Shown: in pieces, positions 1 to 64,000 of the stretch | How the letters are laid out: each line of letters begins with the position of its first letter | Numbering within the stretch: the first letter of the stretch is position 1 | Assembly: GCA_965261545.1 (NCBI GenBank) | Contig: CBDHDF010000002.1 | Span: forward strand, 800,001 to 864,000 | Origin: Bdellovibrionales bacterium | Lineage (GTDB): Bacteria > Bdellovibrionota > Bdellovibrionia > Bdellovibrionales > UBA1609 | DNA: 64,000 nucleotides | Direction of reading: 5' to 3' | Translations under genes and position numbers: made by a program | The notes under the pieces: generated by a model | Databases searched by the model: none | Seen by the model: only the letters and a program-made list of their open reading frames with translations | Told to the model about the DNA's origin: nothing

Positions 1-2
1 TA

Positions 3-806
3 GGAGCTTGGACATGGGGTGGCGGTTGGTTAGCCCAAATGGGTTTTCAGGACTTTGCTGGCTCGACTATTGTCCATTCTGTGGGTGGATGGGTGGCTCT
101 TGTAGGAGTGCTCTTTGTGGGGCCACGCATGGGAAGATACAATGAAAACGGGCTCCCCATGCCTATCTGCCCTTCCAACATTCCCCTAGCCACCTTGGGA
201 ACTTTTATTCTTTGGCTGGGTTGGCTCGGCTTTAACGGTGGCTCCGTTTTGAGTTTCAGCAGTGCTTCAGATGCTGCCTATATTGGCCTCGTTTTATTCA
301 ATACAAATATAGCTGCCGCTGCAGGCGTTGTCGCCGCCGTCCTCGTAAGCCTTTTTATCTATAGAAAGGCGCAAATGCTTTTGATTTTGAATGGGGCCAT
401 TTCGGGTTTGGTGGCGATCACTGCGGGGCCAGATATAGAAAACCCCCTCTTGGCAATGGTGGTTGGAGCTATTGGAGGTGTTTTGGCAACTCTTACGACA
501 CCCATGCTCGAAAAGTTTAAAATCGATGATGTGGTGGGAGCCATACCTGCCCACCTTGTTGCAGGTATTTGGGGAACTTTGGCTGTTGGTATCTTTACAG
601 AAGCTTCTTTTGTGACACAACTTATTGGTGTCGTGGCTATTGGCGTTTTTGTTGTGAGCACATCCACGGTGACCTGTTTTATTCTGCTTAAACTTGTGGG
701 TCTTCGAGTGTCTGAAAGCAGTGAATTTTTGGGCTTAGATATCACGGAGCTTGGCATAGAAGCCTACCCAGAGTTTCTTAGCCTAGAGGGCCTCAAGGAT
801 GTGTGA
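3..806 (+). CDS. amt: Ammonium transporter (Amt family), 5' end outside the window
   Basis: Frame is open from the window edge (GAWTWGGGWLAQMGFQDFAGSTIVH). Amt motifs DFAG..VH, WLGWLGFNGGS, GLVAITA and KIDDVVGAIPAH are present. Confidence 0.95.
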   Translation, partial: GAWTWGGGWLAQMGFQDFAGSTIVHSVGGWVALVGVLFVGPRMGRYNENGLPMPICPSNIPLATLGTFILWLGWLGFNGGSVLSFSSASDAAYIGLVLFNTNIAAAAGVVAAVLVSLFIYRKAQMLLILNGAISGLVAITAGPDIENPLLAMVVGAIGGVLATLTTPMLEKFKIDDVVGAIPAHLVAGIWGTLAVGIFTEASFVTQLIGVVAIGVFVVSTSTVTCFILLKLVGLRVSESSEFLGLDITELGIEAYPEFLSLEGLKDV

Positions 807-951
807 TAGCCTAGATAGCTAGCGACTGCTAGGGTAGAGGTGGTATCTACTAGAGTTAGAGGTCATTTAAGCATATAAACATATAGTTAATATACAAAAT
901 AAGGAACTAAACCCATATAACAAAATCCATATGAATATGAGGGAGGAGACA

Positions 952-2046
952 ATGAAAGGTAATGGTCGTTCAATGAATGGTGGTCTTCCACGTCTGGCTA
1001 CAGCAGAGTATTTATGGCTTGATGGGGCATTTCCCACATCAGATTTACGTAGTAAATCCAGAGTTTTGCCTATAGAAGACTGTAGCAGTTTAGAGGATTT
1101 TCCCGAGTGGGGCTTTGATGGTTCCTCCACCTGGCAAGCCTTTGGCTCTCATTCAGACTGTATACTCAAGCCTGTTTATTACTGCATGAACCCTTTAAGA
1201 ACCACCCCTGGAAATCACTATTTAGTCATGTGTGAGGTCTATGAGTCTGACCGTGATCCCCACTCTACAAACTCTCGTAGCAAGCTTCGTGGATTGATGG
1301 ACAAGGCTTCCAAAACCAATCCTTGGATTGGTTTTGAGCAAGAATACACTCTTTTTGAGCACACACGCCCTTTGGGGTGGCCCAATAAAGGTGGTTTCCC
1401 CGGGCCCCAAGGTCCTTTTTATTGTGGGGTGGGAGCCAATCATGTCTTTGGTCGTCAAATTGTTGAAGCACACCTTGATGTATGCCAACAGGCAGGTCTT
1501 GCTATTTATGGAGTCAATGCAGAAGTTATGCCTGGGCAATGGGAGTTCCAAGTGGGTTATCGTGGTGTCGACGGCGAAGCCTGTGATCCTTTGACGATGT
1601 CAGACCAGCTTTGGGTGGCTCGTTACTTGCTAAATATGGTGGCAGAAAAACACTCCGTCATTGTTTCTTTGAGCAATAAACCCATGCCAGGTGACTGGAA
1701 TGGTGCAGGTATGCACACTAATTTTTCCACATCTCAAACCCGTGACAAAAACAAAGGGCTAGAGTGCATCCATGATGCCGTGGGACACTTAAGCAAGAGA
1801 CATGGGGAACACATTAAGGACTATGGTGCAGGCTTGTCAGAGCGCCTTACAGGGCTCCATGAAACTTGCCATATAGGACAATTTAAATCAGGCGTGTCAG
1901 ATCGTGGGGCTTCCATTCGAATTCCCTTGAATACCTCGGAGCAAGGTTTTGGCTACTTTGAGGATCGCCGCCCTGGGGCCAATGCAGATCCTTATAAAGT
2001 TTCCTCTCGTCTGGTTGAAACAGTTTGTTTGTCGTCATCTTTGTAG
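952..2046 (+). CDS. glnII: Glutamine synthetase type II (GSII)
   Basis: AEYLWLDG..LRSK, PEWGFDGSST, GFEQEY, NAEVMPGQWEFQVG, GDWNGAGMHTNFST, RLTGLHET, YFEDRRP; ~365 aa fits GSII. ATG 952 follows GAGGAG; the exact start is uncertain. Confidence 0.92.
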   Translation: MKGNGRSMNGGLPRLATAEYLWLDGAFPTSDLRSKSRVLPIEDCSSLEDFPEWGFDGSSTWQAFGSHSDCILKPVYYCMNPLRTTPGNHYLVMCEVYESDRDPHSTNSRSKLRGLMDKASKTNPWIGFEQEYTLFEHTRPLGWPNKGGFPGPQGPFYCGVGANHVFGRQIVEAHLDVCQQAGLAIYGVNAEVMPGQWEFQVGYRGVDGEACDPLTMSDQLWVARYLLNMVAEKHSVIVSLSNKPMPGDWNGAGMHTNFSTSQTRDKNKGLECIHDAVGHLSKRHGEHIKDYGAGLSERLTGLHETCHIGQFKSGVSDRGASIRIPLNTSEQGFGYFEDRRPGANADPYKVSSRLVETVCLSSSL

Positions 2047-2118
2047 TATTGGTATCATTTGTTTATATTGTATATCCACTATGTTATTGGTTCATGATAT
2101 TATAAGGAGTGACAGGAA

Positions 2119-2478
2119 ATGAAAAGTGGTAATGTAGGAATACAGATCAAGCAAGAAATTGAAGGAGTTGTTATTTGTTCCATAGAGGGGCACTTGGAAG
2201 CATCTATGGTGAATGCTGTGAATGAAAGACTCCATGATATATTAAATGGAGATTGTAGTAATGTGGTTTTCGATTTAAAAAACTTGGATTACATTGCAAG
2301 CTCAGGGCTTCGGCTCTTTTTGTACACGGCTAAGAAGCTCAAAGCTAAAAATGGTCAATTACTTCTTGCATCCGTCCAAAAGAGTGTTCAGAGAAACGTT
2401 GATATCTCCGGATTATCTGAGTTGCTGCCATCCTATGAAGATACAGATACCGCCATCAAAGCCTTTCGACCAAACTAA
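2119..2478 (+). CDS. STAS-domain protein (anti-sigma factor antagonist-like)
   Basis: IEGHLEA..VVFDLKNLDYIASSGLR..ISGL pattern; RBS AAGGAG upstream. Confidence 0.9.
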   Translation: MKSGNVGIQIKQEIEGVVICSIEGHLEASMVNAVNERLHDILNGDCSNVVFDLKNLDYIASSGLRLFLYTAKKLKAKNGQLLLASVQKSVQRNVDISGLSELLPSYEDTDTAIKAFRPN

Positions 2479-2539
2479 TACCAATGATTATAACCATTTT
2501 TACTGGAGTGCCCTGAAACTTATCATTAGAATTGCTAAA

Positions 2540-3823
2540 TCATTCTTCAAAGCCTCCGTCTTTAATGGCCCAACCTCCATATATTAAGTTGTGTCGTGCG
2601 ACTCCAACGGTGGTGTCATTATATTTTAATGCGCCCACATCAATATTTTTTCTTTGGATATTGGTGCCTGTTGTGCGTATATTTTCATGGAGTTGTATTA
2701 AGAATTTTGAGTAATTCTCAACGGATAGGTCGGATGATTGAAATAAACGATTGAAAGAAGTCACGCTCGTAAAATTCCAACGACTTGTATCTGGATTAGC
2801 CCGATAGGCATTTTGAAATATCTCATTCATATTGGTGACCTTAGAAGTATTCCAATTGCTTGTATCTGGAGTTGCTTCAAAGGCACTTTTAAACATAGAA
2901 GTCATATTGGCCACATTGGAAGTATCCCAACCGGTTGTATCTGGGGTCGCAAGAGATGCATAGGAAAACATGTATGACATATCGATGACATCTGATGTAT
3001 TTCCTCCAAAAACTTTTGTCAGAAAAGAGTTATTTTCAAAAGCCCTAGATAGATCTTTCCATCCCACATGTCCGAGATTGACAACTTCGAGTAGAAGACT
3101 ATTAAAGGGTGAAGAGCTATTTTGGAATCCCTCACAAGAACCCATAATTGTTATTGTATATGTTCCACCGTTTTCATAGGTATGTACCTTATCAATATCA
3201 TCAAAAGAGGTCACTTTTTTTATACCACTATTATCTCCCCAGTCCACAGTAAAATCATATTTTAATTGAGATATACTACTTTTTTTAAGAGGAAGAGTGA
3301 ATTCATAATCATCACTTGGAATGTTCCATTTTGTTATAAAGTGATTAGCCTCATGATTAACATTGATATTTTGTGTATCGCTATCGTGCATAATCATAAT
3401 TGTGATAGTATCCGATGTGACATGATTTATGTCGAAGCTTCCTTTAAAGACATTGGATTTGCAAGGAACTTCAGTAGTGATTTGAGGTTCTTCAATGGCT
3501 ATCAATACATTTTTTACCACAGATGAATCACATTTCCCTATAATATTGTATTTTTTTGAATCGGATATGGGAGTATTTTCCAATGATCTATTAATACTTA
3601 GAGACTCAGTAGAAGTGTTTTCAGAAGGGTTATTCACGGCATTGTTAGAATCTTTTTTGCAACCCGTAAATGCCATCAAGGATAAGATGAGTAGAAGTTT
3701 TGATATTAAAAAATATTTTCTAAGTTTTTTCTTAGAAATTTTTTTCATATATATTTTTTTATATATGAAATGATTGAAATGAGTGGAAATATCAAGCCTA
3801 TTTTTAAAGAATTCTTTTTTCAT
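2540..3823 (-). CDS. DUF285/BspA-type repeat surface lipoprotein with PKD-like domain
   Basis: Lipobox FTGC; FITKW..VDWGD..HTY..GTYTITI; 25-aa repeats WDTSNVANMTSMF. AT-rich; paralog of 54012-55940. Confidence 0.85.
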   Translation of the reverse strand: MKKEFFKNRLDISTHFNHFIYKKIYMKKISKKKLRKYFLISKLLLILSLMAFTGCKKDSNNAVNNPSENTSTESLSINRSLENTPISDSKKYNIIGKCDSSVVKNVLIAIEEPQITTEVPCKSNVFKGSFDINHVTSDTITIMIMHDSDTQNINVNHEANHFITKWNIPSDDYEFTLPLKKSSISQLKYDFTVDWGDNSGIKKVTSFDDIDKVHTYENGGTYTITIMGSCEGFQNSSSPFNSLLLEVVNLGHVGWKDLSRAFENNSFLTKVFGGNTSDVIDMSYMFSYASLATPDTTGWDTSNVANMTSMFKSAFEATPDTSNWNTSKVTNMNEIFQNAYRANPDTSRWNFTSVTSFNRLFQSSDLSVENYSKFLIQLHENIRTTGTNIQRKNIDVGALKYNDTTVGVARHNLIYGGWAIKDGGFEE

Positions 3824-3991
3824 AACCGCTTGTCCTTTTTTATATTTTTATTCTCATATTTTATCTGTATCGTAACAAGATTAATCTTCTCATTTAAAGA
3901 TAATAAATATAAGAAGTACTAAAACAATCGGTCGAATATATTCAAAACATGATAATTTTCTACTGTTGCGAAATAGGTCGAAAGTGTCTAT

Positions 3992-4024
3992 TGAAATGAC
4001 AGTGAAATGACAGTGAAATGACAG
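3992..4024. repeat. Tandem repeat TGAAATGACAG x3
   Basis: Three exact 11-nt copies between the DUF285 gene and gpmA. Confidence 0.9.
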
Positions 4025-4034
4025 GAACTCTAGT

Positions 4035-4724
4035 TTATAAAATGTATTTGCTTGAAATAGATGTAAGATTCGCTTTGAGTTCGTAGACAATAGGGGTTCC
4101 TGTGGGGATATTCAATTTGGAGATTTCTTCGTCTGAAATATTATCCAGATGTTTGATGAGTGCTCGCAAGCTATTGCCGTGAGCCACCATAAGAATCCTT
4201 TTCCCAGACCTTATATCAAGAGCTATTTTCTCATTCCATAGGGTAAGAACCCTTTCTTGAGTTTGTAAAAGAGACTCTGCGCAGGGAGTTTGGTCTTGGT
4301 CTATCTCCCTATACCTTAGATCGTGGGATGGGTGACTGTCATCGCTCGTGGAGAGCGCTGGTGGGAGGGTGGAGTAGCTTCGTCGCCAATGAAAAACTTT
4401 TGCTGCTCCATACTTTTCAGCCATTTCTTTTTTGTAACAACCCTGTAGCGCTCCGTAATGTTTTTCGTTGAGTCGCCAGGACTTGTGCACAGGGATCCAC
4501 ATTTGATCGAGTGTTTCAAGGATGATCCACAGGGAGTGAATGGCTCTTTTAAGAACAGATGTGTAGGCCATATCAAACTGAAAGCCCATTTGGGCCAGGG
4601 CCTTTCCTGCGGCTTGTGCTTCTTGGCGCCCCTGTTCTGTGAGGCCAATATCTTGCCAACCTGTAAAACGGTCTTCTAAATTCCATTGACTTTGCCCATG
4701 GCGCATGAGTACAAACTTATACAT
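4035..4724 (-). CDS. gpmA: 2,3-bisphosphoglycerate-dependent phosphoglycerate mutase
   Basis: LMRHGQSQWN..RFTGW, WRLNEKHYGALQG, WRRSY, AHGNSLRAL, LNIPTG. Confidence 0.96.
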   Translation of the reverse strand: MYKFVLMRHGQSQWNLEDRFTGWQDIGLTEQGRQEAQAAGKALAQMGFQFDMAYTSVLKRAIHSLWIILETLDQMWIPVHKSWRLNEKHYGALQGCYKKEMAEKYGAAKVFHWRRSYSTLPPALSTSDDSHPSHDLRYREIDQDQTPCAESLLQTQERVLTLWNEKIALDIRSGKRILMVAHGNSLRALIKHLDNISDEEISKLNIPTGTPIVYELKANLTSISSKYIL

Positions 4725-4797
4725 AGAGGCGATACTACCACAGGGAGGGTTGTTTGTGAATCATGTTAAAGTTCTGGTGAATAAACTATTTCATAAA

Positions 4798-5358
4798 ATG
4801 AGTAAAAAGTTTTTTCTGATTTTTTCACTATTGGCCCTTGCGGTGGTTTCAAGGTGGGCACCCCATACCTTTAACTTCACCCCTGTTTTGGCCATAGCCC
4901 TTTTTAGTGGAATGTACATTTCCAATAAAACTTGGGCCTTTGCTATTCCAGCCGTGGCTTTAATAGTTAGTGATAGCTTACTAGGATTCTACAGCGGTTC
5001 TCTCATGCTTTCAATTTATGGAAGTTATGCCCTCATCGTCTCCTTAGGTATATTGTCTAAGGGGTCCTTTAAACCCCTTAGACTCTTGGGAACTTCTATG
5101 GGTTCAGCTCTTATTTTCTTCTTGGTCACCAACTTTGCCGTGTGGTTTTTGGCAGAAACAGCCCTAGGGGGAATTGTTTATGAAAGATCTTGGTCGGGAC
5201 TTTGGAAGTGCTATCTTATGGCCCTGCCTTTTTTCAGAGCCACTCTCGTTTCCACGGTATTGATGAGTTTTGCCCTTGTGGGAGCCTATGAATGGGTGAT
5301 TCAACGGGGGGACCGTTACCACTTTGACAAAAGCTCTGCGTCCTCTGGCCCCTCTTAA
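4798..5358 (+). CDS. DUF6580-like small multi-pass membrane protein (putative transporter)
   Basis: SRWAPH.FNFTPV.AIALF.G, FFLVTNFAVW, CY.MALPFFR.T. Start placed at ATG 4798 to avoid overlap with gpmA. Confidence 0.7.
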   Translation: MSKKFFLIFSLLALAVVSRWAPHTFNFTPVLAIALFSGMYISNKTWAFAIPAVALIVSDSLLGFYSGSLMLSIYGSYALIVSLGILSKGSFKPLRLLGTSMGSALIFFLVTNFAVWFLAETALGGIVYERSWSGLWKCYLMALPFFRATLVSTVLMSFALVGAYEWVIQRGDRYHFDKSSASSGPS

Positions 5359-5396
5359 GCACAAACATGTTCAATTTAAGCACAAGCATGTTCAAT
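5355..5396. repeat. 21-nt tandem duplication
   Basis: TTAAGCACAA(A/G)CATGTTCAAT x2. Confidence 0.9.
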
Positions 5397-5432
5397 TTTT
5401 AACCATTTTAAAGTCATATAAAGTGTTAAGCG

Positions 5433-6293
5433 ATGATAAAGCTAGATGGTCAAGTTGTCTCCTCTCTTCACCGGTCTCGGCTGAAGGAAAAAATAAGAGA
5501 AAAAACCTCAACCCATGGAAGTTCAAGCTCGTTGGGTTTAGCCGTGGTTCTTGTGGGAGAGGACCCAGCCAGTCAGATCTATGTTCGTCACAAGGTCAAA
5601 GCTTGTGAAGAGGTGGGTATTCATTCCCATATCTATCAATGGCCAAGAGATATTTCTGAAGAGGAGTGCCGCCATAAAATCCTACAAATCAACCAAGATC
5701 CTAAGATTTCTGGTTTATTGGTTCAACTTCCACTGCCACCGACCTTGAGGGAGGATCAAGTTCTTTCCTGGATCGACCCCTTAAAGGATGTGGATGGTCT
5801 TTGTGTTGAAAATGTTGGTTTGATGTGGTCAGGCCGACCTCGTGTTCTTCCCTGCACTCCCCATGGGGTGATGAAAATCCTTGAGCACTACAAAATAGAT
5901 GTGGCTAGAAAAAATGCTGTGGTGATAGGGCGGAGTCAAATTGTTGGTCAGCCCATGGCTTGCTTACTGCAAAGAGCCAACGCCACGGTGACGGTTTGTC
6001 ATTCCCATACTCCACAACTCATGGATTACACTCGCAAAGCGGAACTTTTAGTGGTGGCTGCCGGTCAGCCAAGTCTCATAGGAGCTGAGCATATTCAAAA
6101 GGGAGCTGTGGTGGTCGATGTGGGTATTCATCGCCAAGGGAAAACTTTGTGTGGAGATGTCCGCTATGAAGAAATTGGGGAAATGGCCCATGCGGCGACT
6201 CCCGTCCCAGGGGGAGTGGGACCCATGACAGTCACCATGCTCTTAGAAAATACCTATCGGCTGGCCTCTATTTTTTCTACTTCCTCTACTTAA
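5433..6293 (+). CDS. folD: Methylenetetrahydrofolate dehydrogenase/cyclohydrolase
   Basis: LAVVLVGEDPAS.IYV..K, LVQLPLP, KDVDG, PCTP.G, GRS.IVG, TPVPGGVGPMT. Confidence 0.96.
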   Translation: MIKLDGQVVSSLHRSRLKEKIREKTSTHGSSSSLGLAVVLVGEDPASQIYVRHKVKACEEVGIHSHIYQWPRDISEEECRHKILQINQDPKISGLLVQLPLPPTLREDQVLSWIDPLKDVDGLCVENVGLMWSGRPRVLPCTPHGVMKILEHYKIDVARKNAVVIGRSQIVGQPMACLLQRANATVTVCHSHTPQLMDYTRKAELLVVAAGQPSLIGAEHIQKGAVVVDVGIHRQGKTLCGDVRYEEIGEMAHAATPVPGGVGPMTVTMLLENTYRLASIFSTSST

Positions 6294-6346
6294 AAGAGGC
6301 TCCGAGTCATATTTCCATGGGAACATGGGGAGAAATCCTTTTTTCT

Positions 6347-6374
6347 TTGACATTTCTCTAATGTCAGCTAAGAC
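6347..6374 (+). promoter_or_regulatory. Candidate sigma70 promoter with overlapping dyad
   Basis: TTGACA-N16-TAAGAC; perfect inverted repeat TGACATT-N5-AATGTCA at 6348-6366. Confidence 0.5.
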
Positions 6375-6439
6375 ATTTTCATTGAAGTAGAAAGAATGAA
6401 AAGAGAAGTCATCATAGGAAGAAAATTAGGAGTAAGCAA

Positions 6440-8464
6440 ATGGATATGATTGGAGTGATTGCCCCTGGAGCAGGTGCCATTGGACTCATTTTTTCTATTC
6501 TTATGTATCTAAGTTTGAAGAAAAAACCAGCAGGCACAGAGAAGATGATCGCCATTAGTGATGAAATTCACATTGGTGCCATGACTTTTCTCAAAGCTGA
6601 GTATAAGCAACTCGTTATTTTTGTGTTGGTTGTAGGGGTTTTATTGGCCTACGGCCTAGGAGTTCAAACTGCTTTGGCTTTTGTTTTTGGTTCCTTTTGC
6701 TCGGGGCTGGCTGGCTTTATTGGGATGAAAGCTGCGACCAAGGGCAATGTGAGAACAGCGGCTGCGGCCAAGGACCACGGAGTAAGTGCAGCGCTCTTGG
6801 TGGCTTTTAACGGGGGTGCTGTGATGGGACTCTCTGTGGCAGCCCTAGGGCTTATTGGTTTGGGAGTTCTCTATATGATTTTTGGCAGTCGTCCCGACCT
6901 CGTTTCTGTGGTTTCAGGTTTTTCCATGGGAGCTTCCTCCATTGCTCTTTTTGCCAGAATTGGTGGAGGTATATTCACTAAAGCCGCCGATGTGGGTTCC
7001 GATCTTGTTGGTAAAGTGGAGGCAGGAATCCCAGAGGATGATCCCCGCAATCCAGGAGTCATCGCCGACAATGTGGGAGACAACGTAGGAGATGTCGCTG
7101 GGATGGGAGCTGATATTTTTGAATCCTATGTGGGGGCTATGGTGGCCTCTATCACCATAGCAGCCACCATGAGTGCGACCACATTGTCTCAGATTTTTGG
7201 AAGTGAGGCCACCACAGAGATGCTTATGGGGCTTCCTCTAGGGCTTTCAGTGCTAGGTCTTGGAGCCTCATGTATTGGTATTTTGGGCATGAATGTGTTT
7301 AAAAATATGAATCCGGCCAAAGCTCTTATGGGCTCAGAGGTTTTAGCAGGGCTTGTTTTTCTTGTTGGCACCTATATAGGTCTTATGTTCTTGGGCCTAG
7401 GGCTCAACATTTTTTTGGCTATTCTCTCAGGAGCTTTGGCGGGATTTCTCATTGGTAAGGTGACGGAATATTACACGTCTTCCAAGCCTGTTTTTAAGAT
7501 CGCTGAAGCCTCTAAAACGGGTCCGGCCACAAATATTATTGCAGGCATTGCTGTTGGGCTTGAATCCTGTGCTGGGCCTCTTTTTCTCATTGCTAGTGCC
7601 ATTTTTGTGGCTCACCACTTTGCCGGTCTTTACGGTATTGCCATGTCCGCTGTGGGTATGCTTGCCACAGTGGGTGTGACAATGACCATTGATGCCTATG
7701 GACCCGTGGCCGATAACGCTGGAGGTATTTCTGAGATGTCTGGCCTGGGACCTGAGGTGAGAAAGATCACAGACGGTTTGGATGCCATTGGGAACACAAC
7801 AGCTGCCATAGGTAAGGGCTTTGCCATTGGTTCTGCAGCTCTGACAGCTCTCGCTCTTTTTGTGGCCTTCGATCAGAAGCTGGCTGCCACAGGTGCCAAT
7901 ATAGATATGAGTATCACCCAGCCCACTGTGGTCATTGGCCTTTTGCTTGGTGCCATGGTGGTTCTGATTGCCGCTGCCATGACCATGACATCTGTGGGAA
8001 AGGCTGCCAGTGAGATGGTCAGTGAGATTCGTCGTCAATTCAGGGAGATACCAGGTCTTCTTCAAGGAAAAGGAAAGCCCGACACCGCTCGTTGTGTGGA
8101 AATTTCCACCCAGGCGGCTCTCAAAGAAATGCTCATGCCCGTTATTATTGCGATTCTAGCCCCCGTGCTGGTAGGTTTTATTCTTGGACCCAGTGCCCTT
8201 GGTGGAATGCTTGCAGGCTCTCTCTTAACAGGTGTTGTTTTGGCTCTTTTGATGTCCAATGCAGGGGGAGCCTGGGACAACGCCAAGAAGTTTATTGAAA
8301 CAGGAGCCGTGGAAGGAGAAAAGAAAGGAACGGATGCTCACTCAGCGGCCGTGACTGGAGATACCGTGGGTGATCCCTTCAAAGACACCACTGGGCCATC
8401 GATGAACATTCTTGTAAAACTCATTTCTATTGTAGCCTTGATTATTGCCCCACTGATTGTTTAG
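6440..8464 (+). CDS. hppA: Membrane ion-translocating pyrophosphatase, K+-dependent type (probably Na+-PPase)
   Basis: [67 protein letters not shown] (Ala rather than Lys) indicates K+ dependence. Confidence 0.95.
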
Positions 8465-8662
8465 TTGGTGAGTTTTTTAACCAGCCTTCCAACCTTTTTT
8501 TATTATTTTAATAGACTTTATGAAAATACTAAAGTATGAGTGGTTTTCAACTTTTAAGGTGACTTATAAGAGTTACAAAGTTAAGAATTTAATTTAAAAA
8601 AGTTTAAAAAAAGTCAATTTTAAACTTAAATTCAAAGCCAATGATGGCAAAGAGGGGTAAAA

Positions 8663-9706
8663 ATGATAAAACACAACAATAGCGTCTTAGGTTTTTTAAA
8701 ATGTTCTTTCATTTCTTTAACTTCTTTTTGTGTCTTAGCAATAATTATCCAAGTCATAAATTTTGCAGCTATTCCTTCCCAAGCTACTTATAGTGAAATT
8801 AAGGGAGACAATATTTATACAATCAGTCCCATCACGGATGAGTGGACCGATCCAGAATTTACCTCTTTTCTTATTGAATCCTCTGTGTACACTTTGGCGA
8901 CCCAAGTGAAAGAAATGAATGAGGCTGGACTTATCCCAAAACAGTTTCTATCTACGGATGATCTGGATCAATTCACTTTGGTCAAAGAAGAAATCAAAAA
9001 ATCCATAAAGCATTTGAGTGAGATGATTTCCAATGAGAGTACACCAAGCTATCTCAAAAGTTTTGGTTCATGGAGTCCCAAGGCGATCATGGTGTTCTTG
9101 AGTGAAATAGCCAGTTTCAATTTGAAAGTTGGAGTGGATGGAATGGGAGTGATTGGCATAGTCATTATGCCTGTCACAGTTGTTCGCACCAATATACGAA
9201 CGGGTGAGGTCAGTAAGCCCTACTTTGATGTGAGAACTCATTTTGCCACAGCAGTGGCCGGAGGTCTTGGCGCAGGATTAGGTGGCGGTATTCGCACGGG
9301 CCTAGGAGCTATGGTCATTCTTGGTGGCCCTCATTTCACAAGACCTGAGCAGTTTTGGGGAACCGGAGTGGGCCTCTCTCAATCTGCAAGCTTGCTGGGA
9401 GTGGGTGTTGACTTCCGACAGGGTATTTTGTTCAACTCAGAACTTCCGGATGCGGTGGATTTTCTCTACTTTACTGCCTCTTGGCAAATGGGGGTGGTTG
9501 CCACAATGGAAAGTCACGTAAATGGGATTGTCGTTTCCCCCATCGAGTCCCTCTTAAAACTCATTGGAAACACGAGTACGGACAAATCAGAGGAAGCTTC
9601 CTATAGAGAATACCTTTTGAAAATCGAGGAAAAACTTAAGTATAAAACGCGAGATGTCCTAGAAAGCCATTCCAATGAACCGCCTATTTCTGGCCCTGGC
9701 CAGTAA
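8663..9706 (+). CDS. Hypothetical exported/membrane protein with Gly-rich segment
   Basis: 347-aa ORF with RBS GAGGGG, hydrophobic N-terminus and AGGLGAGLGGG segment; no family recognised. Confidence 0.7.
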   Translation: MIKHNNSVLGFLKCSFISLTSFCVLAIIIQVINFAAIPSQATYSEIKGDNIYTISPITDEWTDPEFTSFLIESSVYTLATQVKEMNEAGLIPKQFLSTDDLDQFTLVKEEIKKSIKHLSEMISNESTPSYLKSFGSWSPKAIMVFLSEIASFNLKVGVDGMGVIGIVIMPVTVVRTNIRTGEVSKPYFDVRTHFATAVAGGLGAGLGGGIRTGLGAMVILGGPHFTRPEQFWGTGVGLSQSASLLGVGVDFRQGILFNSELPDAVDFLYFTASWQMGVVATMESHVNGIVVSPIESLLKLIGNTSTDKSEEASYREYLLKIEEKLKYKTRDVLESHSNEPPISGPGQ

Positions 9707-10390
9707 TTGAGTTGTAAGAGTTGGGAAGAAGTAGAAATAGTGAACGTGGGCTGGGTCCAAAAAGCCCACGGTATAAAAGGGGAAATCTATGTGCGCTTCT
9801 ATAATCCACAGCATCCACAAAGAGAGTGGCTCCATGGGTTAGAAAGCTTTGTTCTTAATCCACCCTCCCCCTCCTACAGTCGATCTCAAAATAGAAAAGA
9901 TACAACAACAACCTTTGGAGATAAAAAAAATACAAGCACAAACCATCCCAAAGAATTTGAATTCACATCTAAATCTGACTCTATCCATTGTGTGCTCAAA
10001 CAAGCTCGTCCCCACAAAGAGGGAATCATCATTCAGTGCTTAGAGTGCAATGATCGAAATCGTGCTGAAGAACTTAAAGGTTATACTATGGGAGTTCCCC
10101 AGAAGTGTTTAGTCGCTCCCGAGGGAGAAATATATCTCAACCAAATCTTGAACTTTGAAGTCATTGTCAAAAACCGTGGAGTTATTGGCCATATTCAGAG
10201 TTTTAAAAGCCATAAAGTTCAAGACAATCTCATCATCAAAGGTCTCAAGTGGACCTATGAAATTCCATTTGTGGATGAGTACATTGATCAAATTTGTTTT
10301 GATTCATCACAAGTATATTTAACACTACCCGAGGGTCTCTTGGAACTCTACGAACCCCATAACACGAACCTAGAACCTACTACTAAATAG
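9707..10390 (+). CDS. rimM: 16S rRNA processing protein RimM with low-complexity insertion
   Basis: VGWVQKAHGIKGE, DRNRAEELKG, EIPFVDEYI..LPEGLL; located before trmD-rplS. Confidence 0.9.
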   Translation: MSCKSWEEVEIVNVGWVQKAHGIKGEIYVRFYNPQHPQREWLHGLESFVLNPPSPSYSRSQNRKDTTTTFGDKKNTSTNHPKEFEFTSKSDSIHCVLKQARPHKEGIIIQCLECNDRNRAEELKGYTMGVPQKCLVAPEGEIYLNQILNFEVIVKNRGVIGHIQSFKSHKVQDNLIIKGLKWTYEIPFVDEYIDQICFDSSQVYLTLPEGLLELYEPHNTNLEPTTK

Positions 10391-10526
10391 CTATAGTCCC
10401 CTCTAGCTCATCACCATCATGGTCAATAAGTGGCTATGGTGGGGGATTTTTGGCATAGCCATGGATCACCTCGTCCCCAGAGACAAGGCGACTTTAATTG
10501 AGTGTAGTATTATTATATAGATAGTT

Positions 10527-11315
10527 ATGCAGTTTAATATAGTCACTCTTTTCCAAGAGATCATTCAGTCAGCCATGGACTATGGTGTTGTGGGTCGAGC
10601 CATCCAGCGAGGTCTCGTTCAACTTCAATTTGTCAACCCTCGCCAATTTACAGAAGATATTCACAGAACTATTGATGATCGTCCTTTTGGAGGAGGAGAC
10701 GGAATGTTATTGATGGCAGAACCATTGAAGAAATCCTTGGATTCCCTCGGTCAAGATTGTGGTCATGTTGTTTTTCTCTCTCCCCATGGTCGCAGGTGGT
10801 GTGTCCCCATGGTGGAACACTGGGTGAACACCTACTCAAAAATCACACTTATATGCGGACGCTATGGTGGTGTCGATCAAAGATTCATTGAAAAATATGT
10901 GGATGAAGAAATATCCCTTGGGGATTTTGTCTTAAGTGGTGGGGAAGTGGCAAGCCTTGTCATTATGGACTCCATCATTCGCAAAATCCCTGGCACTCTA
11001 GGCAATGAAATTTCTCACATCGAGGAGTCCTTTCAAAACTCTCTCCTCGAATATCCCCAATTCACCCGCCCTAGAAATTGGGAGGGGTTCAAAGTCCCCA
11101 AAGTGTTGCTTTCAGGCGACCATACCAAGGTTCAAGACTGGAAACAAAAATTATCATTGGTGAGAACAGCCCACTTAAGACCGGACCTCCTCAAACCCCA
11201 CCACAAAGAACACCTAGCTAAAGCCATCAAAGATATTTTAAACATGGATGACAATGAGTTGTCTTCTTGTGGCTTAAAGCGTTCCGACCTCATCTCTAAG
11301 CTATCTCACCAGTGA
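10527..11315 (+). CDS. trmD: tRNA (guanine37-N1)-methyltransferase
   Basis: DDRPFGGGDGM, ICGRYGGVDQR, SLGDFVLSGGE, LEYPQFTRP, LLSGDH. Confidence 0.97.
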   Translation: MQFNIVTLFQEIIQSAMDYGVVGRAIQRGLVQLQFVNPRQFTEDIHRTIDDRPFGGGDGMLLMAEPLKKSLDSLGQDCGHVVFLSPHGRRWCVPMVEHWVNTYSKITLICGRYGGVDQRFIEKYVDEEISLGDFVLSGGEVASLVIMDSIIRKIPGTLGNEISHIEESFQNSLLEYPQFTRPRNWEGFKVPKVLLSGDHTKVQDWKQKLSLVRTAHLRPDLLKPHHKEHLAKAIKDILNMDDNELSSCGLKRSDLISKLSHQ

Positions 11316-11469
11316 CAAGTCAATTAACTTTGTGTAGCTCATGGGATAGCCCTATGCATTAATTGTGGATTCATAATGCCTTGGCTTGACCAAAAACCTC
11401 AGTCAATGATAGCTGTAAGGATTAAATGGGATTAAAATATATTTTAGTATTGGAATGGGAGATAACAAA

Positions 11470-11841
11470 ATGTCAGACTTAGCCACTCAAGTGACCTTTG
11501 GGAAGATTCAAATCAAAGCCTTTCCAAAATTTAAGTCAGGGGACACCATTGGTGTTCATGTAAAGGTCAAAGAGGGAGAAAAAGAACGAATTCAGCTCTT
11601 TAAGGGAATTGTCATCAAAGTGCAGGGCAAGGGCATGGGGCGAAGCTTTACTGTGCGTAAAATTGCCAGTGGAGTGGGCGTTGAACGAACCTTTCCCTTT
11701 TCCAGTCCCGCCATTGAGAAGATCGATTTAATAGCTCGTGGAAAAGTGAGAAGAGCCCGGTTATTTTTTCTACGTAAATTGAGTGGTCGCGCAGCTCGAC
11801 TGGAATCAGAGCTTGTCCGCCCCGATGAAAATAAAAATTGA
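11470..11841 (+). CDS. rplS: 50S ribosomal protein L19
   Basis: [46 protein letters not shown]. Alternative start at 11455. Confidence 0.97.
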
Positions 11842-12508
11842 AGCTTTTCCATGGCAAGAATTGCGCCCCCAACCTGTTATAGGGGTGGATGAGGTGGGGC
11901 GTGGCTGTCTCGCAGGCCCTGTCTATGCCGCTGCGGTGGCCATGGATGCCAATACCATAAGTCATTATGTCTCTGCCTCCTCCACAAAGCAGAATCATTT
12001 CAAAGACTCTAAGGCTCTTTCAGCCCTTCAAAGGGAGACACTGTGTCTCGAAATCAAGAACAACTACTTATTTGGCCTAGGCTCGGCCAATGTAGAAGAA
12101 ATATCACGGATGAATATTCTATGGGCTTCCCTTCTGGCTATGAAAAGAGCCGTGAACACATTGACCTCCCAGTTCAAGGGAGGGTTTCAAGGACATGTTC
12201 TCGTCGATGGAAATCATACTATCCCCAATCTTGATGCCTGTATTCAAACACCTCTTATCAAAGGTGACCAACGGGCCATGCCTATTGCAGCAGCTTCTAT
12301 TGTGGCCAAAGTTCATAGGGACCAGTGGATGACTGAGGTAGCGGCTCACAAATATCCCAATTATGGTTTTGAAAAACACAAGGGCTACTCCACAGCCACT
12401 CACAAAAAAGCCATTGCCCACTGGGGACCCACAGAGATCCATCGCCCTACTTTTTCGGGGGTCAAGGAGTTTTTGCATGGGTTCCCACATGATAGTCATA
12501 GTCACTGA
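11825..12508 (+). CDS. rnhB: Ribonuclease HII
   Basis: [47 protein letters not shown]. Confidence 0.96.
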
Positions 12509-12575
12509 TAAATAGACTAAATAAATGGTCATGATGATCACTGATAAGCAGTGGGTAAGATGGCCAATGAACCTC

Positions 12576-12592
12576 TTGGCACAGAATATGCA
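12576..12592 (+). promoter_or_regulatory. Candidate sigma54 (-24/-12) promoter
   Basis: TTGGCACAGAATATGCA (GG-N10-GC) just upstream of the YraN-like gene. Confidence 0.6.
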
Positions 12593-12606
12593 CCTATGAA
12601 AATGCC

Positions 12607-13092
12607 ATGATAATAAATAAGAATAAAAATAGAGCTAAGAATAGAAATAAAGATCAAAATCCAAGCCTTGAGAGGAGGGCTAAGAAATATCCATGGCCTC
12701 TTGGAGTTCCTCAAAAGCTCACACCTCCTTACTTGTCAAATCTACAAAATTCCACCAAACTCGCCAGGGGAGTTTATTGTGAGTTTGTCGCTGAAGAAAT
12801 CTTTATCAAAAATTCCTATCAACTTCTCGCTCGTTCTTTCAAAACGCCCTATGCTGAAATTGACCGGCTCTTTATCTCACCGCAAAGAGAGCACGTCATT
12901 CTTGAAGTCAAGTCTATAGGAGGATGGAGTGAGGTGCCAGCCATTCACAAAGGTCAAAAGCAACGGCTTCACCGAGTTTTAGAGTATTTCACTGCTCAAC
13001 TCAAATCCCCTGTGGAAATTATGTACATGACTTTCACACAAGAATACTGGGCACTTTACGAAGAAACTTTTGAAACCTCGACGCTATACTAA
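12607..13092 (+). CDS. YraN-family (UPF0102) nuclease-like protein
   Basis: G...E..A...Y.LLAR.FKTPYAEID...ILEVKS...QKQRL; usual position after rnhB. Start uncertain. Confidence 0.75.
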   Translation: MIINKNKNRAKNRNKDQNPSLERRAKKYPWPLGVPQKLTPPYLSNLQNSTKLARGVYCEFVAEEIFIKNSYQLLARSFKTPYAEIDRLFISPQREHVILEVKSIGGWSEVPAIHKGQKQRLHRVLEYFTAQLKSPVEIMYMTFTQEYWALYEETFETSTLY

Positions 13093-13106
13093 GGAAATAA
13101 CCCTGT

Positions 13107-13898
13107 ATGATAAAATCTCAAGTCCATATTGAAGAACTCTATAAAAGTTATCATCATGAGATTGTCCAATTGCCCCATATTCTGCAAGGGGAGGGGGTCA
13201 CTCTACACTCAGGTCGTAATATTATAAAAAAAATAACTCTCTCCATCCAGAACCTCCCATCATTGGATGTCACCATTAAATCCTTTTCTCTACCACTATG
13301 GCCCCAGGGGCTCATTTATACATATGGACGCCCTTCCAAGGCTGTGCGTTGTATGGATCACGCTCGCAAACTCCTTGACCTCAAAGTCCCCACGCCAGAT
13401 CCTATTGCTTTCCTTGAATACCGGAAGTTTGAATGCCTTCGGCAAAGCTATTATATTTGCCGCTATCATCCCCATGATTTTAACTTGGCCTCTTTGCTTC
13501 AAGGGGGAGTTTCCCATGGTCCCAAAACAGAAGACCTTTTCAATGACTTTGTTCAATTTACTTTTCAACTCCATGAAAAGGGAGTCTTCCATCTTGACTA
13601 CAACCCAGGGAACATTCTTGTAACGGAAAAGGAGGGATCCTTTGAGTTTTCCATTGTAGATATCAACCGCCTTTGCTTTCAAACTATGGACATGAATGAC
13701 CGAATTTCTTGTCTTGTGCGAGTGACTTCCATTGTGGATTTTATACGAATTATAGGTGAAAAGTATGCAAAAATTTATGGAGTCAATGAAAAAGACTTTT
13801 GTCACAAACTTGAAAAATCTTTTTTTCAATTCAAAAGTCAGAGGCGTAGACTTCAAAAAATCAAGTCTTGGTTTCGATCAGGGTATGAAATTTCATGA
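13107..13898 (+). CDS. Lipopolysaccharide kinase family protein (Kdo/WaaP/InaA-like)
   Basis: GRN.IK, IKSF, R.SKA.R, PTPDPIA, LH.KGVFHLDYNPGNIL, VDINR. Confidence 0.85.
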   Translation: MIKSQVHIEELYKSYHHEIVQLPHILQGEGVTLHSGRNIIKKITLSIQNLPSLDVTIKSFSLPLWPQGLIYTYGRPSKAVRCMDHARKLLDLKVPTPDPIAFLEYRKFECLRQSYYICRYHPHDFNLASLLQGGVSHGPKTEDLFNDFVQFTFQLHEKGVFHLDYNPGNILVTEKEGSFEFSIVDINRLCFQTMDMNDRISCLVRVTSIVDFIRIIGEKYAKIYGVNEKDFCHKLEKSFFQFKSQRRRLQKIKSWFRSGYEIS

Positions 13899-14098
13899 GA
13901 TAACATATTGTAATGGTTGTCGATGGAATATCTTTGCTTTCATTCTCTCTATTGTCTTTTTGGGTTGATATGGTAAGCAGGTATAAGTGTTGAGGCTTTT
14001 TTATTTGTGGTTTTCAAATTGCCGATAAGTAGTATTATGTTACATTTTATTGTACTTGACTCCTAACTCCTCCATTTCACATTGGGACTACGATTAGA

Positions 14099-15046
14099 AT
14101 GTCTATCTTTCAATACAGTTCGCATTTCTGGATAGTTTTTATAAGATTTTCCTTTCATAGTCTATGGGTGATTTCTTGGATAACCTTTTTTATTCTTATT
14201 CTTATCCTTGTCCAGGGAAGCATTTTGTCACCTGTGAAGGCTCAGGCCACCCCTGTGGAAGATCAACCCATGAGCCGTCAAGACAACTCCATAGAATTGC
14301 CAAGCTATGGTGAATTAAAACATTGGGACAGTGAGCCAAATCGGAAAAAACTTATTAATGACACTTTGCAGCTTACTGCCCTTAGCGGAGGAATCTTAGC
14401 CACTATTTATTTACTTCCTGAGTCATACACCAACTGGGACAGAGATATCAAACCTAGTTTCAGCCAATGGAAAGAAAATATCACGACTCCCGTTATAGAT
14501 AAGGATGATTTTACATTGAACTATATAGGTCATCCCTATTTTGGAGCGACCTATGTTATGATTGCCAAAAGAGCAGGTTACAGTGATTGGCAGGCTCTTC
14601 ACTACTCTTTTTGGGCTTCGTTTACCTACGAGGCTATCGAGTCATTTGCCGAAGAAATTTCCATTCAAGACTTGTTTGTGACTCCTCTGGGAGGATATTT
14701 ATTTTACAAAGGTTTCACATATCTCGATCACCGCATTATTAAAAATAAGGGCAAGCTTCTGGGCTCCAAATTCTTAGCTCGCTTCATCCGTATTATGAAC
14801 CCTCTCCATGCGGTGGATTTCCCCCAATACCTCAAGAAAAAGTACAAGGATTTAACAAGGGCTGAGTTGGTTCGAACCCATGGAGAGCAAGCGATCTTAG
14901 ATTCCCAGTGGGATCGAGAGGAAAACCTACATTTAGGATTCCGCATTTCAAGACACCCTACCACTACTACCCACTGTCTATCCTACAGACTTCAAAAGTG
15001 CCCCAAAGAACCCCTATGGAATCTCGCCCTTCAAATAAAGTGGTAA
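14099..15046 (+). CDS. DUF3943-like domain protein
   Basis: D.D.F.LNYIGHPYFGATY..A..G, YE.IESFAE.ISIQDL.VTP.GG. Confidence 0.75.
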   Translation: MSIFQYSSHFWIVFIRFSFHSLWVISWITFFILILILVQGSILSPVKAQATPVEDQPMSRQDNSIELPSYGELKHWDSEPNRKKLINDTLQLTALSGGILATIYLLPESYTNWDRDIKPSFSQWKENITTPVIDKDDFTLNYIGHPYFGATYVMIAKRAGYSDWQALHYSFWASFTYEAIESFAEEISIQDLFVTPLGGYLFYKGFTYLDHRIIKNKGKLLGSKFLARFIRIMNPLHAVDFPQYLKKKYKDLTRAELVRTHGEQAILDSQWDREENLHLGFRISRHPTTTTHCLSYRLQKCPKEPLWNLALQIKW

Positions 15047-15171
15047 TACAACCTTCTTTCTCTTCAGTTCCTAGCTCCTCAGCTTCTCTCGCTGTCTCAA
15101 TTGACCTGCTGCAAGTTGTCATGCTAAAATGAGAAAGGTTCATTTGTAACTTTGTAACCTGAGGAGAAAGA

Positions 15172-16086
15172 ATGCTTAGAAGTAATAATAAAAGATGCAA
15201 TAAAATAAAGGAGTTTCACAGTCCTCTGAAAGATCTAAGGGGTTTTTTAAGATATTCCTCCGTGGTCTTTGTGTTTTTTATGCTTTTTTCTATAGCTTCA
15301 AATTCCAAAGCTCATGAAAAAAATAGCAACTCCACCCACCAAATAAACCACAATCAAAGCCATCTTACCACTCCCACATATTTCACAAAATCCGAATCAC
15401 CTTCACTCTCCTCCACAGCTATCTTTCTTGCCCAATCTGACATGGATGTCTACGATCCATTTGCGGACTACAGCGAGTTTGATGACAACTCCGATGAGGA
15501 AGCCGACCTCAATTTTTTCCGCGATGGGCGACTCTTTACCATGGGGGTGACCCTTGGCTACCAGAGTTTTACAGACACCATGGGGACCATTTTCACACCG
15601 GCTCCCCTCTTTGGTGTCTATTTAAGCTACTTTTTTAATCTCAGGTTTGCTCTTCAATTCAATGTGAACATCTCCAATGGTAATATTGACTTTCTTACGC
15701 TTGGGCAAAGAATTACTGGAAGTTCCACACGGACAGGGTTTGATATTAGCCTTAAGTATTACATAAACACTCAAAACATCACTCGAAATGTGGCCAGGTT
15801 CAACCCTTATTTTATTGGTGGCCTCAGCCATATGATTCTCTCAAGCAAGGTGAGTTCCAACACATCTGTGGCCAGCGACAACGGTTTTGGCACTATTCTT
15901 GGCGGAGGTATTGAAATCCCCATGAATCGCCAGGGCTCCATGTATCTAGGCATACAAGGAGCCTATAAATTTATCCACTTCAAAACCGTTGAAGGCCATG
16001 AATTCACTATTCAGCAAGGTCCCACAGGAATTATACCTCGCGGTGACCTATTTCATGTCAATGCCATCTTTGGTGTGAATTTTTAA
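15172..16086 (+). CDS. Outer-membrane beta-barrel protein
   Basis: Signal-like segment, alternating beta-strand pattern, FNPYFIGG, GGGIEIP, C-terminal Phe. Confidence 0.75.
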   Translation: MLRSNNKRCNKIKEFHSPLKDLRGFLRYSSVVFVFFMLFSIASNSKAHEKNSNSTHQINHNQSHLTTPTYFTKSESPSLSSTAIFLAQSDMDVYDPFADYSEFDDNSDEEADLNFFRDGRLFTMGVTLGYQSFTDTMGTIFTPAPLFGVYLSYFFNLRFALQFNVNISNGNIDFLTLGQRITGSSTRTGFDISLKYYINTQNITRNVARFNPYFIGGLSHMILSSKVSSNTSVASDNGFGTILGGGIEIPMNRQGSMYLGIQGAYKFIHFKTVEGHEFTIQQGPTGIIPRGDLFHVNAIFGVNF

Positions 16087-16167
16087 CCCCCGCCCCATCG
16101 GGGTCAATTCACCCAAGCCACAAGCGAGCTTTGCATAACCTCTTAAGAGGGAAATTTCGAGGAGCTA

Positions 16168-16626
16168 TCAAGGCTCCAAAATATCACCACTTAAACCTAG
16201 AAATTCAGGGCCAAAGCTCTCTGGTAAAAGAGTTCTAAGTCTGCTTTCTTTAAATTCTCCATCAGCATTTGACATCACCACAAGACAATCTTCAGAAACA
16301 AACTCATTGAGAATCTGACGACAAAAACCACAGGGGGGCACAGTGCCCCCTTTTCTCGTAATGATAAAAATAGCTCGCATCTCCCTTTCCCCTTGACTCA
16401 CAGCCTTCCAAATCGCCACCCTCTCAGCACAAACACCTCCTCCTGAAGAAGCATTTTCTACATTGCAACCAGAGTAAATTCCCCCCCTCGAAGTGAGAAC
16501 AGCAGCACCCACATAAAATTGACTGTAGGGAGCATAGGCATTCTCAAGAGCCTTTTTTGCGCTGACCTCTAGCTCCTTCCGATGGCAGTCTGAAATTATC
16601 ACCTCTGACGCCTTAACTTTTGACAT
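16168..16626 (-). CDS. cdd: Cytidine deaminase
   Basis: AYAPYS.F.VGAA, GCNVENAS...CAER, PCGFCRQ, LLP.SF; GGAGG precedes ATG 16626. Confidence 0.95.
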   Translation of the reverse strand: MSKVKASEVIISDCHRKELEVSAKKALENAYAPYSQFYVGAAVLTSRGGIYSGCNVENASSGGGVCAERVAIWKAVSQGEREMRAIFIITRKGGTVPPCGFCRQILNEFVSEDCLVVMSNADGEFKESRLRTLLPESFGPEFLGLSGDILEP

Positions 16627-16653
16627 TCTTGTTCCTCCACCGTAAAGCATCTC

Positions 16654-17046
16654 ATGATGCTATCTATTGCTAGAAAGACTTATTTAAGTTGTGGCTGGGA
16701 AACCCCTCCCATGAAGGGAGGATTCAACCTCACTCTGGAAACCTATATAAAAGGACCTTTAAACCCTAAAAGTGGCCTTATTGTCAATCTCTCCGACCTC
16801 GATACTGTTTTAAAAGACGTCACGAGTCCCTTTGACCACAAACATTTACAAAAAGACTTTCACGACTTAAATTTTCAATCCTTGGAAGACTTTGCCACCC
16901 ACTGCTTCTCTCAAATCCAATCTCACCCGTACTTATTGGAATGGAAGCAAAGCTCCATTTACCTAGAAAAACTCAAGATACACTATAGCCCAACAAAGTG
17001 GATCGAAGTGAAAAGCCATATAAATAGTGGGACCCAAAATCAGTGA
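16654..17046 (+). CDS. QueD/PTPS (T-fold)-like protein, apparently degenerate
   Basis: G.LNP.SGLIVNL.DLD..LK....FDHK.L matches the PTPS core, but the HGH metal motif is absent. Confidence 0.65.
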   Translation: MMLSIARKTYLSCGWETPPMKGGFNLTLETYIKGPLNPKSGLIVNLSDLDTVLKDVTSPFDHKHLQKDFHDLNFQSLEDFATHCFSQIQSHPYLLEWKQSSIYLEKLKIHYSPTKWIEVKSHINSGTQNQ

Positions 17047-17125
17047 CTTGCTAAGTGACACAGCAAACAAAAACGCATAAAATCTACCTCCAGAAAACGG
17101 AAAAATAAAAGATTGACTTCATAGT

Positions 17126-19195
17126 TTATAAGAGAGATGGAAGCGGTTCTGTGTTCAAGTAACTTATACTCTCTTTAAATCTCATCTTCCCAAAGAACTC
17201 AATGAGAATCGCCAACTCAAGGTTCTCAGAAAGCATTGCCCAAAAAGTCTCTCTGTCAATGGAAAGAAGCATCACATTGTCGAGAGCTTTTACAGAAACA
17301 ATTCTTGGTATATTGGCAATGAGCGAAATCTCTCCAAAGAATCCTCCCTGTTTAATTTTACTTACAGCCTGGTCATTGGCATAAATACTCACAGAGCCTC
17401 GAATGATGAGGTAGAATCTATCTCCTAAATGCTGCTGTTCAAAGATGATCTCGTTGGCCTTATACCAAGCAACCTTCCCCTTCTCTTTAAGAAGAGAAAT
17501 AGAGGACTTGGATAGTCTCTTAAACATAGGAGAAGAATGGAAAAACTGATCCATAATAATAGCATTTTTAAAAAAATCTATCTCTTTAACCTCAGGATGA
17601 CTGGCCATGAGATTCTTTAAGAAATTGGCATCCACCTTGAAGACAAGAGAATCTTTCTTGGCAAGAACCTCTGCGGTCCGCCTCGTTTTTTCAATGAGAG
17701 CTATCTCACCGAAAATAGAAACAGGCTTGATATCTCCAAGGGTGCTAATTAAGTTAAAAAACTTATTTCTAACCTGTAAAACTCCGTCTAGCAATACAAA
17801 CAATTCTACACCAACATCACCCTGGATAATGATACGATGGCCTGGCTTGTACTTTACGACCTTGCCTTGGCCAACAATATGCTCAACCATGGAGTGACCT
17901 AGAGTTCCAAAAAGAGGCAAGTTTCTAAGTTCTTGAAATAGCTTGCGTCTATCGTAATTAGTAACATCTTCTGTATAGATAACCCTCTTCAACTTCATCC
18001 AAATTTCATTGAGAGGAGCCAAGAAATGGGCATAAGAGCTTTTAACAAGTTGCTTCAGTAAAACAGTAAGTACAAAAAGAGATATCGCAAAAAAAATCAA
18101 AATAGTCGCTCTGTCTGCAGTTGATTCCCAATGAAGAGAGGAAAGAAGTGAAGGTGCGATTTCGTAGGTATAGTAAATAATTCCACCAACGGCAATAATT
18201 GTCCAAAGAATGGCATACAAGGAGTGAGATTTACGCAAATGATGAAAAGACCATTTATCATTTGATTCGTAATCCATAAATTTTGAATAACTTTCTAGGA
18301 GCCAAGACACTTGATTAAAATGATCATCGTTGCTAAAACGCTTGAACAATTGGCTTATATCACCGTAACCAAAGGGATTTAAATTGTAGATAAAGAGAAT
18401 AAATGCGACAAGATAGACTTGCATCAAGAGCCAATGCTCGATTCCAAAAAATGAGAGAAGATAAGTAAATAAGAAATAACAAGGTATACTACAAAGGAAA
18501 TACAAACCTACGCCCAGACGATTTGAATAAGACAGTACAGCCTCGAAACTCACATGGACATACAGGCAAAGTCCATTAAAAAGAAGCCTCACATTATAAG
18601 CATTTCCTAGTAGCAAAAGTTGTAAACCCAATTGCATAATGTACTTTAAACTCAAAAAAAGTGATAAGCAAAATAGCAAACTCAATCCGCTTTGCCAGTA
18701 GCTCCCCCCTGCCACTAAAAAACCATTAAAAATTTCCAACAAAGGAAATTGAGAAGCTGCAAAAAGGGAAAACAAAAGAATGGCCACTGAAAATAAATAA
18801 AAGCATAGATGATAAGCCCTAGAACACACAATGGGACGAATGGAAAACTGACGAAACGGTTTAGATACTTCTAGAAAGTTATCCAGCCATGAAAACCATC
18901 CTGTGTGGGGGCTCAAAGAAGTATTATCAAGCTTGGCACTATTTTCTAAAAATCCCTTATCCTTAAGGCGTGATAAAGACTTCATCAACATGCCAAAATG
19001 AAAGGTCTTCTGAGCCCCATGGCTCTTCGCCACAATCTCTGGCAGAGTTCTCTTTCCATTGAAGTAAATCAGAAAGTGAAGAGCATGAATAGGAAGAAAA
19101 ACATACCTTACATCTGATTTAAGAAGAATCTGATCGTTGTGAAAAGATAGTTCGGAGGGACGAAGCTTTGGACGAAATTCCTCTAAACTAGGCAT
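17126..19195 (-). CDS. Membrane protein with N-terminal winged-helix (PqqD/RRE-like) region, M50-like membrane region and two cyclic-nucleotide-binding domains
   Basis: Two cNMP motifs (IIIQGD.G..LF...G..FGEIAL...RRTAEV and FGEISL...PR..SV); several hydrophobic helices; YNLNPF. Confidence 0.85.
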   Translation of the reverse strand: MPSLEEFRPKLRPSELSFHNDQILLKSDVRYVFLPIHALHFLIYFNGKRTLPEIVAKSHGAQKTFHFGMLMKSLSRLKDKGFLENSAKLDNTSLSPHTGWFSWLDNFLEVSKPFRQFSIRPIVCSRAYHLCFYLFSVAILLFSLFAASQFPLLEIFNGFLVAGGSYWQSGLSLLFCLSLFLSLKYIMQLGLQLLLLGNAYNVRLLFNGLCLYVHVSFEAVLSYSNRLGVGLYFLCSIPCYFLFTYLLSFFGIEHWLLMQVYLVAFILFIYNLNPFGYGDISQLFKRFSNDDHFNQVSWLLESYSKFMDYESNDKWSFHHLRKSHSLYAILWTIIAVGGIIYYTYEIAPSLLSSLHWESTADRATILIFFAISLFVLTVLLKQLVKSSYAHFLAPLNEIWMKLKRVIYTEDVTNYDRRKLFQELRNLPLFGTLGHSMVEHIVGQGKVVKYKPGHRIIIQGDVGVELFVLLDGVLQVRNKFFNLISTLGDIKPVSIFGEIALIEKTRRTAEVLAKKDSLVFKVDANFLKNLMASHPEVKEIDFFKNAIIMDQFFHSSPMFKRLSKSSISLLKEKGKVAWYKANEIIFEQQHLGDRFYLIIRGSVSIYANDQAVSKIKQGGFFGEISLIANIPRIVSVKALDNVMLLSIDRETFWAMLSENLELAILIEFFGKMRFKESISYLNTEPLPSLL

Positions 19196-19922
19196 AGTTC
19201 AACCTTCTCCAATAATCATAAAGACGCTCTCGAAGATTTTCCAATCCATAAGTGGGGTTTTGAAAGTTAGAAAAACATATAATCAATTCAGCAACTCGCT
19301 CTCGACTCTCAACTCGCTTTTTCTTCTGATCCTTAGATTCATAGATTTCCCCACTCTGATTCAGAGTTATTTCATCATTATCCATTTTAAATACAATCAA
19401 CCCATTTTGATAAATAATAAGAGTCTCCCCCTTGAAGCTCACCCAAACCTCCTCGGCTTCACAGGTAAAGGAACTCCCCTTAAGAGAAATAAATTGAAAT
19501 CTCTGCCCTGCAAGCTTTGGCAAAAGACACTGACTGAGCTTCTTTTTAAGTTCAGAACTGATATCTTTAAACTTTAAATGAGTGCGAAGTTTATAGTTTG
19601 CAACAGCTCTCACTCGGGTATGAAAGGACAACTGCCCGGGCCACCTCAATTCAATTTCTAAGTTGCTACCTGAGTCCTCTGAGTCATTGGGGACAAGCCC
19701 TAGCCCTGTCATACTAATGTTGTAAACCCTCATGGTTTGTCCATGAATAAGAACCTGTGGGAGATAACCAAGGTGCCCCCAAGGAGGGTAACAGATGCGT
19801 AGCTGCCCACGTCTCTCTATATTATTGAAGGAGGCCAGTGATGCCATGGAAATCTCTGCCTCTTTATGCCTTTTGGCATAATCCAACCAAGATGTGACAA
19901 AATGGTCCATATTCCCCCACAT
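19188..19922 (-). CDS. PilZ-domain protein
   Basis: ERRGQLR (RxxxR) and NISMTG ([D/N]xSxxG) motifs. Confidence 0.8.
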   Translation of the reverse strand: MWGNMDHFVTSWLDYAKRHKEAEISMASLASFNNIERRGQLRICYPPWGHLGYLPQVLIHGQTMRVYNISMTGLGLVPNDSEDSGSNLEIELRWPGQLSFHTRVRAVANYKLRTHLKFKDISSELKKKLSQCLLPKLAGQRFQFISLKGSSFTCEAEEVWVSFKGETLIIYQNGLIVFKMDNDEITLNQSGEIYESKDQKKKRVESRERVAELIICFSNFQNPTYGLENLRERLYDYWRRLNYA

Positions 19923-20064
19923 TTTCTTGAGTAGTTTTTTAAATAGCCTCTAGAGCCGCTTCCATCGTTCAGCTATTAACGCTTGAGGCCCAGGCTCCTC
20001 CGGCCCTTCTTATTGTCTACGAAATGAGGCCAACTGCATAGGATTTATAAACAATGGAACCTTT

Positions 20065-20091
20065 TGATCGGAATATTTACGTGATGCGTTA
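20065..20091 (-). promoter_or_regulatory. Candidate sigma28-type promoter for the PilZ-cNMP pair
   Basis: Minus strand TAACGCAT-N11-TCCGATCA, resembling TAAAGTTT-N11-GCCGATAA. Confidence 0.4.
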
Positions 20092-20125
20092 TTATTTTGA
20101 CATCACCATTTCGTCAAACTATTTT
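20089..20125. promoter_or_regulatory. Overlapping divergent sigma70-like promoters
   Basis: + strand TTGACA-N17-TATTTT; - strand TTGACG-N17-TAATAA. Together they form the dyad TTTGAC-N11-GTCAAA. Confidence 0.5.
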
Positions 20126-20174
20126 GCCAGATCATAGTTGTCGAGAAAACAAAGTGTTGTAAAATGATGAGAAT

Positions 20175-22571
20175 ATGAACACAAGCTCAAAGAAAACAAC
20201 TCCGCTCTGGCAACCTCTCTGCCGGGGAGATATTGTAGATATCGTTGCTCCCGCCTCGGCGAGCACCAAAGAGGGTCTTGAAGAAGCCATTGGCTTCGTG
20301 GAAAGGTGGGGCCTTCACCCTAGGTGGCCCGCCGATATCTTTGGCCCCGATGAACTTTGTGCCAACTCCGACCAAAAGCGCTTTGAACACCTGAAAAAAG
20401 CCCTTCAGGCCAAAGATTCACAAATCCTTTGGAGCCTCCGTGGGGGTTGGGGCTCAGCTCGCCTCATGCCCATGCTCACCACTCTCAAATCCACAACACC
20501 CACAAAAATATTTATCGGCTATAGCGACATGACCACCCTTCACATGTTCTTTAACGATGCTTGGAAATGGCCCACCCTCCACAGCTCCATGCTCTACGAA
20601 TTAAGCACAGAGGAAGGAAGGCAACAAGAATCCACTGAGCTTCGAAAACTTCTTTTTGGATTTACTTCTTCTTTGGAGTACAAAAACCTTAAGCCCTTAA
20701 ACAAACTCGCTCGACAAGAGAAAATCATTCATGCTCCCATTGTAGGAGGGAATCTCACCGTACTCCAATCGAGTCTTGGTACACCATGGCAAGTTTTACC
20801 CAAGGGAAAGATTTTAGCTCTTGAAGATGTCAATGAAGAGGCCTACCGAGTGGATCGCATGCTGTTTCAATTGGAACAAGCGGGCTTTTTTAAAGGTGTT
20901 TGCGCCATTATTTTTGGAAGCTTTACTGGAGGCAAAGAAAAAAACTCATCCCTCCTCTGGAAGGTCATTAAAAACCGCTTTGCCAAAGAAGCTTCTGTTC
21001 CCATTTTAAAGGACCTGCCCTTTGGCCATGGTCCCCAGAGAAGGCCCCTCCCCCTACTCAGCACCGCCCAACTGCAACTCGGCCCTTCTTGCGCCCTCCA
21101 TGTCCAAGTTCCAATAAGCTCTGAATCTTACTCTCACAACAAAGTCCCACTATGGGCCGAGGAAAGCCCCCCCCCCCTCAAAAAGGGAGCCTCTGTTCAT
21201 TTCATGGGAATATGTGGTACAGCCATGGCAAGCCTTGCGGGTCTTTTCTTGGAACAGGGATTTCGAGTCACAGGAAGCGATCAAAATGTCTACCCTCCCA
21301 TGTCCACTCAATTGGAAAACTTAGGCATTTCTATCATGGAAGGCTACAAGGCCTCCAACCTAGATCACAACCCCGACTTGGTCATTGTAGGCAATGTCAT
21401 CTCCAAGGACTTTGAAGAAGCCCAAGCCCTCTTAAAATCAAAAATACCCTATACGAGCCTCCCCAAGGCCCTTGGAAAATTTATTATTGCCGACCGCCAC
21501 TCCGTGGTTATTTCGGGAACCCATGGAAAAACCACCACCACGGCTATGATGTCCTGGGTGGCAGAAGTCCAAGGGCGACGGCCTGGATTTCTTATAGGCG
21601 GGATTCCACACAATTTTGAAAAATCCTTTCGCCCCCCCCAAGGAAACTGGTTTGTTATTGAAGGAGATGAATACGACACCGCCTTCTTTGATAAGAATCC
21701 CAAGTTTATTTACTACCACCCTCAATATGTAATTCTCACAAGTATTGAATTTGATCACGCCGATATCTACTCCAACCTCGACGACATTAAATTAGCTTTT
21801 AAAGAACTGATACAAAGAATTCCCATGGATGGTTTGCTTGTGGCCAACTCAGATGACCCTCATGTCATGGACATCGCCCAAAACCACCCTCGCCTAGTGA
21901 CCTTTGGCCTCCATTCGGGAGATTACAGAGCCAGATGTCGAAAAGCCCTCCTAGGGCGCAATCAACTGGCTGTGGAGTACAAGGGACAAAGTCTTGGCGA
22001 TCTCGCCATCAAACTTTTTGGAAAACACAATACAATGAATGCATTGGCCACCTTGGCCCTCTCCCTTGAACTCGGTTGGAAAAAATCAAAAGTCCTCCAA
22101 GCCCTCGCTGACTTTAAGGGTGTAAAAAGACGACAGGAAGTCATCGGTGAGTTCAATGGTATCACTGTGATTGAAGACTTTGCTCACCACCCCACATCCG
22201 TTCAACTCACCATAGAAGCCATGAGAGAAGGGTATCCTCAAAGAAGACTCATCAGTATTTTTGAACCAAGGTCCACCACATCGCGAAGAAAAATCTTTCA
22301 GGATGACTATGCAAAAGCTCTTCAAGATTCGGATCTTGTTATTATTCCCCAAGTGACTGATTTTCACAGAGTTCCTAAATCTGAAAGGTTTTCCTCCGCC
22401 CAACTGGTCAAAGGCCTCAACAGGGAGGGGACTTTTTCTGTGCTCAAAGAAGACGCTCAAAGTATTGTTGAGTTTCTAACTCATGAGGTAAATCCCGGTG
22501 ATGTGGTGCTCATTATGAGCAACGGTGGCTTTGATGATATTTACACCCAACTCAACAAGGCGTTGGCTTGA
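20175..22571 (+). CDS. ldcA-mpl: Fused LD-carboxypeptidase (S66) and murein peptide ligase
   Basis: N-half: VAPAS, RGGWG, GYSD, GGNL, LEDVNE, FGH. C-half: HFMGICGTAMASLA, GTHGKTTT, EGDEYDTAFFDK, EFDHADIY, DFAHHPT, MSNGGF. Single ORF. Confidence 0.9.
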   Translation: MNTSSKKTTPLWQPLCRGDIVDIVAPASASTKEGLEEAIGFVERWGLHPRWPADIFGPDELCANSDQKRFEHLKKALQAKDSQILWSLRGGWGSARLMPMLTTLKSTTPTKIFIGYSDMTTLHMFFNDAWKWPTLHSSMLYELSTEEGRQQESTELRKLLFGFTSSLEYKNLKPLNKLARQEKIIHAPIVGGNLTVLQSSLGTPWQVLPKGKILALEDVNEEAYRVDRMLFQLEQAGFFKGVCAIIFGSFTGGKEKNSSLLWKVIKNRFAKEASVPILKDLPFGHGPQRRPLPLLSTAQLQLGPSCALHVQVPISSESYSHNKVPLWAEESPPPLKKGASVHFMGICGTAMASLAGLFLEQGFRVTGSDQNVYPPMSTQLENLGISIMEGYKASNLDHNPDLVIVGNVISKDFEEAQALLKSKIPYTSLPKALGKFIIADRHSVVISGTHGKTTTTAMMSWVAEVQGRRPGFLIGGIPHNFEKSFRPPQGNWFVIEGDEYDTAFFDKNPKFIYYHPQYVILTSIEFDHADIYSNLDDIKLAFKELIQRIPMDGLLVANSDDPHVMDIAQNHPRLVTFGLHSGDYRARCRKALLGRNQLAVEYKGQSLGDLAIKLFGKHNTMNALATLALSLELGWKKSKVLQALADFKGVKRRQEVIGEFNGITVIEDFAHHPTSVQLTIEAMREGYPQRRLISIFEPRSTTSRRKIFQDDYAKALQDSDLVIIPQVTDFHRVPKSERFSSAQLVKGLNREGTFSVLKEDAQSIVEFLTHEVNPGDVVLIMSNGGFDDIYTQLNKALA
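21167..21177 (+). repeat. C11 homopolymer at the LdcA/Mpl junction
   Basis: GAAAG CCCCCCCCCCC TCAAAAAG. Confidence 0.95.
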
Positions 22572-23686
22572 CTCCTCCCCCACCTTCCTTCTCTTTTGCA
22601 CCTTTAAAATCCAAAGTTGTTGTTATCGACCCTGGACACGGTCACACCCAAGAAACATTTCGCCAAGGCCCCAAGGGGGAACGGGAGGAGTGGATCAATT
22701 TGAGAGTGGCTCTTCTTCTAGAAAAATACCTGTTACAAAGGGGAGCCAAACCACTTCTCACTCGACGTACCGATGTGGATGTTCCATTGGCTCAAAGAGT
22801 TAAACTCACTCTCTCTGCAAAGGCCGACCTCTTTGTCTCCATTCATCACAATAGTTCCGACCCCGTGGACCCTCTTTTGAACCACCCCAGTGTTTTCATC
22901 CACGACGCCGTCAATAAAAGTTCTCCCAACCAAAGTCTTGCCTTTTGTCTAGGGAAGCAGTTTTCCAAGGCAAGAAAAATGGACACTTTTATCGATTCAG
23001 ATCAAATTTTGTTTAAAGAGGGCCTTTATGTTCTAAGGAGACTCCATGGACAAGTCCCTGCTATCCTAGGAGAGTACAGTTTTTTTAGTCACCCCGAAGA
23101 AGAAGAGCGCCTTCAAAGGAAAGAGTATTGTCAGCAAGAGGCCCACGCCTACTTGGTGGGCATTAAAGATTTTCTTTCTGTCCACTCTACCAACTGCTCT
23201 ATGACTTCTTCCCCTTCGCCCCTTTTTCCAGAAAGCTTGAGAACCCTTTATATGAAGCGACGACAGGCTCTTCTCACTCCTGCAACACAGACCAAGGTAG
23301 ATCAGATGAGTCCCTCTTCCAGGATTTCCCAAGATTCTCAAGTCTCCCAAACTCCTCAAAATTCTCAAGGATTTCAAGGTTCTCAAGCTTCCAATGTTTC
23401 CAAGACCTCTGTAGAGAAAATGTCAATTTCCTGGAGAAGTTATTTTGACCAAGCTCAAGAACTCGCCAAACAAGGTGATTTTTCTTTGGCTCAGCAGGAG
23501 TTTTTAAACTCCCTCGCCCTTTTAAGAAATCATCCTGAATTTCTCACAGTTTTTCAATTTTTGGCCCAACAAGGTCTGGCTCCTCTTTCCTCTGGTCCAG
23601 CTCTTCGCCACCTCGTTGCTTTTCAAGACATTCAAAATGAAGGCTTCGGAGAAAAAATTATAAAAGAAAATACAAACGACCGATAA
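22568..23686 (+). CDS. N-acetylmuramoyl-L-alanine amidase (Amidase_3), no signal peptide, with TPR-like tail
   Basis: VIDPGHG, E..INL, LTR..D, FVSIHHN, AILGE; TTG start overlaps the upstream TGA. Confidence 0.85.
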   Translation: MTPPPPSFSFAPLKSKVVVIDPGHGHTQETFRQGPKGEREEWINLRVALLLEKYLLQRGAKPLLTRRTDVDVPLAQRVKLTLSAKADLFVSIHHNSSDPVDPLLNHPSVFIHDAVNKSSPNQSLAFCLGKQFSKARKMDTFIDSDQILFKEGLYVLRRLHGQVPAILGEYSFFSHPEEEERLQRKEYCQQEAHAYLVGIKDFLSVHSTNCSMTSSPSPLFPESLRTLYMKRRQALLTPATQTKVDQMSPSSRISQDSQVSQTPQNSQGFQGSQASNVSKTSVEKMSISWRSYFDQAQELAKQGDFSLAQQEFLNSLALLRNHPEFLTVFQFLAQQGLAPLSSGPALRHLVAFQDIQNEGFGEKIIKENTNDR

Positions 23687-23696
23687 GTCACTAAGC

Positions 23697-25202
23697 ATGA
23701 AACCCAAAGAACAGTGGCTCCGCCCATTTAACATATCAGAAACAAACCTAGAGCAATGGTATAAAGAGATTCCTTCAGGAACTTCACTGACCTATTGGGC
23801 TCTTGAAACTCATAAAATCTCCGAGCAAGAGTATTTCACTTGGGCCAGGGATCACTTTGCCATCCCAAGCCTCAATGAAAAAGCATCTTGTGTCACATTG
23901 AATTTTGTACTTTGGAAAGAGCTTCGCCATATCTCATATTGGTCCTGTGAAATGCTTCCCCTCGCCGAGTGGGATGGGACTATTTTTATTATTTGCATAG
24001 AGGTTCCCTCAGATATTGAGTGGGACTTTTCTGTGCAATATATTCTTGCAAGCCCTCAACAGCTTAAATATTTCTGGACCCAGTTGAACGAAATGCCCCT
24101 TACGGATACCAAAATAAAAATAGGAGAGGATATTCCATCCACCCATGATAAACCATCAAACCACTTAGAGCATTTACATCCGGTGCACTCAAAAGAAGTG
24201 ACAGTAACATCCATTGACCCCTTTAAAGAACTTCTATCAACAATGGATGAGATGGATGAGGAGGATGAAAAAGAAGTCTCCTCTTCTCAACCAGAAGAAG
24301 ACCTCTCTCTCCTCTCTCTTGCACTGCCGGAGCTTTCCGAACATGATAAACCATCAAACCACTCAGAGCATTTACATCCAGTGCACTCAAAAGAAATGAC
24401 AGCAACATCCATTGACCCCTTTAAAGAATTTCTATCAACAATGGGTAAGGAGGATGAGGTGGATGAAAAAGAAGTCTCCTCTTCTCAACCAGAAGAAGAC
24501 CTCTCTCTCCTCTCTCTTGCACTGCCGGAGCTTTCCGAACATGATAAACTATCAAACCACTCAGAGCATTTACACCCGGTACACTCAGTAGATTCAGACC
24601 ATCTAAAAAAAGAAAAGAAAGAAGCGACAGTAACATCCATTGACCCCTTTAAAGAACTTCTATCAACAATAGATGAGGCGGATGAGGCGGGTGAAAAATC
24701 CGAAAATGATCTGGATGATGCTGAGATAGATCCTAAAGAAATGCCCATCGACAGTCAATTTTTACAAACTATCTGGGAAGAGCTCAGTATGGTCTTTCAA
24801 AGTTCTCTTCTCATCAGACTCCATGAAGGTGGTCAATTTCATATTTGGACATACGAACCTGAAAAGTGGAATATCTCAAAGAAAGCGACTCGAATATCCC
24901 TCAATGTCAATAAACCCAGTGCCTTTCGAATTGCTAAGAATGGACACACATTTCATGGTCCCATGTCCACACAGAATCCCATTCACAAAGAATTCTTCCG
25001 CCTATGTGGACTTACAAACCCATCGGAGCATGTCACGATTATTCCCCTCCACAGTAACAGTAATACGAATCCAACAAATATCCTGGGCTTCCTCTTCGCC
25101 ATGGGAGACACTCCAGACAATCACGACAAAGCCCTAAAAATTGCTGAAGAATGCAGTACCAAGATATCTGATCATGTCACACATCACTTTGATGCCGCCT
25201 AA
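23697..25202 (+). CDS. Hypothetical protein: GspE/PilB N-terminal-like region, acidic 66-aa repeats, GAF-like C-terminus
   Basis: 501-aa ORF; MLPLAEWDGTIFI..VP..VQYILAS resembles T2SSE_N. Domain calls are tentative. Confidence 0.6.
   Translation: MKPKEQWLRPFNISETNLEQWYKEIPSGTSLTYWALETHKISEQEYFTWARDHFAIPSLNEKASCVTLNFVLWKELRHISYWSCEMLPLAEWDGTIFIICIEVPSDIEWDFSVQYILASPQQLKYFWTQLNEMPLTDTKIKIGEDIPSTHDKPSNHLEHLHPVHSKEVTVTSIDPFKELLSTMDEMDEEDEKEVSSSQPEEDLSLLSLALPELSEHDKPSNHSEHLHPVHSKEMTATSIDPFKEFLSTMGKEDEVDEKEVSSSQPEEDLSLLSLALPELSEHDKLSNHSEHLHPVHSVDSDHLKKEKKEATVTSIDPFKELLSTIDEADEAGEKSENDLDDAEIDPKEMPIDSQFLQTIWEELSMVFQSSLLIRLHEGGQFHIWTYEPEKWNISKKATRISLNVNKPSAFRIAKNGHTFHGPMSTQNPIHKEFFRLCGLTNPSEHVTIIPLHSNSNTNPTNILGFLFAMGDTPDNHDKALKIAEECSTKISDHVTHHFDAA
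24144..24700 (+). repeat. 198-nt (66-aa) intragenic tandem repeat, two full copies plus a partial third
   Basis: Units start CATGATAAA at 24144, 24342 and 24540. Confidence 0.92.
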
Positions 25203-25253
25203 GAGCCAAGCACAAATATAGTGGACCCCATTTCCAGACAAAATGAGGTGTTT

Positions 25254-26868
25254 CGTATTGACTCATTTAAAAAGGTAACCGAAACGGCACGAAATGACTC
25301 ACTGAGTTGCTGGCTGTTGCTGTTTATTTTTAACCTTTTCGGAAGCTAATGTAAAAAGTTAAGGGGTGGAGTTCCCCACACATCAAAACTGGAAAGAACT
25401 ACATAAATAATCGTCATCTTGGTTGGAAAAAAATCAGCAATGGCTCTCTCAAAAAAATGGAAATTCCAATCTCATCAAAGGGTTCATGTGTTTAGGTTCC
25501 CATACTATATTACCCCCTTCTTTTAAACTTGGGATCTTCGAGAAATACCGCCTTTATACCACTCTGAGAAGGCTTTCTTGGCTTACTTTTTCCTTCAGCT
25601 CTTTGAGCTTAACTTCAAGCCCCAGCCGTAAATGAAAAGGGTTGAGTTTCTTTTTCTGAGATTTTAACAAATCCTTCTTTTCTTCTGAAATGTGTGGTGA
25701 TTGGATAACTCTATCATAGGGTGTTTTAGGGGCATCAAATATTTTTCGAATTTTCCCATCAATTCGATTCTTAACCACTAGCTTCATTGTAGGTACAAAG
25801 TAGTTTTGAAGAGGGTTCCAGTAGTTGACATAAATATCATTCATAAGATCAATGAGATCTGGATCATCGAATCGCTCATAGCCAAAGAGCCTTCGTACAT
25901 GAGTGAGATTTTTTTGCTCGACATGGCAATTATCATTTTTTTGATAAGGACGAGAACGATAAAAACACACTGGGTTGTCTCTTTGAACAAAATATCCAAA
26001 TAGCTCTTTATTGATAAACTCCGAGCCACAATCAGATTTAAAGCCAGTTATTTCAAAGGGGAAAGACTCCTCAATACTTCTCATCGCTTCTTTTGTGGCT
26101 AACATTCCTTTTTGCCATAGGGCTCTGTTGGATGTCCAAGTCGAAGCTAAATCTGTGACCGTTAAAGTGTGGGCATAAGACCCTGCAATATTATCTCCAC
26201 AGTGAGCCACCGTATCTCCAGTCACAAAGCCAGGCTCCTGATGACTGTCGTCAGCTTGAATAGGTATTCTAGACTTAAACCAGCACTTAGAAGGCGTTGT
26301 TGTTGAAATGCTATTAACTTTTCTTTCAGAACGTAAAGCTCTATCAATGGTAGAAGCACTTATTTCTAAAAGCTGGGCTCTAGCGTCGTCTGTGAGGGGT
26401 TTTTCGTAGTGTTCAAGCCACTCTGGAATCGCTGCTTTTAATCGCTTAGAACAAATCTTACCTATCGCAAGCCATAGGGTCCTAAGGTGACCTAGTGTCT
26501 CTTGGGTGTACTTAGGCTTTCTACCTCGTTTTGCTATGGGAAGGGTAAGTTGGCCATTCAGTAGCCTTATGGCATATTTCCGGTTATAACCACAAATAGT
26601 ACAAAACTCAGTTAAAATAATTTTTTTCTCGCTTTTGGACGATTTTTGGTAGCGCTCAAGAATAGCCATTAAATATTGCTTTTTTGCCGAGTGGCTCATA
26701 ATTCCCCCTTAATGTGTCGTTTTGGTACAACAACCAGTCTAGGGTAAGATATTTATGAGTCATTCGGTGATTTCCTAAAAATATCGCACCGAGCAAAGTT
26801 ACCTTTATTGTGAGTCAATGCGGTTTTAATGTGATGCGTCTTGGTGTCGTTATTTTTGAGGCAATTCG
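25254..26868 (-). mobile_element. Insertion sequence, Rv2807/ISNCY-like DDE type; ends approximate
   Basis: Transposase flanked by the inverted motifs CGTATTGACTCATTTAAAAAGGTAAC (25254-25279) and GTTACCTTTATTGTGAGTCAATGCG (26798-26822), plus extra copies. No target duplication identified. Confidence 0.8.
25554..26699 (-). CDS. DDE (integrase-core) transposase
   Basis: GYNRKYAIRLL HTH; DTVAHCG, SDCGSEFIN and SRPYQKNDNCHVEQKN supply D, D, E; RBS AAGGGGG. Confidence 0.92.
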   Translation of the reverse strand: MSHSAKKQYLMAILERYQKSSKSEKKIILTEFCTICGYNRKYAIRLLNGQLTLPIAKRGRKPKYTQETLGHLRTLWLAIGKICSKRLKAAIPEWLEHYEKPLTDDARAQLLEISASTIDRALRSERKVNSISTTTPSKCWFKSRIPIQADDSHQEPGFVTGDTVAHCGDNIAGSYAHTLTVTDLASTWTSNRALWQKGMLATKEAMRSIEESFPFEITGFKSDCGSEFINKELFGYFVQRDNPVCFYRSRPYQKNDNCHVEQKNLTHVRRLFGYERFDDPDLIDLMNDIYVNYWNPLQNYFVPTMKLVVKNRIDGKIRKIFDAPKTPYDRVIQSPHISEEKKDLLKSQKKKLNPFHLRLGLEVKLKELKEKVSQESLLRVV

Positions 26869-27019
26869 ATTATTCGATGCAGAATAGTGATGGATTGGCT
26901 AAAAAGGCTTTTCAAATAGCTCCTGAACTGTTACGAGAAAGAGTGACATTCCAAACATTTACAAATGTATACACGCATCTCAGGTCATGCATACACATAC
27001 ATATACACACTAGGTACTT

Positions 27020-28876
27020 GTGAAATTCAGTGAACTCAATTTACATACATCTTTAAATGAGGCTATTGAAAGCCAGAAATTTGTAGACTGTACTCCCATT
27101 CAAGAAATCATTATCCCCCATGTTCTCCATGGGCAAGATGTGGCAGGTCTTGCTCAAACGGGAACGGGTAAGACGGCGGCTTACCTTCTGCCTCTTATGG
27201 AGAGAATCCTCCAATCTCGTGAAAAGGCTCACGAGGCCAATGGTGAAGTGAGTGGTGAAGCCAAAACTGAAGTCAGCGGACAAAATGAAAGTCCTTCACC
27301 CTCCTTGACACCTTTTCCAAACTGGAAGGCATCAGAGTACATTTTGGTTCTTGTTCCCACGCGAGAACTGGCGGAACAGGTTTTTGAAAACTGTAATCTT
27401 TTTGGTAAGTTTGCAAATATGCAATCGGTGGCCATTTATGGGGGAACTTCCTATGAGCCTCAAAAAAAGGCTCTGTCCGCAGGAGTTCAGTTTGTTATTG
27501 CCACACCTGGTCGACTTATTGATTTATACAAGGAACATGTCATTGATCTCAAACAAGTTCGTGCCATCGTGTTTGATGAGGCCGACCGGATGTTTGATAT
27601 GGGCTTTAAGGAGGACGCCAAGTATGTATTGCGGCGCATTCCAGACCATCGACAATTTCTTGTTTTCAGTGCCACACTCAATTTTGATGTTCTCAATATG
27701 GCCTATCAATTTGGTTCCAATCCCATTGAAGTCAATGTTAGTAAAGATCGTCCCAAAGCTGATCAGGTCACCGATGTTATCTTTCATGTTGGTCAAAGTG
27801 AAAAACCCCAATATCTGTTATCACTATTAAAGAAGCATGCTCCCCAGCAGGCTATTATTTTTAATAATTTTAAGAGCCGAGTTGAACGCCTTGCTGTTTT
27901 TTTAACTCGCAACAATATTCCTGCCATGGGAATTTCAAGTCTCCTTACCCAAGCTCATAGAAATCGTGTCATGGAGCAGTTTAAATCTGAAAATAACCAG
28001 AATATTTTAGTAGCAACCGATGTTGCAGCCCGTGGCTTAGATATCAAAAATGTAGATATGGTGATTAATATGGATCTTCCAGAGGATCCTGAGAACTATG
28101 TGCACCGTATTGGACGCACGGGACGCGCAGGAGCTAAGGGGGTGGCTTTTAGCCTTGTCAGTGACCGTGATGTTATAAGCCTTGGTCGAATTGAAGAATA
28201 CCTCGGCCATAAAGTCACTGTGAATTGGGTGGAAGACAATGAATTGTTCACGGAATTTAAACCCTATCCTAAGGAGTCTGAAGTCACTCCCCCTCGCATT
28301 CAAAGTTTTTCCAGTGGTAACCCCACCAGTAGAAAAAAAACTAGGGGACGACCCAGATCATCTTCACCTACTTCCACTGGTGGTCGTGGTCGAAAGTCTT
28401 TCAGGTCTTCGGCTTCGGCTCATTCAGCCACTTCAACCACTTCGACAAAGAATTCAGCCCCCTCCTCTTCCATCCAAGATATGCAAAATATGTCTGAAAA
28501 AAGTACTTCCACCCATAGAGATCGCCGAATGGGACGTCATAAAAAAAATGAAAAAGTCTCAACTTCTTCCTCATCATCTTCATCTGCCTTGAACTCAAAC
28601 TTCAAGGAACGAAAAACCGAGGAAGCTAAAAATCAAAGGAGGAACTCTAACAATGACAGTTCTAGTAAGAAAATATCTTCAACCTTAAAAAGCAAAGAGG
28701 CGCAAAATAGTTCCCAAGGAAAGAAAAAAACCACTAAAAAAAGAAAAAAGGTTTATAGCTACAGAAGCCAAAACAAAAAATATTCACATCAACTTTCCTC
28801 TCAAAATTCATCCTCCAAATCATCTCAGCCTATTGGCCAAAAAGTATCTGGATGGGTTAAAAAGTTGTTTTCATAA
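27020..28876 (+). CDS. DEAD-box RNA helicase with long Ser/Lys/Arg-rich tail
   Basis: TPIQ, AQTGTGKT, PTRELA, TPGRL, DEAD, SAT, ARGLD, HRIGRTGR. Confidence 0.96.
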   Translation: MKFSELNLHTSLNEAIESQKFVDCTPIQEIIIPHVLHGQDVAGLAQTGTGKTAAYLLPLMERILQSREKAHEANGEVSGEAKTEVSGQNESPSPSLTPFPNWKASEYILVLVPTRELAEQVFENCNLFGKFANMQSVAIYGGTSYEPQKKALSAGVQFVIATPGRLIDLYKEHVIDLKQVRAIVFDEADRMFDMGFKEDAKYVLRRIPDHRQFLVFSATLNFDVLNMAYQFGSNPIEVNVSKDRPKADQVTDVIFHVGQSEKPQYLLSLLKKHAPQQAIIFNNFKSRVERLAVFLTRNNIPAMGISSLLTQAHRNRVMEQFKSENNQNILVATDVAARGLDIKNVDMVINMDLPEDPENYVHRIGRTGRAGAKGVAFSLVSDRDVISLGRIEEYLGHKVTVNWVEDNELFTEFKPYPKESEVTPPRIQSFSSGNPTSRKKTRGRPRSSSPTSTGGRGRKSFRSSASAHSATSTTSTKNSAPSSSIQDMQNMSEKSTSTHRDRRMGRHKKNEKVSTSSSSSSSALNSNFKERKTEEAKNQRRNSNNDSSSKKISSTLKSKEAQNSSQGKKKTTKKRKKVYSYRSQNKKYSHQLSSQNSSSKSSQPIGQKVSGWVKKLFS

Positions 28877-30340
28877 ATGCAAGAACAAAGTTCCACTCCA
28901 TTGCAACTCAAAAAATTGCAAGAAGGAGGTTTTAAGGAGGAGCCTCTTGAGGTTGATTCCTTCTGGAATCGCAGCCTTTGGGTTCAAATGGGAGTTTTTT
29001 TGGGAGTGGCAGGGGCTTTGACACTCCCTTGGGGAGGGGGGACCAGCGGGGTGCTTCTCACTCTTTGCTGCCTTGCCTATTTGGCCCACCACTTGGTGAG
29101 CAAGTTTAGCAAGTGTCTGTCAAAGGTGCGTGATCCGTGTCATATTCCTCAGGATTTAGCTAGACGGCCTATGTCTAGAGTGACCTTGAGTTCACTTGAG
29201 TGGTGGTTTCTTGGTGTTATGGTTTTATATCCCATTCTTGTCACTCTCAATATTTTATTTCTCGTCAACCCCATTTTACCCCGTTATTTTGATCGACCCA
29301 GTCACTTTCTTTTGATACCTCCTCTTTATTTTGCCATCCGCCACTCTGGCATCACATCCAAACCGCTGGTTCAAGGAGCCATTGTGGGAAGTCTTGGAGC
29401 GGGACTTATCGCCATTTATCAGTGGGCTGCATTGGGCGTAGTTCGCCCTGGAGGCTGGTCAAACCCTGTGAGTTTTTCAGCTGTGGCCCTCATTCTTGTT
29501 TGTATTTCTTTGGTACCCCTTTCTCTGCCAAGATTTTGGAACAGTATACGCTGGTTAAGTGCCTTACTGGGAATCACAGCTGTTTTTCTAGCGAACACCC
29601 GGGGAACATTTATAGCTATTCCCTTTCTCGCTTGGATGCTAATAAGATGGTCTTTGAAAGAACACCCTCATAGATTAAAGTGGTCCTTTCTCGCCCCTGT
29701 CGTGACTGTGATCGTTTTAATCCTTGCACCCTATTCTCAACAACGCCTTGTACGCTCAACAGCTTCGGAGGTCGCCTCTTTATTTTCTGGATCTAATTCC
29801 AATCTGATGTCGCAGTTCATTTCTAAAGAACTTTTTTCTAAATGGTACTTTTTTGAAGGATATCCTAAAGGGCATTCTAAAGAATATTCTGAAGATTTTG
29901 TTCCAGAGCAATCTATTTCTGAACGATGGGAAAGACTTCGAGTGGCTTGGGTTCTTTTTGCAAAGAGCCCTTGGTGGGGCGTTGGCTATGGTCAATATTT
30001 ATCTCAGGCCAATGAATTGAGAAGCCAAGGGTTTATTAAAAGTCCTTGGGTTTCCAATCATCACGCCCACAACAATTACCTCCATCTGGCTGCTGAAATG
30101 GGTATGATGGGTATTTTTGTTTACCTATTGCAGTTATTTTTTATTTATATGATGGGCCATTACAGCCAGAGGCATTTTTCACGTGGCCTTGGACCTATGC
30201 TTAAAGTATTTGTTGTGGGCCAGGGAATTTATAGTCTTTCAGATGCTCAATTTTCAAATACTCTTACCTCTTCTTTTTTTATTGTGATGACTTCGACTCT
30301 GGTTGCTGTGACCTTCAATGAGATACCTAATGAGATTTAA
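28877..30340 (+). CDS. O-antigen ligase (WaaL/Wzy_C) family protein
   Basis: Multi-pass membrane protein; TRG, SI.ER, PWWGVGYG, HAHNNYL..AE.G..G. Confidence 0.88.
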   Translation: MQEQSSTPLQLKKLQEGGFKEEPLEVDSFWNRSLWVQMGVFLGVAGALTLPWGGGTSGVLLTLCCLAYLAHHLVSKFSKCLSKVRDPCHIPQDLARRPMSRVTLSSLEWWFLGVMVLYPILVTLNILFLVNPILPRYFDRPSHFLLIPPLYFAIRHSGITSKPLVQGAIVGSLGAGLIAIYQWAALGVVRPGGWSNPVSFSAVALILVCISLVPLSLPRFWNSIRWLSALLGITAVFLANTRGTFIAIPFLAWMLIRWSLKEHPHRLKWSFLAPVVTVIVLILAPYSQQRLVRSTASEVASLFSGSNSNLMSQFISKELFSKWYFFEGYPKGHSKEYSEDFVPEQSISERWERLRVAWVLFAKSPWWGVGYGQYLSQANELRSQGFIKSPWVSNHHAHNNYLHLAAEMGMMGIFVYLLQLFFIYMMGHYSQRHFSRGLGPMLKVFVVGQGIYSLSDAQFSNTLTSSFFIVMTSTLVAVTFNEIPNEI

Positions 30341-31899
30341 ATCTCTAAATTTCCTACAGCTTCATTTAAGACCTTCTGAATCTCTTCGCTGTCTATAAGT
30401 TTTCGAACTCTTTTGATGTCCTCAGAAAACACGCGGTCTTCTTGAGCAAAGGGAACCTCTTCGCTCACCAAGTTATAAACAGCTTTGACTCCCCCACTGG
30501 ACTCAAGGGGTTTATGAAAACCTAGGGCCTGTGAGGCACAAAGAATTTCCATGGCCACAATATTCTCAGCATTTTCAATGATTTGTTGGAGTTTTCTTGC
30601 CGCAATGGTTCCCATACTCACATGATCTTCTTTGTCTGCGGAGGTGGGAATGCTGTCCACAGAGGCTGGATGGGATAATATCTTATTCTCACTCACGAGA
30701 GAGGCCGCTGCCACTTGAACCATCATCATTCCACTATGTAACCCCCCATGGGGAGTGAGAAAAGCAGGAAGGCCACTCATGGCGGGATTTATAAGCTTAG
30801 AAATACGACATTCCGACATGCTTGCCATGGCACTGGTGGCAATGGCCATAAAGTCTAAAACAAAGGCCACGGGTTCCCCATGAAAATTGCCACAGGATAA
30901 AACTTTACCCTCTTTTGAAAAAACCAAGGGGTTGTCCGTGCTGGAATTGGCTTCGATTTCTAAAGTTTCAAGGGTACGAAAAAGGGTGTCCTTAAAGGCT
31001 CCATGGACAGCGGGAATGCAACGAAGGGAGTAAACATCTTGAACCCGGTGGCAATGAATGTGACTTTCGGCAATGGGAGAGGTTTTTCCTAATATTTTCA
31101 GTAAGTTTCTCGCAGTTTTGGCCTCTCCGGGGTGGGGGCGAGTGGCTGCAATGAGAGGGTCAAAGGCTTTGCGTGTTCCTTTGAGAGCCTCCAAGGAGAG
31201 AGCACCGGCAAGATCTGCCATCCAGGCCAAGCGTCGAGCTTTATAGCAATTTAAAAGACCCACAGCTGTCATCACTTGGCAACCATTAATAAGAGACAAT
31301 CCGTCTTTGGCATAAAGTTTTAAAGGCTCCACGCCAACATCTTGAAGAACTTTGGGGGTGGATTTTTGTTCTCCCCTCCACCACACAAATCCCTCTCCCA
31401 TAAGGGCGAGAGCCAAGTGAGCCAAGGGAGCAAGGTCTCCACTGGCCCCCACACTTCCTTGCTGAGGAACAACGGGGATCATATTTTTATTTAAGAACTC
31501 AAGAATTTTATGGACCACACCTATGTGACAACCACTGTGTCCCCGGGAGAGAGAGTTGGCGCGTAAATACATCATGGCTCGGGTTTGTTCGGGGGTAAAG
31601 GGCTCCCCCACCCCCACGGAGTGGGAACGAATAATATTTTGTTGAAGCTTTTCAATATCTGGAGAAGAAATAATGACTTCACTAAAATGACCAAAACCCG
31701 TGTTGATGCCATACATGATTTCCTTGGATTGAATCCTGCTCTCGATGTACTCCCTGGCTTTCTGAATCTTTTTTTGAGAACTTTCTGAGAGTTCTACTTC
31801 CACCTCCACTTCTTTGTGGGCCACACACCATGTGGAGTCCACGGTGATATCTTGACCTGTCAGTGGGATTACTTTTTTATGAACTTCTTTTTTCTTCAC
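30337..31899 (-). CDS. hutH: Histidine ammonia-lyase
   Basis: YGINTGFG, SHSVGVG, GSVGASGDLAPLAH (MIO), QDVYSLRC, GNFHG, EDHVSMG. Confidence 0.96.
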   Translation of the reverse strand: MKKKEVHKKVIPLTGQDITVDSTWCVAHKEVEVEVELSESSQKKIQKAREYIESRIQSKEIMYGINTGFGHFSEVIISSPDIEKLQQNIIRSHSVGVGEPFTPEQTRAMMYLRANSLSRGHSGCHIGVVHKILEFLNKNMIPVVPQQGSVGASGDLAPLAHLALALMGEGFVWWRGEQKSTPKVLQDVGVEPLKLYAKDGLSLINGCQVMTAVGLLNCYKARRLAWMADLAGALSLEALKGTRKAFDPLIAATRPHPGEAKTARNLLKILGKTSPIAESHIHCHRVQDVYSLRCIPAVHGAFKDTLFRTLETLEIEANSSTDNPLVFSKEGKVLSCGNFHGEPVAFVLDFMAIATSAMASMSECRISKLINPAMSGLPAFLTPHGGLHSGMMMVQVAAASLVSENKILSHPASVDSIPTSADKEDHVSMGTIAARKLQQIIENAENIVAMEILCASQALGFHKPLESSGGVKAVYNLVSEEVPFAQEDRVFSEDIKRVRKLIDSEEIQKVLNEAVGNLEI

Positions 31900-33580
31900 C
31901 AACTCCCTCGCTTCATATCATCATCGTGAATGGCTTTATGGAACTTCAGATTGTGAATGGCTTTATGATAGTCGTTTTGAAAAATATAGTTTCCTGCGAC
32001 CAAGACATCAAACTCCCCACAGTGGTTCACAGTTTCTTCGTTGACCCCCCCATCCACAGAGAGCAAGACTTTGTGGTTGATATGTTCTAACTCCTGTCGA
32101 ATTCTTTGAGCCTTAGAAATTTGGTCCGTCATAAAAGCCTGACCACCAAAACCTGGTTCCACGGTCATGATGAGAACAAGGTCCACTTCGTTGAGAAGGG
32201 GGAGAACTTTATCCACAGGAGTTTTGGGTCTTAACGTCACTCCTGGCTTCATTTTATGCCGCCGAATGGATTGAAGCACGGTCCGAGGGGAGTCCGTGGA
32301 TTCCACATGGATGGTTAAGTAATTAGAGCCTGCCTTGGCAAAGGCTTCAATGTAGTTCTCAGGCTTTTCCACCATGAGGTGCACGTCAAGGGGAAGGGGT
32401 GTGATCTTTCGTAGAGAGGCCACCACGGGGGCTCCAAGAGTGAGGTTGGGCACAAAGTGTCCATCCATCACATCAATATGAATCCAATTGGCACCTGCCT
32501 GTTCAATGGCTTTTATCTCATGGGATAGGTTGGCAAAGTCGGCGGACAAGATACTGGGTGCGATGAGAAATGGTTTTTTATTCCAACAACCTAATAAATC
32601 TCCCTTTTTAAGACTCATCCCTTTTAAGAACTCCTCCACAGACATCCTCTGTCGGGATTCCATTTGAACTTCAAAGATCTTTAAATCTTGTTCTCCACAA
32701 GCAACAATCAGTGACTTTTTATCGCCATCTATATCAATAATTTCGCCATTTTTAGAGGTTTCAGATATTTCAGATTTTTCAACAGCCTCAATCACTTGAG
32801 TGCCATATATTTTCAGTTTTTTGCCACGAAAAGAAGTGTAAGTTCCCGGGCCAAGAGCGAGACCTCTTTGGAGGTTGTGAATTTCTTGGGCGGTTTGACT
32901 CCAATCAATATGAGACTCACTTTTTTGAATTTTGGGGGCATAGCTCACTTGTTGGGGATCTTGGGCTTTGGGTGTCACTCGACCCATGAGGTATTCCACC
33001 CACTCTCTTCTGAGTAAATCGGCTCCAAGAACTTTTAAGTGATCGTGGAGTTTTAAGGAGTTCATTTGAGGTTCCAAGGTGATTTCTCGACTTCCAATAA
33101 TATCTCCTGCATCAAGTTTTTTCACCATGACTTGAAGGGTGACACCTGAAATTTTATCTCCTGCCATAAGGGCTCTTTGAATGGGAGCGGCTCCTCGCCA
33201 GCGAGGCAATAGGCTTGCATGGACGTTGACCACTTTTTGAGGAAACAAGTTCAAAAATCCTGAGAGAGAATTTGCCCATAGGCCACCACAACAGCTGCTT
33301 GAGCCCCCCAAGATTTAATTTCTTCCAAAGATGCTGGAGTGTTGATACTTCTAGGAGAGATCACCCGAAGACCATTTTCTATGGCGATTTTTTTGACGGC
33401 CGAGGGCTGTGTTTTCATTTTGCGCCCTGATTTTTTGTCGGGTTGAGACACCACTCCCACCACATGAATGTCTAAATGAGCTTCTGAATGAACTCCTGAT
33501 TGTTGCAAAAGAGACTGAAGGTGGAAACTGGCAAACTCAGGAGTTCCCAAAAAAATAACAGGGATGGAGATTTTATTCAC
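31896..33580 (-). CDS. fmt-rpe: Methionyl-tRNA formyltransferase, split by a 1-nt frameshift near 33255 and fused in frame to ribulose-phosphate 3-epimerase
   Basis: ORF1 (GTG 33580 to 33251): FLGTPEFA, VVSQPD, VVAYGQIL. ORF2 (-1 frame): NVHASLLPRWRGAAPIQ, LDAG, YAPKI, then IAPSILSADF, HIDVMDGHFVPN, DVHLM, MTVEPGFGGQ, VDGG with no stop between domains. Confidence 0.9.
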
Positions 33581-34208
33581 TTGTGGTGCTATCTTCACTT
33601 TTCGTATCATCTTTACTGTTGGTGCTATCTTCTTTGGGTTTGGGAACAGGATAACCCCATTTTTTAATTTTAGATTTAATGCGATTGGATTTAATCAAGC
33701 TAAGACGATCTATAAAAAGTTTGCCATCCAAGTGGTCAATTTCGTGCTGTATACAAATGGAAAGAAGACCATCTGTTTGAATTGTTATTTTCTGCCCCCT
33801 TGCATTCAGACCTTCAACTTCCACATAGTTGTATCTTTCCACCATCTCAAAGTAACCGGGCACACTGAGACAACCCTCTTCATAAGTGGTTTTCACTCTT
33901 TTTTCTCTGATGACAGGGTTGATGATCACAAGAGGTTGCTCTATTTTTGCTTCAAGTTCCGTCATGGGTGGGATTTCATAGCGCTTGCCATCTTCTTTCT
34001 GTGAATCCTCCTGAGAACGAGTGTCTGCCACGAGCAATCTGGTGAGGCTCCCCACTTGAGGGGCGGACAAACCAATGCCATGGAAGTTGTACATGGTCTC
34101 TATGAGATCGTGTGCCAAGCTGACAACCTCAGGGGTCACAGATTTAATTTCAGTTGAAACGTTCCTCAAACGAGGATCTGGAAACTTTAAGATATCTAAT
34201 ACGGCCAT
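33573..34208 (-). CDS. def: Peptide deformylase
   Basis: GIGLSAPQVG, EGCLS, QHEIDHL. Confidence 0.97.
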   Translation of the reverse strand: MAVLDILKFPDPRLRNVSTEIKSVTPEVVSLAHDLIETMYNFHGIGLSAPQVGSLTRLLVADTRSQEDSQKEDGKRYEIPPMTELEAKIEQPLVIINPVIREKRVKTTYEEGCLSVPGYFEMVERYNYVEVEGLNARGQKITIQTDGLLSICIQHEIDHLDGKLFIDRLSLIKSNRIKSKIKKWGYPVPKPKEDSTNSKDDTKSEDSTTSE

Positions 34209-34250
34209 AAACTTCTCTTTCTAAAAAATTCTATTCCTAAGAACTTCGAT

Positions 34251-35276
34251 TTAAAATTTCATGAGAATACTTCCATGGGTGATGCCCGCTCCAAAAGCTG
34301 TGAGTATGATGTTTTGCCCTCTTTGAATGCGTCCGTCTCGAATGGCTCGGTCCATGGCTGTAGGAATGGTGGCACCACCCACATTACCCACATCTTCAAT
34401 TTCCACAACAACTTTTTCCATGGGCAGGTCAAGGTTGTCGGCAACAGCTTGGATGACACGGAGGTTTGCTTGATGGGGCACAACCCAATGGACATCGGAA
34501 ATACCCATCTTATTGGCTTTGAGAACGTCACGGCACCCCTCACTCATGATGCGAACAGCACTTCTAAACATTTCACGGCCATTGTGCATTTTCATATAGT
34601 GGTGCCCTTTGTTAAGTTCTTCTTGATTGAAGGGTTTCAAAGAGCCCCCAGCGGGAATATTCAAGAGATGGCTAAGAGAGCCATCAGCATAACAGTGATG
34701 ACTACTTATAATATAAGAATTACTGCCCATGGAGGCTTGGGAGACAATGGCTGCCCCCGCTCCATCACCAAAAAGGATGGCTGTGCTGGAGTCCTTATAA
34801 TTGACAATGGGGTGAAGCACTTCAGCTCCCACCACGAGAATATGTTTGTGGTGGCCACCCTTGATAAATTGATCGGCCACAGAGAGGGCATAGACAAAGC
34901 CTGCACAAGAGGCTGCAAGATCAAAGGCCATAATCGACTTGGCGCCCAGTTTTTTTTGAAGTTCGCAGGCCGCAGATGGGAGGTGATGGTCGGGAGTGAA
35001 GGTGGCAAAGATAATCATATCTAGACTTTGAGCCTCTAGTTGAGCCATTTCCATGGCTCTTTGGGAGGCCAAAAGAGCGAGATCCGAGGTGCACTGACCC
35101 TGGGAAGCAATGCATCTTGTACCAATGCCTGTGCGTTGACGGATCCATTGGTCAGTGGCACCTATCATGGGTTCAAGGTCTTTGTTGGTGAGTTTCTTTT
35201 CGGGAAAGTAGGAACCTGTTCCACTGATTTTCGTACGGTATGTTTGGTATGTCCGCCTAACGGCTTTCTGTTGCAT
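34251..35276 (-). CDS. fabH: Beta-ketoacyl-ACP synthase III
   Basis: GTGSY.P, WI.QRTGI, SCAGF, LFGDGAGA, PHQAN, GN, AFGAG. Start at 35276 or 35288, overlapping the rpmF end. Confidence 0.93.
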   Translation of the reverse strand: MQQKAVRRTYQTYRTKISGTGSYFPEKKLTNKDLEPMIGATDQWIRQRTGIGTRCIASQGQCTSDLALLASQRAMEMAQLEAQSLDMIIFATFTPDHHLPSAACELQKKLGAKSIMAFDLAASCAGFVYALSVADQFIKGGHHKHILVVGAEVLHPIVNYKDSSTAILFGDGAGAAIVSQASMGSNSYIISSHHCYADGSLSHLLNIPAGGSLKPFNQEELNKGHHYMKMHNGREMFRSAVRIMSEGCRDVLKANKMGISDVHWVVPHQANLRVIQAVADNLDLPMEKVVVEIEDVGNVGGATIPTAMDRAIRDGRIQRGQNIILTAFGAGITHGSILMKF

Positions 35277-35442
35277 GGGTGATTTCATGATCTTTATAGT
35301 ATCCACAGGAAGGGCACACATGATGGGTCTTGCAAATAGCAAAGCAGTTGGGGCACTGCGCTGTTGAAATGGGCTTGAGTGCATTGTGCGCCCGCCGGGA
35401 CCCTCGGCGAGAGCGTGAGGTCTTACTTTTAGGACTGGCCAT
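35257..35442 (-). CDS. rpmF: 50S ribosomal protein L32 (Zn-ribbon type)
   Basis: MASPKSKTSRSRRGSRRAH..CPNC..HHVCPSCGYY. Confidence 0.96.
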   Translation of the reverse strand: MASPKSKTSRSRRGSRRAHNALKPISTAQCPNCFAICKTHHVCPSCGYYKDHEITHATESR

Positions 35443-35701
35443 GGTAAATATCCTTTCCTGTTTTTCATGTAAGGTGGTCGTCGATTCTAGCCCACATCTC
35501 TCACAAACTTTTCGATTGCGACGGATGAAACTCTGAGCTAGTGGTGATCGTGTCTATATTCTATGCAATTCTAGCAATGATTGTGTCAATTTAAACAATG
35601 ATTTCGCAAAATCAACTCTTTTTAGTGAGTTTTAATTGATGGAATGCATTATTTAGTCAAGATTTATTCATGATTTCAACTCATATTGGTTACAATGGGG
35701 T

Positions 35702-36688
35702 ATGAACTTAAACCCAAACCTGAATTCAAATCTGAACTCAAACCTTTGTGACACGGCTTGCAATATGGTTTACCTTGGTTATCTGATGATCCCTGTGACT
35801 CTGCTGTTACTGCTATTTACCTGGCCCATGGGGCTTCAGGCCGAAGGGGTTTTGGAACTTCATGTTCAAGAATCCATTGATGTCTACAAAAAGCCCAATG
35901 GCCGCAAAAGAATCTCACAGTTGGGCCGGGGGGATCGTGTTGTGATTTCTCCCAAAATCTATGGGCGCTTTCGAAAGGTGTTGATTACATACAAGGGCAA
36001 AAAACGCAGTGCTTATATTGCCACGGATGATATTGTCAGATCCACTATTCTCGCCAAAAGTGAAAGATTTATGGATCGAAATCTCTACAAGAATAGAAAG
36101 TCCCTTGGAATAAGCCCCCTTATTTCTTACTCACGGGTGGGGAGACATCAAGTGGAGTCAGACACTAGCAGTATATATAAGGTCGGTGAATTGCAGGGGT
36201 GGAGTTTTCACTTTCTTCGCATTTTTGGCCAGTACCCTTTAAATTCCAATCTTGTTCTTCGTGCCTCTTTGCTTTTAGACTCTTTCAAATCCAGTGGAAA
36301 AGCCACTCTTAAAGCCGATAGCACCCGTGGGACACCACCAATCTCAGGTGACCTTGATCGTTCAGGTGACCTTGATCGTGTCGATAGCCTCATTGTTCTT
36401 AGTGGCACCTTGAAACTTTATGGTCCCCATCGAAAGACTTTCTGGTATGGCCCTAGCCTTGATATTGCACTCAAAAAATCCACGGACTTTGAAGTCCTAG
36501 GTTTGAACCTCATGGCCAAAGATGGAGGTTCAAGTCTCCTCGTTTTCATAGGGGGAGCCCTAGGCTGGGATCTTCATGTAATGGACTCTATCTACATAAT
36601 TCCCGAGTGGAGAATCGGAGCCAGTGTTTTGGGCAAGCCCTTCGTCTTGAAAAATGAATGGGGTCTGAGACTCGCTTGGGCATTTTAG
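35702..36688 (+). CDS. Hypothetical exported protein (SH3-like N-region, beta-barrel-like C-region)
   Basis: Signal-like segment, C-terminal Phe; true start is probably downstream of 35702. Confidence 0.65.
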   Translation: MNLNPNLNSNLNSNLCDTACNMVYLGYLMIPVTLLLLLFTWPMGLQAEGVLELHVQESIDVYKKPNGRKRISQLGRGDRVVISPKIYGRFRKVLITYKGKKRSAYIATDDIVRSTILAKSERFMDRNLYKNRKSLGISPLISYSRVGRHQVESDTSSIYKVGELQGWSFHFLRIFGQYPLNSNLVLRASLLLDSFKSSGKATLKADSTRGTPPISGDLDRSGDLDRVDSLIVLSGTLKLYGPHRKTFWYGPSLDIALKKSTDFEVLGLNLMAKDGGSSLLVFIGGALGWDLHVMDSIYIIPEWRIGASVLGKPFVLKNEWGLRLAWAF

Positions 36689-36692
36689 ATCC

Positions 36693-39302
36693 TTAAAAAT
36701 TGTGGCTATAACTTACGAAATACCGTCTCCCAAATGGGGAGAAAACACTCATGTGGCGACTAAGGCTTCCGTAGGCCACAAGACTTCTCGTTTTATCAGT
36801 GGGGGGGAGCTTGTCCAAAATATTTTTCACGCCGATATTGAATTTCCCATCCCAAGAAGCTGTATAGGCATAGGTTATATCAAAAACAGTATGCCTTGGA
36901 AGTGTCATAGCTCCCTTGATTTTGCTCACTGGATAAGAGGAAGTGGTTCTTGCGGCCAAGCGACCATAGTGTTTTTTCCAACCCAAACTGGCACTGGTGG
37001 TGTTTTTCCATGAGTGGGGAGATGATTTTATGCTTTCAAATACAAAGGTTTGTGTTTTTCTTTGAAAAATATGGGAGTGGGAACTTCCAAGCTTCAAGTG
37101 AGCCGTCTTCCATAGAGAGTGCTTCAGGGAGTGTTTCCAGTGGATTTCTAAGTCAACACCACGAAGAGTTCTCCGCCCCATGTTGATGATATAGGGAGTG
37201 GTGATACTTCTTAGCTCTCCTGTACTTTCATCCCGATCTATGACAACACCTAGATCCGCAAGTTCCGAGGTGCGACCATCGCTTTCAAGTTCGGTGTATC
37301 TGTCGGGATAAATTCTTGCAATGGTGTCTTTGCCCTCAAAGTTCCATTGATCTATGGTGAAGCTGAGGTCTTTTATGGGCTCAAAAACACTACCTATATT
37401 GTAGTGAATACTGGATTCAGGTTTAAGGTTGGGATGAACAAATGTATTGAGCTGGTAATACTGCCTGGCACAGCCTGAAGGGTCATAGTTACTGGCATGG
37501 CACTTGACTTGGTCTGTGAATGCATAGAGTTCTTCTGTATTCCCTCGGTAAAAGTCACTGACACCCGGGGCTCGAAAACCTGTGCCCATAGAGCTTCTAA
37601 GTAACCACTTGGCCTGGGGCCTATAAGAAAGGGCCAACTTGGGGTTCCAGGTGTTTCCCACATCGGAGTAGGCATCAAAGCGGCTAGCCAATTGGACTTC
37701 CATATTTTGAAGAGGCTGGGCCGAAAATTCGATGAAAGCTGAGTGAATATTGCGACTCCCACGGTAATTCTTTTGAGGTGGTGTTAGCAAATCCCCCGAT
37801 AGCAGAGAGGCATCATTGTGAATATTAAGGGAGGACCACACAGAATTGGCTCCTATGGCCATAGAGAGGGGGCCTTTGCCAAGTTCCATAAGTTCCCCCG
37901 TGGCCAAAAACTTTGTTGTGATGAGGTGGGTTGTGTTTTTATAGGTGGGAGTGACCATGGCCTCTGCGAGATCCGATTTATAACCTTGAGGTAAGTTGGG
38001 ATCAAAGCGCCCACTGTAGAGCATCTGCCGAAGGATTGTTTGGCTGGCATTGCCATGGGTCATATGGAACTGACTGTCTAAGAGATAAAAACCTGAGAGC
38101 ATTTGCCAAGACCAGGTTTGTGTTTGAGAAAAGTCACCATTGAGTTTGGCTTGCACACTGTAGTTTTGCTCTAAGTTCTCTCTTTCTTGAGGTCCTAGCT
38201 CTTCTACAGCTCTGTAATTCAGTTCGATGGGGGTGGAATCACCACCGTGGGGGGTATTCTTGAGAAAATCCTTCAAACCTCCCTTTTGGAGAAATTCAGG
38301 CAGAATAGACTGGTCACCTCGAACTGTTTTTTGAGTCCAATGGATGGAAAGAGGGCTTCGTAGAACTTGTTCCTTCTTGCGGTTGTAAAGTCCTAATACA
38401 GAAAGACTCATATTGTTTGCAAAGTTATAATTTCCCGTGATGAGGGAGCTGATATTGGTTTCGGGAATCTGCACTTGTCTAAATTGAAGGTTATCAGCAC
38501 CACAGGTGAACTCTCCACAGGGTTCCCCCAAAAAGGTCTTCTCTTTGGGGTCTCCCTGAAAGAGCCATCCACTGCTCACGGGTCGGGGAACCACCTTGGT
38601 GTTTTTGTTATAACTGCCGAGATCATACTCATTGACAGCCTCGGATTCTTCAAACTGTATCATTCCAAGAATATGGCCGCGAGAAAGAGGCTTGCCGTAG
38701 GTAGCCACATGGCGTTGTCTTGTACCCACACCCTCTTCAGGGATATTGAAAGTGGATGTGACACTGCCATGGTCGATATCTGAACGAGTGATAAAATTCA
38801 TGACTCCTGACATGGCATCTGAGCCGTAAAGGGCGGATCCCCCCTCTTTAAGGATTTCAACTTTCTCCACAATGGCGGCGGGTAAGGAGCGTGTGCTTAT
38901 GTAAAACCCACCATCCCGTTTGGGCAAATTGAGCCCGTTGAGGAGTACCAAGAGATTTCCTGCATGTTGCCCATGAAAGCGAACATAGCCTGCGTTTCCC
39001 ACAACTTGTTCAAAACCTGAATCCTCTTTGAGAACATCGGCAATAGTGGTGCTTCCGGTGACCTCAAACATTTCACGATCAATGACCTTAATAGGGGAAG
39101 GGCCTTCTATATCGATTCTTTTAATATAAGACCCTGTCACTTCAAGCTTCTCTATTGGCTCTCCTTGGAGGCTTAAGGGCAGGAAATTCAAAAGAAAAAG
39201 AAAAGGCGGCCACCATGATCTGATTGAAAAAAATGATTTTACTGAAATCAAAAATACTACTACTAATACTAATGATGGTAATGACCCTAAAGGCATAATC
39301 AT
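36693..39302 (-). CDS. TonB-dependent receptor
   Basis: EKLEVTGSYIKR, LVLLNG, VEILKEGGSALYGSDAMSGVMNFIT, GTGFRAP, LKPE.S, C-terminal Phe. Confidence 0.93.
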   Translation of the reverse strand: MIMPLGSLPSLVLVVVFLISVKSFFSIRSWWPPFLFLLNFLPLSLQGEPIEKLEVTGSYIKRIDIEGPSPIKVIDREMFEVTGSTTIADVLKEDSGFEQVVGNAGYVRFHGQHAGNLLVLLNGLNLPKRDGGFYISTRSLPAAIVEKVEILKEGGSALYGSDAMSGVMNFITRSDIDHGSVTSTFNIPEEGVGTRQRHVATYGKPLSRGHILGMIQFEESEAVNEYDLGSYNKNTKVVPRPVSSGWLFQGDPKEKTFLGEPCGEFTCGADNLQFRQVQIPETNISSLITGNYNFANNMSLSVLGLYNRKKEQVLRSPLSIHWTQKTVRGDQSILPEFLQKGGLKDFLKNTPHGGDSTPIELNYRAVEELGPQERENLEQNYSVQAKLNGDFSQTQTWSWQMLSGFYLLDSQFHMTHGNASQTILRQMLYSGRFDPNLPQGYKSDLAEAMVTPTYKNTTHLITTKFLATGELMELGKGPLSMAIGANSVWSSLNIHNDASLLSGDLLTPPQKNYRGSRNIHSAFIEFSAQPLQNMEVQLASRFDAYSDVGNTWNPKLALSYRPQAKWLLRSSMGTGFRAPGVSDFYRGNTEELYAFTDQVKCHASNYDPSGCARQYYQLNTFVHPNLKPESSIHYNIGSVFEPIKDLSFTIDQWNFEGKDTIARIYPDRYTELESDGRTSELADLGVVIDRDESTGELRSITTPYIINMGRRTLRGVDLEIHWKHSLKHSLWKTAHLKLGSSHSHIFQRKTQTFVFESIKSSPHSWKNTTSASLGWKKHYGRLAARTTSSYPVSKIKGAMTLPRHTVFDITYAYTASWDGKFNIGVKNILDKLPPTDKTRSLVAYGSLSRHMSVFSPFGRRYFVSYSHNF

Positions 39303-39314
39303 CCCTCTCCCTGC

Positions 39315-39683
39315 TTACAAGGGCTTAAAATTGGCCAGATAAATAGCCATCACACCAAGCCCTATGATGACAAACCACAAAATCTTGGCCACTTGCTGGC
39401 TTTTTCTCACAAAGGGGCTGGCAAACCCATAAAATATCCATATGGACAGCTTGAGCCAAATCCACAATGGCCAGGGAGCCTCCACTCCCGTACGAACAAG
39501 AAGGCCAAAACCTCCAATAAGAGCTATGAATAGCCCCACTCCATGGGTGATACTAGGGAGTTTTCGATGGGCCCATTTTTTACCACCTCCTTGAAATCCA
39601 TTGAGGAGAATGGACCCATAGGCTAAAAAAATCATCAGAATTCCTGTGAGGTGAATCACTTTGTAAGTTGCATATGAGAACAT
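39315..39683 (-). CDS. Small four-TM membrane protein (SirB2-like, tentative)
   Basis: YKVIHL.G, HGVGL...GFGL, WP.WI..KL..W, terminal KP. Confidence 0.65.
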   Translation of the reverse strand: MFSYATYKVIHLTGILMIFLAYGSILLNGFQGGGKKWAHRKLPSITHGVGLFIALIGGFGLLVRTGVEAPWPLWIWLKLSIWIFYGFASPFVRKSQQVAKILWFVIIGLGVMAIYLANFKPL

Positions 39684-39731
39684 AGAGCCCCTCTTTCATT
39701 CATCATGAAGCATTATAAACAACAACTTGCT

Positions 39732-40376
39732 TCATGTTCCAAGTCTTTTTCTTCGGGAGATGGCGAAAATCAAGTCTCCCGACTCAAAAATATATCCCTC
39801 TCCCTGGAATGCTTTACAACAAAAAACAAAGCCATGGCTTCTTTGGTCTAAGACTTTCCAATTGGTCATACGAACATTGCTTAAAGTTATCTTGCTGTTT
39901 TTTTCGTCAATAGTCTTAAAAGCCGCCTCTTTGGCTCCCCACAGTAAGGCTAGGGAAGGTGCAGATATAATTTCCTCCTTGTTAGAAACACGATTCACCA
40001 CTCTCTTTGTAATACGGGATTTTTGCTCAATATCCAGTCCTAGGAAGATATTGGGGGAGTACTCAAAAATGAATCCGGCCAATATCCGGCAATGAGAGAT
40101 AGAAATAGCCATACCAGGACCTTTGGGAGGCCCTCCTGGAGTGAGAAGAGGCTGTCGATACACTCCAAGAATTGTTTGTTTTTCTAATTGAGACACCAAT
40201 GATTGCCTTAATTGCAGACGTACTTTGTAGTTGGGAGGGCCTAAAAAATAGAAATGGCCACATATGGAGGAGCACCAACATTTTTGATTGAGTTTAACAA
40301 ATTGACTCTGTATATCATCAATTTTTGTATCACTCGCAGGAAGAGTCGGTGGAAAAGCACGAGTGTGTTGCGTCAT
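39732..40376 (-). CDS. 4'-phosphopantetheinyl transferase superfamily protein
   Basis: G.P, ISISH, GLDIE, WGAKEAAFK. Confidence 0.85.
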   Translation of the reverse strand: MTQHTRAFPPTLPASDTKIDDIQSQFVKLNQKCWCSSICGHFYFLGPPNYKVRLQLRQSLVSQLEKQTILGVYRQPLLTPGGPPKGPGMAISISHCRILAGFIFEYSPNIFLGLDIEQKSRITKRVVNRVSNKEEIISAPSLALLWGAKEAAFKTIDEKNSKITLSNVRMTNWKVLDQRSHGFVFCCKAFQGEGYIFESGDLIFAISRRKRLGT

Positions 40377-40996
40377 TTATGACTCGTGTTTTCTTCAATG
40401 AGTTTTTCAAAGAACTTGAGAGCCTCAGGGGTATACCACCGATCCACTCCCATAATCTTACGAATAAGCCGGAGGTCTTTGCCTAAGATATAGGATTCTG
40501 GCAAAACTTCCGTGCCATATTGACGAGCTAGTTTCTTGTCTTTGTCCCACACCAACTTAATATGAGGGCTTGCAACTTGAAAGGCTCTGAGAAAACTCTT
40601 CATATCTTCGAGAGTTTCATCGGCTGAAACGGCAATAAGAATAACTTGACCCTGAAAATGCTCCACCAACTGTAGCATGGAGGGAAACTCATCCACACAG
40701 GGCTCGCACCAAGAAGCCCAAAAATTAAGGATCACAATTTTATTCTGAAGTTGAGAAAGGGAGAATTTATTTCCATGGATGTCCCGGACATTGAAATCAG
40801 GAGCCCCATTTTTTTTTATTTGCTTGAACTTAAGAATGGAGGGAGAGGGACGTGACCCTTGGGTGAGTGTATCTTTAAATTGGGTCCAAGCCATATAGAA
40901 TAGAAGACCCATAAGAAGAACGACAATTCCTCCTTGCGCATGGCCTGGGATTTTTGAAGAACTTGTTTTTATTTCTTTAAAGAAGTTTTTTCTCAT
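40373..40996 (-). CDS. TlpA-family thiol:disulfide oxidoreductase
   Basis: N-terminal TM helix, APDF, LNFWASWCEPC..E.P, LPESY. Confidence 0.93.
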   Translation of the reverse strand: MRKNFFKEIKTSSSKIPGHAQGGIVVLLMGLLFYMAWTQFKDTLTQGSRPSPSILKFKQIKKNGAPDFNVRDIHGNKFSLSQLQNKIVILNFWASWCEPCVDEFPSMLQLVEHFQGQVILIAVSADETLEDMKSFLRAFQVASPHIKLVWDKDKKLARQYGTEVLPESYILGKDLRLIRKIMGVDRWYTPEALKFFEKLIEENTSHK

Positions 40997-42258
40997 TTCT
41001 TCATTTTCAAAGATAAAATGACTTCACAAGCTTCGCGAACACAGCCCTGTCCTCCCTTATTGGCACAAATATAGTGGGCCACATTTTTGTTTTCCTCACA
41101 TCCATCTTGAGGAGTGAAGGCGAGCCCCACCATTTCCATGGCTTTGGTGTCATTGGTATCATCACCAATATAGGCGACATGTTCAGGAGAAATATTGGAG
41201 TCATCGAGCAACTTTTTCAAAACCATGGGTTTGTTTTGAATACCTTGAAAAACATAATCAAATTTCAACTCCTTGCCACGACGAGCCACAACCTCTGTAT
41301 CTCCCGCAGTAAGAATAGCTGTTTTAACCCCCTGGCCTTGGAGAAGTTTAATGCCTTGGCCATCTTTTGTGTTAAACTTTCTCATTTCCTTACCAGAGGT
41401 CCCATAGTACAAACCAGCATCGGTTAACACTCCGTCCACATCAGTGACAAAGAGTTGAATGTCTTTATTTTTGATCTGGTGCTGAATTTGTAAGCGTCGT
41501 AACAAGCACTCAAGACTTTCCCCATCCAACCTCCGTGGGCCATGGCAGCGATCCTTATTGCTCATTTCAAATTGATGACCAACATAACCAGTGTTGAGAG
41601 CATAAACAGCACTTAGGTAAGTTGCGGGGCCCATCGCATAGAAGCCCACCTTCCCTGAGAGGTACTGGCGAGACTTCATGAAGGAACTATAAGAAGTGAT
41701 ATAAAAGGCTCCATTTTCTATGAGATCCCCCTGCTGCTGTCCTTGCCCACTTCTTAAAAGAGACTCCCTAGGCTCCTCATGCAAAGGCAAAGCGATATGA
41801 TCAGTCCCCTCTCTCCAAGTAAAATGAGGGGCACGAACCACGGACAAAAGGCTGTCAAAACCACCAGAGCCATAGGACTCAAAAGCCCACTGAAGATCAT
41901 CTGATCGAAGAAATGGCTGACCTGCTTGAACGAAAATAATCTGTTTACAGGGGTTCTTTTCAAAATATTCCATGGTCAAATCTTCCACAGAGGAGGTTCT
42001 CATTTGAGAAGCCATGGAGGGGGAAAAAATAGAAATTTTTGGGAGCTTCCAACCTAAGATCAAATCTTTGATTCTTGTGGAAGATGTTGCCACCACCACT
42101 TGATCAATAGAGGGGCTATCACAGGTGGCTCGAAGAGCCCAATAAAAAAGAGGGCGTCCCGCAAAGTCCTGGGTGATAAAATCCAAGAGTTGGTCGGATG
42201 AAGTATGACAAACATAACCTGGAGTGGGAATAGGAATGAAAGCTATTAAGGAAGCCAT
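40993..42258 (-). CDS. Acylneuraminate cytidylyltransferase-like domain fused to KdsC/YrbI-type HAD phosphatase
   Basis: AGRPL..W, DSLLSV, ENGAFYI; C-terminal DVDGVLTD, KFNTKDG.G, YIGDD.ND, GG.G.VRE. Confidence 0.88.
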   Translation of the reverse strand: MASLIAFIPIPTPGYVCHTSSDQLLDFITQDFAGRPLFYWALRATCDSPSIDQVVVATSSTRIKDLILGWKLPKISIFSPSMASQMRTSSVEDLTMEYFEKNPCKQIIFVQAGQPFLRSDDLQWAFESYGSGGFDSLLSVVRAPHFTWREGTDHIALPLHEEPRESLLRSGQGQQQGDLIENGAFYITSYSSFMKSRQYLSGKVGFYAMGPATYLSAVYALNTGYVGHQFEMSNKDRCHGPRRLDGESLECLLRRLQIQHQIKNKDIQLFVTDVDGVLTDAGLYYGTSGKEMRKFNTKDGQGIKLLQGQGVKTAILTAGDTEVVARRGKELKFDYVFQGIQNKPMVLKKLLDDSNISPEHVAYIGDDTNDTKAMEMVGLAFTPQDGCEENKNVAHYICANKGGQGCVREACEVILSLKMKK

Positions 42259-42298
42259 ATATTTAACAACATATACAGGTTGTAGGCTTTAGCCAAAT

Positions 42299-42733
42299 TT
42301 AAAAAAGGGCGTCAACGCGTTGTGCATATGATCGCATCATATTGGGAAGATTGACCTTTAAAAGGGTCTTTGCAATGGGCCCTGGTACAAATAATTTAAA
42401 TTGAGCCTCGACACTGTAGGAGACCTCTGTGGTATTTTCTGTGGTTTGGGATTGTGTGAGGAGCCACTTCCCATGAGCTCGCTTAAATAAATCCCCTGAT
42501 TCAAAGACCCAAGAAAGCTCTGTGGGAGAAGTTTCCTTCATTCTTAAACGATATATAAATGTCTTCAGAAAAAAAATCTCAAACTCCACAAGAGGCTCTT
42601 TCCCTTGATTTTTGACCACCTCGCACCTTTGAATCTCAGATAAAAACTCGGGATATTTTTCGTAGTCTGTAATAATCGAAAAAAATTGCTCGGGTGGACA
42701 CTGAAATGTTTCATTGACAGAGACAGAGGTCAT
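42299..42733 (-). CDS. SRPBCC/polyketide cyclase (Coq10/RatA-like) protein
   Basis: F.IITDYEKYPEFL, GDLFK...G.W.L, V.Y; RBS AAGGA. Confidence 0.85.
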   Translation of the reverse strand: MTSVSVNETFQCPPEQFFSIITDYEKYPEFLSEIQRCEVVKNQGKEPLVEFEIFFLKTFIYRLRMKETSPTELSWVFESGDLFKRAHGKWLLTQSQTTENTTEVSYSVEAQFKLFVPGPIAKTLLKVNLPNMMRSYAQRVDALF

Positions 42734-42744
42734 GGGCTTTATCC

Positions 42745-43764
42745 TTATAATTGACAAGAAGTACCAAAGTCTATGAGGTCACTTTCCCAGTGGTTTTCGC
42801 AGGGAACACTTTTGAAGCCAAGAACTTTTAATACTTCACATAAAGTTGTTAGCTCTTGGTTGTAAAGATCCAAGGTACAGGCTCCTGCGACCTTAAAGTT
42901 TATCGTGTACTCCTGGAAAAAATCAAAGGTTCCGGGAGCAATGATGGGGCACTTCTCCACTCCTTCTTCACAAGTCAATTTTTGCCACTGATTGACCTTG
43001 CTATTTTCTCCATCTGTTAAAGAGGCCCCATAGGAATTGATAAAAGAAACTAATTGCTGGTCCGTACTTTGAAAGTTTTGAAACTCCTTCTCTCTTTGGC
43101 ATAGATCTAGTAGCAAAGGATTGAGGTCTTTGCGACTTGATTCAGAAGCACAAGAGACAACCTTAGAAATAAAGGGAGCCAGTTCTTGGGTGGACAACTT
43201 TGCATTTGAGTTGATTTGGTCAATTCCATCGTAAAGCCACCCAAAAGAGGCATCTTCAAATTCATCATAATAGGCCATCGGCTCTATGGCTTGGAGATCT
43301 CCCATGGTGAACCTTCTCAAAGTATCACCACTCTCAAAGGACTTAAAAAAGGCACTCAACTTTGAGTTATTGTCTATAAGAGATTTCACATAACCAAGAT
43401 GCTCTTCGGCCTTTTCGATTTCTCGGTGCGTGTATAAAAAAACAGGAGTTTCCCAGCCATCACATGAGTTTGTGGAAGCCACTCTCTTCCCTCGATTCTC
43501 CAAAAGTTCGCATATAAAAACACCTGTATCTGTTTTATTTATAGATGTGAGAGCCATATCCTCGGAAACAAGAGAATATGATGATTTCGATTTCATCCAA
43601 TCAATGGCTTTCAAGGCAGCTGGAGGAGAGACTGAGATCCCTTGGGAAGAAAGAGGAGGAGAGGCTTGAGCTTCGCTCAAAGTCCATAAGCTGGCTAAAC
43701 TGAAGCCAAAGGATAAGAACAAACAAGAAAAGAGATTAAGAATCATCATCATAACACCCTCCAC
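42745..43764 (-). CDS. Hypothetical secreted protein with several Cys
   Basis: 339-aa ORF with signal peptide ending AQA; no family recognised. Confidence 0.7.
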   Translation of the reverse strand: MEGVMMMILNLFSCLFLSFGFSLASLWTLSEAQASPPLSSQGISVSPPAALKAIDWMKSKSSYSLVSEDMALTSINKTDTGVFICELLENRGKRVASTNSCDGWETPVFLYTHREIEKAEEHLGYVKSLIDNNSKLSAFFKSFESGDTLRRFTMGDLQAIEPMAYYDEFEDASFGWLYDGIDQINSNAKLSTQELAPFISKVVSCASESSRKDLNPLLLDLCQREKEFQNFQSTDQQLVSFINSYGASLTDGENSKVNQWQKLTCEEGVEKCPIIAPGTFDFFQEYTINFKVAGACTLDLYNQELTTLCEVLKVLGFKSVPCENHWESDLIDFGTSCQL

Positions 43765-43770
43765 ATCATT

Positions 43771-44265
43771 TTAAATATCAAAAATCGCTGCAACGCTATC
43801 TTGTTTTTTAAGTTCTGTGGGGCTCGTTGCTAAATAGAGTTCCCTGAGCAAGAGATCACGAGCTTTTTTTAACATATTTCTTTCACCAAAACTCAACTCT
43901 TTATCAACCTTAAGGAGGTAGAGATCACGCAGCACTTCAGCAATTTCATAAACAGAGCCTGTTTTAATCTTATCCATGTAATCACGGTAGCGACGATTCC
44001 ATGTTTGATTGTCAATTCTCACGTCTTTTTCTTTTAAAATATCAATGACTTCAGCTGCTTCTTTTCTTGAAATAATGGGACGTAATCCCACAGATTTGAC
44101 ATTCTTTTGGGGAATCATGACTTTTAGCTTCTTACCGTTCTCAATAATTTCCAAGCTATAAAAAGTTAATTTATTCCCAAAAATTTCTTTTGTCTCAATA
44201 GCAGTGACAGTGCCCACGCCTCGACCTGGGTATACGGCATTGTCACCGACTTTAAAACTTTCCAA
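43771..44265 (-). CDS. carD: CarD/CdnL-family RNA polymerase-binding regulator
   Basis: FKVGD.AVYP..GVG, IP....VGLR, WNRRYR, AEVLRDL, LSFGE; TTG start after AGGAGG. Confidence 0.93.
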   Translation of the reverse strand: MESFKVGDNAVYPGRGVGTVTAIETKEIFGNKLTFYSLEIIENGKKLKVMIPQKNVKSVGLRPIISRKEAAEVIDILKEKDVRIDNQTWNRRYRDYMDKIKTGSVYEIAEVLRDLYLLKVDKELSFGERNMLKKARDLLLRELYLATSPTELKKQDSVAAIFDI

Positions 44266-44451
44266 ATTGAACCTCCTGTTGCACAGCTTCTTATGTGGTT
44301 TATATCAGGTATGACACAGATTATCAAATATAATAATTGCATTTTAATTGCATTTGTAGTTATTACATTATTCACTATGGACCTTGGCATCTATGGTGCC
44401 TCAGAAATCATTAAGAATCATTAAATTGACAATACAACAAAAGGAGAGATC

Positions 44452-44598
44452 ATGAAAAAGAATTATTTCTACTCATTCTACTCAGGGGTCATTTCCTTTA
44501 TCTCTATAATGATGCCATTGACCACTATCGTTACCTTCATCTGTATCTCTTTAAGTGTCTTTGCCTCAAGAATTCACTCCAGCGGCTCTCAGGCGTGA
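44452..44598 (+). CDS. Candidate 48-aa hydrophobic small protein (below the ORF-track cutoff)
   Basis: AAGGAGA RBS then MKKNYFYSFYSGVISFISIMMPLTTIVTFICISLSVFASRIHSSGSQA*. Confidence 0.45.
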   Translation: MKKNYFYSFYSGVISFISIMMPLTTIVTFICISLSVFASRIHSSGSQA

Positions 44599-44611
44599 GG
44601 GGAGATAGCTG

Positions 44612-45634
44612 GTGAACATACCTTCATCAAATAATATTTCTGAAAATAATCTTTCTAAAGAATCTCCCCGTCCACCCCGTCTTCGAGGTTCTTGGGCTAT
44701 GAAGGAAATACTGGGGAGAACCCTTTTGCCCCACCATATGTTGAGTTGGATGGGCCACCATCGCCAAAGCCATCAAACCACCGTGCATAAAAATGCTCAA
44801 TTGGGGCTTTATAGTCGCATTTTCCCTGGAGATTTTCTTCATTATGGCTACTTTGAGAACCCAGAGGTCTCCACGGATCAATTGACTTTTTATGATGTTC
44901 AGCAAGCTCAACTGAAATATGCTCAAGAATTGATAAAACTCATTGAGTACACCGATAAGCCTATTCTCGATGTTGGCTCAGGTATGGGAGGGTTCTTGGG
45001 ACTGCTCCACGGATCGGGCTTTGATGTCACAGGTTTAACTCCCGATGAGCTTCAAGTGAATCATATACGCCGAACCCATGAGAACATTTCTGTTCTCCAC
45101 TGTCGATTCGAAGATATGCCTGTCAACGAGTATGCAGGAGCTTTTGGGACCATTATTCACTCGGAGTCCATTCAATACATGGACCCACTGCAAGTTTTTG
45201 ATATCGTCGATCAAACTTTGGATTCCCAAGGAACCTGGATTGTGGCCGATTACTTTCGCATGGGGAACGAAAAAGGAGAATCTTCAGGTTGGCTATGGCA
45301 AGACTTTCTCCAGGGTGTCAACGCAAAGGGATTCCAAATCACCCATAGCCGTGATATTACCGCTCATGTTCTTCCAACGCTTGGATTTGCCTATCTTCTC
45401 GCCTCTCGTATTGGCCTTCCTGTTTTTGACTTTGTCCAGGAAAAGATGCAATCAAAATCTCCCAAAATACATTATATTCTTGAAAATATCTTAACGGGAA
45501 CCCGCCGAGCCCTTCTTCAAAATATGGAGGTTTTAAATCCCGCCAACTTCGCCCGTCGCAAGCGTTATATGCTCATGTGTCTTGCTCGCAAGAATAAAAA
45601 TGAAACAGGAGACTCTACTGTATTTGGAGTTTAA
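44612..45634 (+). CDS. Class I SAM-dependent methyltransferase (sterol/tocopherol/cyclopropane-synthase-like)
   Basis: LHYGYF, ILDVGSGMGG, VTGLTP...Q, RFED, SESIQY, VADYF. Confidence 0.85.
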   Translation: MNIPSSNNISENNLSKESPRPPRLRGSWAMKEILGRTLLPHHMLSWMGHHRQSHQTTVHKNAQLGLYSRIFPGDFLHYGYFENPEVSTDQLTFYDVQQAQLKYAQELIKLIEYTDKPILDVGSGMGGFLGLLHGSGFDVTGLTPDELQVNHIRRTHENISVLHCRFEDMPVNEYAGAFGTIIHSESIQYMDPLQVFDIVDQTLDSQGTWIVADYFRMGNEKGESSGWLWQDFLQGVNAKGFQITHSRDITAHVLPTLGFAYLLASRIGLPVFDFVQEKMQSKSPKIHYILENILTGTRRALLQNMEVLNPANFARRKRYMLMCLARKNKNETGDSTVFGV

Positions 45635-46604
45635 ACAAAATGGAGTGCATGGCTTTCAAAAGATTTTTATCATAGCGATCTGCCAGTTTGCCTATCATAA
45701 ATTCCAGGGCTTCTGTGGAAACTTTAGGGCGATTGTAGGATCTTTGCGTGGTGAGGGCATCATAGGTATCTGTGATGGCAATGATCCTCGCCATGGGATG
45801 AATCTCACTTCCTTGAAGGCCCTGGGGGTAACCATTTCCCAAAGAGCTTTCATGGTGTTCAAAACAACAGGCTTTCACTGCTTCACTCACATTGTAATCG
45901 TCTAAAATTTGCAAACCGTAGTAGGGGTGCTTTCTCATCTGAGACCACTCGATATCATTGAGGGGACCATTTTTACAAATAATATTGGTATTGACATGCC
46001 TTTTGCCAATATCATGGAGAAGGGCGCCCTCCCCCAACTCTTGAAGATCGTCACCACTGTAGCCAACGATTTTACCAAGACCTAAGCTGTAGATTCCCAC
46101 ATCCAGAGAGTGGTTATAGGTGTAAAAATCATGGGTGGAAAGCCCCACAAGGTGAACCATAGCTTGGATATCGTGGTCCATAAATTCCACAAAATTGTGA
46201 ATAATTTCCTTAGAACCTTGAAGGGCTTGATACACATCAGGACTTTCAAAAAGCTCTTCCATCAAGGAAAGGGAACTTTCTCTTAAAATTAGAGCTTTGT
46301 CTTGGAGTTCTAGTTCGTCACAACTGAGGCGATCTCGAATATAATTCTTGTAAGCTTGCTTGTCACATACCTGAATAGAAAATCGATCAAAAGCCTGTTG
46401 CTCCAAAGCACAAATCTTGTCTTTTTCGAGTTGATCCCCCATCTTGAGATAGTGCACTTGTTTGTCGGCAATACGAACAAAAACATCAAAGGGAATGGGA
46501 GTTCCAGGAGTGAGGGAGTTCAAACGAATCTTGATATAGGATTCATCACGACTCCTCTGTGACTCTAAACCTGTCTCCATGGCATTGCTGTTGGGATTCA
46601 TCAT
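45615..46604 (-). CDS. HD-GYP domain protein (cyclic dinucleotide phosphodiesterase)
   Basis: YTYNHS, LLHDIGK, HP..G, HHE...G.GYP, DTYDALT..R.Y. Confidence 0.93.
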   Translation of the reverse strand: MMNPNSNAMETGLESQRSRDESYIKIRLNSLTPGTPIPFDVFVRIADKQVHYLKMGDQLEKDKICALEQQAFDRFSIQVCDKQAYKNYIRDRLSCDELELQDKALILRESSLSLMEELFESPDVYQALQGSKEIIHNFVEFMDHDIQAMVHLVGLSTHDFYTYNHSLDVGIYSLGLGKIVGYSGDDLQELGEGALLHDIGKRHVNTNIICKNGPLNDIEWSQMRKHPYYGLQILDDYNVSEAVKACCFEHHESSLGNGYPQGLQGSEIHPMARIIAITDTYDALTTQRSYNRPKVSTEALEFMIGKLADRYDKNLLKAMHSILFKLQIQ

Positions 46605-46717
46605 GCTTTCTATTCTGCCTGGTTTTATCTAAGAAATGAAGCAAAGCTTCAAGTGAAGTCATAACTAACACAACTAAAGTATTGACCTGCTTTAGGGCTA
46701 GTTTTAAAGATGAAACT

Positions 46718-48847
46718 ATGACTATTTACAATAACACTCCTGTTGAGTACTTAAAAGGCGTGGGTTTGAAGCGCTCCAATATATTAAGAAAAAAATCCAT
46801 TCGCACCGTAGGAGAACTTTTATATTGGTTTCCAAGGTCCTATGAAAATCGCCAGATCATGCGTGATGTGAGTAGTCTCCAACCGGGGGAGATTGTCAGC
46901 CTTGTTGCCACTGTTTTTAACATCCAATCTTTCCCCATGGGAAAGGGCCATCGCCGCATCTACGAAGTAATTGTGGGAGATGAATCGGGAAAAGCTCATT
47001 GTAAATACTTTCGCATTCCTTACAAGGGGTACTTTGAGAAGTTTCACCCCCACCAAAAGGTAAGAGTGTCGGGAGAGGTTTTTCAATACAGAAATCAGAT
47101 TCAGTTTCATCACCCCGATATTCACCCCTTTCACCCCGATGAAGAGCTAGAGGATGCCCTCATTCCCCTTTATACAGAAAAAGATGGATTAAGTTCCAAG
47201 AAACTTCAGCAGTTGATGGGAACGGCTATTGAGTCTCTCATTGACCATCCCCAGGACCATCGTCAATATGAGGGAGACACTAGGGTGCCAGGGGTCCCTG
47301 AAAAACTTCCACCCTGGCTTTTGCAAAAGTACGATTTAATGTCACTTCCAAAAGCCTTGAAGCAAATTCACCAACCTCCCCATGAGCAGAGCTTAGATTA
47401 TTTGAACTTTAAGGCTCCCTCTCAAAGGCGGATTATTTTTGACGAATTTTTTTGGCTAGAACTGCATGTGGCAAAAAAGCGGCAAGAAATTCGCAAAGAA
47501 ATCTCTGTGGCTATCTCCAAAAATCCCTCAGAGTTCTCCCGAGTCGACTTACTCATGAAGTCCTTGCCTTTTCATTTAACCAAAGCTCAGAAGAAAGCCT
47601 TTGAAGATATACAAGAAGACCTTGCCCAACCCCACCCCATGCACCGCATGGTTCAAGGGGATGTGGGCAGTGGAAAAACGGTTGTGGCCATGCTGGCCGC
47701 CGCCCATGTCACTGACCATGGAAGGCAGTCGGCTCTTATGGCACCCACAGAAATTCTAGCAGAACAACACTATAAAAATGCTAGGAAACTTTTGGAGCCT
47801 CTTGGAATAAAAGTGGGATTTCTATCAGGGGCCATGAAAACTGTGGCAAAAAGAGACATTATTGAAAAATTGATGGAAGGTCAAGTAGATTTATGCATGG
47901 GAACCCATGCCCTCATTCAAGAAAGTGTTTCCTTTAAGGACTTGGGTTTGGTGATGATTGATGAACAGCATCGTTTTGGTGTTGAGCAAAGAAATGAACT
48001 TTGCTCCAAGGGAAGATCTCCTCATTTTTTGGTCATGACAGCCACTCCCATACCACGAACCTTGGCCATGACTATTTATGGAGATTTAGATGTTTCCCTC
48101 ATCAATGAGTTGCCTGCTGGTAGAACTCCCATTTTGACCCGAACTGTGGACGAGTTCAAACGGCCCAAGGTCATGGGCTTTTTGTATGACCAAATCAAAA
48201 AGGGACTCCAAGCCTATATTATTTATCCACTGGTGGAAGAAAGTGAAAAAGTCGATTTAAAAAATGCTTTGTGTGAATTTGAAAAGCTTAAAAATAAGTT
48301 TCATGAATTTCAGGTGGGCCTTCTCCACGGAAGAATGCACTCCTCAGACAAACAAGAAGTGATGGAATCCTTTCACCGAGGTGATATCGATATTCTTGTC
48401 TCAACAACAGTCGTGGAGGTGGGGGTCGATGTGCCCAACGCCAACTTTATAATGATTGAACACTCTGAGAGGTTTGGGCTCTCTCAACTTCACCAGTTGC
48501 GAGGACGTGTCGGGAGAGGAGAACATAAAAGCTACTGTGTTCTCATGTTGGGCCACGCCGCTTCCGAAGAGGCCAAAGCTCGTGTACGAGTGCTTGAGGG
48601 CACCACAGATGGTTTTCAAATTGCAGAAGCTGACTTGGAAATGCGAGGACCAGGAGAGTTTTTAGGAAAACGGCAATCGGGGGTTTTGAACTTTAAAATA
48701 GCTCAGCTTAGACGTGATATTTCTGTTCTCCACGAGGCTCGAAGAGCTGCCTTTGAAGTCATGGAAAAAGACCCTGATTTATCTCTCAAAGAACACCAAC
48801 CTATGGGAGAAGAATTGGAACGAGCTTCTTCTATAATGAGATCATAA
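46718..48847 (+). CDS. recG: ATP-dependent DNA helicase RecG
   Basis: LKGVG, QGDVGSGKT, MAPTEILAEQH, DEQHRFGV, TATPIPRTL, QLHQLRGRVGRG, RGPGE..G.RQSG. Confidence 0.97.
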   Translation: MTIYNNTPVEYLKGVGLKRSNILRKKSIRTVGELLYWFPRSYENRQIMRDVSSLQPGEIVSLVATVFNIQSFPMGKGHRRIYEVIVGDESGKAHCKYFRIPYKGYFEKFHPHQKVRVSGEVFQYRNQIQFHHPDIHPFHPDEELEDALIPLYTEKDGLSSKKLQQLMGTAIESLIDHPQDHRQYEGDTRVPGVPEKLPPWLLQKYDLMSLPKALKQIHQPPHEQSLDYLNFKAPSQRRIIFDEFFWLELHVAKKRQEIRKEISVAISKNPSEFSRVDLLMKSLPFHLTKAQKKAFEDIQEDLAQPHPMHRMVQGDVGSGKTVVAMLAAAHVTDHGRQSALMAPTEILAEQHYKNARKLLEPLGIKVGFLSGAMKTVAKRDIIEKLMEGQVDLCMGTHALIQESVSFKDLGLVMIDEQHRFGVEQRNELCSKGRSPHFLVMTATPIPRTLAMTIYGDLDVSLINELPAGRTPILTRTVDEFKRPKVMGFLYDQIKKGLQAYIIYPLVEESEKVDLKNALCEFEKLKNKFHEFQVGLLHGRMHSSDKQEVMESFHRGDIDILVSTTVVEVGVDVPNANFIMIEHSERFGLSQLHQLRGRVGRGEHKSYCVLMLGHAASEEAKARVRVLEGTTDGFQIAEADLEMRGPGEFLGKRQSGVLNFKIAQLRRDISVLHEARRAAFEVMEKDPDLSLKEHQPMGEELERASSIMRS

Positions 48848-48871
48848 GTGAAGTCATAAAGCAAAAAGAAC

Positions 48872-48898
48872 TAAAGTTTAGTCTAGCAATTCCGATGC
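48872..48898 (+). promoter_or_regulatory. Candidate sigma28 (FliA) promoter
   Basis: TAAAGTTT-N11-TCCGATGC. Confidence 0.65.
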
Positions 48899-49112
48899 AC
48901 AGAATATAACCCCTTTGTAACTGTTTGTATTCCCTCTATCATTCCTCTGTATTTGCCTGTATATCCCACCGCCATACGTCTGTATATGTATATGATCTAT
49001 ATGTAATTGTATGCAATAATATATAAAAAATTATTAGTGAAGTGATTACAAAAATATTGACTATGTTGTTGATGTTGTTGGTGTTGTTGGTGATTTTTTT
49101 TGGAGACCAAAG

Positions 49113-50318
49113 ATGAAAAAGCAAAAAACATTCTTACTTATGCTCATCTATCTTTTCTTTCTTTCTTTAGTGGCTTGTCTTCAACAAAAGAGTGTATTTG
49201 ATGGGCAAGATCTTGAGAATAAAAACAACCCAACCGTGGCTCAGTTTCCAAATCCAAATCATGGTACAAATTATCCTGAGCCAGGTTTGCCATCTGGTCC
49301 CAAAGAGCCCGGTGAACCTGAACTAGGTTTGCCATCTGATCCCAAAGAACCCGGTGAACCTGAGCTAGGTTTGCCATCTGGTCCCAAAGAGCCCGGCGAA
49401 ACTGTGAGAGGTGAAGGACCTACAATCGAGTTTCTACAGGCTCCGGTGGATCATAAAGAGAATGAAGAATCCCTTGTGAGCTTTTTAGTGACAGATCCAG
49501 ATGGGGTCGATGCCGTTCAATGCCAACTGCTCAACAATGAAGAGCCTAAGGACTGTGGCGTATCACACTCAGAAGTTTTAAAAGACCTTAGTGTTGGAAA
49601 ACATAGCTTTCGTGTCATGGCTATTGATAATCAGGGCCATATAAGCACGAAAAGTCATTCTTGGTATGTAAATACCGAAGACGTCATTTGCGACCCCTTT
49701 AAAGAAGGTGAAGATGATTGCTCTTCCTCCCAGCTCAACGGACTTACTGGATACATATACTATCTGCCTAGTCTCGGCTTTGGCCCTCGATCGTTAGTTC
49801 GCAGTGTGGCCAAGCTTGATGATTACTTAAAATATGGAAAAAGGGTTCCAACATTGCTCCATATGAGTCAGATCAATATTCCCGCAAGAGGTTTTCGCGA
49901 TGGCTTTCGATCTAGTAATGGCGATATCATTCAAGATGTGAATGGCAATACGCTGCATGAATGGTTTTCACTGCGCCTCTCGGCGGTGATTGTACCAAAT
50001 AGAGGGTCAAAGCAACAAGCTTATGAATTTGCCACATTGTCCGATGATGGAATGCGAGTGGTTATTGATGGAAAGGTCATTTTAAACGATGATGGACTCC
50101 ACTCTCCTCGATGGAAATGCTCTTCTCAATCTTATGTCTTTGCACCTTTTGAAGAAAAGAAAATCGAGATTCATTACTTCCAAGGGCCTGCACACGAAAT
50201 TGCTATGACGCTTCGATACCGCGTGAAGGGTCTGCAAACAGGCTGTCCTTATAGAAGGCATCAGCCGGGACGTGGTTGGAAAGAGATACCTCCTGAAGTT
50301 TTTTCTTCTTCCGAGTGA
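49113..50318 (+). CDS. PA14-domain lipoprotein with Pro/Glu repeats and an Ig-like segment
   Basis: Lipobox LVAC; YEFATLSDDG.R..IDG..I.NDDG.H, I.YFQGP. Confidence 0.85.
   Translation: MKKQKTFLLMLIYLFFLSLVACLQQKSVFDGQDLENKNNPTVAQFPNPNHGTNYPEPGLPSGPKEPGEPELGLPSDPKEPGEPELGLPSGPKEPGETVRGEGPTIEFLQAPVDHKENEESLVSFLVTDPDGVDAVQCQLLNNEEPKDCGVSHSEVLKDLSVGKHSFRVMAIDNQGHISTKSHSWYVNTEDVICDPFKEGEDDCSSSQLNGLTGYIYYLPSLGFGPRSLVRSVAKLDDYLKYGKRVPTLLHMSQINIPARGFRDGFRSSNGDIIQDVNGNTLHEWFSLRLSAVIVPNRGSKQQAYEFATLSDDGMRVVIDGKVILNDDGLHSPRWKCSSQSYVFAPFEEKKIEIHYFQGPAHEIAMTLRYRVKGLQTGCPYRRHQPGRGWKEIPPEVFSSSE
49275..49400 (+). repeat. 42-nt (14-aa) tandem repeat x3
   Basis: PE(P/L)GLPS(G/D)PKEPGE units at 49275, 49317 and 49359. 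Confidence 0.95.
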
Positions 50319-50561
50319 CTTACGAAGCCTGGAGGACGAAGAAGCCTCATGAATATAAAACTCTTTAGGCCCCATGGCCACGGTGGTGTGTGCCCTTTTA
50401 TGTCACTGACTACCTATGGACAAGACTCCATTCTTATTTCAATAATTTCAATAGTTTAGTTCTGTTCTGCTCCACTGTAACTTTAAAAATGTTTCCATAG
50501 TTGACGAGTGACAAAAAGGGGCTCCTATCCTTCTTCTGGAAGAAGGCTTTAAAAAACTCAT

Positions 50562-50619
50562 TCATTTCAATAATTTATAAAATTTTTAGAATGAAAGAGC
50601 CTTTGGCATCCATCTTGCC
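50562..50619 (+). promoter_or_regulatory. Candidate sigma54 promoter with upstream IHF-like site
   Basis: TTGGCATCCATCTTGC (50603-50618); TTTCAATAATTTA (50565-50577) is one mismatch from WATCAANNNNTTR. Confidence 0.7.
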
Positions 50620-50631
50620 TTATAGAAAGGT

Positions 50632-51303
50632 ATGATGAAAAAACAAATCCAAAACAAAAAAAGAAGCAAGAAACGCCAACCCCTAAGGCTTGCCACATTC
50701 ACAGTGGTGGCCCTTTTTCTTCTCCAAGGTTGTGGACTGAGTCATGTAGATCCCGAGGAGTCCTGTAATTTTATGCAGAGCAAAGAGCAACAAAGACTCT
50801 CCTGGGGTGAGAATGTACCTGTCACAGTTCATATCCACAAAAGTGTTCCCCGAAAATTTCGCCAAGATATCATTGAGGCCATGGAGCATTGGAACCAGCA
50901 AATGGGACGAACTCTTCTTGAATTAGGTATTGAGGGTATAAATGGAGCCTCTCTTCCTAAGCGAGATGGTCACTCTATTGTCTATTGGTTAAATACTTGG
51001 GATAAAACACCCAGTGCTGAACAAGGACGAACGACAGTGTACTCCCGTGGTGCAAGAATTCACGAGGCTGATATTCGTATTAATAATAGAGATTTTGACT
51101 TTTTCTCAACAAACGACTTTTCTGAACAGGCCACTTGGTCGAAGGTCCATGTAAAAAGCCTTCTTATCCATGAGTTTGGGCACTTTCTTGGCCTTGATCA
51201 CGATGACTCCCATGGCAGTGTTATGAACAGTGGGCTTGCCAGTGGTGCCATTCGAGACCATGTAAGTTCACAGGATATCGAATCTTTAAGTTGTGAGTAT
51301 TAA
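50632..51303 (+). CDS. Matrixin-family (M10-like) metalloprotease lipoprotein
   Basis: Lipobox LQGC; HEFGHFLGLDH and Met-turn SVM. Confidence 0.92.
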   Translation: MMKKQIQNKKRSKKRQPLRLATFTVVALFLLQGCGLSHVDPEESCNFMQSKEQQRLSWGENVPVTVHIHKSVPRKFRQDIIEAMEHWNQQMGRTLLELGIEGINGASLPKRDGHSIVYWLNTWDKTPSAEQGRTTVYSRGARIHEADIRINNRDFDFFSTNDFSEQATWSKVHVKSLLIHEFGHFLGLDHDDSHGSVMNSGLASGAIRDHVSSQDIESLSCEY

Positions 51304-51564
51304 AAATAAAGAACTTGTGGACTCCTCCCCCCACAACCACGTGCGTTTTACATGAACTTTCTTCAATATGCTGACTAATTTTTAACAACCTAAAAAATTA
51401 AGTTTATGGATCCAAATAAGTGAGCTTATTCAATGCCTTAGGTCAATGCACTGCTGCAAAAGTTCATGGGAGTTCAAAAAGCTCTTAAAATTTTACAATG
51501 CACAGCCTCAAGGAGCTTTTAAAAAGAGATGAAATCAAAATAAAAAGTATTTGAGAAGATTATG

Positions 51565-51581
51565 TTGGCACGAGACTTGCT
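51565..51581 (+). promoter_or_regulatory. sigma54 promoter (consensus match)
   Basis: TTGGCACGAGACTTGCT = TGGCACG-N4-TTGCW. Confidence 0.85.
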
Positions 51582-51591
51582 ATTATACTTT

Positions 51592-51650
51592 AAACATTCC
51601 CCCCTTGGCGGCCTGGTTCCCCTCCTTTATTCCAGGCCGTCATTTTTTTT
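51592..51650 (+). ncRNA. Candidate sigma54-dependent small RNA with anti-SD loop
   Basis: Lies between the sigma54 promoter and an intrinsic terminator; no ORF; C-rich tracts UUCCCCCCUU and UUCCCCUCCUUUAUU. Confidence 0.65.
51606..51650 (+). terminator. Rho-independent terminator
   Basis: 11-bp stem TGGCGGCCTGG/CCAGGCCGTCA (one G-U), 15-nt loop, then T8. Confidence 0.85.
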
Positions 51651-51737
51651 CTCCCACGGATTTAGATCGGATTTAGCTTTTGGAAAGTCCCAATCTGGCC
51701 TAGGGTTCCAACCTCAATTGAACTAAAATAGTTAGAT

Positions 51738-52541
51738 ATGCCGTACCTATCGTACCTCAACTGCTCTTTTTACCTCTTTCTTCTCTTGCTTTTCTTTCTT
51801 TTCCTCCCATCGAGTTGGGGTTATCACATATTGTTGGACCCAGGCCACGGAGGAATTGACCAGGGAACCACCCTAGGGATTTACCGCGAGTCTCAAATGA
51901 CCCTACAAGTGTCTCGGCTCCTCAAAGAAAAATTCGATCAAGACTCCGATTTCAAAGTCACATTGAGCCGCAACAAAAATGAGCTTCTATCTCTTCAAAG
52001 GCGAGTGGACCTGGCCCATAGTCAAGGGGCTGATCTCTTTGTAAGTATTCATGTGAATGCCTCCTCAGATCCACGAGTTCGAGGCAGTGAAATTTACTTC
52101 AAAAACCAGTTCACCCCCGACAAGGAAACTCTGATTCATACGGCCCATGAGCTTATAAGTTTTCAAAAAGGAAAAATAGCTCACAAAGCTTCCATGAAGA
52201 TACCTCGACAAGGAGGGTTGCAAGAGGAGGTGGTTGAAATTCTTCGGGATCTCAATAGAAACAACCACTTGTTCTTTAGTGGGGAGTTGGCAAAAGCGAT
52301 TGCCAGAAATTGGCAAGTTCCCGAAAGCTCTATGCGTGGCATTCGCCAGGCTCCTTTTTTTGTTGTCAGCCATGCTCATATGCCATCTATTCTTATCGAA
52401 CTTGGCTTTATCACCCACAAAAGAGAGGCTCAGCTTCTCCAGCAACGAGAGTATCAGATTCAAATTGCCCATTCTATTTACAAGGGAATTAAGGAATATA
52501 AAAAATCTATTAGACAAAATCATTATCGGCCCTTAGACTAA
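51738..52541 (+). CDS. Exported N-acetylmuramoyl-L-alanine amidase (Amidase_3, AmiA/C-like)
   Basis: Signal peptide; LLDPGHGG.D.G, E, FVSIHVNA, RQAPFFV, MPSILIELGF. Confidence 0.92.
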   Translation: MPYLSYLNCSFYLFLLLLFFLFLPSSWGYHILLDPGHGGIDQGTTLGIYRESQMTLQVSRLLKEKFDQDSDFKVTLSRNKNELLSLQRRVDLAHSQGADLFVSIHVNASSDPRVRGSEIYFKNQFTPDKETLIHTAHELISFQKGKIAHKASMKIPRQGGLQEEVVEILRDLNRNNHLFFSGELAKAIARNWQVPESSMRGIRQAPFFVVSHAHMPSILIELGFITHKREAQLLQQREYQIQIAHSIYKGIKEYKKSIRQNHYRPLD

Positions 52542-52659
52542 AATTTCGTAGCTTTCGTAGCTATCGATAAAATTCAACAGTTATACCTTTTATAGTTTAT
52601 GACTTTTATGGCTTCTTTTTGGCTTTTATGCTTCTAAAACAAAGAATCAGTGAGGAATT

Positions 52660-53397
52660 ATGAGAACAGATGGTCGACAGCCCCAAGAAATTCGTCCCCT
52701 CAAACTCAAAGCTGAGTGCAATCGCTATGCCGAGGGCAGTGTCCAAATACAGATGGGAGAAACCATCTTGCACTGTACAGCCTCAGTGGAAGAGCGAGTT
52801 CCCAAGTGGCTCCATGGGTCAGGTGAAGGATGGGTGACAGGAGACTACGGAATGCTTCCGCGCTCCACCCATTCACGCATACAAAGAGAGAGAGCCCTTC
52901 ACAGCGGCCGCACCCAGGAAATTTCTCGCTTTATTGGCCGCAGCTTGAGAGCCGCTGTTGATTTAAAAAAGCTAGGGGAAAGGCAAATTTATGTGGATTG
53001 TGATGTTATTCAAGCCGATGGGGGCACCCGAGTGGCTGCCATCACAGGGGGCTTTATTGCCCTTGCCCTTGCCCTTAAGTTTCTCCATGAGCAAAAGAAA
53101 ATTTCAAGCCTACCTCTTAAACACTATGTATCGGCCATCAGTGTGGGGATACAGGGGGAGACTCCCCTTTTGGACCTCAACTATGATGAAGATTCAAATA
53201 TCAGCACAGATATGAACTTTGTGATGATGGAATCCGGTCGTTTTATTGAAATCCAGGGAACCGCTGAAATGGCTCCCTTTTCCCAGGATCAATTGGGAGC
53301 CATGATTTTACTTGCTAAAGCGGGTTGTCAGCAGTTATTTAAGGCACAGTCAGAGGTGCTCAAGGACTTTTTCCCACTGCAAGCCACATCCCAATGA
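52660..53397 (+). CDS. rph: Ribonuclease PH
   Basis: MRTDGR, AEGS, YGMLPRST, GRTQEI.R.IGRSLR, DCDVIQADGGTR, EIQGTAE. Confidence 0.97.
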   Translation: MRTDGRQPQEIRPLKLKAECNRYAEGSVQIQMGETILHCTASVEERVPKWLHGSGEGWVTGDYGMLPRSTHSRIQRERALHSGRTQEISRFIGRSLRAAVDLKKLGERQIYVDCDVIQADGGTRVAAITGGFIALALALKFLHEQKKISSLPLKHYVSAISVGIQGETPLLDLNYDEDSNISTDMNFVMMESGRFIEIQGTAEMAPFSQDQLGAMILLAKAGCQQLFKAQSEVLKDFFPLQATSQ

Positions 53398-54002
53398 TAC
53401 TTTGGATAGCGAGTTCAAACAAAGGCAAAGTGGGCGAATTTAAAAAACTCTTGCAAAACTTAGGGCCTTCAAACTTAACACCTCCCTCTTGGGAAGTTCA
53501 CTCTCAGAGTGAGCTTTCAACCTATTTTTCTCCTCCTGAAACAGGAGATAGCTTTGAGGCCAATGCACGCCTCAAAGCCAAGTCCCTCCATGGTGTGAAA
53601 AAAGACAGTTGGGTGATGGCTGACGACTCAGGTTTGGAAGTCTGTAGCCTCAACAACCTTCCAGGTATTTATTCCGCTCGCTATGCAGGAGAAAAGGCAA
53701 CGGACTTAGAAAATAACATGAAAGTTTTAAAGATGCTCAATTTGCGCTGCCCCCATAAGCGACAGGCAAAATTTCGCTGTGTCATTGTGGCCTACTCCCC
53801 CAATGGCCAGGAGTATCTCACCGAAGGGATTCTGAATGGTGAGATCAGTGAGACAATGAAAGGCAAAGGGGGTTTTGGCTATGACAGTGTTTTTATTCCC
53901 GAAGGTCATAATCAAACTTTAGCTGAACTGGGAAGTCTTGTGAAAAACAAAATATCCCACCGTCACCAAGCCTTCAACCAGTTGATGGCTGACCTTATAT
54001 GA
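53394..54002 (+). CDS. rdgB: Non-canonical purine NTP pyrophosphatase
   Basis: S.N.GK..E, ETG.SF..NA..KA, ADDSGL, PGIYSARYAG, GFGYD..F, KNKISHR. Confidence 0.96.
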   Translation: MILWIASSNKGKVGEFKKLLQNLGPSNLTPPSWEVHSQSELSTYFSPPETGDSFEANARLKAKSLHGVKKDSWVMADDSGLEVCSLNNLPGIYSARYAGEKATDLENNMKVLKMLNLRCPHKRQAKFRCVIVAYSPNGQEYLTEGILNGEISETMKGKGGFGYDSVFIPEGHNQTLAELGSLVKNKISHRHQAFNQLMADLI

Positions 54003-54003
54003 T

Positions 54004-54014
54004 CGTAACATTCA
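54004..54014. repeat. 11-bp direct repeat, left copy
   Basis: CGTAACATTCA, identical to 56128-56138; contains the stop codon of the DUF285 gene. Confidence 0.85.
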
Positions 54015-55940
54015 CTGGCCTGGACCTCCATCGGTAATGCTCCAACCTTTACCTCTTAAGCTTGTACGAGCGGTGACCCCACTGGCATCGTATTTTAATG
54101 TGCCCATATTCATATTCTTGTCGCTTGCACTGGGTGTCCTTCTGTCAAATTCTATTAGAAATTTTGAATAATTTGTAGCAGACAACCCTGATAATAGAAA
54201 CATCTGATTTACAGAAGAATTTGCGCGCCTAAAGTCCCATCCACTTGTGTTTGGATTTGCTCTCCCGGCACGATAAAACATCTTGAACATACTCTCAACT
54301 CTGGATGTATCCCAACCACTGACGTCTGGGTTGGCACTTGTGGCATCCTCAAACATAGTTCTCATATCTGTGACATTAGAAGTATTCCAATTACTTGTGT
54401 TTGGGGTTGCCCTTGTGGCACCATCAAACATAGTTCTCATATCTGTGACACGAGAGGTATTCCAATTACTTGTGTTTGGGTTTGCACTTGTGGCATCCTC
54501 AAACATACCTCTCATATCTGTGACACTAGAAGTATCCCAACCACTTGTGTCTGGGTTTGCACTTGTGGCATCCTTAAACATACCGCTCATATCTGTGACA
54601 TTAGAAGTATCCCAACCGCTTGTGTTTGGGTTGGCATTGGTGGTGCGAGAAAATATCCATCGCATACTCGAAACTTTGGATGTATCCCAACCACTTGTGT
54701 CTGGGTTGGCATTGTTGGCATGATCAAACATACCTCTCATATCTGTGACGTTAGAAGTATCCCAACCACTTGTGTCTGGGTTGACCCTGGAAGCATTACT
54801 AAATAGGTTATACATAGTTGTAACATTGGATGTATTTCCACCAAAGACATTTAAGAGAAAACGATTCTCTTTAAAAGCTTCAGAGAGGATTTCCCACCCC
54901 ATATTTCCTAGGTTGAGTACCTCAAGCAGACGGTTTCGTGTGGAGTCTGAGGCGTTTGTAAATCCTTCGCATATGCCTTGGATCTTGACTGTATATGTTC
55001 CAGCGCTTTGATAGGTATGCACTTTGTCTGAATCATCAAAAGATGTGACCTCACTGGAACTGCTTCCATCACCCCAATCCACAGTAAAATTATATATTAA
55101 TGACGAATTTCTTCTAAGAGGTATAGTGAATTGAAAGTTATCTGGAAATTTCCACTTTGTCACAAAAATATTAATATTATTATCTACGGAGGAAGTGACT
55201 GTCTTGCCTTCACTTTGACTTGCTTTGATGGCAGTAGGATGAGATGATACATCTTCGACATTAAAAACTCCTAAAAATGTATTTCTTGAATCACAAGGTA
55301 AATCTTTTTCCACATTTGGCTTTCCAATAACGATTGTAACATTTCCAAGGCTTGATTTACAAGTTCCACTTATAATATATTGATTCATATTGGTGGAAGA
55401 AAGTGGAAGCAATGAGGATAATTCTAGTGCATCAGGGAAGATGATATTATTTGCAACAGTGGTACTTGTTTTTTCATTTTCATGGGTAACTCTGATGGTA
55501 GCTTCTTTTGAAATTACCTTTCTTGCGTCGGTAGTTCCTGTAAAGACATTGGAGTTACAAGGCACTTCTACGGAAGTTGTTTTAGGTGTTTCAATGACTA
55601 TGGATACGCTTTCGTTTGTATTTGAATTGCAAGTTCCACTTACCGTATAGGTTTCTGCATTGGATGAAGAAATAGGTGGCAATGATGCATTGATACCCAA
55701 TGTGGGAGTTTGAGAAGTACTTCTAGGAGTGTTCTCAGAAGTACTTCCAGGAGTGTTCTCAGAGGCATTTCCAGGAGTGTTCTCAGGAGGATCTACGGGA
55801 ATCTCAATGGAGGGTTGAACAAACTTCTTTGATTGTTTTTTACTAGAGCGACTCTTGCAACCTACACCCACAAATACAACCAAAGATAAACTGAGTAGAA
55901 AGTAAAAATAATTATCTTTATATTTCATATTTTTTTTCAT
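54012..55940 (-). CDS. DUF285/BspA-type repeat surface lipoprotein with Ig-like and PKD-like domains
   Basis: Lipobox GVGC; FVTKW..VDWGDG..HTY..AGTYTV; 25-aa repeats NPDTSGWDTSNVTDM.GMF; RBS AGGAAGG. Confidence 0.9.
   Translation of the reverse strand: MKKNMKYKDNYFYFLLSLSLVVFVGVGCKSRSSKKQSKKFVQPSIEIPVDPPENTPGNASENTPGSTSENTPRSTSQTPTLGINASLPPISSSNAETYTVSGTCNSNTNESVSIVIETPKTTSVEVPCNSNVFTGTTDARKVISKEATIRVTHENEKTSTTVANNIIFPDALELSSLLPLSSTNMNQYIISGTCKSSLGNVTIVIGKPNVEKDLPCDSRNTFLGVFNVEDVSSHPTAIKASQSEGKTVTSSVDNNINIFVTKWKFPDNFQFTIPLRRNSSLIYNFTVDWGDGSSSSEVTSFDDSDKVHTYQSAGTYTVKIQGICEGFTNASDSTRNRLLEVLNLGNMGWEILSEAFKENRFLLNVFGGNTSNVTTMYNLFSNASRVNPDTSGWDTSNVTDMRGMFDHANNANPDTSGWDTSKVSSMRWIFSRTTNANPNTSGWDTSNVTDMSGMFKDATSANPDTSGWDTSSVTDMRGMFEDATSANPNTSNWNTSRVTDMRTMFDGATRATPNTSNWNTSNVTDMRTMFEDATSANPDVSGWDTSRVESMFKMFYRAGRANPNTSGWDFRRANSSVNQMFLLSGLSATNYSKFLIEFDRRTPSASDKNMNMGTLKYDASGVTARTSLRGKGWSITDGGPGQ
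54231..54782 (-). repeat. 75-nt (25-aa) intragenic repeats, seven full plus one partial
   Basis: TATCCCAACC-type anchors recur every 75 nt (e.g. 54533, 54608, 54683, 54758). Confidence 0.92.
55712..55787 (-). repeat. 24-nt (8-aa, ENTPGxxS) tandem repeat, about three copies
   Basis: AGGAGTGTTCTCAG recurs at 24-nt spacing. Confidence 0.85.
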
Positions 55941-56127
55941 AGCTGTTGCTTCCTTCCTAATTTTTTCTGAGTCTCCTAATCATATGGCGAAAGAAGTTTT
56001 CTTTCAGATATTGGAGATTTATATTGGTTATTCATCTAGAAACATTCAGATTTTATTTTTATAAAAAATTATAATGACTATTAATCGGTTGAATAAAATT
56101 AAATAATAAGGTTTTATCAAAAAAATA

Positions 56128-56138
56128 CGTAACATTCA
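56128..56138. repeat. 11-bp direct repeat, right copy
   Basis: CGTAACATTCA; marks the switch from AT-rich to GC-richer sequence. Confidence 0.85.
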
Positions 56139-56311
56139 TGGGGGGCCAGTTCGAGTCATAATGGACCTAAGGACTTGTAACGGAGTGTGACCTCCCAAGT
56201 CCCAAGAAGAAGCGGTTCCCATAAATCGCCTTTGGTATTCAACCTGAAATGTCCCTCAGTTATCGCTAGGTTTCAGGCCCAAGATCTTGAATTGGGTGTT
56301 CCCATCGGGTG
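56133..56311 (+). ncRNA. Candidate structured non-coding RNA (~180 nt; 6S-sized, family unassigned)
   Basis: The two ends pair over about 22 bp with several G-U pairs, which favours the + strand; three internal hairpins; no ORF. Confidence 0.55.
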
Positions 56312-56345
56312 GAAAAAACACTAAAAGATTCTAAAACAATTTCAC

Positions 56346-57323
56346 CTAGACACGAAATCCATGGGGAAGGCCCTTTGTCGCAATGCTGGTGGCATTGTGA
56401 GGGTGAAGGCTTTCAAGGTGTTCCACTTGAATCCAATAATCGAGAACACGGCTATCTTTTTCTAATTCCTTTCGAATTTTTCGGATGGCATCTTCACAAA
56501 ACATGAGTTGAGAGCCATTACGTCGGGCAAATTCTTGTTCGTCTTGGCGTTTGACCACAGTTTGAACAGGCGTCCCAAGGCTTTCTTCCACAAGATCGAT
56601 AAAATGAATGGGAGACTCAACTTCTTGGCCCACTTCCAACTTGAGACGAGCGTGGCTGCGCTGGGCATGGGGGGTGGCCACCATGGAACTTTCTTCACCC
56701 AGCCATTGGGTGACATCCTCCATATTGACGGTATGTTGATTGGCAAAGTCTTTCGCAAATTGCTTTTGAATCAATTGCCTGGCAAGGGCTGCCGAACATG
56801 GACAGGTGCTGGAGTATGTGGCTTCTAAGAAGGCAAAAAATTGGATCGGGCCAGTGGATCCAGCTCCATCACGGCCATCATGGGTTTTTGTGGCTGATAG
56901 AGCCACAGGATATTGCCTCCAACCCCATTTGTCACTGATGAGGGCCTTTCTTTGAACAGGCCAATCAAATTTAACACATACAGAAGCAGAGTCACTGATT
57001 CCCTTCTGGGACTGGATAAATTCTTCTATGAGTTCCCCAAGTTGTTGAAAAGTCAATAACTCCGAATCAAGTCGCTTCTGAAGAGCCAAGTACAGGCGAG
57101 ACATGTGAATCCCTCGCACCCGAGAGGCATTGAGATTGACAAAAGCGTCCACTTTGGCCGAGGAACGAAATCGCTCCCCACTGAGAGGCTCTAGAATCCA
57201 TATGGGCAACTCAATGTCTGTCATACCCACACGCTCAAGGGGACCCCAGGAGTCCACAAGGGTTTCTTGAGAAACATCTGGCATAGATGGCATAGATGGC
57301 ATAGGTGGCATAGAACTCCTCAT
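56346..57323 (-). CDS. folE2: GTP cyclohydrolase IB
   Basis: MPDV, LERVGM, RGIHMSRLY, YSSTCPCSAALARQL, ATPHAQRS, VKR.DEQEFA..NG..LMFCEDA.R, HLESLH.HNA. Start is among several nearby ATGs. Confidence 0.94.
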   Translation of the reverse strand: MRSSMPPMPSMPSMPDVSQETLVDSWGPLERVGMTDIELPIWILEPLSGERFRSSAKVDAFVNLNASRVRGIHMSRLYLALQKRLDSELLTFQQLGELIEEFIQSQKGISDSASVCVKFDWPVQRKALISDKWGWRQYPVALSATKTHDGRDGAGSTGPIQFFAFLEATYSSTCPCSAALARQLIQKQFAKDFANQHTVNMEDVTQWLGEESSMVATPHAQRSHARLKLEVGQEVESPIHFIDLVEESLGTPVQTVVKRQDEQEFARRNGSQLMFCEDAIRKIRKELEKDSRVLDYWIQVEHLESLHPHNATSIATKGLPHGFRV

Positions 57324-57484
57324 TTGTAACACTTGTTTTTGTAAACACTTGTTAAGTGATTTGTAAATTGGTATTTTGGTATTTGGCTCTACTGTCCACA
57401 GCAAAACTGGAAATGAGGGTATCGGAGAAAAAGAGAAAAGAGAAGAACAAAAAAGCAAAAGTCAAAAAGTCAAAGGACAAAGCT

Positions 57485-58840
57485 ATGAGGGTTATAAAAT
57501 ATTCATTAAAGCATCAAATAAAATTTTCATTTTTCTTGATCTTCATGCTCTATGTCACCACATCTTGTGCGGCAAAAAGTAGGATCATACACAGCCATCC
57601 CACAGCAGCACCCATGAAAAAATCCACCGAAGAGGGAGGAGCTAAAAATGCCATTCTTCTCATTGGAGATGGTCTAGGCCCCACCGTGATTTCAGCCACA
57701 AGAATCCAGTTTTACGGCGTCAAGGGAAGGCTCTTTCTAGATAAAACCCGTCATAGGGGGCTTGTTTCAACTCACTCCCATGACAGCATTGTGACGGACT
57801 CAGCCGCAGCAGCTTCCTCCATGGCCACAGGGTATAAAATTAAAAACGGTGCCCTCAGCCTCTCTCCCTCCTCCCCTAGGCAAGACAAAAAAGACAAGAA
57901 ATACAAAAGAGATAAGAAAAGCAAAAAAACCTCTTCCTCAGAATTCAAAACCATCTTGGAAATGGCCGCAGAACAAGGAAAATCCGTGGGTCTTATCACC
58001 ACTGTGGAGTTTTCCCATGCGACTCCAGCCGCTTTTTACGCCCATGTGCAATCTCGAAGAGATACAGATAAGGTGATTCAATGGTTGGCCAGGAGTCCTG
58101 TAGATATCATCCTCGGAGCGGGTCTCCACTCTTTAGATTCCTATCGCAAAGATTTATCCCCCAAGTTTCGCATTGTCACTCGCATGAATCAGTTGAAATG
58201 TGATTTAACAAAGCCTCTCCTAGGAAGCTTTTTTGGCAAGCGCTTCCCCTTTATTGGAGATGTAGAAAATAAAAAACCTCGCCGAGGGGCACTGAAGAAA
58301 ATGGTTCGTTTTGCCATGGACTGTTTATCAAAAAACCCCAAGGGTTACTTCCTCATGGTGGAATCGGGACAAATTGACCAGGCTCTCCATCGACGTCAGA
58401 TTTGCAATGCCCTCCATGAAACCAAGGAGTTTGATGAGGTGGTTGAGTTTGTTGTCGGACGTGTTAACAAGGAGAAGACCCTTGTTCTCGCCACCGCCGA
58501 CCATGATACAGGTGGCTTGGCCATCAATGGAAAGCTTCTAAGGGGCAAAAAATCACCCTTTTTTACAAAAACTCCCTGCTGGAAAGGAAAGGTAGCAACA
58601 ACCCACCATAAGAAGTTTCCCCAACATGAATATCAAGTTCTCAGAAATTCCACAGACAGTTTACACCCTGAGTTTATGCATATGAATGACTTTGACCCCA
58701 ATAAAAAGCTATTTATAAAATCCACCCATACAGCCCATGATGTGGATCTCTTTGCCTGGGGACAAGGGGCAGAAAAAGTTCATGGTTTTCATGACAATAC
58801 TTATATTTTTACTCTCCTTAAGGAAGCCTTAGAGCTTTAA
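57485..58840 (+). CDS. phoA: Alkaline phosphatase (PhoA family), probable lipoprotein
   Basis: ILLIGDG, TDSAAAA, HATPA, VE.G.ID.A.H, TADH, HTA.DV. Confidence 0.9.
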   Translation: MRVIKYSLKHQIKFSFFLIFMLYVTTSCAAKSRIIHSHPTAAPMKKSTEEGGAKNAILLIGDGLGPTVISATRIQFYGVKGRLFLDKTRHRGLVSTHSHDSIVTDSAAAASSMATGYKIKNGALSLSPSSPRQDKKDKKYKRDKKSKKTSSSEFKTILEMAAEQGKSVGLITTVEFSHATPAAFYAHVQSRRDTDKVIQWLARSPVDIILGAGLHSLDSYRKDLSPKFRIVTRMNQLKCDLTKPLLGSFFGKRFPFIGDVENKKPRRGALKKMVRFAMDCLSKNPKGYFLMVESGQIDQALHRRQICNALHETKEFDEVVEFVVGRVNKEKTLVLATADHDTGGLAINGKLLRGKKSPFFTKTPCWKGKVATTHHKKFPQHEYQVLRNSTDSLHPEFMHMNDFDPNKKLFIKSTHTAHDVDLFAWGQGAEKVHGFHDNTYIFTLLKEALEL

Positions 58841-58854
58841 GGAATTCATTCGGT

Positions 58855-58878
58855 GGTGGGTGCGACGTCTAAGCCCAC
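58855..58878. terminator. Hairpin between convergent genes
   Basis: GGTGGG-N-CCCACC stem; no clear U-tract. Confidence 0.35.
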
Positions 58879-58895
58879 CCTGAGTTTATAGTAGA

Positions 58896-59963
58896 TTAGG
58901 TTAAGGAATATTGGGGGGTCGAACGAAGACCATGGGCACGGGACTCACTTTGTCCCATGGGAGTGACTTCCATGAACTGGGCCTGCTCTCTAATTTCTGG
59001 AATCGAAGGCGCATTGAGATAACTCATTCCACTGCGCAACCCTCCACTGAGCTCATCAATCACATCCTCCACATGGCCTTTGACAGGAACTTTTACAGAT
59101 TCACCCTCTGCCGTCATGCCTTTGGGAATATTTCCTCTCCAAGAGTTTTGAGCTGATTTGGAGGCCATCCCCCTGTACAGTTTGTGCCCGCTTTGAATGG
59201 ACCCTGGAGTCTCAATGGTTCCAGCAAGGACAGAACCCAGCATGACACTGCTGGCTCCTGCGGCAAAGGCTTTGACAATATCTCCCGAGGTGCGTAGTCC
59301 TCCATCAGCAATAATAGGAATATTTTTTTCCTGACCCACATGAGCACACATGGCAATAGCTGTGAGTTGAGGAACACCACAACCAGTGATCACTCGTGTT
59401 GTGCACATGGAGCCTGGACCAATGCCCACCTTAATGGCATCGGCACCGGCATGAATGAGATCTTGTGTGGCCTTGGGAGTGACCACATTCCCTGCAATGA
59501 CAGAAATATCTGGCCATTGGGACTTGAGCCAATCAAGGGTTTTTAGCATCGCTGTTGAATGTCCATGAGCAATATCAATGGTAAGAACTTGAGTTCCTGC
59601 GTCAATCAACTGATGGGCTCGCTCTCGATCCTGGGCATTCACACCGATACTTGCCGCCACACCACCACCACCTTCAAGAGCCATTTTCACCTGTTGAACT
59701 TGGTCGTCCACACTCATAAAGCGATGAATAATTCCAAAGCCACCAAGTTGATGCATTTTTATGGCCATGGGCGCTTCTGTGATGGTGTCCATATTGGCGC
59801 TGACAAATGGGACTTTCAACGGGTATGATTGGGTCAAAATACTTTCTAAGCTGGGGTCCATTCTGGATTCCACATGGGACTTGCGAGGAACGAGGAGAAC
59901 ATCATCAAAAGTAAGGCCCCGGGAGCGATGGGGAATTTGTTGCCAGTTAAATATCAAATCCAT
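58896..59963 (-). CDS. IMP dehydrogenase/GMP reductase family protein lacking the CBS pair
   Basis: [47 protein letters not shown]; only 355 aa. Confidence 0.9.
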
Positions 59964-60007
59964 AAATCATCACCCTTCTCATCTTAGACTGCTTTTCATC
60001 TTAATAG

Positions 60008-60808
60008 TTACTTCTCACCCACAATATAAGCCACCCAAGCTTCACAGTTATCACCTTGGTTGGTTTTTGTGAAAACTCCATCTCCCTCACCATCTTCATC
60101 AGTCCCTTCCCAATAGACATGATTGGCCTTAAATCCAACATCGGAAAAAATATCGCGAATTTCAGGAATGGACCACATTCTCCAATCATATGAAAAAGCG
60201 GTCTTCTTAAGTCCACCTTTTTTCTGAAAGTGAATGTAAAAAGTGGCGTCATGGGTGATGGGATTGTAAGTGTCTTGATCCCAAAAATAAGAAAAATTCT
60301 TGTGAACGGTCTCTTCTTCATTGGGCTCTTGACATTCAGTTCCACCAAAACAGTCAAGAATAAAAAGTCCATTATTATTGATAGTTTCATAGACATTCTT
60401 AAAGTAATTGTATAGGATTTCTCGCTCTTTAAAGATATAGTAAGAAAAATTGGCGGCAAGAACGATATCTGTTTTCGTCAATCCAGGGTCTAAGACATTG
60501 GCCTGGTGAATATGAACACGCTTTTGCTGCTCCTTGGAGAGTTGAGAAAGGTAGTTTTCTCTTCCATAGGCAATGGGGCCTGGGTCCAAGTCCACCCCAT
60601 GGGCTATATATGAAGCTCCCAGTTGAGCCCATTCACAGGAAATGGCAAAGGTTCCACAAAAGTCTTCACGCAAGCTCACAGGGGACTTGCCTCGTATATC
60701 TTTATAAGTGTCATGGACAAACTCCACATCACTATCGGGAGCTTGAACAGACATAATGTAGTAGTAGTATTTATCAAAGGAACTTTGAGGTTGAGTTTTT
60801 AGTGGCAC
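60008..60808 (-). CDS. Class I SAM-dependent methyltransferase
   Basis: SVQ.P, LREDFCGT, GVDLD, NFSY, GLFILD.FGG, F.YDWR.W. Confidence 0.8.
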   Translation of the reverse strand: MPLKTQPQSSFDKYYYYIMSVQAPDSDVEFVHDTYKDIRGKSPVSLREDFCGTFAISCEWAQLGASYIAHGVDLDPGPIAYGRENYLSQLSKEQQKRVHIHQANVLDPGLTKTDIVLAANFSYYIFKEREILYNYFKNVYETINNNGLFILDCFGGTECQEPNEEETVHKNFSYFWDQDTYNPITHDATFYIHFQKKGGLKKTAFSYDWRMWSIPEIRDIFSDVGFKANHVYWEGTDEDGEGDGVFTKTNQGDNCEAWVAYIVGEK

Positions 60809-60920
60809 AATCGAACTCCTTATATATATTGAATTGAATCTATTTTAATCTAGACCCTTGGCTCTGCTTTGCCAATAATAAATACGAATGATAAATACAA
60901 TGATAAGTACTACGACTATG

Positions 60921-61979
60921 TTAGGGTTTTTCTTTAAGCAATTCTTGGGTTTCATGCAATATATTTTCATATTGTGGAACAGAGGCTTCTTCTAGGTTCG
61001 TATGAAGGCCAATGCCAGGCAAGTTTTTTCCCGCCAAAACCCTTGGACTTGCCATTAATTGATAAAACAACTCACGGGTGACACGATAGGAGAGATGCTC
61101 GGCAAAATTGGTCACCTCCGTGTCTTCATTCACAAATAAAACCTTTCCCGTCTTGGACACAGAGGCTTTAATGAGTTGCCAGTCATAGGGATAAATGGAG
61201 CGCAAATCAATAACCTCCACCCTTATGCCTTTGGATTGGAGGGTCTCTGCGACTTTAATACACAAAGGAAGCATTCGTCCATAACTCACAAGAGTGGCTT
61301 GATCCCCCTCACGTCTCACACATCCTTGACCTATGGGAACTTCCACGAGATCAAGTTCTGGCCACTGGGGCTTCCAATTTGTTCGATCCCCTACGGGAGC
61401 ATCAATAAGGGCTTTCAATGCCTTGGGGCCACCACTGGGTTCGCCGGGAATAAGTTCCTTACCAGGTATCCTTAACAAAGCCTTGGGAGGTAAAAACATG
61501 ACGGGGTTGGGGTCCTTTATGGCAGAGATTAAAAGGCCATAGGCTTCCTTGGGTGTGGAGGGAATGACCACTTTCCAACCAGGAAGTCGACTGGCCAGGG
61601 CATCAAAGCTATGACTATGATAGATGGACCCATGAATTCCTGCTCCTACGGGGGTCATGAGAACCAGTGGAAGGTGGTAATTACCATGACTCACCCAGTG
61701 GGTATTGCCCACGATTTTTAACAAATCAATGGTATTAAATATATAGTCACAAAATTGGATTTCAGCCACACACCGGTCCCCCGTCATGGCAATTCCCATG
61801 GCCATTCCCACAATGCCACGCTCATCCAAGGGGGAGTTCCAAGTGGTTTCCAAACCTTGAGTGGCCGTAAAAACGCCACCTAGGGGAGCCCCCACATCTT
61901 GACCAAAAATATCGGTCACATCGAGATATTTTTCCCCATAATGCAAAGCCATTCGAATGGCTTGGGCCATATTTGCCAC
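60921..61979 (-). CDS. 2-oxoacid dehydrogenase E1 beta subunit (branched-chain-like)
   Basis: IFGQDVG...GGVF.AT.GL, PLDE.GIVG, AEIQF.DY, YHS, EVIDLRS. Confidence 0.92.
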   Translation of the reverse strand: MANMAQAIRMALHYGEKYLDVTDIFGQDVGAPLGGVFTATQGLETTWNSPLDERGIVGMAMGIAMTGDRCVAEIQFCDYIFNTIDLLKIVGNTHWVSHGNYHLPLVLMTPVGAGIHGSIYHSHSFDALASRLPGWKVVIPSTPKEAYGLLISAIKDPNPVMFLPPKALLRIPGKELIPGEPSGGPKALKALIDAPVGDRTNWKPQWPELDLVEVPIGQGCVRREGDQATLVSYGRMLPLCIKVAETLQSKGIRVEVIDLRSIYPYDWQLIKASVSKTGKVLFVNEDTEVTNFAEHLSYRVTRELFYQLMASPRVLAGKNLPGIGLHTNLEEASVPQYENILHETQELLKEKP

Positions 61980-62050
61980 AGTTCACTCACTTCCATTCAT
62001 ATTCATCGCGTTTATCGTGTTCATCATGTTAGAAATGTCTCCAATTTATT

Positions 62051-63067
62051 TTAGAAATATCTCCAATCACCATTTTCTTCACCTGCAAAATAATGACTCC
62101 AAAGGCTGTCCACAGATGGGTCCGCCTCTCCACGGACTATTTCTTGGGCTTTTCGAGCCTCAGTTTCATATTGAGACCATGTGGACTTGGCCTTAGATTC
62201 CGTCAAAACTCCTCCTTTGAGGAGTTTTGACTCAAAGGTCTTTAGACAATCTTCTTCCTCTACAGGATTAGCTCCCGAGGCCGAAGAGTGGCCATAGATC
62301 CTAGAAACACGAGCTTCCAATACCACTGGATTTCCCGTCTTACGAATATAATCCCACTCCTCCCCCATGCGAATATAAGACTCAATGGGGTCATTGCCAT
62401 TGATGACCGCTGTTCTCATCTGAAAAGATTTTCCCCGATCCGCCACATGTTCTTCCCCGTGTTGACTACCGTAGGAGGTGGAAATTCCCCACGAATTATT
62501 TTGAACTGTGATGAGCATGGGAAGCTCCCTTTGAGGGCGTGAGGCCCATATGAGACAGCTTGCAAAGTCCCCTTCCGCCGAGCCCGCATCTCCCCCTGTC
62601 ACAATGGTGACTCCCTTGGACTTGTGACGCCTCTGGGCCCAAGCCGTTCCAATGGCCATGCTGTATTGCACTCCTATGGGTGAGGACACGGGAGCCACAT
62701 TCCAATCGGGATAACAGTAGTGATTTGAAAAGTTACGCCCCCCCGAACTCCGATCTGTGGCCTTGTTCATAATGAGACGAATGGGGTCTATGATTTCCAT
62801 GCCAAGGGCGATCAGGGTGGACGTGCAGCGATAATGGAGATGAAACCAATCGTGATTGACTCCCCGTCCCTTGTTGGCAAGAAGTCCCAAGGGAACACCG
62901 AAAGCCTCTTCTCCAGGACCTCCAATCCAAAAATAGGCTTCCCCAACCTTGTAGATTTTGACCATGCGTTCTTCCACCACCCTGGACTTCACCATAAGGT
63001 CATAGATACGCAAAAGAAGCTGGGGGGGCAATAAACCTAAATCTCCCTTTTGAGTCATAAGTTTCAT
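62051..63067 (-). CDS. 2-oxoacid dehydrogenase E1 alpha subunit
   Basis: GEEA, HYR, GGR, TPP motif GDAG.AEG..QNN.WGIS, RIYGHSS. Start uncertain (63058 or 63067). Confidence 0.92.
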   Translation of the reverse strand: MKLMTQKGDLGLLPPQLLLRIYDLMVKSRVVEERMVKIYKVGEAYFWIGGPGEEAFGVPLGLLANKGRGVNHDWFHLHYRCTSTLIALGMEIIDPIRLIMNKATDRSSGGRNFSNHYCYPDWNVAPVSSPIGVQYSMAIGTAWAQRRHKSKGVTIVTGGDAGSAEGDFASCLIWASRPQRELPMLITVQNNSWGISTSYGSQHGEEHVADRGKSFQMRTAVINGNDPIESYIRMGEEWDYIRKTGNPVVLEARVSRIYGHSSASGANPVEEEDCLKTFESKLLKGGVLTESKAKSTWSQYETEARKAQEIVRGEADPSVDSLWSHYFAGEENGDWRYF

Positions 63068-63215
63068 TGTGTAAAGGAAATGCAAAGAACTGTCCATGCT
63101 TTTTCGCTGGTTTTTCACTGCTATAAACAAGGGTAAGAGTGCCCATAATTGTCTCAATGACAAAAAAGGGCGGCTTTATGGGGCTGATCTCTTGATAGAA
63201 AATCTAGAAGGTGAG

Positions 63216-63272
63216 TCATTTCAATAAATTATAATTTTCTCCCAAAGTTTTTTTGTTGGCACTGACTTTGCT
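63216..63272 (+). promoter_or_regulatory. Candidate sigma54 promoter with upstream IHF-like site
   Basis: TTGGCACTGACTTTGCT (63256-63272); TTTCAATAAATTA (63219-63231). Confidence 0.75.
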
Positions 63273-63543
63273 TTATAAAAAGGTATAGGAAACAAAGCTT
63301 TTTGGGCACCAAGGAAAGTGAATCAAGCATCATGGCATCCATTTAAAAGCTTTATCTTGCACCAAGCGACTAGCGATTCATCAGGCATCTTTCTTATGGA
63401 TTAAAAGTCCCATTTTGGCACCACTTAATTAAGAATTTTTTAATTATTATAGATATTATAAGTTATCATTTGCCCAGTTACCTACAGGTTGTATCATGGC
63501 AATCGAGCCTTGGGGCTCTGGGAGAAAAGCAAGGAGTAAAATC

Positions 63544-63798
63544 ATGTCCATTCATACAGAACTTATGTTAGCAGTACCGGGAGAGAAGGTCTTAGGTGGC
63601 TCATTGGGCGTATCCAGCCCTGTATTAAAGGAGTCCAATGTTGTGTCTTCTTTTACGACCTATGGTGTTCACGCTGAGCCAGAAGCTCCTGCGGATGGCA
63701 TCCTTCAATTAAAAAAGAATCTGTCTCAGTTAGAGAGTCTTCAAAGTCGAATGCTCTTTATGATAGATGAAATTCAAGGTCTTGTGTTAAAATCCTAG
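63544..63798 (+). CDS. Small hypothetical protein with C-terminal coiled-coil-like helix
   Basis: AAGGAG precedes ATG 63544; LKKNLSQLESLQSRMLFMIDEI. Confidence 0.6.
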   Translation: MSIHTELMLAVPGEKVLGGSLGVSSPVLKESNVVSSFTTYGVHAEPEAPADGILQLKKNLSQLESLQSRMLFMIDEIQGLVLKS

Positions 63799-64000
63799 CA
63801 TGGTTCTTTGTTCAAGCTGACCGCTCAAAGCGGTCTGGACGGATACGCCGGCTATAACTTAAAACAACTTTAGTGTACTCTCAAATGACAATCTCATCTC
63901 AATCAACTGGACTCCTCCAACATAGCTGGAGGTTTATCTTTTATAATTAAATAATATCAAATACTTAATACTACAACTTATATCTATAAGTTGCAATTTC

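Follow-up and report, generated by a model that had tools for sequence, protein, structure and literature searches.

We describe here what is very probably an uncatalogued gene for a regulatory RNA of about 55–60 bases, kept across the predatory Bdellovibrionales, including Bdellovibrio bacteriovorus, and encountered in a 64-kb stretch of DNA (hereafter the window) from a bacterium of this order. At the level of sequence, its promoter, the promoter spacing and its C-tracts are conserved, its stem covaries, and the unit is independent of the neighbouring gene; transcription, pairing, repression and the identity of the targets are what we infer. The explanation that we favour, and consider probable, is that of an Hfq-independent, trans-acting small RNA (sRNA) of Bdellovibrionales that is activated through sigma-54 and pairs with G-run ribosome-binding sites to block the initiation of translation. 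In such a scheme, a sigma-54 activator would switch on a transcript of 55–60 nt ending at its own intrinsic terminator, which would leave two C-tracts single-stranded: the first precedes the stem on its 5′ side, and the second occupies the oversized loop of the terminator. Without Hfq, both would pair with ribosome-binding sites that contain G-runs, in some mRNAs but not all, and so block translation initiation, a dksA/traR-family mRNA being the best candidate. The order-wide RNA is new, whereas its kind, a C-rich sRNA pairing with ribosome-binding sites, is already known. The element and its surroundings in the window are as follows.

50632-51303, plus strand: gene for a matrixin-family (M10) peptidase (PF00413), upstream of the element
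51431-51501, plus strand: three CAATGC repeats (starts at 51431, 51444 and 51496), without support as a conserved activator site
51565-51581, plus strand: sigma-54 (-24/-12) promoter, TTGGCACGAGACTTGCT, a consensus match that is invariant in alignment A1
51592-51650, plus strand: predicted small RNA of 59 nt, its +1 placed from the -12 box
51597-51605, plus strand: 5′ C-tract, unpaired in the fold, candidate seed 1 (C6 at 51599-51604), near-invariant in alignments A1 and A2
51606-51642, plus strand: terminator stem of 11 bp (arms 51606-51616 and 51632-51642) around a long loop
51617-51631, plus strand: C-rich loop of 15 nt, UUCCCCUCCUUUAUU, candidate seed 2 (CCUCCUU at 51621-51627)
51643-51650, plus strand: T8 of the intrinsic terminator, kept in alignments A1 and A2
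51738-52541, plus strand: Amidase_3 gene, downstream, followed by rph and a Ham1 gene (PF01520, PF01138, PF01725)

The original prediction had placed a sigma-54 box at 51565-51581 with a start near 51592, an 11-bp stem with a 15-nt loop and a T8 run to 51650, a transcript of about 59 nt without an ORF, and a second C-tract ahead of the stem, and all of these features lie where they were claimed to be. Matches to the strict sigma-54 consensus number two in the 64-kb window against 0.06 expected; the other box, at 63256-63272, has an activator gene about 7 kb away on its contig. The predicted fold of 51592-51651 consists of one hairpin of -21 kcal/mol (z = -6.3), with none of 200 shuffles equally stable. 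No AUG occurs in the 59-nt predicted transcript of the window. A small-protein gene was considered and rejected, AUG being found in 19 of 53 transcripts of the family, mostly at the base of the stem and in 17 cases within the first 16 nt. The expectation that the RNA belongs to no named family likewise held, for in covariance-model searches of Rfam 15 with the window region and five homologous loci the best matches (15–25 bits) were all far under the gathering score, and Pxr, ar14, CcsR and 6C appeared in none of the match lists at E values of up to 5–10. We found no description of this RNA in the literature searched, mostly freely available papers, whose supplements may list it.

The relatives of this bacterium share a conserved promoter and loop with a covarying stem, as the original prediction would require. 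The unit is present at 18 of 29 amidase loci of relatives. An RNA model built from 20 copies matched 105 of the 141 genomes of the order and a broader model built from 46 copies matched 118, both counts including the training sequences and related genomes that are not independent of one another. Among 46 diverse homologs, 95% of the stem cells are paired and nine of ten pairs show two-sided changes (three of ten in the closer 20-sequence set). Covariation of the 46-sequence stem exceeds all slid controls and all 500 shuffles (0/500 as high), but kin sequences can beat shuffles, so it is the pair counts that carry the weight. A promoter-blind scan of named genomes, whose pattern comprised a C-tract, a stem and TTT and left the promoter and the loop sequence unspecified, returned at least 118 loci, of which 80 were analysed (the matches listed: by record title, 62 from Bdellovibrionales or close to them, B. 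bacteriovorus Bd5 included, and 18 others); they come in part from genomes already covered by the RNA models and do not amount to an additional sample. A -24/-12 box stands 13–21 nt 5′ of the C-tract in 59 of the 62 Bdellovibrionales-type loci and in none of the 18 others among the matches listed. The predicted +1 is a purine in 98 of 122 homologs, and the predicted lengths run from 50 to 68 nt with a median of about 55 nt.

This genome also carries a paralog (contig C7, 453,560-453,650) with the same promoter, C-tract, stem and T-tract and a loop of pure C7; a cluster of DUF-type genes lies on one side of it and a convergent gene on the other. Elsewhere, the 46-copy model finds five spaced matches in one genome (C1:1,674,515-1,678,270), and several further genomes have matches of about 120 nt, which point to a family of longer paralogs. 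Outside the order but within the phylum, the 20-copy model matched 1 of 119 genomes, weakly, and the 46-copy model matched 5 of 119 at E < 0.001. Each of the three extra-order loci that we viewed combines a sigma-54 box with two hairpins, whose loops are both C-rich, and a palindrome lies upstream, clearly so at two of the loci. The short form may therefore have lost the first stem of a two-hairpin ancestor while retaining its C-tract. In the phylum of a Desulfovibrio record, there were eight weak matches in 121 genomes, and at seven of the nine loci inspected a sigma-54 box occurs together with hairpins rich in pyrimidines; their stems are different, and as such we treat these matches as analogs.

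The hairpin might instead be an ordinary terminator of the upstream gene that happens to stand beside an unused sigma-54-like box. The matrixin gene does lie upstream on the same strand in this window, and the transcript from the sigma-54 box is a prediction. However, the promoter spacing is fixed at the 59 of 62 listed loci noted above, the upstream gene varies (in Bdellovibrio it points away), activator-like palindromes are conserved upstream, and a 15-nt poly-C loop is not needed for termination, all of which render this account very improbable. Among the other loci listed, none has a matrixin match, and the gene is not a conserved neighbour. The matrixin gene has a sigma-54-like box of its own at about 50602-50619, and just past its stop, at 51315-51336, is a small, weak hairpin (z -0.4; loop ACUCCUCCCC on the plus strand) that reads as a terminator on the minus strand. 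Further along the window, the minus strand of 54012-55940 encodes a 642-aa protein with many 25-residue repeats of surface-protein type, and a related gene occurs near the sRNA paralog.

A second possibility, that of a cis element in which the hairpin serves the amidase operon downstream as its 5′ leader or attenuator, with regulated read-through of the terminator, draws on the arrangement of the downstream genes. Among the matches listed, the amidase lies in tandem on the same strand at 44 of 62 loci, is divergent at 7 (including Bdellovibrio) and was not seen at 11, some of these being on short contigs. No sigma-70-like promoter was found in 51250-51800, which would also accord with a leader, as would a 941-nt contig of an RNA library that starts inside the hairpin and runs into the downstream gene, although this contig may be DNA. 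Against this, the unit cannot simply be an amidase leader because the amidase is divergent at those seven listed loci, and the paralog is followed by a convergent gene. The single hairpin, moreover, dominates the predicted ensemble (79%), with no antiterminator appearing upon extension to 146 nt. For B. bacteriovorus HD100, the start-site table of PMC3627812 (supplement file 3) gives as the upstream sequence of Bd2697 what is the unit's 3′ half, and Bd2697 has its own mapped start at 2,619,972, 30 nt past the T-tract. From this promoter entry, we derive a position of about 2,620,000-2,620,060 on the minus strand for the HD100 element. We regard the leader as improbable. The original reading of a stand-alone, non-coding, single-hairpin RNA gene with exposed C-rich segments, predicted to be driven by sigma-54, is thus supported by sequence and by conservation.

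The character of the exposed loop requires some revision, however. It had been described as displaying the anti-Shine-Dalgarno (anti-SD) sequence CCUCCUU, and in this genome it does, with a 7-nt anti-SD identity to the genome's own 16S tail (...AUCACCUCCUUU). As a conserved feature the motif does not stand: among the 62 Bdellovibrionales-type loci listed, the loop contains CCCC in 62, CCCCC in 61, CCUCC in 27 and CCUCCU in only 12, with a mean length of 15.7 nt and a C content of 61%. What is conserved is therefore poly-C, whereas the exact anti-SD belongs to this lineage. On the sequence evidence, poly-C suits G-run sites, and the 5′ C-tract is conserved equally with the loop. These observations bear on a further alternative, the strongest form of the original reading, in which the RNA would act as a general anti-SD, competing with the 16S tail and so damping translation across many mRNAs. 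The 7-nt match is in its favour, and 920 of 3697 start regions pair with the loop of the window's RNA at <= -12 kcal/mol as compared with 300 coding controls, yet such an enrichment at start regions is expected of any anti-SD string. With the motif rare among the listed homologs, and with a paralog in the same genome whose loop is pure C7, there is very little likelihood of a general anti-SD role.

With regard to activation, the three CAATGC repeats had been proposed as a site for an enhancer-binding protein. The repeats are indeed present, but their conservation is not borne out, since CAATGC occurs in only 7 of 122 homologous upstream regions and its threefold occurrence is matched by 21 of 200 shuffles of the 3-kb locus, i.e. 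at chance level. A different element recurs upstream of the family, a TGTC-N9-GACA palindrome that (with one mismatch allowed) is found in 52 of the 122 upstream regions as compared with 9.5 in shuffles. In shape it resembles the TGT-N11-ACA sites of NtrC-type activators. Between -95 and -45, loci of the Bdellovibrio sequence type carry it in 30 of 44 cases and those of the window's type in 6 of 63, and it is absent upstream of the window's RNA. In 40 related loci, its positions peak at -46, -57, -67/-68, -78/-79 and -90, about 11 bp apart; this helical phasing is suggestive only (p 0.07 on 14 distinct positions). For the window's sequence type, we found no conserved activator site, the top words being TATCGGC and CTCAAAT. 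TATCGGC is enriched upstream of the 63 loci of this type and CTCAAAT clusters at -40 to -30. The former is the reverse complement of GCCGATA, a motif that occurs in FliA-type promoters according to PMC3627812, and thus suggests a divergent sigma-28 promoter.

The machinery for sigma-54 control is widely present, with an rpoN domain in 136 of the 141 genomes of the order. This genome encodes 18 strong sigma-54 activator domains, the nearest about 18 kb from the RNA, and no one of the 18 candidates is singled out. In five named genomes, searches for the palindrome combined with a sigma-54 box found 23 and 21 matches, and the controls 4 and 9. The downstream proteins (32 scanned of 38 extracted) included 20 without a family and 8 hydrolases, the latter comprising four lytic transglycosylases (one below the cut-off), a subtilase, a phospholipase D, an S1/P1 nuclease and an alpha/beta hydrolase. 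In Bdellovibrio, a sigma-54 box with an upstream TGT-N11-ACA palindrome precedes many hydrolases and apparently secreted proteins, possibly an undescribed regulon. The same palindrome lies 95–98 nt before the start of divergent DacB-type peptidase genes at three of six loci, and of one of seven canonical ones; the sigma-54 boxes upstream of these DacB-type genes are degenerate and fall short of the consensus.

If the C-tracts do pair with G-run ribosome-binding sites, genes carrying such sites should be sought among the targets. Sites of the form G6-ATG number 117 in five named genomes as compared with 35 in the reversed control, and most but not all were inspected, as 101 distinct sites. Recurring at these 101 sites are a dksA/traR-family gene (PF01258; three genomes and this one), a gamma-glutamylcyclotransferase (four genomes) and a subtilase (two genomes and this one). 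The dksA start carries a G-run of at least 4 at 33 of the 40 top loci, some of the misses being wrong start calls, and at eight of eight from other families; rph has such a run at 0 of 91 starts, and the background of this genome is 280 of 2526. Under a single rule applied to all families, dksA-like genes have a G-run of at least 4 in 75 of 88 cases (a count that includes the discovery genomes and paralogs) as compared with 0–20% in eight control families. Two further dksA paralogs have G-runs in 8 of 10 cases, and in Bdellovibrio G-run ribosome-binding sites occur on all three dksA/traR paralogs. By its near-collinear position with Bd5, the dksA-family gene corresponds to Bd3519, whose transcript falls on exit from the attack phase, as reported in PMC2797640.

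Other results complicate the assignment. Covariation between the seeds and the dksA site gave no advantage to cognate combinations across 51 genome pairs (p 0.06 for the 5′ tract and 0.98 for the loop). Of 12 genomes that the 20-copy model does not match, 11 keep the dksA G-run, as do 6 of the 7 that the 46-copy model leaves unmatched too, and beyond the order the run is found at 6 of 19 loci. The dksA site of this genome ranks 80th of 2526 for the loop and 237th for the 5′ tract, and 11th for the loop of the paralog. Poly-C seeds fit hundreds of mRNAs, and single-genome ranking, dominated as it is by insertion-sequence copies and trivial SD matches, does not discriminate. The insertion-sequence copies of this genome, near-identical and numbering in the dozens, are spread over many contigs and include a 454-aa ORF whose ribosome-binding site has a G5 run. 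As such, we regard the dksA/traR-family mRNA as a lead, the best candidate target that the sequences suggest. A third strong terminator of this genome lies at about 983,070-983,150 on the minus strand of contig C10; its loop is CCCCCC, and UUCCUCCUUU immediately precedes it on the 5′ side. It stands where a gene that has a sigma-54 box ends at its 3′ side, possibly giving a C-rich RNA derived from a 3′ UTR, and the gene convergent to it is a subtilase with a G6 ribosome-binding site.

No Hfq was found in any of 41 genomes, and ProQ was not found in this genome, which does encode a KhpA/B-type protein. These facts lend some weight to an alternative in which a real sigma-54 sRNA acts mainly through protein, as a decoy or sponge for a binder of C-rich RNA (a KH-domain protein or Rho), with the stem as the recognition element. 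The stem sequence GCGRYCWGG/CCWGGYCGY is kept across families, beyond what a terminator needs, and pairing alone does not explain this; further, the tracts are homopolymeric and not matched to the SD, and there is no covariation with dksA, the best target. On the other hand, two exposed C-tracts are a known signature of RNAs that pair with ribosome-binding sites (PMC4615179 and PMC6486639), and a class of G-run ribosome-binding sites exists in these genomes. The conserved stem could itself be explained by the precedent of Pxr, whose last-stem segment at the terminator is conserved and needed for accumulation, according to PMC5684412. We consider an action mainly through protein to be unlikely.

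Transcript data carry no weight either way. Of 24 RNA runs, mostly metagenomic, four were compared with the B. bacteriovorus Bd5 locus: one gave flat, DNA-like contigs, two gave scattered pieces and one gave no reads. A transcript of about 55 nt is of a size that standard RNA-seq could miss. The RNA is not listed among the eight attack-phase sRNAs of PMC3627812.

Returning to the pairing sRNA that we favour, it is possible to place it within a larger, more speculative picture of the switch from attack to growth. One sigma-54 activator that binds TGTC-N9-GACA would turn on both secreted prey-digesting enzymes and the RNA, and the RNA would silence the stringent-response factors of the DksA family through their G-run ribosome-binding sites, thereby releasing growth in the prey. 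As a poly-C regulator of minimal size, spread over the order, the RNA would descend from a two-hairpin ancestor still found elsewhere in the phylum. That every part of this picture holds together is doubtful. Bdellovibrio is a model predator, and within the literature surveyed none of its sRNAs has a shown target. Here, an RNA is kept order-wide in an Hfq-less lineage, with a defined position in HD100, a testable activator site and a testable target in dksA. If the RNA does repress DksA, sigma-54 signalling would be tied to the starvation-to-growth switch of the predatory cycle.

Several known systems invite comparison. The predicted control by sigma-54 is shared with Qrr, GlmY and the RpoN-dependent CJnc230 (FlmE) of Campylobacter, but neither the sequence nor the structure of the RNA is like theirs. 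Of these three, Qrr depends on Hfq, GlmY acts as a decoy for protein, and CJnc230 arises by cleavage of an mRNA. The RNAs reported from Bdellovibrio itself (APsRNA1-7, merRNA and a 261-nt sRNA of the hit locus) come from the same organism but have other coordinates and measure 98–655 nt. With the cuckoo RNAs of Alphaproteobacteria (RSs0680/CcsR and C14/NfeR1), the common feature is a C-rich, anti-SD-like motif in a hairpin loop. Those of the cuckoo/ar14 type (PMC4615179) have two to four adjacent hairpins, all of which carry CCUCCUCCC on stems that vary; their control is of the RpoH type, and Hfq is bound by RSs0680a. The RNA described here differs in having one hairpin, poly-C, a conserved stem sequence and predicted sigma-54 control in another phylum; the alphaproteobacterial host of cuckoo/ar14 RNAs is not shared either, the promoter-bearing matches among those listed being Bdellovibrionales-type.

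The closest resemblances are of another sort. Pxr of Myxococcus xanthus (activator PxrR/Nla19) likewise has a predicted sigma-54 promoter with an enhancer region in an Hfq-less host and, to judge from the probe and primer sequences in PMC5568312, a C-rich segment like that of the window's RNA. In M. xanthus, Pxr binds near SD regions, as a TRIC-seq preprint indicates (10.1101/2025.09.11.675593). Pxr is, however, 108 nt long, with three stem-loops and long and short forms, as compared with 50–68 nt and one hairpin here, and it lies downstream of its NtrC-like activator gene (pxrR/nla19), whereas the window's RNA lies downstream of matrixin with no adjacent activator gene. In the 6C RNA of Actinobacteria, single-stranded C runs pair with mRNAs without a chaperone, according to PMC6486639, as is proposed here, although 6C has several C-loops (L2, L3) and high-GC Gram-positive hosts and the window's RNA has no Rfam match. 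While the RNA thus lacks the features that define Pxr and the cuckoo family, by analogy it would work most like Pxr and 6C.
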